DNA of 63,716 bases, the filler included, from Dimorphilus gyrociliatus (taxonomy: Eukaryota; Animalia; Annelida): assembly GCA_904063045.1 (NCBI GenBank). It is 3 parts of 3 records of this genome, joined end to end, with 100 filler letters (N's around TTAATTAATTAA, not from the genome) between each part and the next. Parts side by side here need not be neighbours in the genome. Positions count along the whole stretch, not along the records: positions 1 to 25,698 come from CAJFCJ010000158.1; 2 more parts are not named here. One strand, 5' to 3'. Made by a program: the position numbers and the translations under genes. The notes under the pieces were generated by a model. The model was given only the letters and a program-made list of their open reading frames with translations. It ran no database searches and was not told the DNA's origin. Shown here piece by piece: positions 1 to 63,716 of this stretch (the first letter of the stretch is position 1; every line of letters starts with the position of its first letter).

Positions 1-3000
1 AGAATCAATCGAATTTTTGGGTGCAATTTCAATTTAATTTAATTCAGTTCATTCAAGAACTTATTACCGTTGGTATTGATCTTCTTTTAAAGAAGCGATT
101 CGTTTTGGAAAGAATTGTTGATCTTTTACTAATGATGATCATAATGCCGCCATGTACCGATGTAGAATCGTTTATTCACGTTGCTGCTTTAATCGGGGTT
201 AAAATTAATACTGTTCTTATTCAAATTTGTTCTAAAGTTGTTGAGCAAATTGCTCGCGTTAAGTCCAACGAAGTTCCCAATTTGAAAGTTGAAGGAGAGC
301 TAATGACAAAAAAAATAGGCATTCAAAAACTATCGTCCAAGTTGCGTCATATTGTTGATATAGGCTCTCAGGTAGAAATTGACGAAGTTTGGTCGGTTAT
401 CATACCCGAGTTAGGTTTGTGGATGTTGGAGAACGCAGATGACTACATCAAAGAAGAATATTTTAGACTTTTCGAACAAGCTTTCATTAAAAGTTCATCG
501 TCTGGTGTACACCTAATAGCCGTCAAAGCCTTATCTCCTATTTATAATCTCATGGAGAAGAAGGGAGAATTGAGCACGAAAATGATTTCATTCAGTAAGA
601 GACTTTTAGGCTGTGTACTTCCGCATATGTGTGCAGAGGCCGACGATGAACAAGTGATTCATGCAACTCAAATTGTTAAAATTCTATATAACTTTTCCAA
701 AACGAACTATTGTCTTCCGCGGCCAGTGGACGCTAGTATTTTTGCGCCAAATTTAATTCGTTGCATAGATGTAGCGTATCCGACAGGAAAATTTCTCCTT
801 CTTAGATATTCAGCATTGGAAAAGCCTGAAAGAAAGGTAATGCAGTTTATCCGCCTCTATAACGAAGCCAACTTGGACAAGAACGAAGAGTCAATACGCT
901 ATTATGCCGATAGTTTGGCAATGATTGATGACATCTTTATGGATATGGGATTAATGATCGATATGCTTAGACACCAAAAGATAAGCAGCGAATTGCAGTT
1001 GACACTTGCTAAGTATACTTACGGACTGGCTGTTAATCTTTTAGGAACTACCCCGCTCCCCGGAAGAGATTTATCAATTAATAAGGGAAAAATTTCGCAG
1101 GCACTATCGCTATTACTGCTAAAGAATATAATGTCCCTTTTGAAAAAATTTCGCAAACGCTCAATCCAATTGCAATACATTGTAAAACTTGTACCTTTGA
1201 TTGAAAAGAAATATATAACGACGGAAGATGACAAAAGCTTTATTCTAGATATCCTTTACGAACTACTCGGAATTGGTTGTTGTCATCACGAGGAAAGTTT
1301 ATTGATCGCCGTATCAACAAGTCTAAAATTTCTAACTATTAACAACTATAGCGTTGGCCATATCTGTCTTCAGGCGACAAAAACCCGATTTAACGAAATA
1401 GTAAACGAAATGAATGAATCATTTAATAAATATTGGGAAGGTAGACTAAGAGGCGAAAAATTAAAAGATTTTGGGCGTAAATTGCGTAAAATATCATCAT
1501 TCTTTCATGAACACGAATTTCAAAAGTACAATAATCTTCTTGCCAACTTTGAAAGGGGTATCCGTATGATAAAGAATAAGAGTATGGACGAACTATTTGT
1601 TAAAGAATTCCTTAAGGCTGCAGCCTCTATGGCTCAAGCGTGTTCAATTCCATTTAACTGCCGGAATGAAACAACGACAGAATTCGAAAGCTATGAAAAG
1701 TTTCAATGCGACTTGATGGATATTTGCACCGACAGTTTCGGCGACTTAGACATTGATGAAGCTGCCTATGGCGTTGTCTGTCATATACTACTTGCGTACG
1801 ATTCAAAATTTAAACAAACCGGTTGCTATAAGGCTTTGTACGATGATGGTATCATTTCAGTACACAAGTCTGATTCATTTTTGTCCAAGATAAGTAAAAA
1901 GTTACAATGTTTTGTCCAATTTTATGTATTCTTCCAAAAGGATTTTCCAATGGAGAAAAAAATGATCTATTTAGAATCTTACGTCAGTCTTGTTATGAAA
2001 TGTCGCATACCTATGATCTTTTCTAGCTTTCTATTGTTGCACTGGGGAGAAAATGAGGAATTTAAGCCAATATTAAAAAAGTATTTCGATTGGGCCAGGC
2101 GCGTTAACCGTGTCGACCTGGCTAGAACCATAATTGAATGTCTCGCTCACGCCTATATGAAGAGTAAAAATAATCCGGAGAAATTGAAGCAGCTTTCCAC
2201 CGTTTTACTGTCCGAATTTGGACCAAACCTAGAAATTCATAGAGAAGCAGGCAGGGTTTTACAAAAAGTAGGAATTAAATTCGCATTAAAGGAAGAAATT
2301 CCTCCGTTTTTCGAAATTCTTACGGAGTGGACTTCCAAAATTTATAAAGATGATTCAGTTTTATTATTATGTTTTCTTGACGAGCAGGTATAATATTTCT
2401 TTGCTGACTTTTAATTAAGTCATTCTAACAGTAGATAATTGCTCATATTGTTTAATTTAAAACAGCTCGATAGTCTAGGCGATAAAAGTTTGTTTAACAA
2501 AGAGACATTTCCAATAGTAGAGAAGTATAAAAATACACTTTGGAATATACTTGATCCCAGTAAATATTATCCTTTTATTCTCCTATCATTCTTACAACAT
2601 CAATTTTCTCTTATTACTCTATTCTTGTTCGATATAGTTGAAAATATTAAAAGGGCCAACTTAGGTGATTTGTTTACGATGAATCGTAGTTGTGATAAAG
2701 TAATAATAAGATCGTAAGAATCTTGCATAATCTATTAAACAAAAAACTAACTATAATAAATTTTATTCTCTACAATCTAGGATTCAGGTAATAAATCGTA
2801 CTTGTTCAGGCGACCCTGACAAAGATAAACCGAAAACTTTGTATGTTCAGCCAATTATTTTTCGAAGCAGTGGTCAAATTGAATATAAAAAGTGTATGCG
2901 CCGGAGGCCGGTTATGAAGGCAGATGTTATGAATTAGTACGTTGTTCAATTTTTTGTTTTTCTGAAATAATTCATTTTAATTCGTATTAATCGGTGTAAA

Positions 3001-4626
3001 TTGTAGTCTTCCACCTCCAATACTGAAAAATCGGGAGACACAAAAGAAAAGAAAGCAGGAAAGTCAGGCTGAGGAAGCCTCGGTAGATTTTGCTATTGTA
3101 GACTTGAGTCATATAAACTCCCTATGTGAGGATAGCGGTAGCAATAGTAGTGAATCTTCATCGACGGAAAGTAAGTTATTTCAAACGTTTACACTTTTTT
3201 ATCAATCTGAAATTCAAACGCAGACAAAGATTTATCTCCAACAGCTGAAGAGTATATGAAAATCGTTAAAACATGCTCAGAATTGTCAACTGTGGATACT
3301 GCAACTTTACCAGATCCTCCAAAGTCCGCCTTTGCTCTTGCATCATTTTCGCCGATGTTATCGTCATCGTCTCCTACAGTGCCAGGTATGAAAATTATAT
3401 TTCCAGCGAACGGCCTACCATTCTCTTCCGCCAAATTCGCCTTACCATCAAGTGTTCAATCTGGATTCCGATCAATTACATCAAGATCTACAAAGACGAA
3501 AGTCTTATCGTCAGACTCTGTTAAATCTGCACAATCGGCATCTAAGTACATGAAACTGTCATCGACGAAGACGACTACAAAGCCGAAATCTACAATTTCC
3601 AAATCCTCAAGGGCTAAATCAGTTTCTTCAAAATCTGCGAAATCTAAACTTAAAGCTGAGCCAGTTACGCCTCCAACCCACGCATCTACATCTTCGACAT
3701 CCAATTCTACGGCATGGTTGCCTGCAAAGCCCAAATCGATATCATTAATAACTACAAAGTCGCCGTCACTCGATTCGTCAACTCTGTCAAGAGAGAATAA
3801 ACACGAGAGGCCTGGTCCGACCAGAATTAATTTTGCGGAATCAACATCTACCAATCCCAAACCCCCAACGACCACCTATTCGACGTCAACCTCTTCGACA
3901 TCCACCAGAATCACGTTTGGATCCAATTCTATATTAAACTCCTCTTCACCACCGATAGAAGCATTTGTACCTCTACTCGAAGCTGTTTCTGGAAATAATC
4001 AAGATGATTCTAATACTTTCAGTAAGTAGCTTACTAATTTAAAATAAAAAAAAAAATAATATTGTTCAAGCACAAGCAGATAGTGGACAAACAACATTTG
4101 AAATTATAGACGGCTCTATGCTGGACAATGGTAATATAGAATAAAAATATAAAATTGAATTTTCTCTTTCCGCGTATTTTTATTTTTCATAATTTGAACA
4201 GATAAAATTGAAGATATGGAAATCAACAACTGTCAACAGTGTCCTATTGAATGTGATTTGAATTCAAGCGTGCCAAGTCATGGTCTCGAAGAAGAGTTGG
4301 GATTGACAAACGAACAGTTAGGATTAACAATTGGGGGTGATAATACCCTCTTGGACGCTATCAAGGGTAAAATACCGCTACAACAGCAAAGAATGTTGGA
4401 GATAATAAAAAAGAACTTTATTTTGCAGAGGTAACGGATCAAGATATTACTGATGAATCTTTAGGATGGGATAGCATCGTAAGTTCTTATGTTAATTAAA
4501 AAAGATTTATCTAAAATTGCAGAATCCATCTTTACAGCCATTGTCCTCAAATGATATTATTACTGATATTATTACTGATGATGACGCGCTTACGTCTAGC
4601 TTTAATTTTGGAGTAAGTAAACATTA
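1..4626 (+). CDS. Divergent cohesin SA/STAG (stromalin)-like subunit, 5'-partial, multi-exon, with long Ser/Thr/Lys-rich C-terminal tail
   Basis: The ORF is open from the window edge to a donor at ~2387. PELGLWMLENADDYIKEEYFRLFEQAF..VHLIAVKALSPIY matches the STAG SCD motif (EEIGVWM..Y.DAFLNDSYLKYVGW..VRLKCLKALQSLY). SEFGPNLEIHREAGRVLQKVGIKFAL..PPFFEILTEWTSKI matches the STAG C-terminal motif (TFGLDQIKTREAV..LHKDGIEFAF..FLEVLSEFSSKL). Downstream exons (~2465-2551, 2639-2712, 2781-2936, 3007-3172, 3225-4022, 4202-4366, 4428-4477, 4522-4626) join in frame through GT-AG introns of ~50-180 nt. Confidence 0.8.
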
Positions 4627-6871
4627 AACTAAAACAAGAAAGTTAATTATGCTAATACTGTATATAAATACGGTATATATATTAATGCTAGGGTTATATA
4701 TATACAGTATTGGCAGACTATTTTTAGCCGCCTTGAAAAATTTTAAAAAGATTGATACTTTAGATATTAATGAATAATTTTACTAGTATTATTTATATTT
4801 CAACAAAAGGGAATTCGTTCAAAAGTAGTCTTTTCTATTTTATTAAATATTTTACTTTAAATATACTTTAAGACCTTGTTTAACAATCAATATACATAGA
4901 AAATGATAACATTATGTAAATACTATTAAACCTTTTTAATATTTCGTATGACTGCCTTCGAAATATAATTTCTAAAACTTAATTTTATCTAAGAACAACA
5001 ATTTTTTGATACTGTGTATATCTCTACATATAAACTACTACTTAATACAGATCGCCGACGATCTTATAGAATAAAATAGGAGAATATCTTCTCTTACGAT
5101 TATTCTTAGGAACACTGAAAACATTACAATCAATCATGGTGAAGGGTAAAGTAAACTTAATATAATTAACTTTTTCAATACTTATTAACAAATTATTGTT
5201 TTTAGATCCAAAAAGAAAAAATGATTTCTCTTTATTATTTAAATCTACCTGTTATCACTTTGGATGACACGAAAAATGTTTTAATTACAAACTGAATTCC
5301 CCTATTGATGTGATCTTCGATTTATTAGTTTCAATTTTTCATATCTATTGCATGAATCAATCCTTTTTTTATTGAAAAATGCATTTTCCATTTTTTTTTA
5401 TCTCAATTGTGCTTAACAATTGATTGTCTTTTTTAAGACTGCCATTTTTTCTCTTGAATTACTTAACAATTACAGTTATACTTTATATACGGTATGCTGT
5501 ATATTATGCAGTAAACTACTTTACTTTCTATGCTACTGTTTACAATAACTGTTATATGTATACTTAAAAATTTATATTTATATATATATATTTATATATA
5601 TATTTCTTGTGAAAAACCCTATCTCTTTTTTATTGATAAAGGTGAAAAATTCAAATACAGTTCATTTTTTATACTTCGAAAGTAAAGTTTATTAGTTTAA
5701 CTAATGGGATATTTTTTTTAAGTCGATCTTTTTCGATACATTGTATTATATACTTATAGCAACTATTTTCGGTAGACATTTTGTTTAACCCGAGCGTGAT
5801 GGGTATTTTTCAATACCAAAATTCTTTTCATTTCCGTTTCCTGCGGTGAAAATTTCCAGAAATGCACGTGGACATGGAATTAATCTGTTTTAAACGGGTT
5901 TAAACCAACAAGTTCTGTCTAACAGCGCAATTTTTAGGTATATATTTCAATTTTTTATTATCTTATCTAAAAGATTACGAACCAATAGCAATTTAAACTT
6001 ATGTGAACGAACTATGAAAACGAGACCGTCAAGAATCTTTAACCGAAGGCTGAAAGTTCCTCGACGATTATCATACACACTGATATCGTCGAGTAAGCAC
6101 GCCCAAATATTTCCATTGAGGGAAGAGGCCAATAACTACAGAAAGAATATGGAACAATTGAATGATGCTCCTCGGCTCTTGTAGTTAATTTATCAAGCTT
6201 GAAAACCTAGAGAGATGTATGGAATAAATTCTATATCCATATTCTTAACTAATCTGTGTTTGTTAGCATATATATATATATATATATATCTTGTTTATTC
6301 ATTCATTGATCGATTGATACTGTTCCAACGTTCCTTACTAGGAAATGAATATGTTAGTATAGAGTATCATCATCAATAGCTGCTTGAATGAGAGAATAAA
6401 GAGAATAAACTCAATAATTATAATAATTATTACTTTTGTACGATTATTAGTAGTCTATTGCGTAGAGTTAATTCTGTTGATTGGAAAATGAAGAGGAAGA
6501 TAAAAATCTTGAAAGGAGTCATCTTAAAGGGTATAACAATTAATATACAGAGTATACTGTAATAAATGTTTTCAAAATTTATTAACAAACGATTTGTTTT
6601 TAGATCCAATAGGAAAAAAATGATCTCTCTTTAAAGCAAGAAGAAAAATTGTAAATGATAAGTAAAAAATTGTAAACAAAAAGAAAGGAAAAATTAATAA
6701 ACAAACAAAGGGGGAAAAGGAATGTCTCTTTTCTTTTTTTTCCAAGTAAAATTCTCTTATGAGACTGACGATGATGTAAATATTAGATTATACATAATAT
6801 GTATAAAACAACGGCAAAGTGCTAACGGTGTTGATGGCGATAGAGGATAGGAAAAGAACAAAGAGTATTTA

Positions 6872-7468
6872 TCACGTTTTTCTTTTCGGTTTATTTTCAT
6901 TCATATCTCTCTCCTCATTTGGGAACTGTTCCGTGTTCTGTTTATAACATATCTTTTGTAATGGTGGCGATTTCTGCGGATGAATAGTTGAAAGTTAATA
7001 GGGGCAAAGTTGTCAAGAAAAGGAGAAGCTCTTACGTCTTCTATGTACTTGGGTAACTTTCGTTTAATATCAATTCGCTTAGGAGGATTGGGACAATTCA
7101 CTTCTGTAGGAACAGCATCCGGGAATAGGTATCTCTTCTCTGGCGAAGTATAGCAGGTATCAAGAAAATGATCTGAGCATACTCGTTTCCTCTCTAAACA
7201 CTTTTTATTCTTTCTATAAAGGTTGTATAACGTTTCATTCCTTAAATTTTGAACCCATCTGGCCGCCCTAGATAATAGAAGAGAACAAGTAAAAAGATGT
7301 CTGGCGAGCGATATTGAACAATATAAATTTGGGAATCAGTTAAAAAAGAAAAAGAAACTTTTCCAACAAATTGGGATCTCTTGGAAAACGATGAAATCGA
7401 ATAATTTTATTTTTCCCAGCAGCGTTCCTACAATTAATCGCCTGACACAATGATCCACCATGCGACAT
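6872..7468 (-). CDS. THAP zinc-finger domain protein (~144 aa, 3 exons; further 3' exons not excluded)
   Basis: Exons 7468-7359, 7258-7036 and 6973-6872 splice in frame to MSHGGSLCQAINC..FHRFPRDPNLLEKWVQNLR..RVCSDHF..LFPDAVPT, which is a complete C2CH THAP signature with the AVPT motif. Confidence 0.8.
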
Positions 7469-8385
7469 TATTTAATTGTTAGTTTTAAGTTGGTCCGTTG
7501 AAGATAATGTACAATTCCAAATGACCTTATTACCAGTTTTTGGATATTTTTTTTATTTTAAACTTTCGGGCTGCACACTGGGTAAACAAAAGAAATTAAT
7601 TAAAGTTTGGGTTTGGAATTAAATAATTAATGACGATGATGATAATAATAAATCGTTTTATTACTATTTTTTTTTAAGGTCAAATGATGGATAGTTTCGT
7701 CTTTGAAAATGATACGAGATGTTGAATTTAGGGTATCTTCTTTGAATTATTTCATATATCCTTTTCCAAGGTAAAATAATGATATTATAGCTAAATATGG
7801 AATAAAAACTGTTGATTATCTTTATTTTGCAGGGATTTTATTTCTAGAAAAGAAATATGCGGAAGGAACAAGTCACACACTTTACTAATAACAAGTTAAA
7901 AGATGAAGGTAATAATGAAAATACAACGTGATAGGCGCAAAAAAAAATCCCCTTGACAAACTAGTCCGCTCATTCATCTTGTATTTATAAAAAAGAAGAG
8001 AAAAAAGCGTTTAATAACATTTCGCTTATTATTTTTTTCTTTTTTTGGGTATTTACTAATATCTCTCTTTTATTTCTTACCTTCCCTTATCCTTATGAAA
8101 AGAAAGGAAAAGTGACAATTATTAAATGTATATTTGACAGTTTTTTTCATTCGTACGGAAATTTCTCTTCGTGCCAATGTTTTTTTTTTCACTATTGTAT
8201 TTAATCAAGGTCATTGAAATGGCTTCCGCTTTATTCTGCCATTTCAATTCTGTATCCTTATAAGGTAATAAAGGAACTGCTATAAAACAGTAATATCAAT
8301 CCATAGGCATGAATTTTTTTGGCTTTTTCTTTTTGTTACTTATTTATTAGATTTGTTCTGTCCTTGAACATTTTATTAATGTATA

Positions 8386-8467
8386 GCAGTCGTGGCCGAG
8401 TGGTTAAGGCGATAGACTAGAAATCTATTGGGCTCTGCCCGCACAGGTTCGAATCCTGTCGACTGCG
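8386..8467 (+). tRNA. tRNA-Ser (anticodon AGA)
   Basis: 82-nt cloverleaf GCAGTCG...CGACTGCG with long variable arm, anticodon loop CT-AGA-AA, T-loop GGTTCGAATCC and a downstream T-run. Confidence 0.97.
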
Positions 8468-11131
8468 CAAAATATTCTCTTTTTTGTTTTTTTAAAAGTT
8501 TTGTCTTTTAATTAAAAAAGAAACGTGTTAAACTCTTTCTATTGCAGTTGCAGATGATGTTGATTTAGAAAAGAAAGCAAAAAGGGGCGGAGAGAGCGGA
8601 AGGGGAAACAGAAATTGTTTATCATCATCTAAGTAAAAGTTAGTTACAATATGACTTTTTCGAAGACTGGGCGAGAGATAAAACCAATCTGCAAGTGGTG
8701 ATAAGGTAATCAAAAATATTGCTGTTGTTTTTGCAGTATACTAGTAAATTTTGTTTTTTTTTTTTATTACATCTAAAGATAACTTGGATTCGTGAGAATG
8801 TTTGTTTGAATATTTTCCTCTTCAATTCAGTTTGTCTTTCTAGATGAAAGAAATATCATTTTATTGTTGAAAATAAAATTTTCGGTTTTGAACAATCCGA
8901 AAAAGGATGGAAAGATGATGAATACTAATTCTGCTTTGATGAGAAAACTTCAGTATCCGAACCAATTAACTCGTTGTCAATCTCTTCAATATTAATAGGA
9001 TTATTGGATGATTCCGATATGGAAGTGGATAATAACCAATATGGAATTAATAGCGGTATGGGAAGCTTATACGCTCAATTTCGGAATTGATAATAATTAA
9101 TATAAACCATAATAACTTTACTATAGCCTGTATTGGCCCTATAAAGAATAGGTAGCAGTTGTCCCATTCAATAGACATTCTTTTCTATTCGGTTTGCAGA
9201 CGTATTCCGGTCGGGCGGCCAACGTTTTAAATTTAGCTTTGAAAATTTTTTTCATGATGATTTTTACTCTTTTTTTACATTTTTTAGTTGTCGCGATGCG
9301 AATGATACTCTGCAAAGGAAGCTGATTGAAAAATGACGAATTTCGGTTCCAAAAGTATATTGGTGAGACAGCTTATAAAGCGGAAGAAGGTTTCGTCTGC
9401 TTTTCGATAGGTCAAAGGTAGTAGAGTTTTTCCTATCTATCTAGCTATCTAGCTATCTTTTTATTTTTCTTGTTGAAACCCTATTTGGCTATAGTATTTA
9501 TAGAACAAGTTGGATATCCTATTCAATGTTGTCCGGTTGCTCAAATTATACTCGGAGCTATCGTTCAAGACTTAAACGATAATTACCAATTGAAAAGAGA
9601 TTATTGAAACAAAAAACTTCAAAAGTAATTTTTTATTAAATTCTTCTTCCTTTCTATAAGAATCTTAAGTTAATGATATTTTTGTTTTTTCTTTTTCTTC
9701 TTTCATAAAGAAACCTTGCAGTGGATCTATTAAATAAATGCCATTCAGAGAATCCTCAAAATACCCAACTGCTTGCTACTCGTTAAAGACATTGATCCGA
9801 CGACGATAGAGGACATTTCAAATTGAATATTCCTTATTTTATTCTAGGTTTTGCTATCTATATTATTTATCTTCCTACTCTTCTTCTCAATGTTAAGTTT
9901 AACTGGCGAAACAACGAAGGCGGGCGATCTATCAGTAGCCGAGCCGATTGGCTTTTCGTTGATTGGCTTATTACAATAGTTCCACATTTCTACAATAAAA
10001 AATCTATTCTTAAAAGAAAACTTATTAAATTTCTGGCACACGACTGCAATTTATTGGATTCTATTTGCCTAGTTATGTTTAAAACTGCAATTTTGTTGGC
10101 TGCTGATTGTTGGCGATGCATGAAACTATCTCGAGTTATTTTCTCAATTTTTCTATTCATTTGTTATAGTAGACTTTTTAAATATGTTCATATCGTCTCT
10201 AAGCGAAAGAGGACCAAAATTGATCATCATCATCAAAGAGATGACGTTAAGATTATTGTGGTTTTTTATAATCCTATCAGTTGTTGTTGTTGTCATTGGT
10301 TACGGTGTCGCTATCCAATCTATTCCCTATCGAAAAATCACAGCTATATTATTAATGTTTAATTTGATTGTTGCAGTATTCGAGTAAGAAGTGAATGATA
10401 TTGTTCTTTTCTTTGTTATTCTAATTGACAATTCTTTAAACCATAGACAAACTTAGGGTAGTTTGTTATCTATATTGTATGATTAGTAATAAAATCAAGT
10501 TTTCTCTCTCTCTCTCTCACTCCAAATGGGAAATGCTAATGATTGAAAAGTTTTTCACCAATCAGCGCACAAAGCGTTCAGATTGCATTACCTTATTACC
10601 TACTTAAAGAAACATATTATTCACTGAGAACAATCATTCAACACTCTCAATAATAACATTCGAACAAACTTGATTATTAATTAATTAATTAATACTATTC
10701 TACTTGTTTGTTTACATTGTTGTGTCGTCTGGTTTATTGCTATTGTAAATATCTACGAAATAAATAAATAACATTAAAAAGTTTTTAATATTCTTTTTAA
10801 GCATAACAACTAAAAAAAAACACCAATTCTATCGAAATAAAAGTAAAATATGCTATTTATGAAAAGTACGAAAAAATTATTGATTAATTTTTTTTTACCA
10901 CGTGCATTTTTTGTTCTAAAAAAAGTCACGTGACGTTCTAAAAAAATTCTTGCACGCCTGTCAATTATTGTTCATTAGGCTCTTCAAAAAAAAAATGGCG
11001 ACATCTTATTGAACGCTGATAGATTTTTTGTTGAAAAAAAGCACTTTAAAGTTATTTTGCAATATTATTTTTGAAGAAAAGTAATAATATTTAAAGACTA
11101 TAATAGCAAACAGAAGAAAAACTTTGGAAAA

Positions 11132-11612
11132 ATGGCACGTAAGTTCTTAAAAATTGATAGAATATTTTTCCTTCTAAATTTTGATAGTAATTTATTATTG
11201 CAAAAACCATCTACAAATTAGACGAACAATTTGAAAGGAACTGCCAACTTTGTCAGTCGACCAATGAGCTTATATATTAGCAAAAGTGCATGCATAAATA
11301 TCCTAATATATATATATATACGGACGTTAATTCGTAGACGGTTGCTAAATACAAATTCAACATTGTTCGGTTTATATGATCAGCTTTCTTAAATTTGCAG
11401 ACTGTATAGATCAAATGGAATTGAATCGCCTGGCTCCCGGCAACAATATTAACTTGGAGAAAGCGATGAATTGCGATAATTGCCGAGAGAGTGTACTAAA
11501 AACTTTGGAAGAGATTGCGGCAATTAAAAAGAGAATACATCAACTGGAGAACAGGAGACGAGGTGCACCTATGGGGTTATCGGCTACCAGAAAACGTATA
11601 CATTCTAATTAA
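11132..11612 (+). CDS. Small hypothetical protein (~90 aa, CxxC plus coiled-coil segment)
   Basis: Tentative 3-exon model (ATGGCAC|gtaag; ~11222-11251; ~11383-11612) that is phase-consistent. Contains CDNC followed by an amphipathic stretch. No family recognised. Confidence 0.35.
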
Positions 11613-12313
11613 TATTTTGCTTATTTGACCACAAGAGTGAAGTCCTTTATTATGTTTTTCTTCTTTTTTCCTTCTTCATCCAGTCAAGAAGATGATGGCG
11701 GAAACGAAAGACGATCCCAAAGAAACTTCCAATTCCAGTTCGAAAATGGACGATGAACCATCGAAATAAGCGGAAAGAGCTTTTCGTGTTGTGAAGTTAG
11801 CCTTAAACATTTTATGTTTTTTGGATTCAAATTTCATTTTGAATAAATCGTGAAACGTAAAAAACAACAACAACAACAACAACCAAATCTAGTAACGTGT
11901 AAAAAAAAACTCTTTTCAAAGAGTCTAATCAATTCTAGATAGATAAAAAGCGCCAAAAATTTTCCCCCAGAAGATGATGATATATCATAAAGTCCACAGT
12001 CTACAAAATAAATTAAGTACGACACATGTAAAACCCTTCAAGGTATGATAAATCAATAATTAACACGACAAAACGACATACCTTCTCTTCTACAAGAACA
12101 ACTACAAATATTTTAACAGTTCATAACTTTAATATTCATTACATCCTTTACAATAGTTAATTGATTGATTGCTTGATTGATTACGCAGGTAATTTCTAGG
12201 TAAATGAATGTAACCAATTTAATTAATAAGGTTTTAACCGAAAGAAAATTTCTTTGCAAAGGAATAATAGTCTCTGCAAATGTATGGTCATTTTGCACTT
12301 ATTGATTCTCATA

Positions 12314-12395
12314 GCAGTCGTGGCCGAGTGGTTAAGGCGATGGACTCGAAATCCATTGGGCTCTGCCCGCACAGGTTCGAATCCTGTCGACTGCG
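12314..12395 (+). tRNA. tRNA-Ser (anticodon CGA)
   Basis: 82-nt cloverleaf, anticodon loop CT-CGA-AA, followed by a long poly-T terminator. Confidence 0.97.
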
Positions 12396-12549
12396 AAATT
12401 TAATATTTTTTTTTTTTTTTGGCTTTTTTGTTTTAATATTTATTTTTTTTTTTGCGAATAGAACGTTCTTGAGTAGTATCTCAATTGTCTATATAAACGG
12501 GGAGAGTTGTGCCGTCTAAATACCGTAGGGATTGAACAAGAAAATCGGT

Positions 12550-15500
12550 ATGAAGACAAAGAACAATAGAATAGTGTTCAAAAATGCCGAAGAATGCTTG
12601 GAAGATTTCAAAGGTTGCCACGGGTATAGACGCTGGACGACGCTTGGACGAGTAATTGGCCATAAACAATATTCTAATGATATTTACCTGAAAATCGAAA
12701 CGATAAATGGTGTAAATAACAGTTGCTGTTATTTGGCGATTCTTTTTTTGACCCCAACGACTTTTAGGGTTCGTTTCGACCCAAAAGCTTGTGATTACGA
12801 TAAGTTTCCAAGCACAACTAGTCGTAGTGTTGTTAAATACCCTTTAATAGACGTTTCGAAGCCAAGGTCAAAACCTACATTCAAGTACACCGATAAAGAA
12901 CCAATCAACTTGGATAGAACACAGATAGGGAGAATAGTAAATATCGAGGTAATTGATGACAATCGAAATGACTATATAACAATTCTGGTTAAGGATAGAA
13001 TAGAGGAGAAAATTCGTATGAAAGTGAAAATTTTCAAAGAAAAATACAGATTGGAAGTTTATCAACGAACGAAAAATGGAGCATTTAGATTGGTTCATTC
13101 GGACGCTAATACGAGTATTTATTATAAAGAAACGGCCAATTATAAGGTGAACGGAGAGGCGATAGTTGAATATACAGTAATACAGGCTAAAAGAATGCAT
13201 AAGGATGCAAAATATATTGGATTACGAGAAAAGATTACAGTTGACGGAGGGAAACAAACAGGGTACAATTTCGAGAATATAGACTACAAGAAGATCAACT
13301 CTTCTAGGGGAAGTAGTAAGGATTGTAATGGTGGAGACATATCGTACGAAACGAATGGATTTTTTATGGAGAAGAGGATCGACTACGAGAATGTTATCCA
13401 AGGAATATTGGTGGATAATACATGTCAAACCATATTCGATATGGACATTTACAACGGAGTTGGCCAATATATATTTGGTTCGGTATACGGTTGTTTAGAC
13501 TATTATTATTTTCTTGGTGAGAATATCAAGCAGGTTTTAGAGATTTTCAACAGTTTCATTGGTAAAAGTTCACTGAAACCCAGATATATTTTTGGTAATC
13601 ATCAGGGTTGTTATGGCTATAGAAATTTGTACGATTTACACGACGTCGTAAGCGGTTATAGGGGTAATGGTATACCTCTCGACGGCCTACACATTGACGT
13701 TGATCTGCAAAAGAATTATTGCACGTTTACCATGAACGAAGACTTGTTTCCTTCCGATACGTTCAAACAATTGGCCGCCAGAGGTATTAAATGTGCAACA
13801 AACGTTACACCGGCAATTTCCTATACGAACTCCTCTTATAAGACGTTCGAAAGCGGTAAGAAGAATAAAGTTTTCGTAACGGCTAGACAGGTTAACGATC
13901 AATCGTCGAATCGTAATCCGACCGATCCCTTCTACAAAGGTGGCGTCTACTACGGTGGTAAAAGGGGAGCGTTTAGTTATTATCCGAATTTCGGCGATAA
14001 AGACGTCAGATATTGGTGGGGAGCCCAATATAGGATGCTTATGTACAGGGGTCTAGAGATGATCTGCCAAGATATGACAACACCCCGTATTGCCGATCCG
14101 AAGGAGAATAATAGTGTTGAAATTTACCATAATAAAGCTGATAAATGGTACAAATTATCGGATAAGATTCAATCCGATAATCGATCGTTTCCCCTTAATC
14201 AATTGCTAACTGACAATTCTCAACGAAATATTACTAATCCAATTGATAATATGAATTGTAAAACGAAAGAATTAATGATAATCAAATCTCCATTTGCAAA
14301 AATCACCAATCTCTACTCGTATAATATGCATAAGGCAACCTATCACGGTCTCAATTGTATATGGTTAATTAATCCGTTTGTCTTTACGGGTGTCGGTGAA
14401 AAGGGTATCACCAAAGAGGACGCTCTAGAGATTATCGAAGACCTTAAAGCTTGCAATTGTCTAATTGATATTGAACGGGAAAAGAACGTCTACAACGTCG
14501 ACTATTTTAAGGGGAGAAAATTGAAATTACGGCCCAAGTATAAAAAGTACGAAGAGGAAGTAAGAAAAATCTTGGAGGAGACGGTCATTCTGAGGCGTCT
14601 AAGGAGAAATAAACGTAATTTTATACTGGGACAAAGCGAATTTAACGGCACTCGTCGTTTCAGCTGTTCTTTGTCGGATCGAAACGTTTCCGAATGGAAT
14701 TGTTTGCAGACGGTTATATGCCAAGTTCTTGGCCAAGGTCTAGCGGGTCAAAGTATTTCGGGACAGGACATTGGAGGCTACGGCGACGCTGAAAGTAAAT
14801 CAGAAGAATGGATCGATCCAGAGTTATTTATCAGATGGATTTGCGCCGGTTGCCTACTACCCTGGTTCAAAAATAACTATACACGCTATGGTAATAAACT
14901 TTTCCAAGAACCCTACAAGTTCAAAGACTGCGTCGATAGAGTGGACGAAAATAAAAGGCAACTCTACATGACCGTCGTACCAATTTGTCGGTATTATGTT
15001 CAATTACGATATCGTCTAATGCAGATTTTCTACGATCATATGTTCGAGAATCATATAGGTGGATTGCCAATAGTTAAGCCTCTCTTCATTACCGACGAGA
15101 ACGATACAACTCTATTCAAAGATCATTCGAAATTCGTCAACGACGAGTTTATACTCGGTAACGATATTCTTGTCGCTCCCGTTCTGCATAGGGAGGCGGA
15201 TTGTTCGAAGAAGGGAAGAAGGGACGTCTACCTACCAAGCGGAAACGATTGGTACGCGTTCAAGAATAATTGTTGGCCTCTTAACGAACCTGTCGAGGGT
15301 GGATCGGTTATAGATTACGACGCCGCAATTAATAACGATCCGGATCATATTCCTTTCATCTTGCCGATATACGTACGAGACGGAGCGATTATACCGACAA
15401 TCGAATTGGAGCAGTACGTCGGCCAACTGAAAAACGAAGGGAAACCCAATCCGATTACGTTAAACATCTATCCGGGAAGGGATAGAAGCTATTGTATGTA

Positions 15501-15999
15501 TAACGACGACGGCGAAAGTCGATCGTCCGCTCCCAAAGGCTACGTTAAATACGGAACGGATCCGGAGGCTAGAAGCGAATATAGAAAGACTTGTATATCC
15601 CATTCGTTCAAGGACGCCAAATGCAGAATTGTCGAAATTAAATGGTTGCATAACAATTATATTCCGTTCGAGAGTTACTTTTACGTTGCCATACTGGACG
15701 ATCCGAAACGAGAGGAGGATCCTTTGCATAGTATTCGTATTAAATCGAAAAATTTCAATTATCCAATTAACGAAACTGTCTCAAAGATTATTCGCGCCGA
15801 CCCAGTGGACGCCGCAAAAACATTGGAGATAAGTCCAACAAACGCCTGGTACTACAACAGAAACGTTGGAATATCTTTTATTAAAATATTCTACGATAAG
15901 GAACTACAAAATACAACGCCTATTAAGGAGGACGAAACTCATCGCGATTCTTCCCCAGCCTCTTCACCAACCTATCAACTGCTCATTAAATATAAGTAG
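12550..15999 (+). CDS. GH31 family protein, alpha-1,4-glucan-lyase-like, intronless, no signal peptide (first ATG 12550; frame open from 12532)
   Basis: ~1150-aa ORF with LKPRYIFGNHQGCYGY, IPLDGLHIDVDLQ, GIKCATNVTPAIS, QDMTTP, YSYNMHKATYHGLN, NKRNFILG, SGQDIGGY, EFILGNDILVAPV, VYLPSGNDWY and IPTIELEQYVG. These resemble the lyase subgroup of GH31 rather than animal lysosomal or ER glucosidases (WxDMNE). Confidence 0.9.
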   Translation: MKTKNNRIVFKNAEECLEDFKGCHGYRRWTTLGRVIGHKQYSNDIYLKIETINGVNNSCCYLAILFLTPTTFRVRFDPKACDYDKFPSTTSRSVVKYPLIDVSKPRSKPTFKYTDKEPINLDRTQIGRIVNIEVIDDNRNDYITILVKDRIEEKIRMKVKIFKEKYRLEVYQRTKNGAFRLVHSDANTSIYYKETANYKVNGEAIVEYTVIQAKRMHKDAKYIGLREKITVDGGKQTGYNFENIDYKKINSSRGSSKDCNGGDISYETNGFFMEKRIDYENVIQGILVDNTCQTIFDMDIYNGVGQYIFGSVYGCLDYYYFLGENIKQVLEIFNSFIGKSSLKPRYIFGNHQGCYGYRNLYDLHDVVSGYRGNGIPLDGLHIDVDLQKNYCTFTMNEDLFPSDTFKQLAARGIKCATNVTPAISYTNSSYKTFESGKKNKVFVTARQVNDQSSNRNPTDPFYKGGVYYGGKRGAFSYYPNFGDKDVRYWWGAQYRMLMYRGLEMICQDMTTPRIADPKENNSVEIYHNKADKWYKLSDKIQSDNRSFPLNQLLTDNSQRNITNPIDNMNCKTKELMIIKSPFAKITNLYSYNMHKATYHGLNCIWLINPFVFTGVGEKGITKEDALEIIEDLKACNCLIDIEREKNVYNVDYFKGRKLKLRPKYKKYEEEVRKILEETVILRRLRRNKRNFILGQSEFNGTRRFSCSLSDRNVSEWNCLQTVICQVLGQGLAGQSISGQDIGGYGDAESKSEEWIDPELFIRWICAGCLLPWFKNNYTRYGNKLFQEPYKFKDCVDRVDENKRQLYMTVVPICRYYVQLRYRLMQIFYDHMFENHIGGLPIVKPLFITDENDTTLFKDHSKFVNDEFILGNDILVAPVLHREADCSKKGRRDVYLPSGNDWYAFKNNCWPLNEPVEGGSVIDYDAAINNDPDHIPFILPIYVRDGAIIPTIELEQYVGQLKNEGKPNPITLNIYPGRDRSYCMYNDDGESRSSAPKGYVKYGTDPEARSEYRKTCISHSFKDAKCRIVEIKWLHNNYIPFESYFYVAILDDPKREEDPLHSIRIKSKNFNYPINETVSKIIRADPVDAAKTLEISPTNAWYYNRNVGISFIKIFYDKELQNTTPIKEDETHRDSSPASSPTYQLLIKYK

Positions 16000-16234
16000 C
16001 ATAACAATTTTTATTCTCTTTTAAAACGAAACAAGGACAACAACCACCATTGTCGTGTCAAGCTTATCTAACAAAATTATAATAATACAATTCTTTCATC
16101 TTAAAAAAAAAGATCACATTACGGTAAATTGACGGGTTCTTCCATAAACTTTACTAGAAATTCAAGCGTTACTCCTTCAAGATACTACTTGAATATTAGC
16201 AAAAAAAATTTTTATGAGTAAAAAATAGACGCTT

Positions 16235-16316
16235 CGCAGTCGACAGGATTCGAACCTGTGCGGGCAGAGCCCAATGGATTTCGAGTCCATCGCCTTAACC
16301 ACTCGGCCACGACTGC
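16235..16316 (-). tRNA. tRNA-Ser (anticodon CGA)
   Basis: Reverse complement is identical to the 12314-12395 gene; T6 run downstream on the minus strand. Confidence 0.97.
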
Positions 16317-16843
16317 TACGGGGTAATTAACGTTTATTTTCAGAATAGATTCACGCTAATTAATTAATTTTAACCAACTTTAACTTGTAATTTACTCTAT
16401 CGAATACGACTATTGCAAGGCAAAGGAAGGAAAGAAGGAGAATGAGAGAAGAGGAACGAAGGAGATAGAAGTATTTTTAAAAGAGATATATTTGTCTATT
16501 GTCTTTCTTCGAAAAACATAAAGAAGAAGAAGGAGAAGGAGAAGAAGAAGAAGAAGAAGAAGAACGAAGAGTATTTACAATTTTTGAACGATTATTGTTA
16601 TTTAGCGTTTACGGAATTGAATAAATAGACAGAAGATGTCGCCACTGTTATATTTTTGTAAAAGATAATCGGAAATTGATCGAAAATAATGAAAGATAAG
16701 ATAAAAGAGATATATAAACTTTAATCAATAACTATTATGAATAATAAACAAACAGATAGATAATAAAATCTATACGTTCTTCAGTTAAGCTAGATAATAA
16801 TCGGTCTATTTGAATCGATATAAATAGCCTATATACTAACTGT

Positions 16844-16925
16844 GCAGTCGTGGCCGAGTGGTTAAGGCGATAGACTAGAAATCTATTGGGCTCTGCCCGC
16901 ACAGGTTCGAATCCTGTCGACTGCG
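16844..16925 (+). tRNA. tRNA-Ser (anticodon AGA)
   Basis: Identical to 8386-8467; followed by a T-run. Confidence 0.97.
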
Positions 16926-17290
16926 TAATTTTTTTTTTCTCAATTCAGAAATATTGCTTCCTCATTCTGTATTGATAATGATAATTGAGAGAGAGAGAGA
17001 GAGAGAGAGTATCATATTCCTCCTTCTGCTACACCTACAGGCTAAAAAACAAGAGTCTAGATTTAGAGAAAGTCTCTTAGACGACAGAGTTAAAAGATTA
17101 ACTAAAATGAGGATAAATGAGAGAAATGATAAACTGTTTTCATTTTATCATAAAGATATTCAAAACAACTTGTTCCCAGTAGACCTGCTTAATTGGCTAT
17201 TGAAAATTAACTGGGTATATTGTTTTTCGGTACAAACAAGTTGGCGGTCCTTTGCATAGTATTCGTATTAAAGAGACGAAGCGTTATAGA

Positions 17291-18689
17291 ATGAAGACTG
17301 CTACTCTTCCGCTAATAATCCTTATCTTCCTAACGAGTATAAACCATTCTAGGTTTGCGTTTCATTGATACTACTCATCTATTGTTCATATTCAAATATA
17401 GATTCAACAATCGTCGATGGAGGATTAAGATTCTTTCCGGAAAATGTCTTTTCTCAAAGATTATTCTCGGTGCAAACTTATTCGGGCGGAAGCTTTATTA
17501 ACGTTTTCGATCATCCATTGAGTCGTATCACCGCCAACGGATTGCTAGTTCAATGGATTTTCCTTCGAGAGAATACGTACAACTGCTCAATGGGTTTGTT
17601 TTGTTTGTTTGTTTGTTTGTTTGTAATTTCTTTACATACATCCTGTAGATATTTGGAGGAAAACTGAGAATGAAAGATACAAACTAGTTAGCTCTAGCGT
17701 TGTTCCAAAAGTTCCTGTCAAGGTTGTATCTTCGTTGAAGCAAGAACGTTTCGTTAGAGTGGAAAATGGCGACCTATTGGGCATTCACGCTATCGACATT
17801 CGTAGAGATAAGCATTGTATATCGTTCGTTAAGGACTCGGCATACGTTCATTCCTATCCGACCGGTAGGAGGGTAGGAAGATTGGCGAACGTCAACGTTG
17901 GGACGACGGTCCAAATGACAAACCTAGGTGCGCTGAGACTCTACAATATGCAGGCGGTAGTCGTCGAGGGTAATCTTTTACGAATAGGTACTAACTTATT
18001 GTCAGTGTTTGTTTGTTTGTCCCTCCGTCCCTCCCTATAAGCCTATTTTTATAGTTTCAGTGAATAGTTCCAACAAACTAGATGGCGTTGTTGTAGGGCG
18101 ACGATGGTACAATTTAAAGAGGGGCGAATACTCCAAGTACTTTACGATTGAATTGGAGAGTTTAAGTAATCTTCAAGAGGTTGTTATTCTCGCCTACGAA
18201 AAGATTAATCAGGTCAACGTCTTTGTTGGAGATAGTCCTATCAGACAGCTTGGTTGGACAATTTGCCACCAAACAATTGGCGGACGCATGTCCATGGAAG
18301 AGTCAATAAAACTTTATCATCTCTCTTTAAAATGTCGGGATAATCATCTTAGCGGAAAGTTTGTCATTGTTGAATCGGCCTATTTGTTTACATTTTCCAC
18401 TATTTTCGCCATCGGACAAACGGTTGACGCGCTACAATTTGCCCTCTTACCATTCCCGTTCGTACTTCCGGTAGAAGGGAATGGGAGATATCAATACAAA
18501 TGTCCATCGTTAATGAAATGTGCAAGAATATGTAAATTAGATGGAAAATGTAGGGGAATAACCATAATCAATGATAGGGAATTTTATACATCTTCTAGGC
18601 CTATTGCGGTTAACCAGACAAAATTTTCCATGAAAAGTCTATATAAGAGATCTGAGCTAAGAGATTTAATTACAAATCATTGCCTATAG
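17291..18689 (+). CDS. Secreted protein with an unnamed N-terminal beta-rich domain and a C-terminal PAN/apple-like domain (4 exons)
   Basis: Signal peptide MKTATLPLIILIFLT. Exons join in phase: ..DIWRKTENERYKLVSS..VRVENGDLLGIH.. then VSVNSSNK... The C-terminus has CPSLMKCARICKLDGKCRGITI (PAN C-x3-C-x5-C core). Confidence 0.6.
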
Positions 18690-18956
18690 AGAGAGAGAGA
18701 GATATTCCTTTGCTTTTTGTTTTTTTAAAAAAAAATATCTAAAAGAGGAAGAAATAAAGAGATTTTAGAAAAAAATAATAATACATTGCTTATCGAGCTC
18801 TATAAAAAGTTATTGTTGTATTGAAATAGGTTATGCCGGCTCTCATTCATTCTCTCGTTTCACACCTGCGAAGATAAAGAGAGACGAGAAGAGGATATAG
18901 AGCGAGAGAGTTTATTCTTTGTCGTTTTTTCCATCATCATCATCATATATGAAAAT

Positions 18957-19664
18957 ATGGATAAGATAATCTTGATGTTAATAGTTTGTTTTAATGGATT
19001 AACAAGTACTCTTGCGGAAAAGTCAATCTATAATGAGATTAATGGATTAAAGATTCAAGAAAATGGAAAAGCTTGCGTTGAATTATATATTCCTTGTAGA
19101 AAGAACGAAAAGAAAGCTCATGGAAGCGATTGTCAAGCTTATTTCGTATGCGGTCAACCTCTTCAACAAACTGACGAAGAAGGAACCGCCTGGGAAGTTC
19201 ACTATTGTCCTGAAGATCAAATATACGACCTGAAGATAAATAATTGCCAATACAGTCATTTATCCAAATGTAATATTGAAGATAGAGAATTCTGTGCGAA
19301 ATCTCGACTGATTCTATTCGATGACAAACAGAATCAAAGTAACTTTTATAAACCGGAACAAGTAAGAGATATCTACAAAGAGAAAACAGACTCTTCTCCT
19401 TCCGATATGACAAGCAAACAGATAGTCGTTCCTTCCGTAATCGGTGGTCTTTTGATCATAGTTGCAGTAATCTGTGGTATTATCTTCTACCGACGTTATC
19501 GAGCACATAAGAAAGCTGAGAGCAGATCAAGAAGACCTAGTCACAATAGCGACCTTCAAAATCCTTCTGGTCAGTTGTTCTTCTTGAATGATCGGCCACA
19601 TTGGCAACCTACTCGTTTTCAACAAGACAAATGGCAAAACGACGATAGGATCGAAAGATACTGA
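18957..19664 (+). CDS. Type I membrane protein with a chitin-binding peritrophin-A (CBM14)-like domain, intronless
   Basis: Signal peptide; 6-Cys pattern C..AHGSDCQAYFVC...HYCPEDQIYDLKINNC..C; transmembrane segment IVVPSVIGGLLIIVAVICGIIFY followed by RRYR. Confidence 0.75.
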   Translation: MDKIILMLIVCFNGLTSTLAEKSIYNEINGLKIQENGKACVELYIPCRKNEKKAHGSDCQAYFVCGQPLQQTDEEGTAWEVHYCPEDQIYDLKINNCQYSHLSKCNIEDREFCAKSRLILFDDKQNQSNFYKPEQVRDIYKEKTDSSPSDMTSKQIVVPSVIGGLLIIVAVICGIIFYRRYRAHKKAESRSRRPSHNSDLQNPSGQLFFLNDRPHWQPTRFQQDKWQNDDRIERY

Positions 19665-20179
19665 AATCTTCCTACACTGATTAGGCAACATTCTTCATTA
19701 AAAATTCCCTTCCTCATAACATATCCCTGTCTAATCATACGAAAAGAAAAGGAGACAACTCTTCACCATTTACTGTTGTTATAAGAGAGAAAAAAGGTAA
19801 GAAGAAAACTAAAGGAGAAGAAGAAGAAGAAGAAGAGGAAGATAACCTGGAAGATAATTAAAAAAAATAAAAATTTTTCTCCTTCTCTGACTAGTCGATT
19901 TTATTTATTTTTTGTGTCAAACGTGTAATTCTTTTCTATTACAGACAAAAAATATGCGTGTATTTCTCCTTTCCTTATCTCAAATTAGAGTGGATTTTTC
20001 AGAGGTTATACAAATATAGATCGATAATTCCGCCTTTCTATCTCTGTAGCCTGCTCATTCTTTTCAATTGAATTGTTGATGAAAGGGTAAATTCCCCATA
20101 TAGTTCTTGAATGCTGTCGCCCGTCTTCATTATTAATATGTCACCCTCTCTCTATAACATTGATATTATACTAAATAGG

Positions 20180-21636
20180 TCATACAAATTGAAGAGGTAA
20201 GACATTCGAAGAAAAGGGAAGTTTATTTCTAGTGGTCGACCAATGAACGGCCGGTATGCTATCCTTATACTCTTCTTCTCTGTTTTAGTAAAAATTTAAG
20301 CATTAAACTCTCCTTCCGTAGAGTAAGAGCATTAGTATATACATACTTTCTATTAGCGAGAATACTGGCGTCCAATATTAATTCGGTCAATTGCGGTAGA
20401 GAACGTTGAGTAGTATTGACCGTCAACGTACTCGACGAAGAAGAAGAAGAAGAAGAAGAGTAGGCCGAATAAGCAGACAATATTTTTGACTGTTCAATAC
20501 TGTCTCGGAATCTGAATAGAAAAAGAATCCAAATAGGATTAGAAAGAAGCAAGAACGAAATACTACGCGTTCGTCTGCCTTACCCTGGATTATCTTGAGC
20601 GTAGGAGTAGGGAGGATATCTGATTTGCGAAAAATCTATTATCTGTTCATCGTTATCATTATCATTATCATCATCAGTCTCCAGACTATCGAACACTGTT
20701 TTCATTCCGCATAAACCGTCTACGATCTTTTCCGAATGGACGTCGAAATTTTTTGTAAAAGTTTTCTTTCGACAACCTTGAAAGAAGAGAAAAAATAATC
20801 AACTATTACCCATATAAGACAAACAAACAAACAGACAAACAACTTACATTTAACGACTAAAGGTGTAATTGCCGCCAATGGACATATAAAGTAATTGACT
20901 ATCATCGCTTGAGCAAACTTTTTATAATCGCTGTAAAGAAAGAGAGAGATTAAAGATAAGATAATCTGAGATAATAAAAAAAAAGGGATTAGACAATTTC
21001 AGTTAGATGCATACCTAGATTTACCAAAATCGCATAGTTCATCGCTGTTCTTATAGTAATAATTCAAGTAGATTGTATAACTGATAAGATACAAGATGTT
21101 TACTTCGTACATAAGAATATAGATAAAGGATTTATATCTATTCTTTAATTTCGTAAAATTTCTAGGAGTCAGGCACAGATAGAACATAAATAGTAAATAA
21201 AATCCATATACTGTAGAGGCAATTCCAACTGCACGACTGTTGATGACGAATAAGTTTTTAAAAAATTTTATTTTAAATTTCAAAAATGTTTGTTTTGTTT
21301 GTCATTTGAAAGATAATCTACTTACGATTGTTTGTAGGAGGAACAATATTCAATATTAAAACCATTATGGCACGGTTTGCCGAAATTGCATGGATGACGA
21401 TGGTGATGATGATGATGGTGATGGTGATGGTGGTGATGATAATGATGCTGATAATATCTCTTCATTCTATAATCTCTCCCAAAGTTCCTTAAATCCTTAA
21501 AATTGTATTCACGACTCCTATAGTATTCAATCATAAATTTTTCATCAACCATAATTATAGTATGCAGCAATGGTCCAGTTATAATTGTTATAATCATACC
21601 GGAAACTGCAATCAGTATCTTCACTTTTCTATTCAT
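20180..21636 (-). CDS. Four-TM (claudin/tetraspan-like topology) membrane protein with a poly-His extracellular loop, ~6 exons
   Basis: Exons starting at 21636, ~21240, ~20930, ~20776, ~20510 and ~20275 join in frame through GT-AG introns. Four hydrophobic segments, a Cys-containing loop 1 with a His tract, and an acidic/Ser-rich C-terminal tail. Confidence 0.7.
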
Positions 21637-23343
21637 CCTCCAAACTTCTCTCCTAGTAACTGTCGTTGGATTGCAAATGAGGGAATGAAGAAATTGTAAA
21701 CTTGTTACGAATCTTTATGCTTTTTTGAACAAAAGAAAAAAAAAAAGTCATGTATTTATTCTATGATAATGATTCATATCATACGTCTCTTTGGTGTTAT
21801 TCTAATATTTATATATGAAATTTTGTACAACGCCCTCTTTAAAAATAAGAAAAAGTTTGTCATATTTTTAGAAAAATAGACCTTCTTAGCGTAGGCCTAC
21901 TAATACCAGCACGACGTTCAAATAATGACTAATATTTCTGTTCAAAAAACGTGGCCAATCGGTATGATTCATTCGAACAGAGTCAAAGCCAGCGCTTAGA
22001 ATAGACAATGCGGATAGAATTTTTGCATTCTCTTTCTCTCTCTCTTCCAACCTCGCCCACCTTCTTCTCCTATTCAATGTTTTTGTATTAAAAATGAAAG
22101 ATTTACGAAGTAGACTATGGAATAAATATCAATGATTTAATTGAGCAAGTATCAATATTTTCAATTTAATAATAGCTAGGATTTAGGGAGGGGCAACTTT
22201 AATGCACGATTTCCAATAATTGACTAATACGGTATAGCACGACTTTTCGTTCACTTTGAACCTCCTTTAAGCGTAGCATTTAGAGATTATTTAGTACCTC
22301 TATTTCTCTCTCTCTCTCTCTCCCTCCTACCCATTTTCTCTGTTCTCTCCTTATTTTCTCCATCTCCATATATTGCGATTTTGGTCCATATTCATTTTAT
22401 CTCTTCTTTCGATATGGAAGCAAACGTTCTAAAACATAATGTTCTTTACGCTCTTTATGTTCTCTTTTCTTCTTCTTCTTCCTCATATAATTATTCATAT
22501 TTTAACGAAGCATTATTTATTAATAACGAATTTATAATGATTCTATTTTATAGAATAATTCGCCAAAGTGTTTATTTATTGAAATTTCGTTGATAATTCT
22601 CCAAAACGTTCTCTTTTTCGTCTTGTTCCACGAATATATACTTATTACAACTGCAATAACGAAATCAATCAATCAATCGTTGCTTTTATATATTAATAAT
22701 CTTCGGATATGAAATTACTTAATATATTACATACTATGCTTTTAATAATAATAAACTTATCCAAAAATGTTCTTCATTCTGTTGAGTTTTTTCGTTTTCG
22801 TTCTCCATCCGTCCATTCTTCTTCTTTCTCTTCCGTTTCCAATCTGTTTTTCTTAATTAATAATGCGCATTAATTATGATTAATAAATCATCTTTACTTT
22901 AACTTGGATTTGTTTTGATAATTGTTTAATATTATATATAAATTTTAATGATAATTGTTTTGCATCGTTTTTGAAACGATGATTTTAAATCTACCAGTTT
23001 AATTTCATGAAATAATTGTCTAAATAGTTATTTTTTTTAAAGTATAATTAAAAAACGAAAAAGAAAGAACAGATTAAATAAAGTAAGTTTTAGATAATAC
23101 GAAACTACGAAAAATATTAAGTTTATTATTGTTTACTGTATTATCGCTCAAAGTATAAACAAAACATTTAGCAAAAAAGTTTAACGTTGATTGATAGTGT
23201 ATATTTTTTTTATAATATTCCGTTACAAAGTCTATTAGGATTAATTATTAGATGTAAAGAAAAAAAGAAGGAAAAAAGAAAGCTTTTTAGCATTGTTACA
23301 TTAATTTTTTATTTATTATAAGATAGAGATTGACGAGTTCATT

Positions 23344-24246
23344 CTAATCTGGTACAACATCATTAGCATTCCTTCTACAAAGACTAGTTGATATCTTTCT
23401 AATTGGACTATAAATAATAAAAGTCATAGTTGGATTTGTAAAAGCAATCAACAATATAATAAATTCGCCGTATTTCAGTAATCTATAGGAACGATTCGAG
23501 ATATCTGATAGCATATTAGATAATATACTAAGGTAGATTATCCACAGGATTATCCTTATAAATAGCTTCACTAATGTCAATTTGGACGATTTTGATGTAG
23601 TTTTAACCTTTTTCATCTGCATTTGCATATTGTCAACGTGACTTTTTGCTATTTTTAAAATTGCTATATGAAAGTATAAACAAGAAACAATTGTCGGCAC
23701 AAAAGCAATAACGCAATATATATATATATAATACAGTTTAAACGCTATTAATCCTCCGCAAAATAATATTTCGCCTGAACTAGATACGGCCAAATAAACT
23801 GGTATAAATGAAAATATTGCCGAAAACGTTGTAATGATTATTGAGATCAATAGTGATACTTTTAAATTGCAGTAGTTTGGATAAATGAATGGGAATGATA
23901 TAAATATATATCTATTGCAGAAGACTGCAATAAGATAGTATTGATTTTGTATAAATATAAAAATTGGTACAACTACTTGTAGAACGCAGAGTAAAGGAGT
24001 TGAACGAATCTTGGCGTATTCTTGTAAAATGTTGATTAAATACATCCAAATCACTAATAATAGATCGGTTATTGTCATTGCCATAACGAAAAATCCACAT
24101 TTCTCTCGAATATGTTTATATCTTGCGAATATTAATGTAATCATAGAATTAAAGCTTAAACAGAGTAGCGATATTAGATGAATCGATGTTCTTATCACAT
24201 TCAATTCGATTGAACCAACGTCTATTGATGACGTCATGTTTTCCAT
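23344..24246 (-). CDS. Orphan rhodopsin-family GPCR, intronless, 300 aa
   Basis: Seven hydrophobic segments; TM1 N, TM2 MTITDLL, TM3 Cys and NRY(IFI), TM5 FVP, TM7 FTNPTMTFIIY. Confidence 0.8.
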   Translation of the reverse strand: MENMTSSIDVGSIELNVIRTSIHLISLLCLSFNSMITLIFARYKHIREKCGFFVMAMTITDLLLVIWMYLINILQEYAKIRSTPLLCVLQVVVPIFIFIQNQYYLIAVFCNRYIFISFPFIYPNYCNLKVSLLISIIITTFSAIFSFIPVYLAVSSSGEILFCGGLIAFKLYYIYIYCVIAFVPTIVSCLYFHIAILKIAKSHVDNMQMQMKKVKTTSKSSKLTLVKLFIRIILWIIYLSILSNMLSDISNRSYRLLKYGEFIILLIAFTNPTMTFIIYSPIRKISTSLCRRNANDVVPD

Positions 24247-25698
24247 TCTTTTCTTCTTCTTCTTCTTCTCTTTTTATAAACAATTAGCAGATGAACACTT
24301 TCCTTACTTTCCTTTCCGATAGACTGAAGATATACATATATATATATATATGCTAATGAGCTTATTTAGTTATTCATGACTTTAGTTTGTCAAGCTCCAA
24401 TCTCTATATAAGATAATTATAATAATTGGCAAGAGAAGGAATAAAGAAAAACAACTTTATCGACCGAAAATGTAACAGTTGTTTTTAAAAGCGTCACATT
24501 AAACGTTCTCTCTAGACGCTTTCAAAAGAAAATTAAAAGAAAGTGTACCGTTTGTTTTTAAATGATAGATGATAGATGGAAGAGAGATATGATTGAAAGA
24601 AAATCTTGTAGCATATGATAATTCCCCGCCGTTCGATATTCAATTGATTTTCTCCTTTAGTAACCCTTCTTAAATACTGCAATTTCTTCAATTGACACGT
24701 TTGCTAAGTGGGAGGTGTTTGTTATTTTGTTTGTCAAGTAAACGTTTGACGTTAAGTTCTTAGATTGAAAAATCTCTCTAATTTCTAGATTGTTTGTCTC
24801 TTGTTTTTTTTTTATATAGAAAGATGATAAATGATAAGGTATGATATCAATGATAGTTTGCTTTTTAAAAATATATATACAGTATATATATGTTATTCAT
24901 ACAATACCAACTGCATAGTTTGTAGTCAATTTCGGCGTATATATGATCGAAGAACGTCTGCAATAACCATGGAGCATCCGCCTTTGTGATTGTGTTTAGA
25001 TAACATTGTTTGTTTGGTAAATAGAAATCAATTGACCTTTTTCAATGTAAAAAAAAAATTAATTAGTATGATATATTTTTTTTGTTTGTTTTTGTTTTTT
25101 TTAAAAAAAAAATGAAAAAACAAACAACTAACTTGCATTTTGGATTCTTCTCGCATTCGAATTTGCAACCTATTAAACTGGTTATTTTATAGTCTAGACC
25201 GGAAGCTGTCCATATTAGATTTTTTTGAGCAATTGCAACGTTCGATTCACTCTTATACGGACAAACTGTACGTGTGTAAAGTTTTATTTGCTATTTTTAT
25301 CTATCTATCTATTTGTTTGTTTGTTTACAAACCGCATTGAAGTTTGTTGAAATATCTTGCATCTAACTTTGATATAAACAGTTCAGGATGTTGTTCGTTT
25401 GTAGCAAAATTTAATTGGCATTTTTTACTTCCATTATAGTAGTTAATTGATCTTGAAATAAGAAATAAAGACTAGTTTGTCAACTCATTTTTTTCTTGTA
25501 AGTCTTACCGGCACAAAGTTTTCCTTGAACATATGTCTTTACATTTGCTTAGTAGTACATTCTTTGTCAGTAATAGTTTGTCGCTTGTTCCTTGTATTGA
25601 GAGTGCTTTTGCGGAGAGTATCTTTCCCGCATGTTCTTTGTAAGTACAAACTAAAGCGTTTAAAACATTCGTATTAGTTGATAACAACTGCAAAAACA

Positions 25699-25798
25699 NN
25701 NNNNNNNNNNNNNNNNNNNNNNNNNNNNNNNNNNNNNNNNNNTTAATTAATTAANNNNNNNNNNNNNNNNNNNNNNNNNNNNNNNNNNNNNNNNNNNN
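25699..25798. other. Assembly gap (44 N + TTAATTAATTAA + 44 N)
   Basis: Same 100-nt layout as the gap at 56682-56781. Confidence 0.97.
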
Positions 25799-26180
25799 AG
25801 AGAAAATAAAGAGAATTGAGAAGATGTTTAGGTAAGATTGATTTATTCTTTTAACAACACATTTTAATACCTATTTAAAAAATAATTTTATTATTTTATA
25901 CCACGAATGAGCACTGTCAAGCACCCAGTTAACTGACGCTAACAAGGGTATAAAAGAGAGTGAATGTATCCAAACGTTGTGAGAAAGCTAAGATATAATT
26001 TTAGACGGAATTATCCGCAATTCCGCACTATAAGCGGAAAAAAATCCTATAAATAGAACACTGGGGCAAGAATGAATCACTCATTTTGATTTTTCTAAGA
26101 TATTTTTATATATTTTGTTTTTCTTTAAAATTAATTCTTTCTTTTTTTGATAAATTTAGTCATTTAACAGAAAACTAAAA

Positions 26181-26396
26181 ATGGATGAAAATCATACAAT
26201 TGAAGAATTAAGATGTAGAGTTTGCAGTGTAAAATTGGTGGATATATTAATACTTCCCTGTAAGCATGTTTTGCTATGTCATAGTTGTTTAGAATAATTT
26301 CAAACGCAAAAGTGTCCTCAATGCCAAGCAGAAATTACAGATTGGATAAACGTTAAGATAGACATGAAATCTATATGTTGGTTTCAACAAAAATAA
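26181..26396 (+). pseudogene. IAP-type C3HC4 RING-finger mini-ORF with an in-frame TAA
   Basis: MDENHTIEELRCRVCSVKLVDILILPCKHVLLCHSCLE*FQTQKCPQCQAEITDWINV; TAA at 26295-26297 falls between the last two Cys pairs. Confidence 0.7.
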
Positions 26397-27144
26397 TGTT
26401 AAATAATAATAAGATTTAAAGCAATAACAAATATTTGCTCTCTACAATAATGAAATTAGATCTCCAAGAGTCTAAATGATTTGTAAATCATTTTTTTTTT
26501 GAAATAAACTGTTAATAGATAGAACCTTGATAATTAGACAATATAAGCTGTCAAAAATGACACATGGAATTGCTGACACTGGTCCAGAATATTAACAAAC
26601 TCAACTACGCCCTGGGGCAAAAAAAAACGAGGTATAACCATGAGACGGCATACAGTTGGCTTGGTGAAATTGCGGTATTTTACATGTCAGAAGCTACTGA
26701 GTTCCTGAGCGGAGAGGCTGCTTAGAGAGCCATGTAAAACAGAAGAGAAGAAAGCAAATATGAGCTTGAGTAAATCGGGTCAACACTCAAGAATGGATAC
26801 CAACCAACGGCTGAATCAAAGCTTGGCACCGAGATTTACAATGGGTTGGTATATGACGAAGTCACACTGGATTGGAAGAATGTGATGGCAAACATGCTGA
26901 GCGATAACGACGAAGATTCTCAATCATTTACTGGTCTTCTACTGCTCAACCAGAAACCCCAAAAATTGAAATGTGAAGTATAAATTTTATGAAAAAAAAA
27001 CCCTAGCCCTGATATATTACCACTTGCATATCAGTAGCCCTGTCTGAACTATTTTCTTTTGATAGAAATGTCAAATGAATTATTGATAACGTTACTTTTA
27101 TGAAATGTTAGGAAGTGTAGGAAAAAGTTTCAGTCATTGAATTA

Positions 27145-27827
27145 TTATTTACAAAAAGCACCTTTTATGTAGAGTAGACCTGCTTCAAAGAATTTGTAGT
27201 TTGTATATTGAGTTTTTAAAGAGCAATTTCTAGATGCTGAAACATAATCAATAGCTCTGAAAAGAATAGTTATATAAATCATATTCATAATGGAACAGAA
27301 AAATATTACTGACTTGCATCCGGAATGCAAATTACATTCTTTTAAACAGACATCAACACTTACTGCTTTATAATCAGTATTCCATATGGGAGAAACAAAG
27401 GGTGGGTCTGAAACAACTACCTTATTCTCCCAAATATGATAAAAGTTGTCCGATAATTGAGGTTGTGTATCTTTCACAAATAATACAAAGTTATCACGAT
27501 AGCTCTTGCCTGTATATGAACTCTTTAAATAGCAAGTTCTTGTTAGCATTCTATAATCAATTGCTCTAAAAAATTTCAAACATATTTAGTACTTTTTTGT
27601 TTCTGTCACGAATTAACTTGCTTGCATTCTTCATACAAATTGCAAACAGCAAAGCATTCCTCAATTGAAATAACACTATAGTCAAGTCCACCCCATTTAG
27701 GAACATAAAATATTATGTTAGGTTCAGCAACTTCATTCTCATACTGTTTAAAACCAAGAAGTTCTTGTTCAGTAAAGTATTGAAAAAATATGATGATATA
27801 GGAAAAACTTTGGAATAACAGTTTCAT
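27145..27827 (-). CDS. Secreted protein with tandem PAN/apple domains (3 exons)
   Basis: Signal peptide; two units of C..C..Y/H..CK|AIDY...C.LK. Introns 27621-27566 (GC-AG) and 27313-27257 (GT-AG) restore the frame. Confidence 0.7.
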
Positions 27828-27948
27828 ACTTCCATGAAGAAAAATTTTTTGTATAAAACTTGATTATTGCAAAAATTCGGAATGAACAGGCAGATAGTCA
27901 ATTATTCATTGCTACGTACAAATAAATATAGATAATCAATTATATCAA

Positions 27949-29442
27949 TTAATATTCATCATGTTTTTTCAAGAATCCATGAATTGAAAAGAGTTGATAA
28001 AATGGATCTCTGACAACTTTAAAAGTTGCATCAATGAACCAAATTTTACAACATTCCAGTAATTCTATTTGATGATTTGTGCCAAATATTATACAACAAT
28101 TTTTCTTTTCTTTTATATCTCTCAATAAGAAATCAATTGGAATTTCATCCAGATTTATTTCAAAATCTAAATGCCTTGGATGCTTTGGTCTTTTACTCTC
28201 TTTATATCTAGAAGCTTTTGTTCTTAATGATTCTAGTTCTGGCAAGTCTTCAATACTATCTTTAAATTTAAGGATAATATCTTCTGCTATTCTTTTACCA
28301 GTTTTTCCATTGTCACCAGTTGCCATTTCTTTTAAGTCCATTCTTGATTGAAGAACACTGTCTATGTTTTTATGCAGTTTATGAAGATGATTTTCATTTT
28401 TTACAATGAACTTTGATCCCTTTTGTAATATGTATGCAGGACAAGGAGCTTTGGCATATCTCTGAGTACATCTCCAGGTGATTGAACTTTCAGCTTTTCT
28501 TTTTACAGAATATGAACAGTTTTTGTGTAGAAGTAAGTCTTTATTTTTTGTACTTCCACCTACAACTATTTCGAAATCATCTCTTTCTGTTTCTATGATG
28601 TTATACTGCTTATCCATCGCAAATGAAGTTTCATCACTTATATCAACTCTCTTTGCCATGTCTTGTCCATCTTCAGGAAAGTTCAACTCTTTTTCATTGT
28701 TTGGTGATTCAGGTAAGTTGATGTCAAAGGAAAGTCTTAACTGCTAAAATTTATGGTGAAATAATAATATCTTTGAACAAATGAAATTACCTGATTTGTA
28801 TTTGTTTCACTTGTATTATTCATTGATGATTCTAAATTAACAACAGTTTCATCATATTCTGGATGAATTTTACTCTGACAATAATGATCTATTTTCTTTA
28901 ATTTAATAAATAACTTTTGTTTGCTGACATCATGACAATCAGGACAATAATCTGCATCTTAATATATAGGTGATATAGCATTATACCTGAGAAAGTTAGA
29001 GAGTTTACTTACATTTTGAACACTTTGTATGATAAAAATGTCTGCACAACTTGCATCTGAATTTTCTTGTGTCCAATGAAATCTTAATCCACACTTCCAA
29101 CAATTTTCAAATTCATGTTGTAATTTCTATTGAAGCTTCTATGATAAATGAAGAAAAGAAATATGCTTTCTACTTTTTCTCAAAACAGGAAAAGGAAATT
29201 GTAAAACAATGTAAAATATACTTCAGAAATAAGGAAAACTGGTATCCATTATTCTGAAAATATTTTGAATTTTATAATAATTATTTTACATATCTGGAAT
29301 TACTATATTACATTACTTGTTATATTTTTTATTAATTTTAAAATTGATTTGCTTTTTCTTATTTATTGTATTTAATTCATAATTAACTCAAAAAGTCATA
29401 TAATGGGCTGAAATGTCCTGGGCCGAAATGTCACTGCACCGG
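27949..29442 (-). mobile_element. Mutator-like (MULE) transposon, 3'-truncated: PHD + FLYWCH + start of the MULE domain
   Basis: FLYWCH (YSVKRKAESSITWRCTQR..CPA..HLH) and WFIDATFKVVRDPFYQLFSIH. Upstream broken PHD (CWKC..CKLC..HTKC..YCPDC). Terminal repeats GGC[CT]GAAATGTC at ~29405-29442. Confidence 0.85.
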
Positions 29443-29675
29443 TTTAAGGTAATAATAATTTATTAATATCCTTTTCAAATTATCTTGCTTTGTACAGCAG
29501 TCAAATAGTTTGTATATATACTACAAACAAAAGTTTACAAAATTCAAAATTGTCTTTTTTTATGAAAGTAAAAAAAAGATAAAAATATTTTTTTTATAAA
29601 AAAAAAAGAAAATTTTTATATTTATTTTTTTTCCTGTCTTTTGATTTTTCAAGCAAATTCAATTTGTAAGTTTTT

Positions 29676-31652
29676 TTGTTTTTGTTGTTTTCAAGTTATT
29701 ATTTAAAATTAATTACTTTTTTTCCAGCTTTAACACCAAGAGAATGTACTCAACTTGCCAATAAAATCTCCAATTGGATGGTCAAGGATATGCCCAAAAC
29801 TATGTCAAATGAAAAATATAATCAAATAATTCGTATAATTTCTGATATTCTTTCATTTGACGTAACGAAACATGATAGTGGTGATGATGGTCAATTTGCA
29901 AATTTTATCTGTAATATTTTAAATGTTGAATCGAGAATGGAAATGAACGAAAATATAGTGAGATTGTATACTAAAAATTTTGATAGTGCAGATATGTTAT
30001 ATGGAATTGAGACATTCTATGATAAAGCAAAATTTTATCTTCGCCATGATCGATTTATATATTCTGTAACGCAAACGAAAGATTTATTTAAATATATTAG
30101 AAAGAAAATTGATAGGAAAAATCTTTCAAAATTCAAAATGGAGGAAATACTTAGGGGCTTAACCAGATATATGTTTGTAATGTTTGGATCAGATTGGATA
30201 AATTTTTTAGATACCTTCTTCAATCATAAAATTAATTATGAATCACGTGACAATAGTAATAAAGAAATTGTTGATCAAGCAATAGGTAGGTCAGTAGATG
30301 AAGTTTATTGAAAAAAATTGACTCTTTCCCTCTCTTTGTTTCCCAGTCAATTATTTCAGTGGAAACACAGGTCAATTCTTGCTTGTTCTATTATGCATTC
30401 AAAAGATTTAGAAGAATTTAATGAAAACTTTGGTGAATATTTCTACATACCAAAAACTACTCTTGAACAGGTTGAACAGTTCGTTAATCCTTATCTCTTT
30501 TCTGCTGAGCATTATCAAGAAATTATTAAAATTACTGAAGATATATTGTCATTTATATGAAAGACAAAAATACTGTTGAAATGGCCTGTAGATATTATGG
30601 AAAATGAAATGAAATTATTTTTAGAAAAATTAACAAAAAATCACGGTGAAAACTGGTTTGAAAAATTGCAATCTTTTCACCTATTTGGTAATTTTAATAC
30701 AAAAACAAATGAGGAAATAAGTAAATTATTGACTAGTTCATTAGCAGGTAAGATATTTTGATAGAATTGTATAGTTTAATCTCTCTTCCTCTTCTCTCTT
30801 TTAGATACTCAAAACAATTTTGAATTTATTGAAAAGTTGAATCTAGACACTTTTTCCAATATGAGCATTCTAAGTCATTTTAAAAATTTTATGTTAAAGG
30901 ATATTCCTCTCAATTGGAAAGAATTGATCACAATGGGTAAACAACTTGTTGACATTTATCACGATTTTCAAATTAAAATGACTCCTAAAACATGTAATCC
31001 AAACGAATATAAACTGGTACAAAAATTTGAAAACATTTTCCAAAAAAATTTATAGATAAAAACTCCTATTTTTCCTTCTTTACCAAGTATTTTCCCAGAT
31101 AATAAAGGTCAAGGTCACGTTGGAAAATTTTTGTATACAATAGCTGAAATAGGGAGCAAAATGGATGGTAAAACTTTGTCTAGATCCATTAAAACTTGGA
31201 CAAAAATTTTAGAAGGATTTCAACATTTCGAAAAAATGACAGGCACAAAGAAAAATAAAGCAATAATTAAAGAATTTGTTGTACATTATCTAATCAATAT
31301 CACAGAATCTATGGGACCTGATTGGACATTTTATTTAGATCCAAGTTCCAGCTATCAACTTCGCCCATCTTTGTACTACAATTTCGCAAATTCATACAGA
31401 CACACATTTATAGCTGATGCTCTTGTAGATTCTAAAAGCGTAGATGAATTCAATAAGGACTTAAACTTTATATACAAGAAAGGAGATACCAGCAAATTTA
31501 TCTTTGAGTTGGTTGAAACTCTTTCAAATAGCGATTGGAGAAAAATTGCTGACACTCTTCAAGAATTTGCTAATCTTTTGATTGAGAATAAAGATACAAC
31601 TATTCTCAAGAATTTAAAGAAGATATACATGATTTTGCCTCTCGCTAGTTAG
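29676..31652 (+). pseudogene. Unnamed helical-repeat protein (G-x-[DN]-W motif), disrupted
   Basis: Collinear ORF pieces carry three repeats (MFGSDWINFL, NHGENWFEKL, SMGPDWTFYL). There is an apparent 4-nt duplication frameshift at ~30377 and in-frame stops at 30558 (TGA) and 31053 (TAG). Homologous to 58410-59024. Confidence 0.65.
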
Positions 31653-31789
31653 TTGTATTATATAAATTAAAATTTGTCCTATTTTGCAAATTTTTTCAAC
31701 TTTAGAATAAATCATTGGAAATTCCAATGACAATATAAACAACAAAACAGAAATAATATCAGAGAGATAAGTAAAAAAAATCCAAAGTA

Positions 31790-33550
31790 ATGACTTTTTA
31801 TTGCGGTAGTATCAGATATGAGCGCTATCACGATAAGTTATCTTGGCCATATACTAATAAAATATTCAAAATGTCTTCGTCACGAAATGCTTCTAATGGA
31901 AGAATGCTACAAAACGATATAAAAGAGAGATTTAGTAAGTATTCATTACGTAAACAGTCTAAGAAAACAATGGACATTACGGACAGTACGAACAGTAAAC
32001 TTTCCAACATTCTTTCAGGAAGTTTGTCAACAGGAAATAACTTAAAAGAAATTAATATTGAAAGTTGTAATCTGAACAAAGATCTATGCTCAGGAATTGC
32101 AAATGTATTGCGAAATTACTCTAAAATTGAAAGAATAAATCTAAGATGGAATTATAATATTGAAAATGGTCTGCCAAACATTTTGAATCAACTTTTATCA
32201 TCAAAAAATACTATAAAACATATCTGTCTTAAAGGATGTAATCTAAGAAAAGATCAATGTTTATCTATTGAAAATCAACTGAGTAGCTGTTTAAAAATTG
32301 AAAGTATTGATCTGAGCGATAATTTAAATATAAAAGATGGCTTATTAAACATTTTTAATGGGCTTTTATCATCAAAAAATACTATAAAAGATATCAATCT
32401 TAATCATTGTAATTTAACAAAGGATCATTGCTCAATTATTGAAAAATTCTTCAAAGTGTGTTTAAAGCTTGAAAGAATAAACTTATGTGGAAATTTTTAT
32501 ATCAAAGATGGATTTTTAGATATTTTTAACGGATTATTTCCATTATCAAATACACTAAAAGATATCAATTTTGCATTTTGTAATCTTAGTGAAAATGAAG
32601 GAATTCTCATTGGAAAGATGTTGGAAAATTGTTCAAAAATTGAAAAGATTGATTTAAGCAATAATAGTGATATGGGAAATTCATTATTAAAGATTTTAAA
32701 TGTCCTTACTAAATCATCAAATACATTGAAAGATCTTAATTTCCATGGATGTGATCTAACTGCCAATCATTCTGTTCAAATTGGAAATTTAATTAGGAAA
32801 TGCTTCAGGATTGAAAGAATAAACTTAAATTTGAATGAACAGTTAGGAGATGAATTAATAAATGTTTTTATTCATCTTACCCAATCAGCGAATACTTTAA
32901 AAGATATCCAGTTTCAAAGATGTCATCTAAACGAAATTTGTAGTATAGAAATTGGAAAATTGTTAACAAAATGTTCTAAAATCGAAAGAGTATATTTAAG
33001 TTGCAATAGGAATATGAAAAATGGATTATTAAACATTTTAGATGGATTTCTTCCGTCATTACATACATTGAAAGATATCCGTCTCATGGACTGTAATATA
33101 ACTGGAAATGTTTGTAAACGCTTGGGATATGTTTTGGGAAAATGTGCTAAAATAGAAAAAATAGATTTGGGTTGGAATGAAAATATGAAAGATGGATTAT
33201 CAGATATTTTAGTTGGACTTTCTCACTCATCAAATACTTTGAGAGAAATCAATTTTTCAAACTGTTTTCTCAATCTCAATGAATGTAATGATATAGGAAA
33301 TTTACTGAGAGAGTGCCATCTTATAGAACATATAGATGTTAGTGAAAATGAAAATATTGGAGAAGGTTTATTAAAAATTTTTTCTCAGCTTGTTCATTCG
33401 GAGAACAGCTTAAAATTTATAGATTATACGGAATGTAATTTGAATACTGATCAGCATAAGGAATTTTATCATTTTCTCTTAGCCAATCCTAAAATAATGC
33501 AAGTATGTGAACAATGTGATCAAAATTATCTTAGAGACTCAAGTTGCTAG
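31790..33550 (+). CDS. Leucine-rich repeat protein (ribonuclease-inhibitor/NLR-type 28-aa LRRs), intronless, no NACHT seen
   Basis: About 8 copies of a 56-aa double unit (KIERINLxxNxxxxxGLxxIL / NTLKDIxLxxCNL). Confidence 0.9.
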   Translation: MTFYCGSIRYERYHDKLSWPYTNKIFKMSSSRNASNGRMLQNDIKERFSKYSLRKQSKKTMDITDSTNSKLSNILSGSLSTGNNLKEINIESCNLNKDLCSGIANVLRNYSKIERINLRWNYNIENGLPNILNQLLSSKNTIKHICLKGCNLRKDQCLSIENQLSSCLKIESIDLSDNLNIKDGLLNIFNGLLSSKNTIKDINLNHCNLTKDHCSIIEKFFKVCLKLERINLCGNFYIKDGFLDIFNGLFPLSNTLKDINFAFCNLSENEGILIGKMLENCSKIEKIDLSNNSDMGNSLLKILNVLTKSSNTLKDLNFHGCDLTANHSVQIGNLIRKCFRIERINLNLNEQLGDELINVFIHLTQSANTLKDIQFQRCHLNEICSIEIGKLLTKCSKIERVYLSCNRNMKNGLLNILDGFLPSLHTLKDIRLMDCNITGNVCKRLGYVLGKCAKIEKIDLGWNENMKDGLSDILVGLSHSSNTLREINFSNCFLNLNECNDIGNLLRECHLIEHIDVSENENIGEGLLKIFSQLVHSENSLKFIDYTECNLNTDQHKEFYHFLLANPKIMQVCEQCDQNYLRDSSC

Positions 33551-34279
33551 GATGATTTTTTGAAGCTTTCATCTTGTTTAATCTACTGATTAAATATATA
33601 AAAAGGGTAGTGAGAGCGAGAGAGAGAGAGAGAGTACATTTTTACAACTACTGAAACTATATCAGATGATTAACTTGCATGTTTGTTTATTTGTTTGCTT
33701 GTTGTACTGCTCTAGCTTTGCTAATTTAATATATCAATAAAGTAATTGAAAATATCGTGCCCTTATGATCTTCATTGTCAATGCACTTACCTTTCAAATG
33801 GTGAGTTACATTAACCAACTGCAATCAATCAGATAACAGGATGTCATTAGATCTGCAAAGGCCGGACTAAGATGAAATACATTTTTTCTCGATTTATTAT
33901 TTCATATATATCAAGTAAGATGTTCTCATTTTTCAACTAGGTCTATCTTAGATACTACAAATCCAACTAAGCACATCTGCCTTGCTTATGATAAAGTAAA
34001 TCTTTCTCAAGGGTTTGGGGAAACTACCCAGTAAGTTAAAGTTTAGGGTTAGATTTTGGACATTTCATCAGATAGTCAAATTTTCATTTTAATCTTTTTT
34101 AGCTGGTGTACGTCTGAACTATGGGTTAGTAAAAACAGATTGGAAAGAAGTTCAATAACTAGTAGGTTAGGGTTAAGGTTAAACATTGAAAAGTTGGCCA
34201 TTTTCTTCCAGACTCCTATCTCATTGTTCATTTACTATATCATTTAATGGAGTAGGGTTATATGACATGAAAAAACTGC

Positions 34280-34450
34280 TTAAACTTTAAAGATAATATC
34301 GAAGACTTGTCAGAATTGGAATCACTAAGAAGTAAAGTTTCTAAATACAAAGAAAGTAAACGACCAAATCATCCAAGAGATTTAAATTTTGGAAAAAATA
34401 CGGATGAAATTACAATGGACGTCTTACTGAGCGATAGAAAACAAAAGTAA
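34280..34450 (+). mobile_element. MULE transposase fragment, same family as 27949-29442
   Basis: FKDNIEDLSELESLRSKVSKYKESKRPNHPRDLNF matches FKDSIEDLPELESLRTKASRYKESKRPKHPRHLDF. Confidence 0.75.
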
Positions 34451-34499
34451 TAATCCAGCTTAGATTTTTTTACTCTAAATAAAAGTGTATTTTATTGTA

Positions 34500-34730
34500 T
34501 TGTAATTGAAGGAATATGGTATTTGTCCTTTCCAATCATTTACGAATTCACCAAAGTACTCAGACGAATAGAACCTTTCAGTTTCGTCCACAAATAGTTT
34601 GATAAAAGTGTACATTCAGCAGAAATTAATCAACAAAATACAAGTATTTCATGCAAAGAATAAGTGCTTTCAAAAATTTCTTCAGAAAATTCATTGGAAT
34701 ATCCATCAGAGACGATAAATTGACTTTTTT
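34500..34730 (-). pseudogene. Degenerate exon fragment of an F5/8-type-C-like gene family
   Basis: Nucleotide similarity to 44080-44300 (-) and 56110-56210 (+); translates as ..STYSLHEILVF.. and ..YFGEFVNDWKGQ.. with stops. Confidence 0.4.
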
Positions 34731-35134
34731 CCAATATGTTTAACACTAGGATAAAAATGGAAATAAATTATTTAACAATAACTTATTGCCAACAATTTAA
34801 TGAATGTTTAAGAGTGTTGAGGCTTAAAACTATACTCTCAGTGTCCGTCTTTTTTTATTGGTCTCTTTATGATAAATGAAATAAATAGTAACCTTTGAGT
34901 ACTGCTGTGATTCTAGCTTTATTAATCATTTTAAGACTATAGAAATAAAAGAAAGAATGATCAATCACGTGACATATAAGAAAAAACATATATATTGAAA
35001 GAAAAGGGACAAAGGGCAGTGAACAGAATAGTGTTGAAATTGTATCAAGGTGAAATTCTTAGTGAATCTGATATTGTGGATTTTTTTTTACTTTAACTGG
35101 AATAAAATCGCCCAGAATCTTAAATAAAAATCAA

Positions 35135-36300
35135 CTATTCTGAACCTTCATCCCTTTTCCCAATAACATACTTAAACAATCTTTTTTGAGTCTGTTTCGA
35201 TTTTAAAATATCAAAAATATCATTTAGGGAATACATAATAGGATTTAATAATGAAGTTAATGGAAGAGAAATGGCGACAATGGCAGAATAAACATCATTA
35301 GAAATATGAATTTCAATAAAAACAGCTAAAATTCCAATGATAGAAACTGGTAAACAACATAAAACATTTGACATTACAAGTATAAAAACTAATTTAAAAA
35401 CTTTGCAGGCATTTCTTTTAATTTTTTCATTGTCTTTAAATATGAAAAATGAGTGTAGAATAGTAATTGATATATTTATATAGAGGATACAAATCAAAAT
35501 AGTAATTGCTAGTAGTCCACATCCAAAAGTTACAAATGAAAATATCCATCCATCAGTTTTTTCACTTCTTATATAAACAGAAAAGCAGATTGGTGTTTTT
35601 CTGAAAGAATTCTAAAGAAATAAAACCTATAACTTATTTAAAGCTAATATTTTTAAATGAAAAAAAACCTTAAACCATAAACTCTGCACTAAAGCAATGA
35701 AAGAACACAAAAGAAATAGTAAAATCATGAGTACTATGTTAAGTTGTTTAATTTTGGAATGTTTATTGGCGAAAACAATTCCTTGGTGCCTTTCTAAAGT
35801 CATTAGAAATAGACTCCCGCATGAAAATAACACTGAAAATGTTACAGATGATCCTAAAAATAGACACAATTTGCCTTCTCTCCACAGTGAATCATTTACA
35901 ATATATTCATTTTTATAATATAAATCAACAACTGCAATACTAAACATATAGACTGATGTTAATAAATCACCAACAACTAATTCTGCTAGTTCACAAATTT
36001 CTTTTGTTTTAGCATTAAATACAAAATAACTTATTTTCAAATATCTTAAAAGGAAATAAAAGTTCAGTATTTTTGAATTTATGGCAAAAAAATCTGTAAA
36101 ATGGAATAAATTTAATAACAAGTTGATAAATAACAAAAATATAAAAATTGTTGATCACATGACTAATATCGCATGAGCAATATTTTTAGACAGTAAATAA
36201 TCAATGCTTTCAAAAAGATTAAACATAAATGTAGATTGGTTAATAGTCAAATCATCAGAAAATTTTCTTATGTAACACATACATCTTGATGTTGTTTTAA
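35135..36300 (-). pseudogene. GRL101/relaxin-receptor-like (LGR) GPCR 7TM region with a nonsense codon in TM1
   Basis: LVVGDLLTSVYMFSIAVVDLYYKNEYIVNDSLWREGKLCLFLG..MTLERH and SNVLCCLPV..LPLTSLLNPIMYS are LGR-type motifs. In-frame TGA at 36155-36157 in AILVM*STIF, near the position where a Trp is usual. Confidence 0.7.
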
Positions 36301-37079
36301 AGCATTTTATACATAATACATTTTCAGCTGTTCATCTTAAGAAGTATGATTACTATAAGTCATATGAATTGAAAATGTGTTATATTTACATGTCTAATCC
36401 TTTTTATCATCTACTTTTAATAGAAATTTGAGAATTTGCACATTGTTAAATGCACGTTTAAATATAAAAGTAACATTACTATTAAGTTATTAATTCATGG
36501 GCTTTAAATTTTAAAATATCATAACCATATTGCTTTTCAATTTGAAGTGTTCGCTACCGGATGTGTGAATGTAATATTACTTATAAAAGAACTTTAAAGG
36601 TTTTCTCTGTAGTATGAGTACTTTGGTAAATGATTGAAAAGGATTAATTAGATAGTGATACTCCAGAAAGTCCTATTTGAAAAGAGCAATTTTTTGCTAA
36701 CCTTTTTTAGCATTAAAGACATTTTTTTATATTTTTTTATTGAAAACAGAATTAGTGAAAAGGTCAAATTGTGTCAATAATTCATAAAGACTGAAAATTT
36801 TTTCACACTTTTTCAATTTTCCTAACTTTAGACCTTAAACCTTGTCTTATCTTTTTCACTCTTCCAGAGCCACAAATATAGACATGTCTGACTATAAATC
36901 AATGGTATTTTGAGTTTAATTAAACCAACTTTCAACCCGAAAACTGAGCCGAACAAAATCGTCAATATAAGCGTTTACAACAGCTAACCAGTGTAGTTAG
37001 AGAAAATACATTTTGGCAATCATACAATTGAAAATATTTTGATTTTCTTTGACTACAACACAAAAGATTTTTTTTTTAA

Positions 37080-38266
37080 TTAATAATCCGAATAATTGTC
37101 AAAATAATTAGTTTCCTCTACAAATATGGAAATTTCACAAATATGCTCATTTCCTTCCCATAATTTAAATTTTCTATTGATCATTAATTGATCAATGATT
37201 GAGGTATCGCAGCGATAATCGCAAATAAGTATTGGACTGTGAATATTATATTCAATTTTAATCCATTTACATTGCTTATAAGATTTCACTTCACAAGTGG
37301 AAGGCTCTCTTTTAAAAACGTCAAAATCATTGCAATCAATAATCTGTCCTTGATTTTTAAACGAAATTGAAACAAGTAGACATATCATTGTCAATAATAA
37401 CTCCATTAGAAGATGATTTAGATTTTACGAATGTGTTAGTAAATATAGGACTAGTGAACATACTAACAAAATCATTGTCGATACCATCATACTTTTTTCC
37501 TACGCATAATGTTAAAGCAGGAATTTGGTGTGAAGTTAGATGTACATAATAAGGAGTATGGCCAGGTGGTTTATTTCGACATGAACAGTTAACGTAGTTT
37601 CGAAAACATTGAGAATTGTCGTATAAGAATGTGTAGTTTACGTTATTCCGAAACAACAAAGTTGTAAGAACATTATCACTTTTGCCATTTGAACATTTTA
37701 CAAAGATTCTTTGATAGCGAAGATAAACGTTGTACTCAATCAATCTCTCTCCTAATACGTATGAATCACTGGATAGAAAGAAAGAAAAAATGGAGTCATT
37801 TATATTTTAATAATCAATAAATAGATAAAAAAAACACAAACTATGTTGGATAGATATTCCTGCTGGTGTCACAAGGATCTGTTGTTCCTGGTGTATAATC
37901 AATATAATCTGAGGTAGAAGACACGTAATCTTTAGTACTCAGTCTATTAACAGATTCCACTTGGCATTTAAAATGTTTTACTTTTGGTAAATAAGCGAAA
38001 GCTGTAATTTCATATATTCCAAAAAATTTTCTTCCCTCTAAATTAAAACTAAATTTCAGCCATTTTGTTTCTAATTTTGCGAAAATCTTTGTCCAATTTG
38101 ATGTTTTATTAACATTTATATATATTGTAATATCTTGACTAAATATGCCTATTTTATCAATTTCATTCTCTAAGGGTTGATTAATGTTTATTTCCTGTAT
38201 AGAATATTTTGAGAAAGTTTCAACTTTTATAAAAGGAATTAAATCGTTGGTGTTTGGAATCCACAA
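37080..38266 (-). CDS. Probable extracellular-domain exons (F5/8-like and Cys-rich), possibly the N-terminus of the downstream LGR gene
   Basis: Three overlapping or adjacent minus-strand ORFs with coding-like composition, upstream of and co-oriented with the LGR 7TM exons. Splicing not resolved. Confidence 0.35.
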
Positions 38267-40321
38267 TTGATCGATATATGGTACGGCATCTAATTATCTT
38301 ACATCCAAATAGAAAACTGGCAAACACACATAGAAATATCATTTTCTTTTATCTTGAATCTTTCAGACTATACGAAAAAAGACAGTGGGAAATGAGAATC
38401 TGATATATATTTGTAGTAATTCTAATTATCAGGTTCAATATATTTTATTAACAAATAACTCTTACATGAACAATGTTCAACTTTAATACCTCTACTTTGA
38501 TTTCATTGTTCAAATGTCAAGTATTATGGATTTGGAATAAGTCAATTATTAATTTAGACAGAAAAACTTCCTACAGATCAATGAATTGGATAATTGAAAA
38601 AAAGAATAGAAACAAAACAGAGAAACAATTGATCTGTTAGTAAAATGAAGTTGATGAACATCTGTAAGTATTTATACATATCTCTTTCTTCTAAGAGAAA
38701 CAAAATTGCGATTTACAGTACAAATCATCTCCAGCTTATAGCGATTCTGTATGTTACAACAACTATGGACAAAAAATGAAATATATGGTGTTAGTACCTA
38801 TTTTTAATGCCTGTAGAATTAATATATTTAGTAGTTTTTGTATCTCTTTCAATAGGCTAACATTCAAGAAGTTAAAGTTTATATTTTCAATTTTTAAGAT
38901 GCTGTGGTTAATTCTCAAAATGTTCTGTCCTGTTTCAAATCAAAAACGTCATTCGAGTTTAATTACTGAAATTCAATGCACACTTTATTGATGTTGTTAT
39001 GCAGATGGATAATGTTTTATTAACATTACAACAGTATCAAGGCTTTATACAATTAACAAGATTTGCAAAGTTTTTGTACAACTTTTAGAGATACATAGTG
39101 AAGTGAGTGATAATGAATGTAAAACAGCTGAAAATTCCATTTATTGAATCTACAATATCAACAAAAGCATTACCATTACAAAGTTGTTTTAATGGGAAGA
39201 GTTGTGATTGAAATATTAACTGATTTGATAAATGAATATAATCTCTCCGAACCGATAACATACATTTTCTATGTCTTTTTTTTATATGTCAGCCATTGTA
39301 GATAAATTGTTTAGAAAACAAAGCACAAAAAAAGAAAGTGCTCTATTGTTGCATATTTACAAAATAAAACTACTCTTTCTCTAATAATGATTTATTACTT
39401 TGCAAAATAATGGGACTATACAAAAGAATTCTGACGGTAGAAAAATGCCTTATACATAATGAAGTAAGAGACTTATATAGACCCATTTTCTCAACAACAA
39501 TTAATATTTTTAGACAGTATTTCATACTCTAAACATCTAAAAGTGATTAATATAGCCACTTTTGACTCGGTTCTACCTTGCATTAAGAAGATATATGTTA
39601 AAGGGAAAATGGATAAATTCATTTGTGGGTTTGAAATATTCAATGATGTGCCCTTATCAGGTATTCATCATGTTTAATGTCAATCACAACACCAGTGAGG
39701 GAGCTTTTTGCAAACGACATCATGATTACTTATTTCAAGTTTCCTTTTCTGTCTTTTGCTTCTTTTCAGCCAATATTCCACCTCCTGGTTCTGCTCTTCT
39801 CTTCAACCTGTGAGTTTTGCCGCTTTCCCCTTTTTAAAAATTCTGTTGGTGGTTCTGTTTATCCTTCCAAAAGATTTCTTCTTGAGTAAAAAGTGTCACA
39901 GGCAGTTTGCAGTTTGATTCAAGCATTTTATTAAATCTTGTTCATTTGTTATACATTATCTTGACAGACTCTGGGATTTGGGAATAATGATTTATACCAA
40001 AAGATGGCGTGTAGTCCATTATAAATCTTAAATCCTAAAACCCAAAGCACGGCGATTATCTATTAAGCTTTGACATGTAATCCCAAATTACCGATTTTCC
40101 CTCTATTATATACATTTTTGATATTAGGCCTATTTTAGAAATATTGCACAAGTTGACTAGATGAATTGTCAATATTTTTATCATGATAACAACTTTTTAA
40201 ATATGATAATTAGACGAGATCGTTACAACTGATTTCATTCGCTCTTGGATGCATCCTGTAAAAAAAATATGAAAGAAAGAGGATATGAAAGATCAATATA
40301 TCTTAATTTCTAACAATTAGC

Positions 40322-41610
40322 TTACTTCCTTCTTATGTATTTTATACCAATTAACTCAACAACAATGTTTATAAACAACTCTAAAAATTCAAATAATGTT
40401 AAAATTGTTGAGCCGAGAACAAGTCCAAAAGCTCCTCCAACATCTGATAAAAGAGCTAACCATGTATATGCAGGCTTCTCAGTCAACTCTTCAGAAATCA
40501 TTGTTGAATAGAAAATATTTAATGCTATTAGATCATTTGAAATGTAATTTCTAACTTCGTCAGTATTTCCAACTTGTTTTAGATAGTGTTCCCCAAATTT
40601 TGCCGATGAAATCATGGTATTGTAATCTTGAATGAAACATTGATTTTTGCAAGGACACCTTGCAACCATATCGTCTTTGACGAACAGCAGAGAATGCTTT
40701 TTAATACATAGTAAATTGTAAGGAGCACAGGTTAAAGCTGGTTTAGAAGCTGTCGGAAGAGATGTTATGAAAAGGATGTTTTTCAAGTGTTTTCTTTAAA
40801 AATCCAAAAAAAAAAGATGTACTTACGTTTCATTTCAAGAGTTGCACATTTACATTTCTCTACTATGGTATCTGAATAACACTTACAGTAGTAAAATTCA
40901 TTTCATTGCAAGGCAATTGTCTAAATGTGCACTTTTTTTTGTTTGGAAGAAAAAGAAAGAACATTAGAGAGAGAGAGAGAGAGAGAGAGAGAAGGAAAAG
41001 GTGTAAAAAAAAAATTAAAATACATGCACAATAGATTCTTTTTTACTATATGCCAAACTTTTATAAACTTTTCCCCAATCCCAATAAGAATTATTCCATA
41101 AATATTTATTCTCTTCAGTAACGTTTAATTTATAATCGTCTTTCTGTAATATTTCAAATAGAGGTGCCATAACCTTTTCTAAACCTAGTATTATAATTTA
41201 AATAATTTATGCAAATTAGCTAAAAAAAAAAATTTACCAAGGAAATACGTACCTTTTTCAATAGTTTTTGAACGGAAATATTTATTTTCATTGCAAATTG
41301 TTACAGTAGGAAATCTAAGTAAATTATTATAGACATTATCAGTTTGAGAGATTCTCTCATATCTTAGGAAGTAACCGATACGATCCTGTAATTGATAAAT
41401 CATAAAACCAAACCCTAATAGTAAGAGAAGCGTCCATAAGGTTCTTTTTAAAATGGAAGTCTCATTATTAGTCGTATATTTAAATCCAATGATGCTAATA
41501 TTTTGGGAAAATGTATGAAGATGTGATGATAGAATATTTCCAACATCTCTCTTTTCCATATTTGAATATGTTGTTCTACCTTCTAAATATTCTGGGACAG
41601 TGTCTATCAC
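40322..41610 (-). pseudogene. DEG/ENaC/ASIC-family channel with an internal deletion
   Basis: TM1 region (KRTLWTLLLLLGF), FPTVTICNEN, CTFRQLPCNEMNFTT, thumb CKC..CPCKNQC and TM2 LLSDVGGAFGLVLGSTILTLFEF are present. The central palm/beta-ball segment is missing and the frame shifts at ~40880. Confidence 0.85.
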
Positions 41611-42382
41611 TACTTTATTTGTATTAAAAAAAACAAAATGGCAGATTTTTATTCATTAGGACAAATATAGATGCTATTCAGTATTAATGATGGCTGAGAT
41701 ATCTAAAACCTCTTGAATAGTTAATATGAACTTGGTAGTACTATTAGTTGTTTATATATATATATATTTATATATATTTATACAAGTAAAAGCACATATT
41801 CATTCAGCACTTTTAAAGAAGCCTCTTTTTTGATAAGAGAAAAATCAATCTTGAGTTGGTGAATTGTTTAATTGTACTTTAACAATATCTTTTTTACAAC
41901 CCTTCCAAGAAGTATTGATCATTGGTCTTAATACAATTGATATGTATTGGCCTAGAGCAATGTTAGGAAATATTGCTTATCAATTATTTAGTCATTAATT
42001 TATAGTTTCTTATGAAAATAAATAATTCATTAATATAACTTATATGGATTTGGCATTTCTTTTGTACAACTAATTTACAATGTCCACTTAACCCTGCTAT
42101 TAATAGATATTCTAAAACAAAATTTTCAATAATGCGTCCAGAAATAATTAGCTTAATTTGTAAAGGCCTAGTTAGGCCAATTACTAAAATTATACTTTCT
42201 TTCTGAGAAAAGATTTAGCTGTATGATAACTGAAAATTTTAACTTTAAACATTTACAAACAAGTAACTTAAAATATGGATTGTTTTCTTCAATGTTTTGA
42301 TGATTTATCCTATAGTTTTTATATTATTAGAGAATTGGTAGTACAATATAAACATTGTATTAATATATTATTATAATTATAT

Positions 42383-42990
42383 TTAGACTGCATAGGAATT
42401 GTAGTTGAAAAGAGTTCGATTAATAGATTCGTCATTAGCATGTTCTATAATATTTGAATATTCAGATCCAGATGATTTTTGAATTTTTTCCCACAATTTG
42501 TCTTCAGACTCGAACTGTGGGACATCATAAACCATTGCTTTTGTAAGGTGCCACATATTGTCAATTCGGCTCAGGTCAGTGGTCTTTGCTGCCCAATCTA
42601 TTGGCTTGATGTCATTATTTCCAAAGGCCCTTTTTGTTCTTCTAGCTGTATGGCAATCAACATTATCTTGCTGGTAGATGTACTCCCTGCCCATTTTAGA
42701 CTCCAGCTCTCTATGACAGGAAGAGCATATTCCACAATAAACCAGCTATAATTTTCTGCGTTTAATTTGGTCATTATTCTCCAAACTTTGAATATGCCAT
42801 CAGAGGGTATCAATCCCCAAACCAATACGCAACCTCTGCCCATATTTTGCATAACCCTAAAGTCTTTTTCTGTGTTATTTGCCCATGTTCACTTAGCATG
42901 AATCCAGCCTCATTGCTAAAAATAACTTTAGACCAGTCCAGATTTTTGCTAATCATTTTGTAGGCAGTATTCTTTTCCCCTTTTACAATC
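42383..42990 (-). mobile_element. Degenerate Tc1/mariner transposase (DD34E region)
   Basis: WSKVIFSNE, GCVLVWG, IYQQDNVDCHTAR, DWAAKTTDLSRIDNMW, with frameshifts. Confidence 0.85.
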
Positions 42991-43565
42991 TTTAGAGGTG
43001 AGATTGCCTTACTCTTTTATATTTTATAAAAGAAAAAGTAATATTCTGATAATTTTTCCTGCAGGATATTTATTTCTACATATTAATAATTATTATTATC
43101 AATTAAAAGTAGTTGTTCAGTATATCTTAATCACTAAACTAAAAATTTTACGAGGTGACTGTGGACTTTTTGCCAATACTCTATATATGTATGTAGATGA
43201 AAACATGGAATTTACTTAGCAATTTCTATATGACAGTCCTAATCAAAGTCTTATAAAGAAGTAATGAATGATAAAAGCTATAATTGGAATTGTTCTCCTT
43301 TTATCAAAAGGATACATACAAGGAAAATATTTGAGTTTTCCATTTTCTCAGAGCTAAAAATTGATTGATTCATTAGAACATTTAAAGAAAAAAATTATAG
43401 CCAGTTTACTAAAACAGTCCAAGTTTTGTATGTTTTTCTTTTTGTTTGTATTGGAAAACTGGCCAGAAAATAGTCTAAAACATTTCGTTTAGACAGATAT
43501 TTCCCATTTGAATTTCAACCTGTTTTAAAATTGTAAGAAAGGTAAAACAAAAAAATTCAAGATCT

Positions 43566-44040
43566 GGAAAGAACGTCCCAAATTGGAAGGAATGTCCTAT
43601 GGAAAGAACCCTCAGGAAATAAATTTTAAAAAATACAATTTACTTAAAGAATAAAACGGCTAAGATGTTTAAGTTTAATTAAAGATCTGTGAACTATAAT
43701 AGTTACATTAAAAAACATGAAAGATAAAACATGAGTGCTAGACAAAGAGAGAGAGACCAATATGAAAAGTTATGATACATATATGTTTAATGCTTTCTCT
43801 GATAGATCCATTGCTGTTATTAATCCTAAAATCACAATCATTCCACAATTGAAAATTTCTAATATTCTTTCTTTTGGTGTTTTTTCAACTTTTCTCAGAC
43901 AAGAGTTTTTTTAAAAACCTCAATGAGGGAAGCTTCCTTATTTAATTCATCTACCAATTGGTATAAAGAGCCCTTGGTTAAGGCTCTACTGTTCAACCTT
44001 CTGTACCAAGCTTCGACTTTATTGCTTGCTCTGATACTAT
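43566..44040 (-). mobile_element. MULE transposase C-terminal fragment plus terminal repeats
   Basis: IRASNKVEAWYRRLN..LYQLVDELNKEASLI..LLSEKKL parallels IRTNNDVEGFHNRLN..FYNLIDELKREADLI..LLSEKKL at ~53450-53600. Three GGAA[AG]GAA-type repeats at 43566-43617. Confidence 0.65.
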
Positions 44041-44079
44041 AGCCAAACACAGACCATTGTTGAGGTTGCCAAATTGAAT

Positions 44080-45438
44080 TTTCAATCCTGTACTTTGTTG
44101 TATTGTAATTGTAGGAATTTCTGGTTCGTCACAACTGTAATCGTCCTTTCCAATCATTTACCAATTTACCAAAGTACTCACACAAATATAACCATTAAAG
44201 TTCGTCCACAAATAGTCTTAAAAAATGTAATTTCGGCAGAAATTAATCAACAAAACACTAGTATTTCATCCAAAGAATACTGTATGTATTGAGTAAAATG
44301 AGCTTCTAGTTCTAAACAAACTTTGTGGAATTGAGACAAATGACTTCTTTCATATGATGAAAGAGAAAAAGCAAAAGCAAAAATTTCAAAATTTAATTTC
44401 AAAAAATTGCTACACAAATCTGCTAAGTGAGACATTCCTACATAATTGCTATGATCATGTAACAAATGATAATGATAGCTATTGGAAAATCAAACCATCA
44501 GACAATCTAAAATAACTACAATACAACACATTCAGCATAAAGCTTATTGGTAAAAAAAATTGATTCTATTATTAAATAATCATGGAATTAGAGTGGCACC
44601 TTGTGAGAATAAAATCATGGATTTTAATGCAGATTCTTTAAAAGTATTAGAACTTGTTGAAGAAAAATTGTTGCGAAAACAGATATTTGGTTTCAAGGAC
44701 CTCAAGGAAAGCAGTTTAAGTTGACTAAAAGAAAATTAAGATATCTCCTAATCAGGTGATAATTATTGTAAAGTACTCATTAAGTGTGCAAAATATCTGA
44801 GGTTTGGCAGGAAAGGGAAATGTTATATTTTTAAATTTTCCTTGACATCTATCATTTGACTGTGTATCAGGACACTGTATTACATCCTATTGAGTAGTAT
44901 TGACATTATCAATTGCCTCCATACATTTAATGCCAATTGATGAAGTACAAATTGCTCCTAAATCACTATTAGCTTTATTTAAATAATATAAATCTTCATT
45001 GGTTGTTTAATCTGTAAAATTTAAAAGAATTAATTGTGTAATAAAATCTAATACAAATTCTCTACTGTCATAGGCGTATATAAGTATTGATTGAAATCCA
45101 CTATACAATGTTGTTGTTTTACTACCAGAAGTTTGAAATTTTGCTTTGGAAGCGACATCTACAATTGTAAAAAAGACACAAGTTTCATATAAATTCAAAA
45201 CTAAATTAATCTCACCTGAACTTCCTAGTGTCATTTTCAATGACGAAAGTATAATAGATTCTGAATAGTGTCTTTGATATATGCATGAGTCAATTATATC
45301 GTATAGTTCCTTAAAAGTGATTTCAATCCATTGATTTGTACAAGACAGTCCTGTACAAATTGTTGCCCATTCAACTGAGCTTTGCCAGATAGAATCAAGT
45401 ACATTTTCACACTCACAGCTGATGCTGTACATAGTCAA
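44080..45438 (-). pseudogene. F5/8-type-C (discoidin)-like repeat gene, degenerate
   Basis: NQWIEITFKELYDII..IYQR in the 45007-45438 ORF; downstream pieces (YSLDEILVFC*) carry stops. Confidence 0.5.
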
Positions 45439-46003
45439 TGCGCTGCAACTAGCAGCATGATCCTTAATGTTAGCTATATTTATAAGTTTTCCATCTGTTC
45501 AAAATGTCAAAAAAAATTACTAAAGGTAAAAGTATTTCAATTGGTACCAGTTGATTTTGATCCATTTATGAATGTAAACATGTAAAATATGAAATATAAT
45601 ATGAAATTTTTCCTATTTTAATTGATTGATTTCTTTAATTTCAAATTAGAATGCTGTAGACATAAGACTGTCTGATGAATAATTTTTATTCTAGGTTTGT
45701 AAAATCAACAAGATTTATTGACCTTTATTTTATGTTATGTTCAATAAATATTAATTTATCCTGTCAGTTTTTGTTCAATATATATTAGATTATTGGGTAT
45801 ATATTGATTATTAAATATAGACATTAATTTGTAGCAGTAAGACAAAAGTTATTGTTTATAAGAAAAAAACAACTATTGAATGATGAAGTAGAGGGTTACA
45901 AGGTATGGACAATTACATTATTAATTCTAATTTAGTAAATCATTTTTTCTTGAACGAAATTTAATTTTGCTTCAACCTTAAATATAGACTTTTTTTCCAA
46001 AAG

Positions 46004-49000
46004 TTAAAGTTTGCCTTTAAGTAAATTGAAAAACTTTCCTTTCCTATTTAGCAATTGCTGTTTAGTTCCCATTTCCGCTACCCTGCCTTGATCCATAACA
46101 ATAATTCTATCACAATGCATTATTGTATTTAATCTATGAGCTATTGTTATCGTTGTAGTATTCTCATCAAATTCAGATTTCAAGATATTTTGAATATATT
46201 CATCAGTTTCTACATCAACGTTTGCAGTTGCTTCATCAATGATTATTAAAAATGACTTTTTCAATAAGGCTCTTGCCAAACAAACTAGCTGTCTTTCTCC
46301 TGTGCTCAAATTCTGTCCTCCTTCTGTGATAGTTGAATTCAATTGATGAGTACTATCTCTTACTTTTTTAAATAATTGAGTTTTATGAAGACTTTTCCAA
46401 ATTTCATCATCAGTATAAAGGTTTAATGGATCTAAATTCGATCGAAATGTCCCTGAGAATAATATTGGGTCTTGGGGAATTACTGATATAGCTGATCTGG
46501 CTTTATTAAGACTGACACTTCTGAGAATATCAACATTGTCAAGTAGAATTGTTCCTTTAACATGAGCAATTCGTAAGAGTGTTGAAATAAGAGAGCTTTT
46601 ACCAGAACCAGTTCGCCCAACAACACCTATCTAGAGTAAAATAAATTTAATACAGTAATGAGTAGATGAGTAGTGTAAAACCTTTTCTCCAGATCTAATT
46701 GACAAATTTATAAAAGATAGAGCATTAGGTAAATCTTCATCATACTTCATTGACACATCAATCAGTTCTAAATTTCCATTAGATGGCCAATGTGTAGATT
46801 GTAAAAACTTTGAATTACTACCCATTTCCTCAGATCTAAGATAACTATACTCTTTAATACGATCAACTGATGTCATCTGAAAGCAGGTTGAAAAAATTAA
46901 CTGAATACTGACAATAAAAAAGAGACATAGTCTTACAATTCCATCAACACTTGTAAATGTTTTTAAAGCCATAGTCAATCCATTCATTAAATTTGTAATG
47001 TAAAGTATAGCCAAGGTAATGATAAAAGCTGTTTCATGATTTGAAAAGTATACACAAGCACAACTTGTAATTAATTGAGTTAGAAAAATCCAAATAAAGA
47101 ATATTCTTCCCAGAAGTAGATTATAGGCTTGTAAAATAAAGAAATGGTGTAAATTTCTATCATAAACTTGATAAAATTTAACCATTAATTGAGTTTGCTT
47201 GTTGAAACATCTGATTGTTGTTAATCCTGTAATAGAACTTTCCAGCATTTCATAGATAGGACTGGATGTTAGACAGTCAAATCTCTGTAATTTACTTGAA
47301 TAGGGTATCATTTTGATCATTGTGAAATAGATTGCTATAAACATCAATAATAGTGGAACCAATACAATATAAACATTGTAGGCAACCAATGCAAATGAAA
47401 AGATCATTCCACCCGTAAAAGTGATTATTAATTCCAAATGTATATGCAAAAATGAATCTATTGATCCCAAATCTCTAGAAAACCTATTTAAAATTCTTCC
47501 TTTTGAGTTTGTGTTGAAGAATCTCATACCAACTGATAATACTTTTGTAAACATTTCATTGTGTAGATTTATAGAGCATAAACAGATGTTTATGTAGAAA
47601 AGTAATAGTCTTAAAATATCCAAAATAACCATAAAGAATAGAATGATGGCAATTTCATAAAAAAGCACTGTTGACCATAAATTCACAGCAAAATCCTTCA
47701 CCTTCTTATCAAAGTAAACTTTCATGCTAAATGTTATACTAAACAAGACCAATGAAAAACAAAATAGTAATGGGCTACCACTTTGAAAATAGGCTTTATA
47801 AGTTTTCCAACTTGACATTCCATCATTAGATTCTTCTTCTTTCTCTTCTATTTTGCTCTTGATAACATTTCCATTAAATGTTGTTTTTTCATTATTTACT
47901 TTTTCCATATCTGGAGAAGATATGTGAATCTTCTCCATTTGCTTCAGTTTACCATTTTCCAAAGAATAAACTATGTTGGCCATTTTCAAAAAGGAAATTT
48001 GATGAGATACAAGTATCACAATCTTCTCTTTCAAATAATCAAGTATACAATTTTTCATTATTTGCTTTCCAACTGTTCTGTCTAAGGCACTCAGCGGATC
48101 ATCCAGTAAATAAATATCAGCATCTCTGTAAACAGCTCTGGCCAGTGATACTCTTGACCTTTGACCCCCACTGAGCATGAATCCTTTCTCTCCAACCATT
48201 GTTTTATCGCCGTCTGGAAAGTTTTCTAAATCCTTTGTTGAGAAATCAATAATTAAATAGAAAAAAAAATAAAGAAACTGGCATCTAAATACTTGTTCAA
48301 GGGAACATATATGTAAAATTTTCCTATATTTTGCTAAATCAAACTCATCTCCAAAGATGATATTATCAAAAATTGATCCATTAAATATCCAAGGATCTTG
48401 GGGCATGTAAGATTTTCTCAATGGAATTTTCATAAATCCGCTTATAGGCTTTAATTCATTGAGTAAAGTCATCATTAATGTAGTTTTACCAGAACCAACT
48501 TTTCCATACAATCCTATTAAAGATGGAGATTTAATAGATAAGTTGATGTCTTTTAAAATAGACTTTAAAGGGGCAACCTTAAGGGAAAGAAACCAGGTGA
48601 GTAGTATAGATTTAAAAAAGAAACTTGAAATCCTTACCTTCCAATTGAAAATAATATTATGCAATTGGTAGGATTTTAGAGCATTATCACCATCTTTACC
48701 ACTTGGAATTGTTGTTTCTTTGTCTTTTAAGAGTAGTACTTCCTGAAAGATTGAGAGAGGTTAAAGGTCAACGGTTGATTACTTTTATACATTGTTTACT
48801 TCAATTCTTTGTATGGCAACAAAGTATTCTTTTATTGAAAATACAAAATTAGGTACGTGAAAAAAAATATCTGTTTCCAACAGGAGAATAAGACTAAGTA
48901 ATCTCATAACTGAATGAGTAGTATTCAGGCTTTCCTGTGCTGTTAATTTTATGACAAAAATTGAACAGATGATTGGTATTTTACAACCAATTGAAGCAAA

Positions 49001-50169
49001 TAATCTAACAGAAATAGTATACAAAAATGATTTGAAAAGTTCTAAGATTTCATTCTGTCTTAGAAGACCAATCATTTTGCCAAAATATTTTTCCCAAGCT
49101 TGCATTTTTATAGTTTCTATCCCAGTTAAAATTTCATTCATAAATTCTATCCTTTTATCACTTTTAGAAGCAATTTTGGAACGCAGTTCACCTTGATTGT
49201 ACCCCATAAATGATTGAAAGACCACAATGCTGACAACTGTAATAAAGCAAGTAAACCCTGCAATATAGCCGTAAAAAATGCCGATTAGTATTGATGTTAA
49301 AAGTATGGAAAATATTGATCCGCATGCTACAGAAAAATAGGTAAAAGTATATGGTATTTTCTCAAGGTCAGTTGAGAAAATTGAAAGAATTCTTCCTCTG
49401 CCTCCCTGTTCTTCATCTTCTTCCCCACTGGAGTTTTGTAAACTTTCATAATCTGCATTCAAAACTTTTTCAAAAATACAACAGCCAAGTGCAGATTTTA
49501 TACCAGCTCCACATTTCATTAGACAAATTACTGTATAATTTCTTAAAACAGTTTCCATCAAGAAATTCAAAGATAATATTGTCAAGACTACATAAGTTTT
49601 TCCTGTAACTGTTGTTGATAGATCGCGTGATAAATTTTCTATTAAGAATGGAGCAGAAAATTTTATTGCTAACTAGAAAAAATACTTTACTTGAATATGG
49701 CGACAAGTTTGAATAAATTGAATATACAAACAATTAATAATCTCAAAAGTACTAAAAGACAATTTGTTCCTTTAGTTAGTAGGATAGATATCTTGAATAA
49801 AGAAATTTTTCTACTCTTTGAATTCAATAGTTGTTTATCAATATATCTATTTTTTTTTAAAAAAACAAATACCAACAAAGCAAACACTTTATCAAACTTA
49901 TATAACTTACTGCTTTACTTGACTATGCCAGTTTTTTGAGGAAAGTGTTTCTAATTTTTCATAGTTGTCTAGTCTATTTATCCAATCTTCATCTCTTATT
50001 AGATAATATACCCAGCTGTTGTTTTTAAGTTCCTTAATGAAAAATTTTGTTTAAACACAATTAAAAAAAGTGTGATACTTTACAATATAAATATTCTTGA
50101 AAAAATTGATGCAGATCTTTCAGGATGTGGAGTCGTCATCTTCTGTTTGAACACATGGGTTGTAATCAT
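46004..50169 (-). CDS. ABCC4/MRP4-like ABC transporter (short ABCC, no TMD0), apparently intact
   Basis: N-terminus PHPERSASIFSRIFIFWV; NBD1 GKVGSGKTT, LSGGQRSRVSLARAVY, LLDDPLSALD; NBD2 GRTGSGKSS, LSTGERQLVCLARALL, IIDEATANVD. The junctions checked (in the 5' half and before NBD2) splice in frame; two short introns lie inside the 46631-48664 ORF. Confidence 0.92.
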
Positions 50170-50959
50170 ATATATCTGAATATATTAATCTCAGCCCATG
50201 GCTCTCCTCTCTCTTCACCTGACACACTCGTTAGTTTTTCAGCCAAGAGAGCGTTGTGTTGAAATTATTCCGATTTATGATGCAGGTGGACGGGGCCCTG
50301 TTGAAAGGTTGGGGCTATTAAAAAAGGTTTTATTGAATACTCAATACATTATATTGAAAGTTTAATATAATTCTTTAGATGAATATTATTTTTTTGCCAC
50401 TACTGTGGAGAAACTAGATGTTCTATTTGAACCACTCCTTTGGTGTATTATAAAAAGAGTAGTATCAACAACTACAGTTTTGTTAAGAATGAAATTCATA
50501 TGATCTCTATACACTTACATATGTCAGGTGTATTCTACAATAGATAAGTAGTATTGAAACAGTATTGTAATGTGTAATTTACTATTCAACAGTATTGTAT
50601 ACACAATACTCTTACCTATAACATCCATATGCTTCCTTTGCATATACTGATGCTAAATTTAGTAACTGAGTCAATTGATTATTATTCTTTATATTTTCTA
50701 GGATTTGAAAGACTTTTTTTTCAGGGTTAGGCAGCAGTTTCTAATTAATATCTTTCAACTGTAAATATTCTATTTGTATGCTTAACAATTGTTGCTACTC
50801 AGGAATGGTCTTAAAGGAACAATTGTGAACCATGTGGAAAAAGATGGAAAGATAAGCTCAGTGAATCAGTATATTAAACTTTTCAATCATTTATCAACTC
50901 AAAGTTTTCTTTGATTTCATTCAAAACACCACATTTAAATTGAACATGCTTTAACAATA

Positions 50960-51342
50960 TTGGTGATGAGCGGCAGTATGAACACTGGGTATGTTGAGCT
51001 GTGTCTGACCATTGCCCTATAAAAGGCATAGCCGAGACTGCATGAATTCACAGTTAAATAAAATTTAGATGGATTGCTATTGTACTGCTCTTACTGGAAA
51101 AATCTATGCGTTTGCAAGTTTTAACAATACTGGTTCTACTCGAACCTTTTAAACAAATGTTTAAAATAAAATGGTTTATTCACAATAATAATACTTAAGC
51201 AAGTAACAATATGAGAGTTCAATAGCAGAGTAGATAGTTTGTAATAGCAGGTTGCCAAATTACCAAACTGTATAAGTTGCATAAAATAATAGAGTTCAAG
51301 CATGTAGAATATAACCAAAGTTGTACAACTTCCCCCTTCCTT
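50960..51342 (-). mobile_element. Polypurine tract plus 3' LTR of an LTR retroelement (distal LTR end uncertain)
   Basis: Minus strand reads AAGGAAGGGGGAAG-T-TGTACAACTTTGG... about 17 nt after the env stop. AATAAA lies inside. The first ~55 nt recur at 61507. Confidence 0.6.
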
Positions 51343-51358
51343 GTGAAAATGAGTCCCT

Positions 51359-53040
51359 TCATCTTGATTTAATGAGAATTACAGGTGGCTGTTTGTCTTC
51401 ATTAGTTTGATGTTGAGTAGAGCTACAACTTTGTTTCATTTGTTTTGGGTTTCCAGGAGAATTATCTGTGCTCTCACTTGGGGCAGCAGTTTCTTCTCTT
51501 TGTGTTCTTCTTCTGGTAATACAATTGAAAAAGATGATACATACCATTGAAACAACAATACTCAAACAAATATTTTGTATGATAACATAAAGTGTTTTCC
51601 CAGGTTTATAGTACCAACTATGAAAAAACTGCTTAATTCCAGATAGATTGAGTACAATGCCATTTTTCTCTGCAACAGTGACCATATTATCATACCTTGC
51701 CTGCTTCTATTCCATTGAAATGACAACTTGTTTAATTTTTGAGTGTTGGTATGCAATATTCTTCTTTACGCCATGGTGGAGTAGGTCAGCTAATCTGGCA
51801 ATTTCAATTTTTGGTTCAGAAAGGTGATTGTGGATATTTAACTGCACAGATTTTGCAGACACAGTGTGAAATCTGCATCCTCTTTCTGAATAATATACAC
51901 ATGTTTTATCTTTCATCAGTTGGTTTCTTATAGGATTTAATGGATTGTGAGTTGTTTTATAGAATAACTTGTTAGACTCATTATAGGTAATCTCTTGCAG
52001 ATTGACCTGCTGTAAAACATGAGTAACTGGTTCCACTTGAAAAAGCAGGTTGTTCATGGTGACAAGTAAAAATTGAGAACATTTGTTATTCTTTTTTATC
52101 ATGCTTAAGTCACAAACCTCTTCTGTTGAATCTATTGGTGAACATTGTTCAATTATTGCTAGTTCTCCCATCTGACTACTGTGCATTCCCAACTTGTTCA
52201 TTAACACTGTGGTCAATTGAGGATCCAAATTTACCAGTAATGCCATCATCCTGCTTCTTTGAACAAATTGATTGCAGAGAAGACTTGACAGCTGTTGAGT
52301 AATTTTTTTTTAAATCCTTAAAATTTGAATCAATACCATGTAGCAAGGTAGATGTTTGGGCAGCTTCTCTCATTTCCAGTGGGAATTTATGGTATGGGTT
52401 TTTACTTATATTATGTTTCAGTTTTGCTTCCTTCTTCATCTGCTTTTTAGCCATTCACATGTGTAAAGTAAAATAGATTCCTTCATGGGTAATCTTAAAT
52501 TCTCTGGCTGGTGGTCCTTTATACCATATGCCCAATGTTGTTAATACCTTCTTTTTGATTCTTTTCTCACTGTATACATATTTTGAAATCATAACAGATT
52601 GTCTTGTTGCCCTTGTCCAATTGACTGCTTGCAGCATTTCTTGGATATAATAATTATCCAGCTCCCAGTAAGATGGACTAATGGGTTGTTGTAGATGATA
52701 TGTCACAACTTCCTTGAGTGTGCCTTTAGTTCTCATTAGTTTATACTTTGTGTTTGTTTCTCAATACCATTCATTAAGACTTGGTAAGGGGTTGTTTCGC
52801 TTGTATAGTATAATTTGTTCCTTAACTTTATTGGGATAGTTTAATAGTTGTTTTTCTTCATTTTTTCCAATCTTTTGATATTGTAGCAAATTGTATAGGT
52901 GTTCATTGCCTGTTTCCTGTATTAAACTCTGTTCCTCCAGTGGTACTAGTACTTTTGTTCCAGGGCCACCAATTCCATCAATGAATTTGTCTTGATAAGT
53001 GATGTCCAGAATAGAATACCCTGGACAAGAATGAATATGG
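51359..53040 (-). pseudogene. Env-like class III (herpesvirus gB / chuvirus G-like) fusion glycoprotein ORF of an LTR retroelement
   Basis: About 560 codons reconstructed across stops at 52761, 52455 and 51707 and a frameshift at ~52250. Contains LQSICSKKQ/MMALLVNLDPQLTTVLMNKLGMHSSQMGELAIIEQCSPI and KCSQFLLVTMNNLLFQVEPVTHVL, then a C-terminal TM (LYVIIQNICLSIVVSMVCIIFF) and a cytoplasmic tail. Confidence 0.7.
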
Positions 53041-53042
53041 TA

Positions 53043-55480
53043 GAAAACAGCCAGGATTGAAAACGGCCAGAGTTTAAAATGGCCAGAGCTTAGTTGAAAA
53101 TGGCCAGAGCTATGATTGAAAATGGCCAGAGGTCTGATTGAAAATGGCCAAAGACCTAGTTTTATATAAAAAATTATAATTATAAATAAATAATAATATT
53201 GATTATTCTAAATGATAAGAATAGTTTGAAGATATATATTTATTGAAAATGAAACAACATTAAAACAAATATAAAAAAGAGAAACTACTAAAAGTAACAA
53301 CTTGAACTAAAAACTGTAGCATATCTAATGTGAAAAATATATTTTTGAACAATTTTCCAAAATCTGAGCTGCTGTTATTTCACCATTTTTAAATTTCTCC
53401 CAAGTATCAAATATTTCTTTTTGGACATTTAAATAGATTTTTTTCTGTAATCTCTTCAATTTCTTTTCAGAAAGCAGCTGTTGATAAATTGAAATGAGAT
53501 CAGCCTCTCTTTTCAGCTCATCTATCAGATTGTAAAAAGATTTGGAATTGCCCATATTTATATTCAATCTATTGTGGAATCCCTCAACATCATTATTTGT
53601 TCTGATAGGACATTCATATGCTGACCAAGATGATGGTGTCCACAGACTATCTTCAATCCAAGTAGCCTCAATATAAGTAACAAGATCCTCCAATTTCTGG
53701 ATTGCTTTCAAATGTTGCTTTATTTTATGAAATTCATTTGGAATAACATCAGTAGGTAAGAATGGTAATGCCAATAGCTTTTTCATTTCAGTCCATTGTC
53801 CAGTATGGCTTTTATATTCAGCAGAATAACCCAATTCCTACAAAATCCAAAAGAAAATTAGTTTTTTAAGAAAATATTAAACACAAAAAAATTATGCACT
53901 TGAATCTTTCTGAAAACTGCCTGAGTCCAGTGAAAGAGACAGCCTTTTACTTCAGCATCTGGATAATGCTTTTGTAAATTCTTCCAAACTGCTCTTTCAA
54001 AATCTACCAATATTTTCTTTGGTGATTTGTCAGGAATCAATTTTTTTACAGCCTGAAGAAATATTTGTAGACTTTTTTCAAAATAGTATTTAAAGTATAC
54101 CTTAAATAAAAGAGAATAACAGACTTTCTTTTTTGATGATGTCATTGCAAAAAGAAGAGGAACTTATTTAAGCACACCATCTTTTTTCAGGAATGAGTGA
54201 ATGGAAAACAGCTGTTTGAAGGGAGGATTTACAACTTTGAAAGTTCCATCTAAAAACCACATCTTAGCAGAAGATAACAGTTGCATTTGGTGATGAGTTC
54301 CAAAAATTATTATTCTTTCATCTTTTTTCTGAATATCCTCTCTGAAAAATCCATTTGGAATAAATGTAAAATTTAGCAGAAAAGCTATTGATTCTGGTTC
54401 CTTTGGTCTATTTTTCCTCCTTTGATAGTTAACAATTGCTTTTGATGTAGATATTTTTGGAAAATTAGACACATTTTCATTTTGCAGATATGAGTCTTCT
54501 ACTATTCTTTTGCTGCTTACATTTAAATCCTTATTTGCTTTTTCTCTTATATTGATTTTCATTTCTATGATTTTTTCCAAATTTGGTGCTGGAGGATGAA
54601 TGTGTTGTTTGGAGCCTGTTTGGCAATTACCCTTATATTCATTTATACTTCCAGGACACTTTTTGTTTTTATTTCTCACTCTGCATTTCCATATTCTGAA
54701 GTGCTCTCCATGTCCTTTTATTGTATATGAAAAGCCATTGTGAATCATTAATGATTTTCCTTTTTGGCTTCCATTCTTGAAAATTTTAAATGCTCCATCA
54801 TCATCTAAATTTGCTTCATCCATTTTGTCTTCAAAAGAGCTTTCTATATGATTTTGGGCATTAAATCCATTAATAACATCTTCTTGTACTATATCAGTTG
54901 TCATACATGCCTCTTCATGATCAACTTCCATCATATTTTCATTCTCCAGAGCAGAATTTAGGATTTCACAATGACTTGTTTGTATTTCTTCTTCCAATTG
55001 AAATGCAGTAACAACATCTTCTGTCATACTCTCTTCTCTCATTATTTTATCAGAAGGGCAAACTTGGTTGTCCACCTCCATTGCAGTGTTTTTTTCAACT
55101 TCTGGTTGTTGAAAGAGAATGGAGATGTCATCATGTTTGTTCAAAACAACTTTTAATTGATGTTTGTTGATTGTTGTGCACATTGAGCAAAAACCATCTA
55201 AAACACAACTTTTAAAAGTTTAAAAAAACTAATCAAGTCTTAAACATTTCAAGTGAAATATTTTCTTGCATAGACTGCATATGCATTCATATTTTTTATA
55301 TATTTTTGTTTGGCAAGAATAGCAAGAAGGAGCCATTTTGAAAGTGGTCTCATATAAAGTAGAACTTTCTGTGGAAATGCAATCAAAAATTTTCTCCTCC
55401 TTGATTCTTCCATGAATTAGCTCTTCAAATGTTACTTTCCTTAGGGGTGTATATTCTTCTAATCTTGTTGTGCACTTTGG
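53043..55480 (-). mobile_element. MULE transposon with a spliced PHD-FLYWCH-DDE transposase; one nonsense codon; one terminal repeat array
   Basis: WFLDGTF, LVDFERA, GCLFHWTQA and RTNNDVEGFHNRL give the DDE triad. FLYWCH (GFSYTIK..WKCRVR..CPG..HIHPP). PHD pieces CYSC..CSLC..HLKC / FCSMC. TAA at 54164-54166 in GVLK*VPLLF. Six GAAAA[TC]GGCCAGAG-like repeats at 53043-53154. Confidence 0.92.
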
Positions 55481-56240
55481 AATTATAATATAAAGAATTA
55501 TAATATACAGACTTTAGATAGATCTTATTTTAAAGGAATTAGAATAGTGAAATATTAGAAAAAACCACTTTTTGATGGAATTAATAACCCAAACCTAAGA
55601 AAGACCTTATTTAGTGGAATTAGATGCTTTGAATTCTGGAAAGGCTTTTAGTTCGCACAAAGTATAATTCTCTAAACAAAACAGATGTTGCCATGGTGGT
55701 ATAAACAATGGAACAAAGAACAGGAAAAAATGCATGTCAAAATTATTACATCTTATTCAATAACAGATGCTGAAAACTAAGGCTTGTTTTCAAAGTACCA
55801 CATGCATAACCTATATGATATAACTGTTTTTCATACCTTTGTTGTATGTTCATTGTAAGATTGTTACATTTCAACTTGCGTTCCTTTGAACAATTGAACC
55901 CAAGCTTTGGTAAATGTATAAAAGGAAATGCATTTCCTCAGTTCGTCAGTTCAGTTTTAACTGTTAGCTAGTTGTTTAAACTTGCTTGTTTAAAACTAAA
56001 ACTCATTATACTCAATACATACTCTTTGCACGAAATACTGGTGGTTCATTGGTTAATTTTTGCCGGAATTGCATTCGTTGAGACTACCTGTGGGATGAAC
56101 TTGAAAGGTTCTTTTTGGACCAGTACTTTGGTTTATTGGTAAATGATTGGTGAGGACGAATTCAATCATAACAAACTCAAGGTTCCTACAATTACCATAA
56201 AACACTGTACACTTGTTAAAGCATATGCTCTATTTTTTTG

Positions 56241-56681
56241 TTATGTCACATAGTTAATTGTAAATTTTAAATCCATTAAAGCCATGATCCATTTTGCTGT
56301 GCTGACATTCAATTTGTTTTGCTTGAATGTTTGTGCTAGACTCTGATGGTCAGTATATAAAAAGAATGGCTTGTCTTGAAGGTAATGTAAAAATTTCTTT
56401 ACAACCCAGTAAACACCAAATGCTTCCTTTTGATAGGCTGCATATTTCATTTGATTATTGTTGAATTGTTTTGAAGCATAGGCAATGGGTTTCATTGTTT
56501 TCTTCCCATTCTCATCTACATAAACTTGTTCAAGAACTCCTCCTACAGCTACATTTGATGCATCTGTTGTTAAGTGAAAATCTTTAGCAAAATCAGGTAG
56601 TTGTAATACAGGAGGGTTAACTACTGCATCTCTCAATTTGAAAAATGATTGCTTGGCTTCCTCAGTCCATTGCAATTTATC
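56241..56681 (-). mobile_element. Ty3/gypsy RT-connection/RNase H fragment (cut by the assembly gap)
   Basis: WTEEAKQSFFKLR..PPVLQLPDFAKDFHLTTDASNVAVGGVLEQ..PIAYASK..KEAFGVYWVVKKF..YTDHQSL. Confidence 0.92.
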
Positions 56682-56781
56682 NNNNNNNNNNNNNNNNNNN
56701 NNNNNNNNNNNNNNNNNNNNNNNNNTTAATTAATTAANNNNNNNNNNNNNNNNNNNNNNNNNNNNNNNNNNNNNNNNNNNN
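56682..56781. other. Assembly gap (44 N + TTAATTAATTAA + 44 N)
   Basis: Same layout as the first gap. Confidence 0.97.
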
Positions 56782-57799
56782 AAAATTTCATTGTAATGTT
56801 TAGATAGAAAGAGAATATTCAACTCTTTTTTATACAAGTTCATACCAATTCAATAAAAAGAAATTGTTATCTTATCATTATCCAAATATAGTATTTCCCT
56901 TATTTTTAATATATTTTTTCAGTTATTTTAGATAAATAAAGTAGGAAATGCGATAAGATAAAGAGAAGATTATAGTTTGAATAGTCCTTGAATTGATAAA
57001 AAAATATTGTAATATTTATTTTAAACCATAAAAAAAGAAAATATTGTTAAAAATGATCGGTGTTGTATCCGATCTTACTATTAAGGACAAACTATGATGA
57101 AAGAGATTTTCTTCTAGGGATGTACTTTGTTGTTATTGCGATTGTAGGAATTTCGTTCTTTTACCAACCGTATTCGTCCGTACAGTGTTTTGCAGATTTT
57201 CCTGTTTAAATCCAACTACGATTTTGGATTCATTCTAGATAGAATTCAACAAGATATTTTTGAAGAAACTTTGACATTGATTTTGATGATATTGAATGTA
57301 AAAGAATTTAAATATTTAAAGTCTGATTGGATTGTCAGCAATTTAAAACAATTTTTCCCGCCACGAACTTTGTAATAGTAGTAATGATGGAGTAAGATTT
57401 AATTTTTACTCTTCAATTGAGAAAATAGATAACAACACTATGAAATTTTATGCTCATTTTACTCTAAATAGTAAAGTAAGTTAATACCAGTTTTCGTTGA
57501 ATTATCTACCAATATTCAGGCTGAAGTAGGACAAAATTATTTTGAAAAGGAATTTACATTACATAAAATAACTAAATTTTCCAGAGGTGTTGACATTTTC
57601 AGTGATTCACCAAGATGTTTTTTAAGATGCCTGTCAAATCACAATCCCATCCAATTTCTGAATAATGCTGTCTGTGTTTTTCATAAAAAAGTCATTGGTA
57701 TGCTTATTTAAAAACTAACATCACTTTTCAAAATCATTATTCTGTCATTTATTATTTTACACTGATATACATAGTCACAAATTTCCTTTATTTATTATA

Positions 57800-58268
57800 A
57801 AAACTGGAATATGCCACTCTACATTATAAATCTAATGATACAAACACTGTTCCTTCTTTATATAACAATCCATTTTATTGATTTAGAAGGAGATAATAAA
57901 TATTGAAAATCAAATTCTTGGCAATGTGTGTATGCTCTTTCACTGTCAAGGTTACAACACAGTTTCTGCGACTTAGAAAGCCTGCTCCAAAACTAATAAA
58001 GTACCATCCACTTTTTGATACTGTAACATCTATTCTAATAAAACATTATGAAAGGATAGAGCCATCCATCAGTCTTTTTACTCCTTATGTGTATACTAAA
58101 ACAAATTGGCGTTGCCATGGTATCAGTGTTTAAAAAATTGGCGTGACGGTGTGTTTGTGTTTCCCCTTTTTTCGTTATACTCACATTGCCGTACAGAAGA
58201 TACGGTATGATTGTCGTAAGTAGGCAAATAATGATTGATACGCCAACAATTCTATGTTTATAGGCCAA
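57800..58268 (-). pseudogene. Possible C1q-domain gene fragment with a signal peptide
   Basis: Signal-like MAYKHRIVGVSIIICLLTTII; pieces VTVSKSGWYFISFGAG and GLLYKEGTVFVSL loosely resemble C1q strands; stops present. Confidence 0.3.
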
Positions 58269-58409
58269 AAGTTTAGATTGCTTTAAAGGACTGATAACCG
58301 AATAATAAATTTCAAATTAAGCCTCGTAGACCAAAACACCAAAACAAGTGTTAAAAAGTGATTTCGATGATGTGCATGTATATTTTCAACAAAAATAAAA
58401 AACTCCTCG

Positions 58410-59024
58410 AAATTGAGCTTTCCCCAAAAATATTTTCATTTTTAAAAGGTATTTTCTCATTATCAACAGATTTCAAAATAAATTCTTGTTACATAATTAA
58501 TTCAAATGATATTACTGAATTTAATAACAAATTAGCCATATTTTTGATGGTACCCAGAGGAAATATTGAGGAAATTGAACGGGAACTTGAGCAGTATCTT
58601 CTCTCTTTCGATTTCTATAGGAAAAACAATAAGAATTTTGGAGAGTGTATTATCATTTGTATCAAACAATAAAATATTTGTTGAATGGCCTACAAAAACT
58701 CCATCAATTAAAATTCAACTATTTTTAACTCTACTATCAAATAACTATGGTGAAAACTGGTTAACATATTTGTATCCTTTTAATCAAAATGCCATAAAGC
58801 AAATCAAAATGACTCCGGAAGTTAATGAAAAAATTGCCAATTCATTCCAAGGTGTTGATAGCTGTAAGGAATTCTTCAAAAAGTTAGATATACCGCAATT
58901 AACTCAACTGCATTACGGCATTAGAGCAATTTTAAATTACGTATTTCCTAGTGAATATCCATTACATTGGGAAAAAGTCATTAAAACTGGAAAGGAGGTC
59001 TTAAATATAGGAGCTCATAATTGA
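58410..59024 (+). pseudogene. Second copy of the unnamed G-x-[DN]-W repeat protein
   Basis: SCYIINSNDITEFN..VPRGNIEEIE..YLLS / ILESVLSFVSNNKIFVEWP..LFLTLLSNNYGENWLTYL aligns with 30370-30760; +1 frameshift in an A-run at ~58622. Confidence 0.6.
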
Positions 59025-59125
59025 CATAGCTATTTTGATTAGTTAAGGAGATAAAATCAGTAAATTAGTCAAAAAAAGGTACCACAGGAAAAATCTCGTC
59101 TGTGACTGTATATATAACCTCCCAT

Positions 59126-59413
59126 TTATCCAGTTACATCATAACATATTTGTTTAGTTAACATAGTTGATTTGGAGACAATGTTTTGAGCAAAGTGTGG
59201 ATCTCCAGTTGCAGATGCCCATGGTGAAGGTGCAGTAGGGGTAAAGTATACAGGAATTTTATTTTCAAAGCTTTTTCCAACATCTGTGCATGTTGAAAGA
59301 AAGGAATAGCATCCTGGGAACAGATCTGGTGCAGCTATACTGAAATAGAGAATACTGGATGAACCAATATCTCTAAAAATCATGACACAGACACAAGTCA
59401 GCACATGGATCAA
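59126..59413 (-). other. Isolated exon with a GDPHF..ICYD motif (ITIH C-terminal / vWD-like)
   Basis: SATGDPHFAQNIVSKSTMLTKQICYDVTG; no flanking exons resolved. Confidence 0.4.
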
Positions 59414-59559
59414 TGTCAGAATTACAACTGTAAAACAGTGATTAGCACAAATTCACCTGAAAAAGAAACTGAAACCACATCAAAAAGAATTGGAGAAGGA
59501 AATGGAAATGGAAACTCAGTATTTAGAGTTAGTATAGGGAATAACTAACAAAGTTGAAA

Positions 59560-60300
59560 AAGTACAAGAGGAAACTGACAAATATTTCAATTCACCCAAA
59601 AATAATTTTTACAAGAGTAGAGAGGAATTAAAGGAAATGATCCAGAATTATGAGGATATTATTGCTACAAACCAAAATCATATTGATTCACCTGATGTCC
59701 CACAAATGGCTATTGAATTATTTGAAGATGTAAAACCTTTTGAGCAAAGGCCATATAGACTATCACCTAACAAACAACAGGAATATAAGGATCAACTCAA
59801 TGGACTAATCAGATTATGCCTTCAAACCAAGAAGACTTATTTGACAAGCTTTGAGGGAGACCATAAATACTTTTCCATATTAGATTTGATCATCATCCCT
59901 ATCAAAGAAGACAAAGAGAAAACTGCTTTTATTACACCATTTGGTCTGTTTGAATTCAATAAATTTTTTTGGCTTGGCAAATGCACATTCACAGTTTAGC
60001 TATATTATGGCAAATTTTGTAATTATGGACTGGAAAATTTTTGTATTAATTATATGGATGACATTATAGTTTTACTAAAACATTGGAAGAACACTACATA
60101 GCTCTACAAAAACTAATGGAAAGAGTTTTCAGAATCAAACTAAGCAAGTATGCATTTCTACAGAATCAGTACAATTCCTTGGTCATAAGATTACACAAAA
60201 TGGTATTGAAACTGATCCGGAAAAGATTCAGAAATTAAAAGATGCTGAATTATCTATGCTTGCAAATACTTTATTAAGTTTTGTAGTATTTTGTGGTTAT
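59560..60300 (+). mobile_element. Degenerate Ty3/gypsy reverse transcriptase
   Basis: QRPYRLSP, FSILDL, DKEKTAFITPFGLFEF and YMDDIIV across frameshifts. Confidence 0.85.
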
Positions 60301-60589
60301 TACAGAGGAGAGCAGAGAGGAAAGATATGCTAAAATGTTTTTGTATTGATATAGAGGATCTAGAAGAATTGGATGATTGTTTTGATGATAATTTACATGA
60401 TGATTATGATGAAGAAACTCAGTTGCATTCTATGAAACAAAAAACTAGACCTGTTGAAATAACCTTCTACAGAGAACAACTTTTTGATGTTGGCAAGATT
60501 GGAAAGTATAGGAAAATTAAAGGAAGTGATTATGAGAACTTTGCTCGCTCAACTACTAAGGATAATTCAATCAGAATTGTGCTCAGAGA

Positions 60590-60780
60590 TGCCTAACAAT
60601 CATTTTACAGAGGCTGTGGGCAGAAGAAAAATCCATGGCTACATCACTGTGATGAAAGGGGCTAAGTAAAGAAGGTCCTAATTTGGACCATCAGAGAGAC
60701 AGCAATACAGATGGAAAAAAACAATGACGGCTATGCTAGATACACTGGCAGATATCACCCTGTTTAGAACAGGGGCTTTG
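60590..60780 (+). mobile_element. Possible degenerate gag zinc knuckle and aspartic protease remnant
   Basis: FYRGCGQKKNPWLHHC resembles a CCHC knuckle; AMLDTLADITLF resembles LDTGAD. Confidence 0.4.
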
Positions 60781-61184
60781 AGCTAGATAAATGCAAAGAG
60801 AATAGACATGTGTGCTGGACTAAATTCCCCTTGGATAAAATGTCTCTTGTAGAAAATGTTTCTTTGAGATACTGTACTGCTCTTACTTGGCCAATTTGTG
60901 TAAAAAAAACTGGTATTAAAAGTATAGAAAATTTTGTATTATTCATATTATGAACAGAATTTGAAATATTTGTCAAGATGATTGAATTTCTTTTTGTTTA
61001 ATAATTTAATTGTTTGATAACAATACTAGAAAAGAAAATACTGTTTTTCAATTGGCTATTAGAAATTAAGAATAGAAGTTTTTATAAAGATTGATAATCA
61101 CGAATTTCTTAAAAAGGCTTAAATTTATTTATATTAGAATGGTATGATTCCTAGTTTGTTTTTTAATAAGTAAAAGAAATTGGA

Positions 61185-61380
61185 ATTAGAAAGCTTGTTG
61201 TTGAAAAGATGACACAAAAGATATAGCAGGTACAAATTTCAAAAACTTTGAATATTTCCAGAGGAGCCATTCAAAAAATATGGAAAAAACATAAACAGTT
61301 TGGCACTGTTGCTAACCTATCCAAATTATCAATGCCAAGAAAATTATCTGAAAAAGAGGAGCGAATTCCGGATTCATGGA
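61185..61380 (+). mobile_element. Tc1 transposase N-terminal HTH fragment
   Basis: IRKLVVEK..ISKTLNISRGAIQKIWKKHKQFGTVANL..PRKLSEKEER; related to 62122-62559. Confidence 0.7.
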
Positions 61381-61506
61381 GAGAATATCCATATCAACTT
61401 GTAAATGAATTCTACAAAGAAATGGATTACAAGGCTACATTGCATGTGGCAAGCCTAGTCTTCAAACAGGACATGCAAAAAAATGTGAGCATTTCTGTCA
61501 GAATAT

Positions 61507-61565
61507 TGTACAACTTTGGTTATATTTTACATGCTTGAACTCTATTGTTTTATGCAACATATACA
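61507..61565 (+). repeat. Second copy of the LTR 5' end (LTR remnant)
   Basis: TGTACAACTTTGGTTATATTTTACATGCTTGAACTCTATTGTTTTATGCAAC differs at about 2 of 52 positions from the minus-strand sequence starting at 51327. Confidence 0.65.
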
Positions 61566-61899
61566 TGTACATCTTAAAACCTATGCAAGAAAATGCTATA
61601 ACATTGGCCAAACATAAGTCTGATTAGTCAGCTTGAAGGCTCATCTTTAATTACCAATAAAGGTTTGGGCAAGTTATAATTTGATTAACTTGCCTAGGGT
61701 GTGGCCAAGTTATAATTCAATTAACCTTCCTAAATGTTCAACCTTCTAACATCCTCTTACTAAACATAAATATGAACTACACACAAAAAGGAGTCACTTT
61801 CTATTTTGTTAAATGTTTTACTTAAAAATCTATCTTATGACCTTGTTTTATAGCTGATATACATAGGTAATGATAATATATTATAAAATAATAGAATTT

Positions 61900-62849
61900 C
61901 CTGATATTTTTCGGAATTCAAGCTACCCTTGTACAGATGAATTCTTCTGCTGCCATCACACCCTTATAAATCCCCATATATTTAGGGAACCATTTGCCTC
62001 TTTAAAGGTTTTAATGCAATATTTGGCCTTGTACCTATCAGATGGATGCCTTCTGACAAACTGCCATCGTTTTGGATATAAGTCTATCCTTGTTTCATCA
62101 GAAAACACAATGGAATTAATTTCATCTGTGGTCCAAGACAGTAGTCTTTTGCAAAAAATTTGATACATGCCTTTTTTGTAATAGGGGTTTTTTGGTTGCC
62201 ACATAGCCTCTCAAGTTGTGCTTCCTTAAAATACTCTTGCACATTGAAAGAGATATCACTGATGCAAAAAGAGAGGCTGATAAGATTTTTTTTGCACCCC
62301 AAAATGGATTTCTCTTTGATATCAGGCATAATTTTCTCTCATCTGCATCATTTAATTTGTGTGGTCTACCTGATTTTGATAAATTATCAATAGTTTTATG
62401 CAATTTGAACTTTTTCCAGATCCTCTGGGCACTACATCTGGAAATTTTTAGAACTTTTGCAGTTTTATTCAATGATATCCCTTCTTGGTGTTTTTCAACA
62501 ACCAAATGACGAATTCTATTATCAATTACCACCATTTTGAATAATAACCAAAGATACAATTATAATAAGACAATTTCCTTATTGATCAATGCACTTCAGT
62601 CCCCTAGTTTTCGATTTCTTAGAAAGTGACTCATTTTTGACAACCCCCCTTTTTTCGAGGTATATTTTCAAAAATCGCATTTGATAAAAGAAAAACTGTT
62701 ATTGGATAATTTTTTGTTAAGGATATTAAAATGTACATATTAATAATTATTATTATCAATTCAAACTAATTATTCACTAATATCTTCATATCTAAAATTT
62801 ACAAAAATTAAAATTCTACAGGGTGGCCTATAACATATTGCCTATACTG
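61900..62849 (-). mobile_element. Tc1-family transposon, 3'-truncated, with a 5' TIR
   Basis: Paired-type HTH (RIRHLVVEKH..SGRPHKL), then after a frameshift IVFSDETRI..GSLNIWG. Terminus TA-CAGTATAGGCAATATGTTATAGGCCACCC at 62849. Confidence 0.9.
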
Positions 62850-63115
62850 TATATGAGAAAGATGAAAGGCTTATGCAGGATGGAGCAAAATGCCATACTT
62901 TGGCCTCAACATTGACATTTTTGTAAAACTTCTGTCCACTTTTGATTAAATCTGCAAATACAAATAACTATTGGTAGTGGGTACTTTTATAAATGATTGA
63001 CAAAAATATGAATAGAGAGTTGCACTACAAAATGTTTTCTCAAAAGAGATCATAAAATCATTTCCTGCAAACTCAGGATACATTGTGTTGCTTTGTGTTG
63101 TTTTGTTCAATGGTA

Positions 63116-63172
63116 GAGGGTGAAACCGTACCTGAGTGAAACTGTACCCATGCAGGGTGAAACCGTACCCAG
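63116..63172 (+). repeat. Short tandem motif array GTGAAAC[CT]GTACC x3 (MULE-type subterminal repeats)
   Basis: Three near-identical 13-mers with short spacers. Confidence 0.6.
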
Positions 63173-63622
63173 AAAAATATTACACTTTTTTAATGTTACT
63201 ATTTAGAATTATAATAGTGGAACCTACAAAAATAAAAACACTGTTGAAATATAAACAGACAGCCATTTTAAAAATGATGAAACTGAAGTTAACTTTCACT
63301 TTGGAAAGAATTTACTTGAAAGTCAAGCTTTTTTTGATAATTATATTTGGGCAAAGATTATCATTTTAGATTTAACAGAGGTAATTTCATGTGCATTGTA
63401 ATCTAGATTAATGTTATATTCATATTTTCAATACATATTCTTTAATTTTGTGAAAAAATCCAATTTATTTGAAAAATATTTTTCAGCCATTTTCAATAAT
63501 TGTAAGTATACCTTTCCAATACTCATTTCAAATCAAACTATTATTGTTCTTTTATAGATGTGTTCAATAATATTATTTTTTATTTATTCACTAATTACAT
63601 TTAATATTTTCAGTCGGGGTCG

Positions 63623-63709
63623 GGTCAGAACGCCCCAGGTCAGTACGCCCCAGGTCAGAACGCCCCAATTTTGGGTCAGAACGCCCCATTCTTGATTTTG
63701 AACGCCCCA
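63623..63709 (+). repeat. GGTCAG[AT]ACGCCCCA array (4 full copies + 1 partial), probable DNA-transposon (MULE) terminus running off the window
   Basis: 15-mers in tandem or with 6-11 nt spacers, in GC-rich contrast to the flank. Confidence 0.7.
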
Positions 63710-63716
63710 CTCATGA

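Follow-up and report, generated by a model that had tools for sequence, protein, structure and literature searches.

How an uninterrupted gene of glycoside hydrolase family 31 (GH31), resembling the alpha-1,4-glucan lyases, came to lie among eukaryotic genes on a contig assigned to the annelid Dimorphilus gyrociliatus, and whether its product can still perform the chemistry that this resemblance implies, are the questions raised by a locus in the first 25.7 kb of the window (the whole stretch of DNA analysed here, 63,716 nucleotides). The gene, its putative promoter and a stray fragment are positioned as follows:

12550..15999, plus strand: intronless GH31 lyase-like gene, 1149 codons and a stop (ORF list, translation, Pfam, best PDB match 2x2h)
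12490..12497, plus strand: TATA-box-like element TATATAAA, a putative promoter recognised by sequence, 53 nt upstream of the ATG
17234..17272, plus strand: 39-nt copy of GH31 coding nucleotides 15706-15744 (direct repeat D4, 85%, last 25 nt exact)

The sequence-only reading had described a 3.45-kb gene without intron or signal peptide, and in these respects its description stands. The ORF list holds a single uninterrupted frame (12532..15999, plus strand) in which the earliest ATG stands at 12550; a stop codon upstream of it in the same frame, at 12526, sets the product at 1149 amino acids. Its N-terminus (MKTKNNRIVFKNAEECLEDF...) is hydrophilic and aligns with the N-termini of bacterial homologues without extension, so that no signal peptide is present. 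Pfam scores for the GH31 TIM barrel (PF01055, 1e-54) and the GH31 C-terminal domain (PF21365, 3e-15) put the family assignment far beyond chance, and Pfam and Foldseek both recover a (beta/alpha)8 catalytic domain with a C-terminal beta-sandwich; no specific NCBIfam model matched the product, glucosidase and xylosidase equivalogs appearing below threshold only. All six motifs quoted earlier are found in the translation, namely NHQGCYGY (residues 350-357, nt 13597-13620), LDGLHIDVD (377-385), GIKCATNVTP (412-421), QDMTTP (507-512, nt 14068-14085), HKATYHGLN (594-602) and NKRNFI (687-692). Two independent contigs start near the putative promoter, X2 at 12513 and the RNA-library contig X6 at 12541, suggesting that transcription may begin near 12513-12541. 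No further copy or pseudogene of the gene was found in the window by repeat analysis or by tblastn (which returned an 8-residue match, PLHSIRIK), the 39-nt fragment being its only echo.

Assignment to the lyase-like GH31 group, as opposed to the glucosidases carrying WiDMNE, is confirmed by sequence and fold alike. The best PDB match identified by phmmer is 2x2h (144 bits, 3e-41, as against at most 120 bits for glucosidases), and Foldseek, supplied with a predicted model, also ranks 2x2h first (E 2e-33), its top 50 hits all belonging to GH31; by both measures the protein is nearer to characterised lyases than to glucosidases. This structure represents the alpha-1,4-glucan lyase of Gracilariopsis lemaneiformis (EC 4.2.2.13, GH31), a protein of similar size (about 1050-1150 amino acids) sharing with the window protein a QDMT(V/T)P nucleophile motif in place of WiDMNE, as well as conserved HQG.(Y/F)G and IP(L/F)(D/E)GL..DVD segments. 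However, the two share a local identity of no more than about 17-30%, Arg stands in the window protein where 2x2h has its catalytic acid (the Asp of WVGDN), the RNH motif has become KNN, and the window gene belongs, outside the algal/fungal lineage, to a bacterial subclade distinguished by two additional insertions. We know of no enzymology for this subclade, whose 'lyase' label would be owed to the resemblance in fold and to synteny. Concerning the latter, an AUDH-like dehydratase gene is the usual bacterial neighbour of this branch, an adjacency recorded for at least 20 loci and suggestive of an anhydrofructose operon. No AUDH partner was found on the 25.7-kb piece carrying the GH31 gene, and this pathway context is thus missing there.

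The ancestry of the gene is bacterial. A word search returned bacterial proteins as best matches (45-48% identity, full length), and an exhaustive HMMER search of 1.84 billion representatives yielded 5430 relatives, the closest at 49% identity; no animal orthologue appeared in these large protein searches, nor any close relative in the scanned JGI metagenome contigs. Maximum-likelihood analysis groups Vibrio penaeicida and a Polyangiaceae MAG with the window gene (support 100/98), the three being nested in an eight-row all-bacterial clade (100/99), and within the broad lyase-like clade (100/99) the window gene is placed in a bacterial sister subclade, apart from fungi, in a tree containing no red-algal row. 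This subclade comprises Vibrio penaeicida, Polyangiaceae, Marinilabiliaceae, Bacteroidota and Polarisedimenticolaceae. Grouping the window gene with the fungal lyase-like clade is rejected by the AU test (delta lnL 157, p 1.4e-72), and the alignment reveals two insertions common to the window gene and its bacterial clade only. The earlier reading had likened its motifs to a lyase subgroup of fungi, red algae and cyanobacteria; its kin are found not among the fungal or red-algal lyases but in this bacterial subclade. The accompanying proposal of horizontal transfer has gained strength, given well-supported nesting among bacteria and the lack of orthologues in related eukaryotes in these searches. 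The end branch of the window gene measures 1.03, as against 0.44 and 0.60 for its sisters.

The nearest relatives, Vibrio penaeicida WP_224055496.1 (an uncharacterised GH31 'TIM-barrel domain-containing protein') and other members of the bacterial subclade, resemble the window protein in full-length identity of 45-49%, in domain order, in both clade-specific insertions, in a similar C-terminal tail (…P.Y.L…YK) and in lacking a signal peptide. They differ from it in retaining every catalytic residue, whereas the window protein carries 25 substitutions at near-invariant columns, and in adjoining an AUDH-like gene, while the window gene stands alone, in host codons, between eukaryotic tRNA genes. 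These genes and a spliced neighbour make up its surroundings:

8386-8468: tRNA-Ser, fourth copy of the cluster (ARAGORN, Rfam, repeats)
12314..12395, plus strand: tRNA-Ser(CGA) of eukaryote type, 154 nt upstream of the GH31 ATG (ARAGORN, Rfam 66 bits)
16235..16316, minus strand: tRNA-Ser(CGA), 235 nt downstream of the GH31 stop (ARAGORN, Rfam)
16843..16926, plus strand: tRNA-Ser(AGA), member of the tRNA-Ser cluster (ARAGORN, Rfam, repeats)
17292..18689 (about), plus strand: spliced host gene for a secreted protein of no Pfam family (ORF pieces, short GT-AG introns)

The upstream tRNA gene does not encode CCA and is followed by a T-run, and the first downstream one is its perfect inverted copy (inverted repeat I2, 86 nt, 100% complementary). 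With four tRNA-Ser genes and a GT-AG neighbour 1.3 kb downstream, in which no Pfam family was detected when its ORF pieces were scanned singly with exons unjoined, the embedding among tRNA and spliced genes claimed by the sequence-only reading is seen on the given contig. A cohesin SA-like ORF, a 7tm_1 GPCR and a CBM14 membrane protein are also encoded on this contig and make an animal host likely and the proposed animal genome plausible; word searches with the first two of these returned no match, and look-alikes of the host proteins are animal (Porifera, Arthropoda, Rotifera, Cnidaria, Chordata). The genome is AT-rich, flanking DNA having 28% GC, and no bacterial ORF besides the GH31 gene occurs on the 25.7-kb piece. 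Codon usage of the gene is host-like, its RSCU correlating with that of host genes at r 0.59 (host range 0.53-0.74) as against -0.40 to 0.17 for bacterial homologues. Linkage to eukaryotic genes is observed on the given contig and rests on it, the gene lying there between tRNA genes; independent short-read contigs end 116 and 108 nt before the tRNAs.

An identical GH31 sequence is found in contigs of two studies under two organism labels, and an RNA library of a coral sample contains contigs 98.3% identical (1.7% diverged) to the gene and covering window positions 12541-13133 and 14635-15547. This presence in an RNA library, short of strict proof of transcription, suggests that the gene is expressed; considering composition, codon usage and expression together, adaptation to the host is apparent from RSCU and these contigs. 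The RNA-library copy differs from the window gene by 11 synonymous and 9 non-synonymous changes (pN/pS 0.21, p 7e-4), a signal of purifying selection based on 20 differences in low-depth contigs.

Against this background two accounts that dispense with transfer into a eukaryote fare poorly. Bacterial contamination or a chimeric join, the gene then belonging to an associated bacterium, would agree with the missing intron, with bacterial closest relatives of which the closest named one is a marine Vibrio, and with short-read contigs that stop before the tRNA genes. Yet it needs two joins framing exactly one gene, in flanks of non-coding DNA at 28% GC that carry eukaryote-type tRNA genes, and it must also accommodate codons matching host genes and no bacterial homologue, the lack of any bacterial sequence above 49% identity among 1.84 billion representatives or of a second bacterial ORF on the 25.7-kb piece, and the recurrence of the same sequence in two studies and under two labels; we consider it hardly credible. 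Vertical descent of an ancient eukaryotic gene lost in nearly all other animals finds a foothold in the lyase-like GH31 genes of fungi, red algae (2x2h) and a streptophyte alga (P0153), but must contend with full-support nesting in a bacterial subclade apart from the fungal clade, an AU test rejecting the eukaryote grouping, the missing intron and the failure of the searches to return any animal homologue. This explanation is just as difficult to believe.

Whether the product acts as a lyase depends upon its active site, where four segments are of particular relevance:

14071..14073, plus strand: codon of Asp508 in QDMTTP, the retained catalytic nucleophile, aligning with the nucleophile Asp of 2x2h (VWQDMTVP)
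14668..14685, plus strand: SLSDRN (residues 707-712) replacing family LWTGDN (ungapped alignment between invariant anchors)
14863..14880, plus strand: WFKNNY replacing invariant WFRNHY, i.e., R774K and H776N (alignment, family comparison)
13219..13233, plus strand: GLREK replacing invariant GFGEKGG in an N-terminal domain loop (F225L, G226R, two Gly deleted)

The GH31 nucleophile, Asp508 (ICQDMTTP), is present and invariant in 115/115 relatives. In contrast, the general acid/base Asp of W.GDN, found in 115/115 bacterial-type members and in 9/9 fungal or other members (124/124), is absent, its position being occupied by Arg711 (nt 14680-14682) and the preceding invariant Gly by Asp710 (WTGDN to LSDRN). 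The sequence-only reading had overlooked this alteration of the second catalytic motif. Residue roles are those which we presume from alignment to 2x2h and from general knowledge of GH31. The substitutions D711R, W506C, W708L, R774K and H776N are found in the window protein alone among 124 family members, and deviations extend to 25 of 148 near-invariant columns, the next most deviant among 115 relatives having four. Even so, ninety fully invariant columns remain, nucleophile included, and QDMTTP, HIDVD, R703 and D740 are all conserved. The LSDRN site is identical in contigs X2 and X5 and unchanged in the RNA-library contig spanning 14635-14827. A compensated frameshift as the origin of the odd motifs was considered and rejected, no alternative frame encoding a canonical motif. 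An AlphaFold model built from a 14-row alignment (mean pLDDT 65) confirms the fold and is too poor to show whether Asp710 extends to where the acid would sit.

Replacement of the acid catalyst and of other invariant active-site residues suggests that ordinary lyase function has probably been lost, and casts doubt on the earlier prediction that the enzyme makes 1,5-anhydrofructose, since, besides the general-acid Asp, four or more further residues invariant in 124 members are substituted. Still, a fully active lyase of bacterial origin, with which the host would break down starch or glycogen and obtain 1,5-anhydrofructose, deserves consideration. It would fit a member of the lyase-like branch whose best structural match is 2x2h, the conservation of QDMTTP, HIDVD, R703 and D740, and the purifying selection and RNA-library presence of a protein that evidently matters; Asp710, adjoining Arg711 at the site of the lost acid, might even serve as a displaced acid leaving activity intact. 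We nonetheless find this reading unlikely, since the Asp preserved in 124/124 relatives, fungi included, has become Arg, W506, W708, R774 and H776 are replaced as well, no AUDH-type partner occurs in the window, and the branch is twice the length of its sisters. At the other extreme, the many substituted catalytic positions, the long branch and the orphan 39-nt fragment downstream might indicate a decaying pseudogene left open by chance. Such an origin is very improbable: a 1149-codon open frame at about 48% identity to its closest kin cannot persist neutrally, and a pN/pS of 0.21, ninety intact invariant columns (nucleophile among them) and RNA-library presence likewise speak against decay.

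The reading that we consider probable is that of a bacterial lyase-like GH31 gene domesticated in a eukaryote, its active site re-wired or non-catalytic, and its product not a standard anhydrofructose-forming lyase. An alpha-1,4-glucan-lyase-like GH31 gene would have passed from a bacterium, probably a marine one, into the nuclear DNA of a eukaryote that is AT-rich and has animal-type genes, inserting inside a tRNA-Ser cluster. There it has a TATA-like element upstream and host-like codon usage, is represented in an RNA library and shows purifying selection. Along its long branch Asp508 was kept while Gly-Asp became Asp-Arg at the acid site, with W506C, W708L, R774K, H776N and changes to the GFGEKGG loop. 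Lacking a signal peptide, the predicted product would be cytosolic, retaining the GH31 fold and probably the binding of an alpha-glucan or glucoside. Its chemistry may have been lost, leaving a glucan-binding pseudo-enzyme, or altered, either toward a substrate independent of acid catalysis or through Asp710 as a relocated acid. A bolder version, which we put forward tentatively as possible, is that a marine animal has re-engineered the active site, giving a GH31 protein with undescribed chemistry or substrate (e.g., a glucoside, anionic or activated, with a leaving group that the new Arg would hold, acid catalysis not being needed) or a glycogen-binding regulator devoid of catalytic activity.

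Glycoside hydrolase transfers into invertebrates are not without precedent, as described for the passage of GH32 from bacteria to invertebrates (PMC11311677), for GH genes transferred to herbivorous arthropods (PMC4943190) and for lepidopteran GH31 (PMC3606386). Like them, the window gene is an intronless CAZyme of bacterial ancestry lying beside host genes, host-adapted and apparently expressed. Unlike those acquisitions, described as functional hydrolases, its protein has lost the canonical acid catalyst, and it is this departure from the family consensus at invariant active-site positions, as read from the alignment, that is new here. The literature searched yielded no member of this lyase-like GH31 branch from an animal. 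To our knowledge, the branch has been described from red algae and fungi only, in addition to uncharacterised bacterial genes. If the bolder version holds, no lyase-branch GH31 would have been known from an animal before this one. Conservation of the GH31-AUDH pair across many bacterial phyla points, for its part, to an uncharacterised bacterial anhydrofructose pathway. With its catalytic acid gone, the window protein may offer a natural experiment on an acquired enzyme within its host, the fold kept and the chemistry changed, and a selected copy in an animal-like genome would bear on the old question of a third, lytic route from glycogen to 1,5-anhydrofructose in animals.

The GH31 gene is a single unbroken open reading frame at 12532..15999 (+) in the window's ORF listing, with an in-frame stop at 12526 and the first ATG at 12550. 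Pfam matches its product of 1149 residues to two GH31 domains, the catalytic barrel (1e-54) and the C-terminal domain (3e-15). All six motifs quoted in the sequence-only reading are found in the translation (+ strand, residues 350–357, 377–385, 412–421, 507–512, 594–602 and 687–692). The N-terminus is hydrophilic and in the alignment begins where the bacterial homologues begin, so that no signal or transit peptide has been added, in keeping with the earlier remark that a signal peptide is absent. Among solved structures the red-algal α-1,4-glucan lyase (PDB 2x2h) is the top match in a sequence search (3e-41), with all glucosidases ranking below it, and Foldseek also ranks it first (E 2e-33) using an AlphaFold model of moderate quality (mean pLDDT 65) built from only 14 aligned rows. 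Both rankings place the gene in the lyase-like branch of GH31.

As to its closer kinship, the top word-index matches to the window protein are exclusively bacterial or metagenomic (45–48% identity over the full length), and an exhaustive HMMER search of 1.84 billion cluster representatives returned 5430 relatives, the best of which is 49% identical and none closer. Named near relatives are Vibrio penaeicida (WP_224055496.1), one Polyangiaceae MAG, MAGs of Marinilabiliaceae, Bacteroidota and Cytophagaceae, and one MAG of Candidatus Polarisedimenticolaceae. The family also includes fungi (Calocera, Fusarium venenatum, Cirrosporium, Ceratobasidium) and one streptophyte alga, and full-length archaeal members occur in Methanosarcina and Methanosarcinaceae MAGs (loci L037 and L042, 46–47% best-segment identity). 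A careful maximum-likelihood tree (34 rows, 997 columns, LG+C20 PMSF model) groups the window gene with Vibrio penaeicida and Polyangiaceae (support 100/98) within an eight-row all-bacterial clade (100/99), a placement with which a quick tree of 63 rows agrees. Two insertions (alignment columns about 655–680 and 745–830) are common only to the window protein and this nearest bacterial clade, and the terminal branch of the window gene is roughly double that of its sister lineages (1.03 vs 0.44 and 0.60). The fungal clade is placed apart, within the cyanobacterial-type subclade, and a constraint that unites window and fungi lowers the log-likelihood by 157 units (AU p 1.4e-72, a value weakened only formally by the choice of this group after the tree was known). 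The earlier assignment to the lyase branch stands, with a bacterial subclade, not the fungal or algal lyases, as the gene's closest kin. Since the fungal proteins (P0128, P0129, P0132, P0135) form one clade nested among bacterial sequences, the fungal lyases may also go back to a transfer from bacteria, a separate and older one.

The piece carrying the gene (positions 1 to 25,698) includes the following features.

3-2393 (+): cohesin SA/STAG-like ORF, intron-free, at least 797 codons, cut by the piece's edge (Pfam HEAT_SCC3-SA, 6e-10)
3256-4029 (+): candidate ORF of 257 residues, Ser/Thr-rich and mucin-like, in a GC-richer stretch (42%) with a long ORF on the opposite strand; no Pfam family found
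8386-8468 and 16843-16926: two tRNA-Ser(AGA) copies, further out
12314-12395 (+): tRNA-Ser(CGA), 154 nt upstream of the GH31 ATG
53 nt upstream of the GH31 ATG: TATA-like, promoter-like element TATATAAA, from the sequence
16235-16316 (-): tRNA-Ser(CGA), 235 nt downstream of the GH31 stop
17234-17272: 39-nt repeat of GH31 positions 15706-15744 (85% identity, last 25 nt exact)
from about 17292: spliced gene for a secreted protein with short GT-AG introns, from ORF pieces and sequence; no Pfam family in the pieces scanned singly and unjoined
18957-19664: type-I membrane protein with a CBM14 peritrophin-A domain
23344-24246 (-): intronless rhodopsin-type GPCR (Pfam)

The two tRNA-Ser(CGA) copies form a perfect 86-nt inverted repeat that brackets the acquired gene exactly. 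They belong to a cluster of four tRNA-Ser genes (two AGA, two CGA), each within a repeat unit of about 110–120 nt that includes a T-rich trailer. No CCA is encoded, and T-runs follow both + strand copies inspected; absence of an encoded CCA together with a trailing T-run is the eukaryotic Pol III arrangement. Every Atlas look-alike of the GPCR and the SA-like ORF is eukaryotic and nearly all are animal, and the animal identity of the host genome would rest on three gene families and these look-alikes. A word search found no relatives of the SA/STAG-like ORF, which is highly divergent yet recognized by Pfam and Atlas features, and which may represent either a paralogue evolving fast or a retrocopy. 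The 39-nt repeat reproduces part of the GH31 3' coding sequence (..DPLHSIRIK..) 1.5 kb downstream, some 20 nt before the start codon of the spliced neighbour, and could be what is left of a second, decayed copy or of a repair patch. The immediate flanks of the gene have 28% GC. Synonymous codon usage of the gene correlates with that of its pooled neighbours (r 0.59; 0.53–0.74 for neighbours among themselves) and not with that of six bacterial homologues (r -0.40 to 0.17).

Independent sequencing data were searched with the stretch between the tRNA genes, omitting tRNA-Ser because of its closeness to human tRNA-Ser. Four runs, all from one study and with one organism label, contain this 3.8-kb stretch, as does a fifth run from another study under a second label. 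Contigs from two runs match the window without a difference, over 12513-16125 in X2 and 12726-16049 in X5. The X2 contig begins 23 nt past the start of the TATA-like element, and beyond the stop codon the contigs run on for 126 nt (X2) and 50 nt (X5); on account of that start and these transcript-like ends, both runs, typed only by guess as 'DNA?', are suspected to be transcriptomes (RNA-seq). A coral sample's metatranscriptomic RNA library yielded contigs over 12541-13133 and 14635-15547, from which we infer transcription of the gene. Over 1488 positions these show 26 differences from the window (1.7%), so a slightly diverged lineage carries the same gene. Eleven of the 20 listed differences are synonymous and nine non-synonymous, a pN/pS of about 0.21 (binomial p 7e-4, from 20 differences and few sites) that points to purifying selection. 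In a further run with the same species label (X7) nothing was detected, a result that does not prove absence.

Aligned with 115 full-length family members, the window protein deviates at 25 of the 148 columns where at least 114 of the 115 agree; at columns with no more than two deviants, every other member deviates at four or fewer.

Substitutions in the window protein relative to the family
W506C: adjoins the nucleophile motif
R695Q, G696S: between NKRNFI and the acid motif
W708L: same motif as the next line (LWTGDN to SLSDRN)
G710D, D711R: LWTGDN to SLSDRN, with Arg711 at the general-acid Asp position
F744Y: DIGGFE to DIGGYG
R774K, H776N: WFRNHY to WFKNNY
GFGEKGG to GLREK: N-domain loop, two Gly deleted

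The alignment is gap-free between invariant anchors R703/F704 and N712/S714/W716, which sets Arg711 exactly at the Asp of 'WVGDN' in 2x2h, the residue that serves as general acid/base in GH31. This Asp-to-Arg change is unique among 124 relatives compared. Nine more distant members, including four fungal proteins, retain W506, W708, G710, D711, R774 and H776, even though some are, over all near-invariant columns, as deviant as the window protein. Nucleophile Asp508 (QDMTTP), the HIDVD motif, R703 and D740 are kept. A shifted reading frame does not account for the odd motifs, as no alternative frame restores them, and assembly error was rejected because the X2 and X5 contigs carry the identical sequence and the contig of the RNA library at 14635-14827 is unchanged at those codons. 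Low-confidence stretches of the structure model overlap the deviant motifs and were given no weight, in view of its 14 aligned rows.

The bacterial relatives present a different context. In Vibrio penaeicida the GH31 gene, preceded by a HAD hydrolase gene, is followed directly by one with an aldos-2-ulose dehydratase (AUDH) β-propeller domain (PF22301, 2e-39). Of 73 bacterial loci, at least 20 have a homologue of this AUDH-like gene no more than 6 kb from GH31 (L005:9385-10899, L009:6489-7757, L007:9576-10757, L018:9488-10750 and 16 further loci), and both subclades are represented among them (Vibrio, Polarisedimenticolaceae, Marinilabiliaceae, Clostridiales, several cyanobacteria, Electrothrix, Paenibacillus). 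In fungi AUDH converts 1,5-anhydrofructose (see also PMC12441222), and this synteny supports the bacterial enzymes being true lyases of an anhydrofructose pathway; the pair, found across many phyla, looks like an uncharacterised anhydrofructose operon. No AUDH-like partner gene was found in the window.

Together, these data are best read as a bacterium-to-eukaryote transfer of the GH31 gene. Vertical inheritance is unlikely, since the gene nests in an all-bacterial clade, as the proposed phylogenetic check for horizontal transfer found, and since no orthologue annotated in animals or other eukaryotes appeared in the word-index or HMMER collections. The ancestry is bacterial, not fungal, algal or vertical. 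The X2 and X5 contigs end in unique sequence short of the tRNA repeats and thus provide no bridge to host genes, so that linkage rests on the assembled contig. There the gene does lie embedded as first described, between tRNA-Ser genes 154 and 235 nt away and near the GT-AG gene, no other bacterial-looking ORF was found on the piece, and contamination or a chimeric join is unlikely. Decay as a pseudogene might be read into the lost motif residues; given an unbroken frame under apparent purifying selection, it too is unlikely. Bacterial glycoside hydrolases are known to have entered invertebrates by transfer (for example PMC11311677, PMC4943190, PMC3606386), and literature searches on glucan lyase brought up no lyase-branch GH31 in an animal.

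The donor was probably a marine bacterium, and the transfer would lie far enough back for codon usage to have adapted fully and for the protein to have diverged by 50%. A standard anhydrofructose-forming lyase, as its branch and retained nucleophile might suggest, is possible but rather improbable for a protein with Arg711 in place of the acid. Fold and nucleophile are kept while the canonical acid catalyst and several other invariant catalytic-motif residues are lost, and from this we think that the product, presumably maintained by selection, is either a non-catalytic glucan/glycogen-binding protein or an enzyme of altered chemistry, in which Asp710 could take over as a displaced acid or Arg711 could hold the leaving group, good or anionic, of the substrate.
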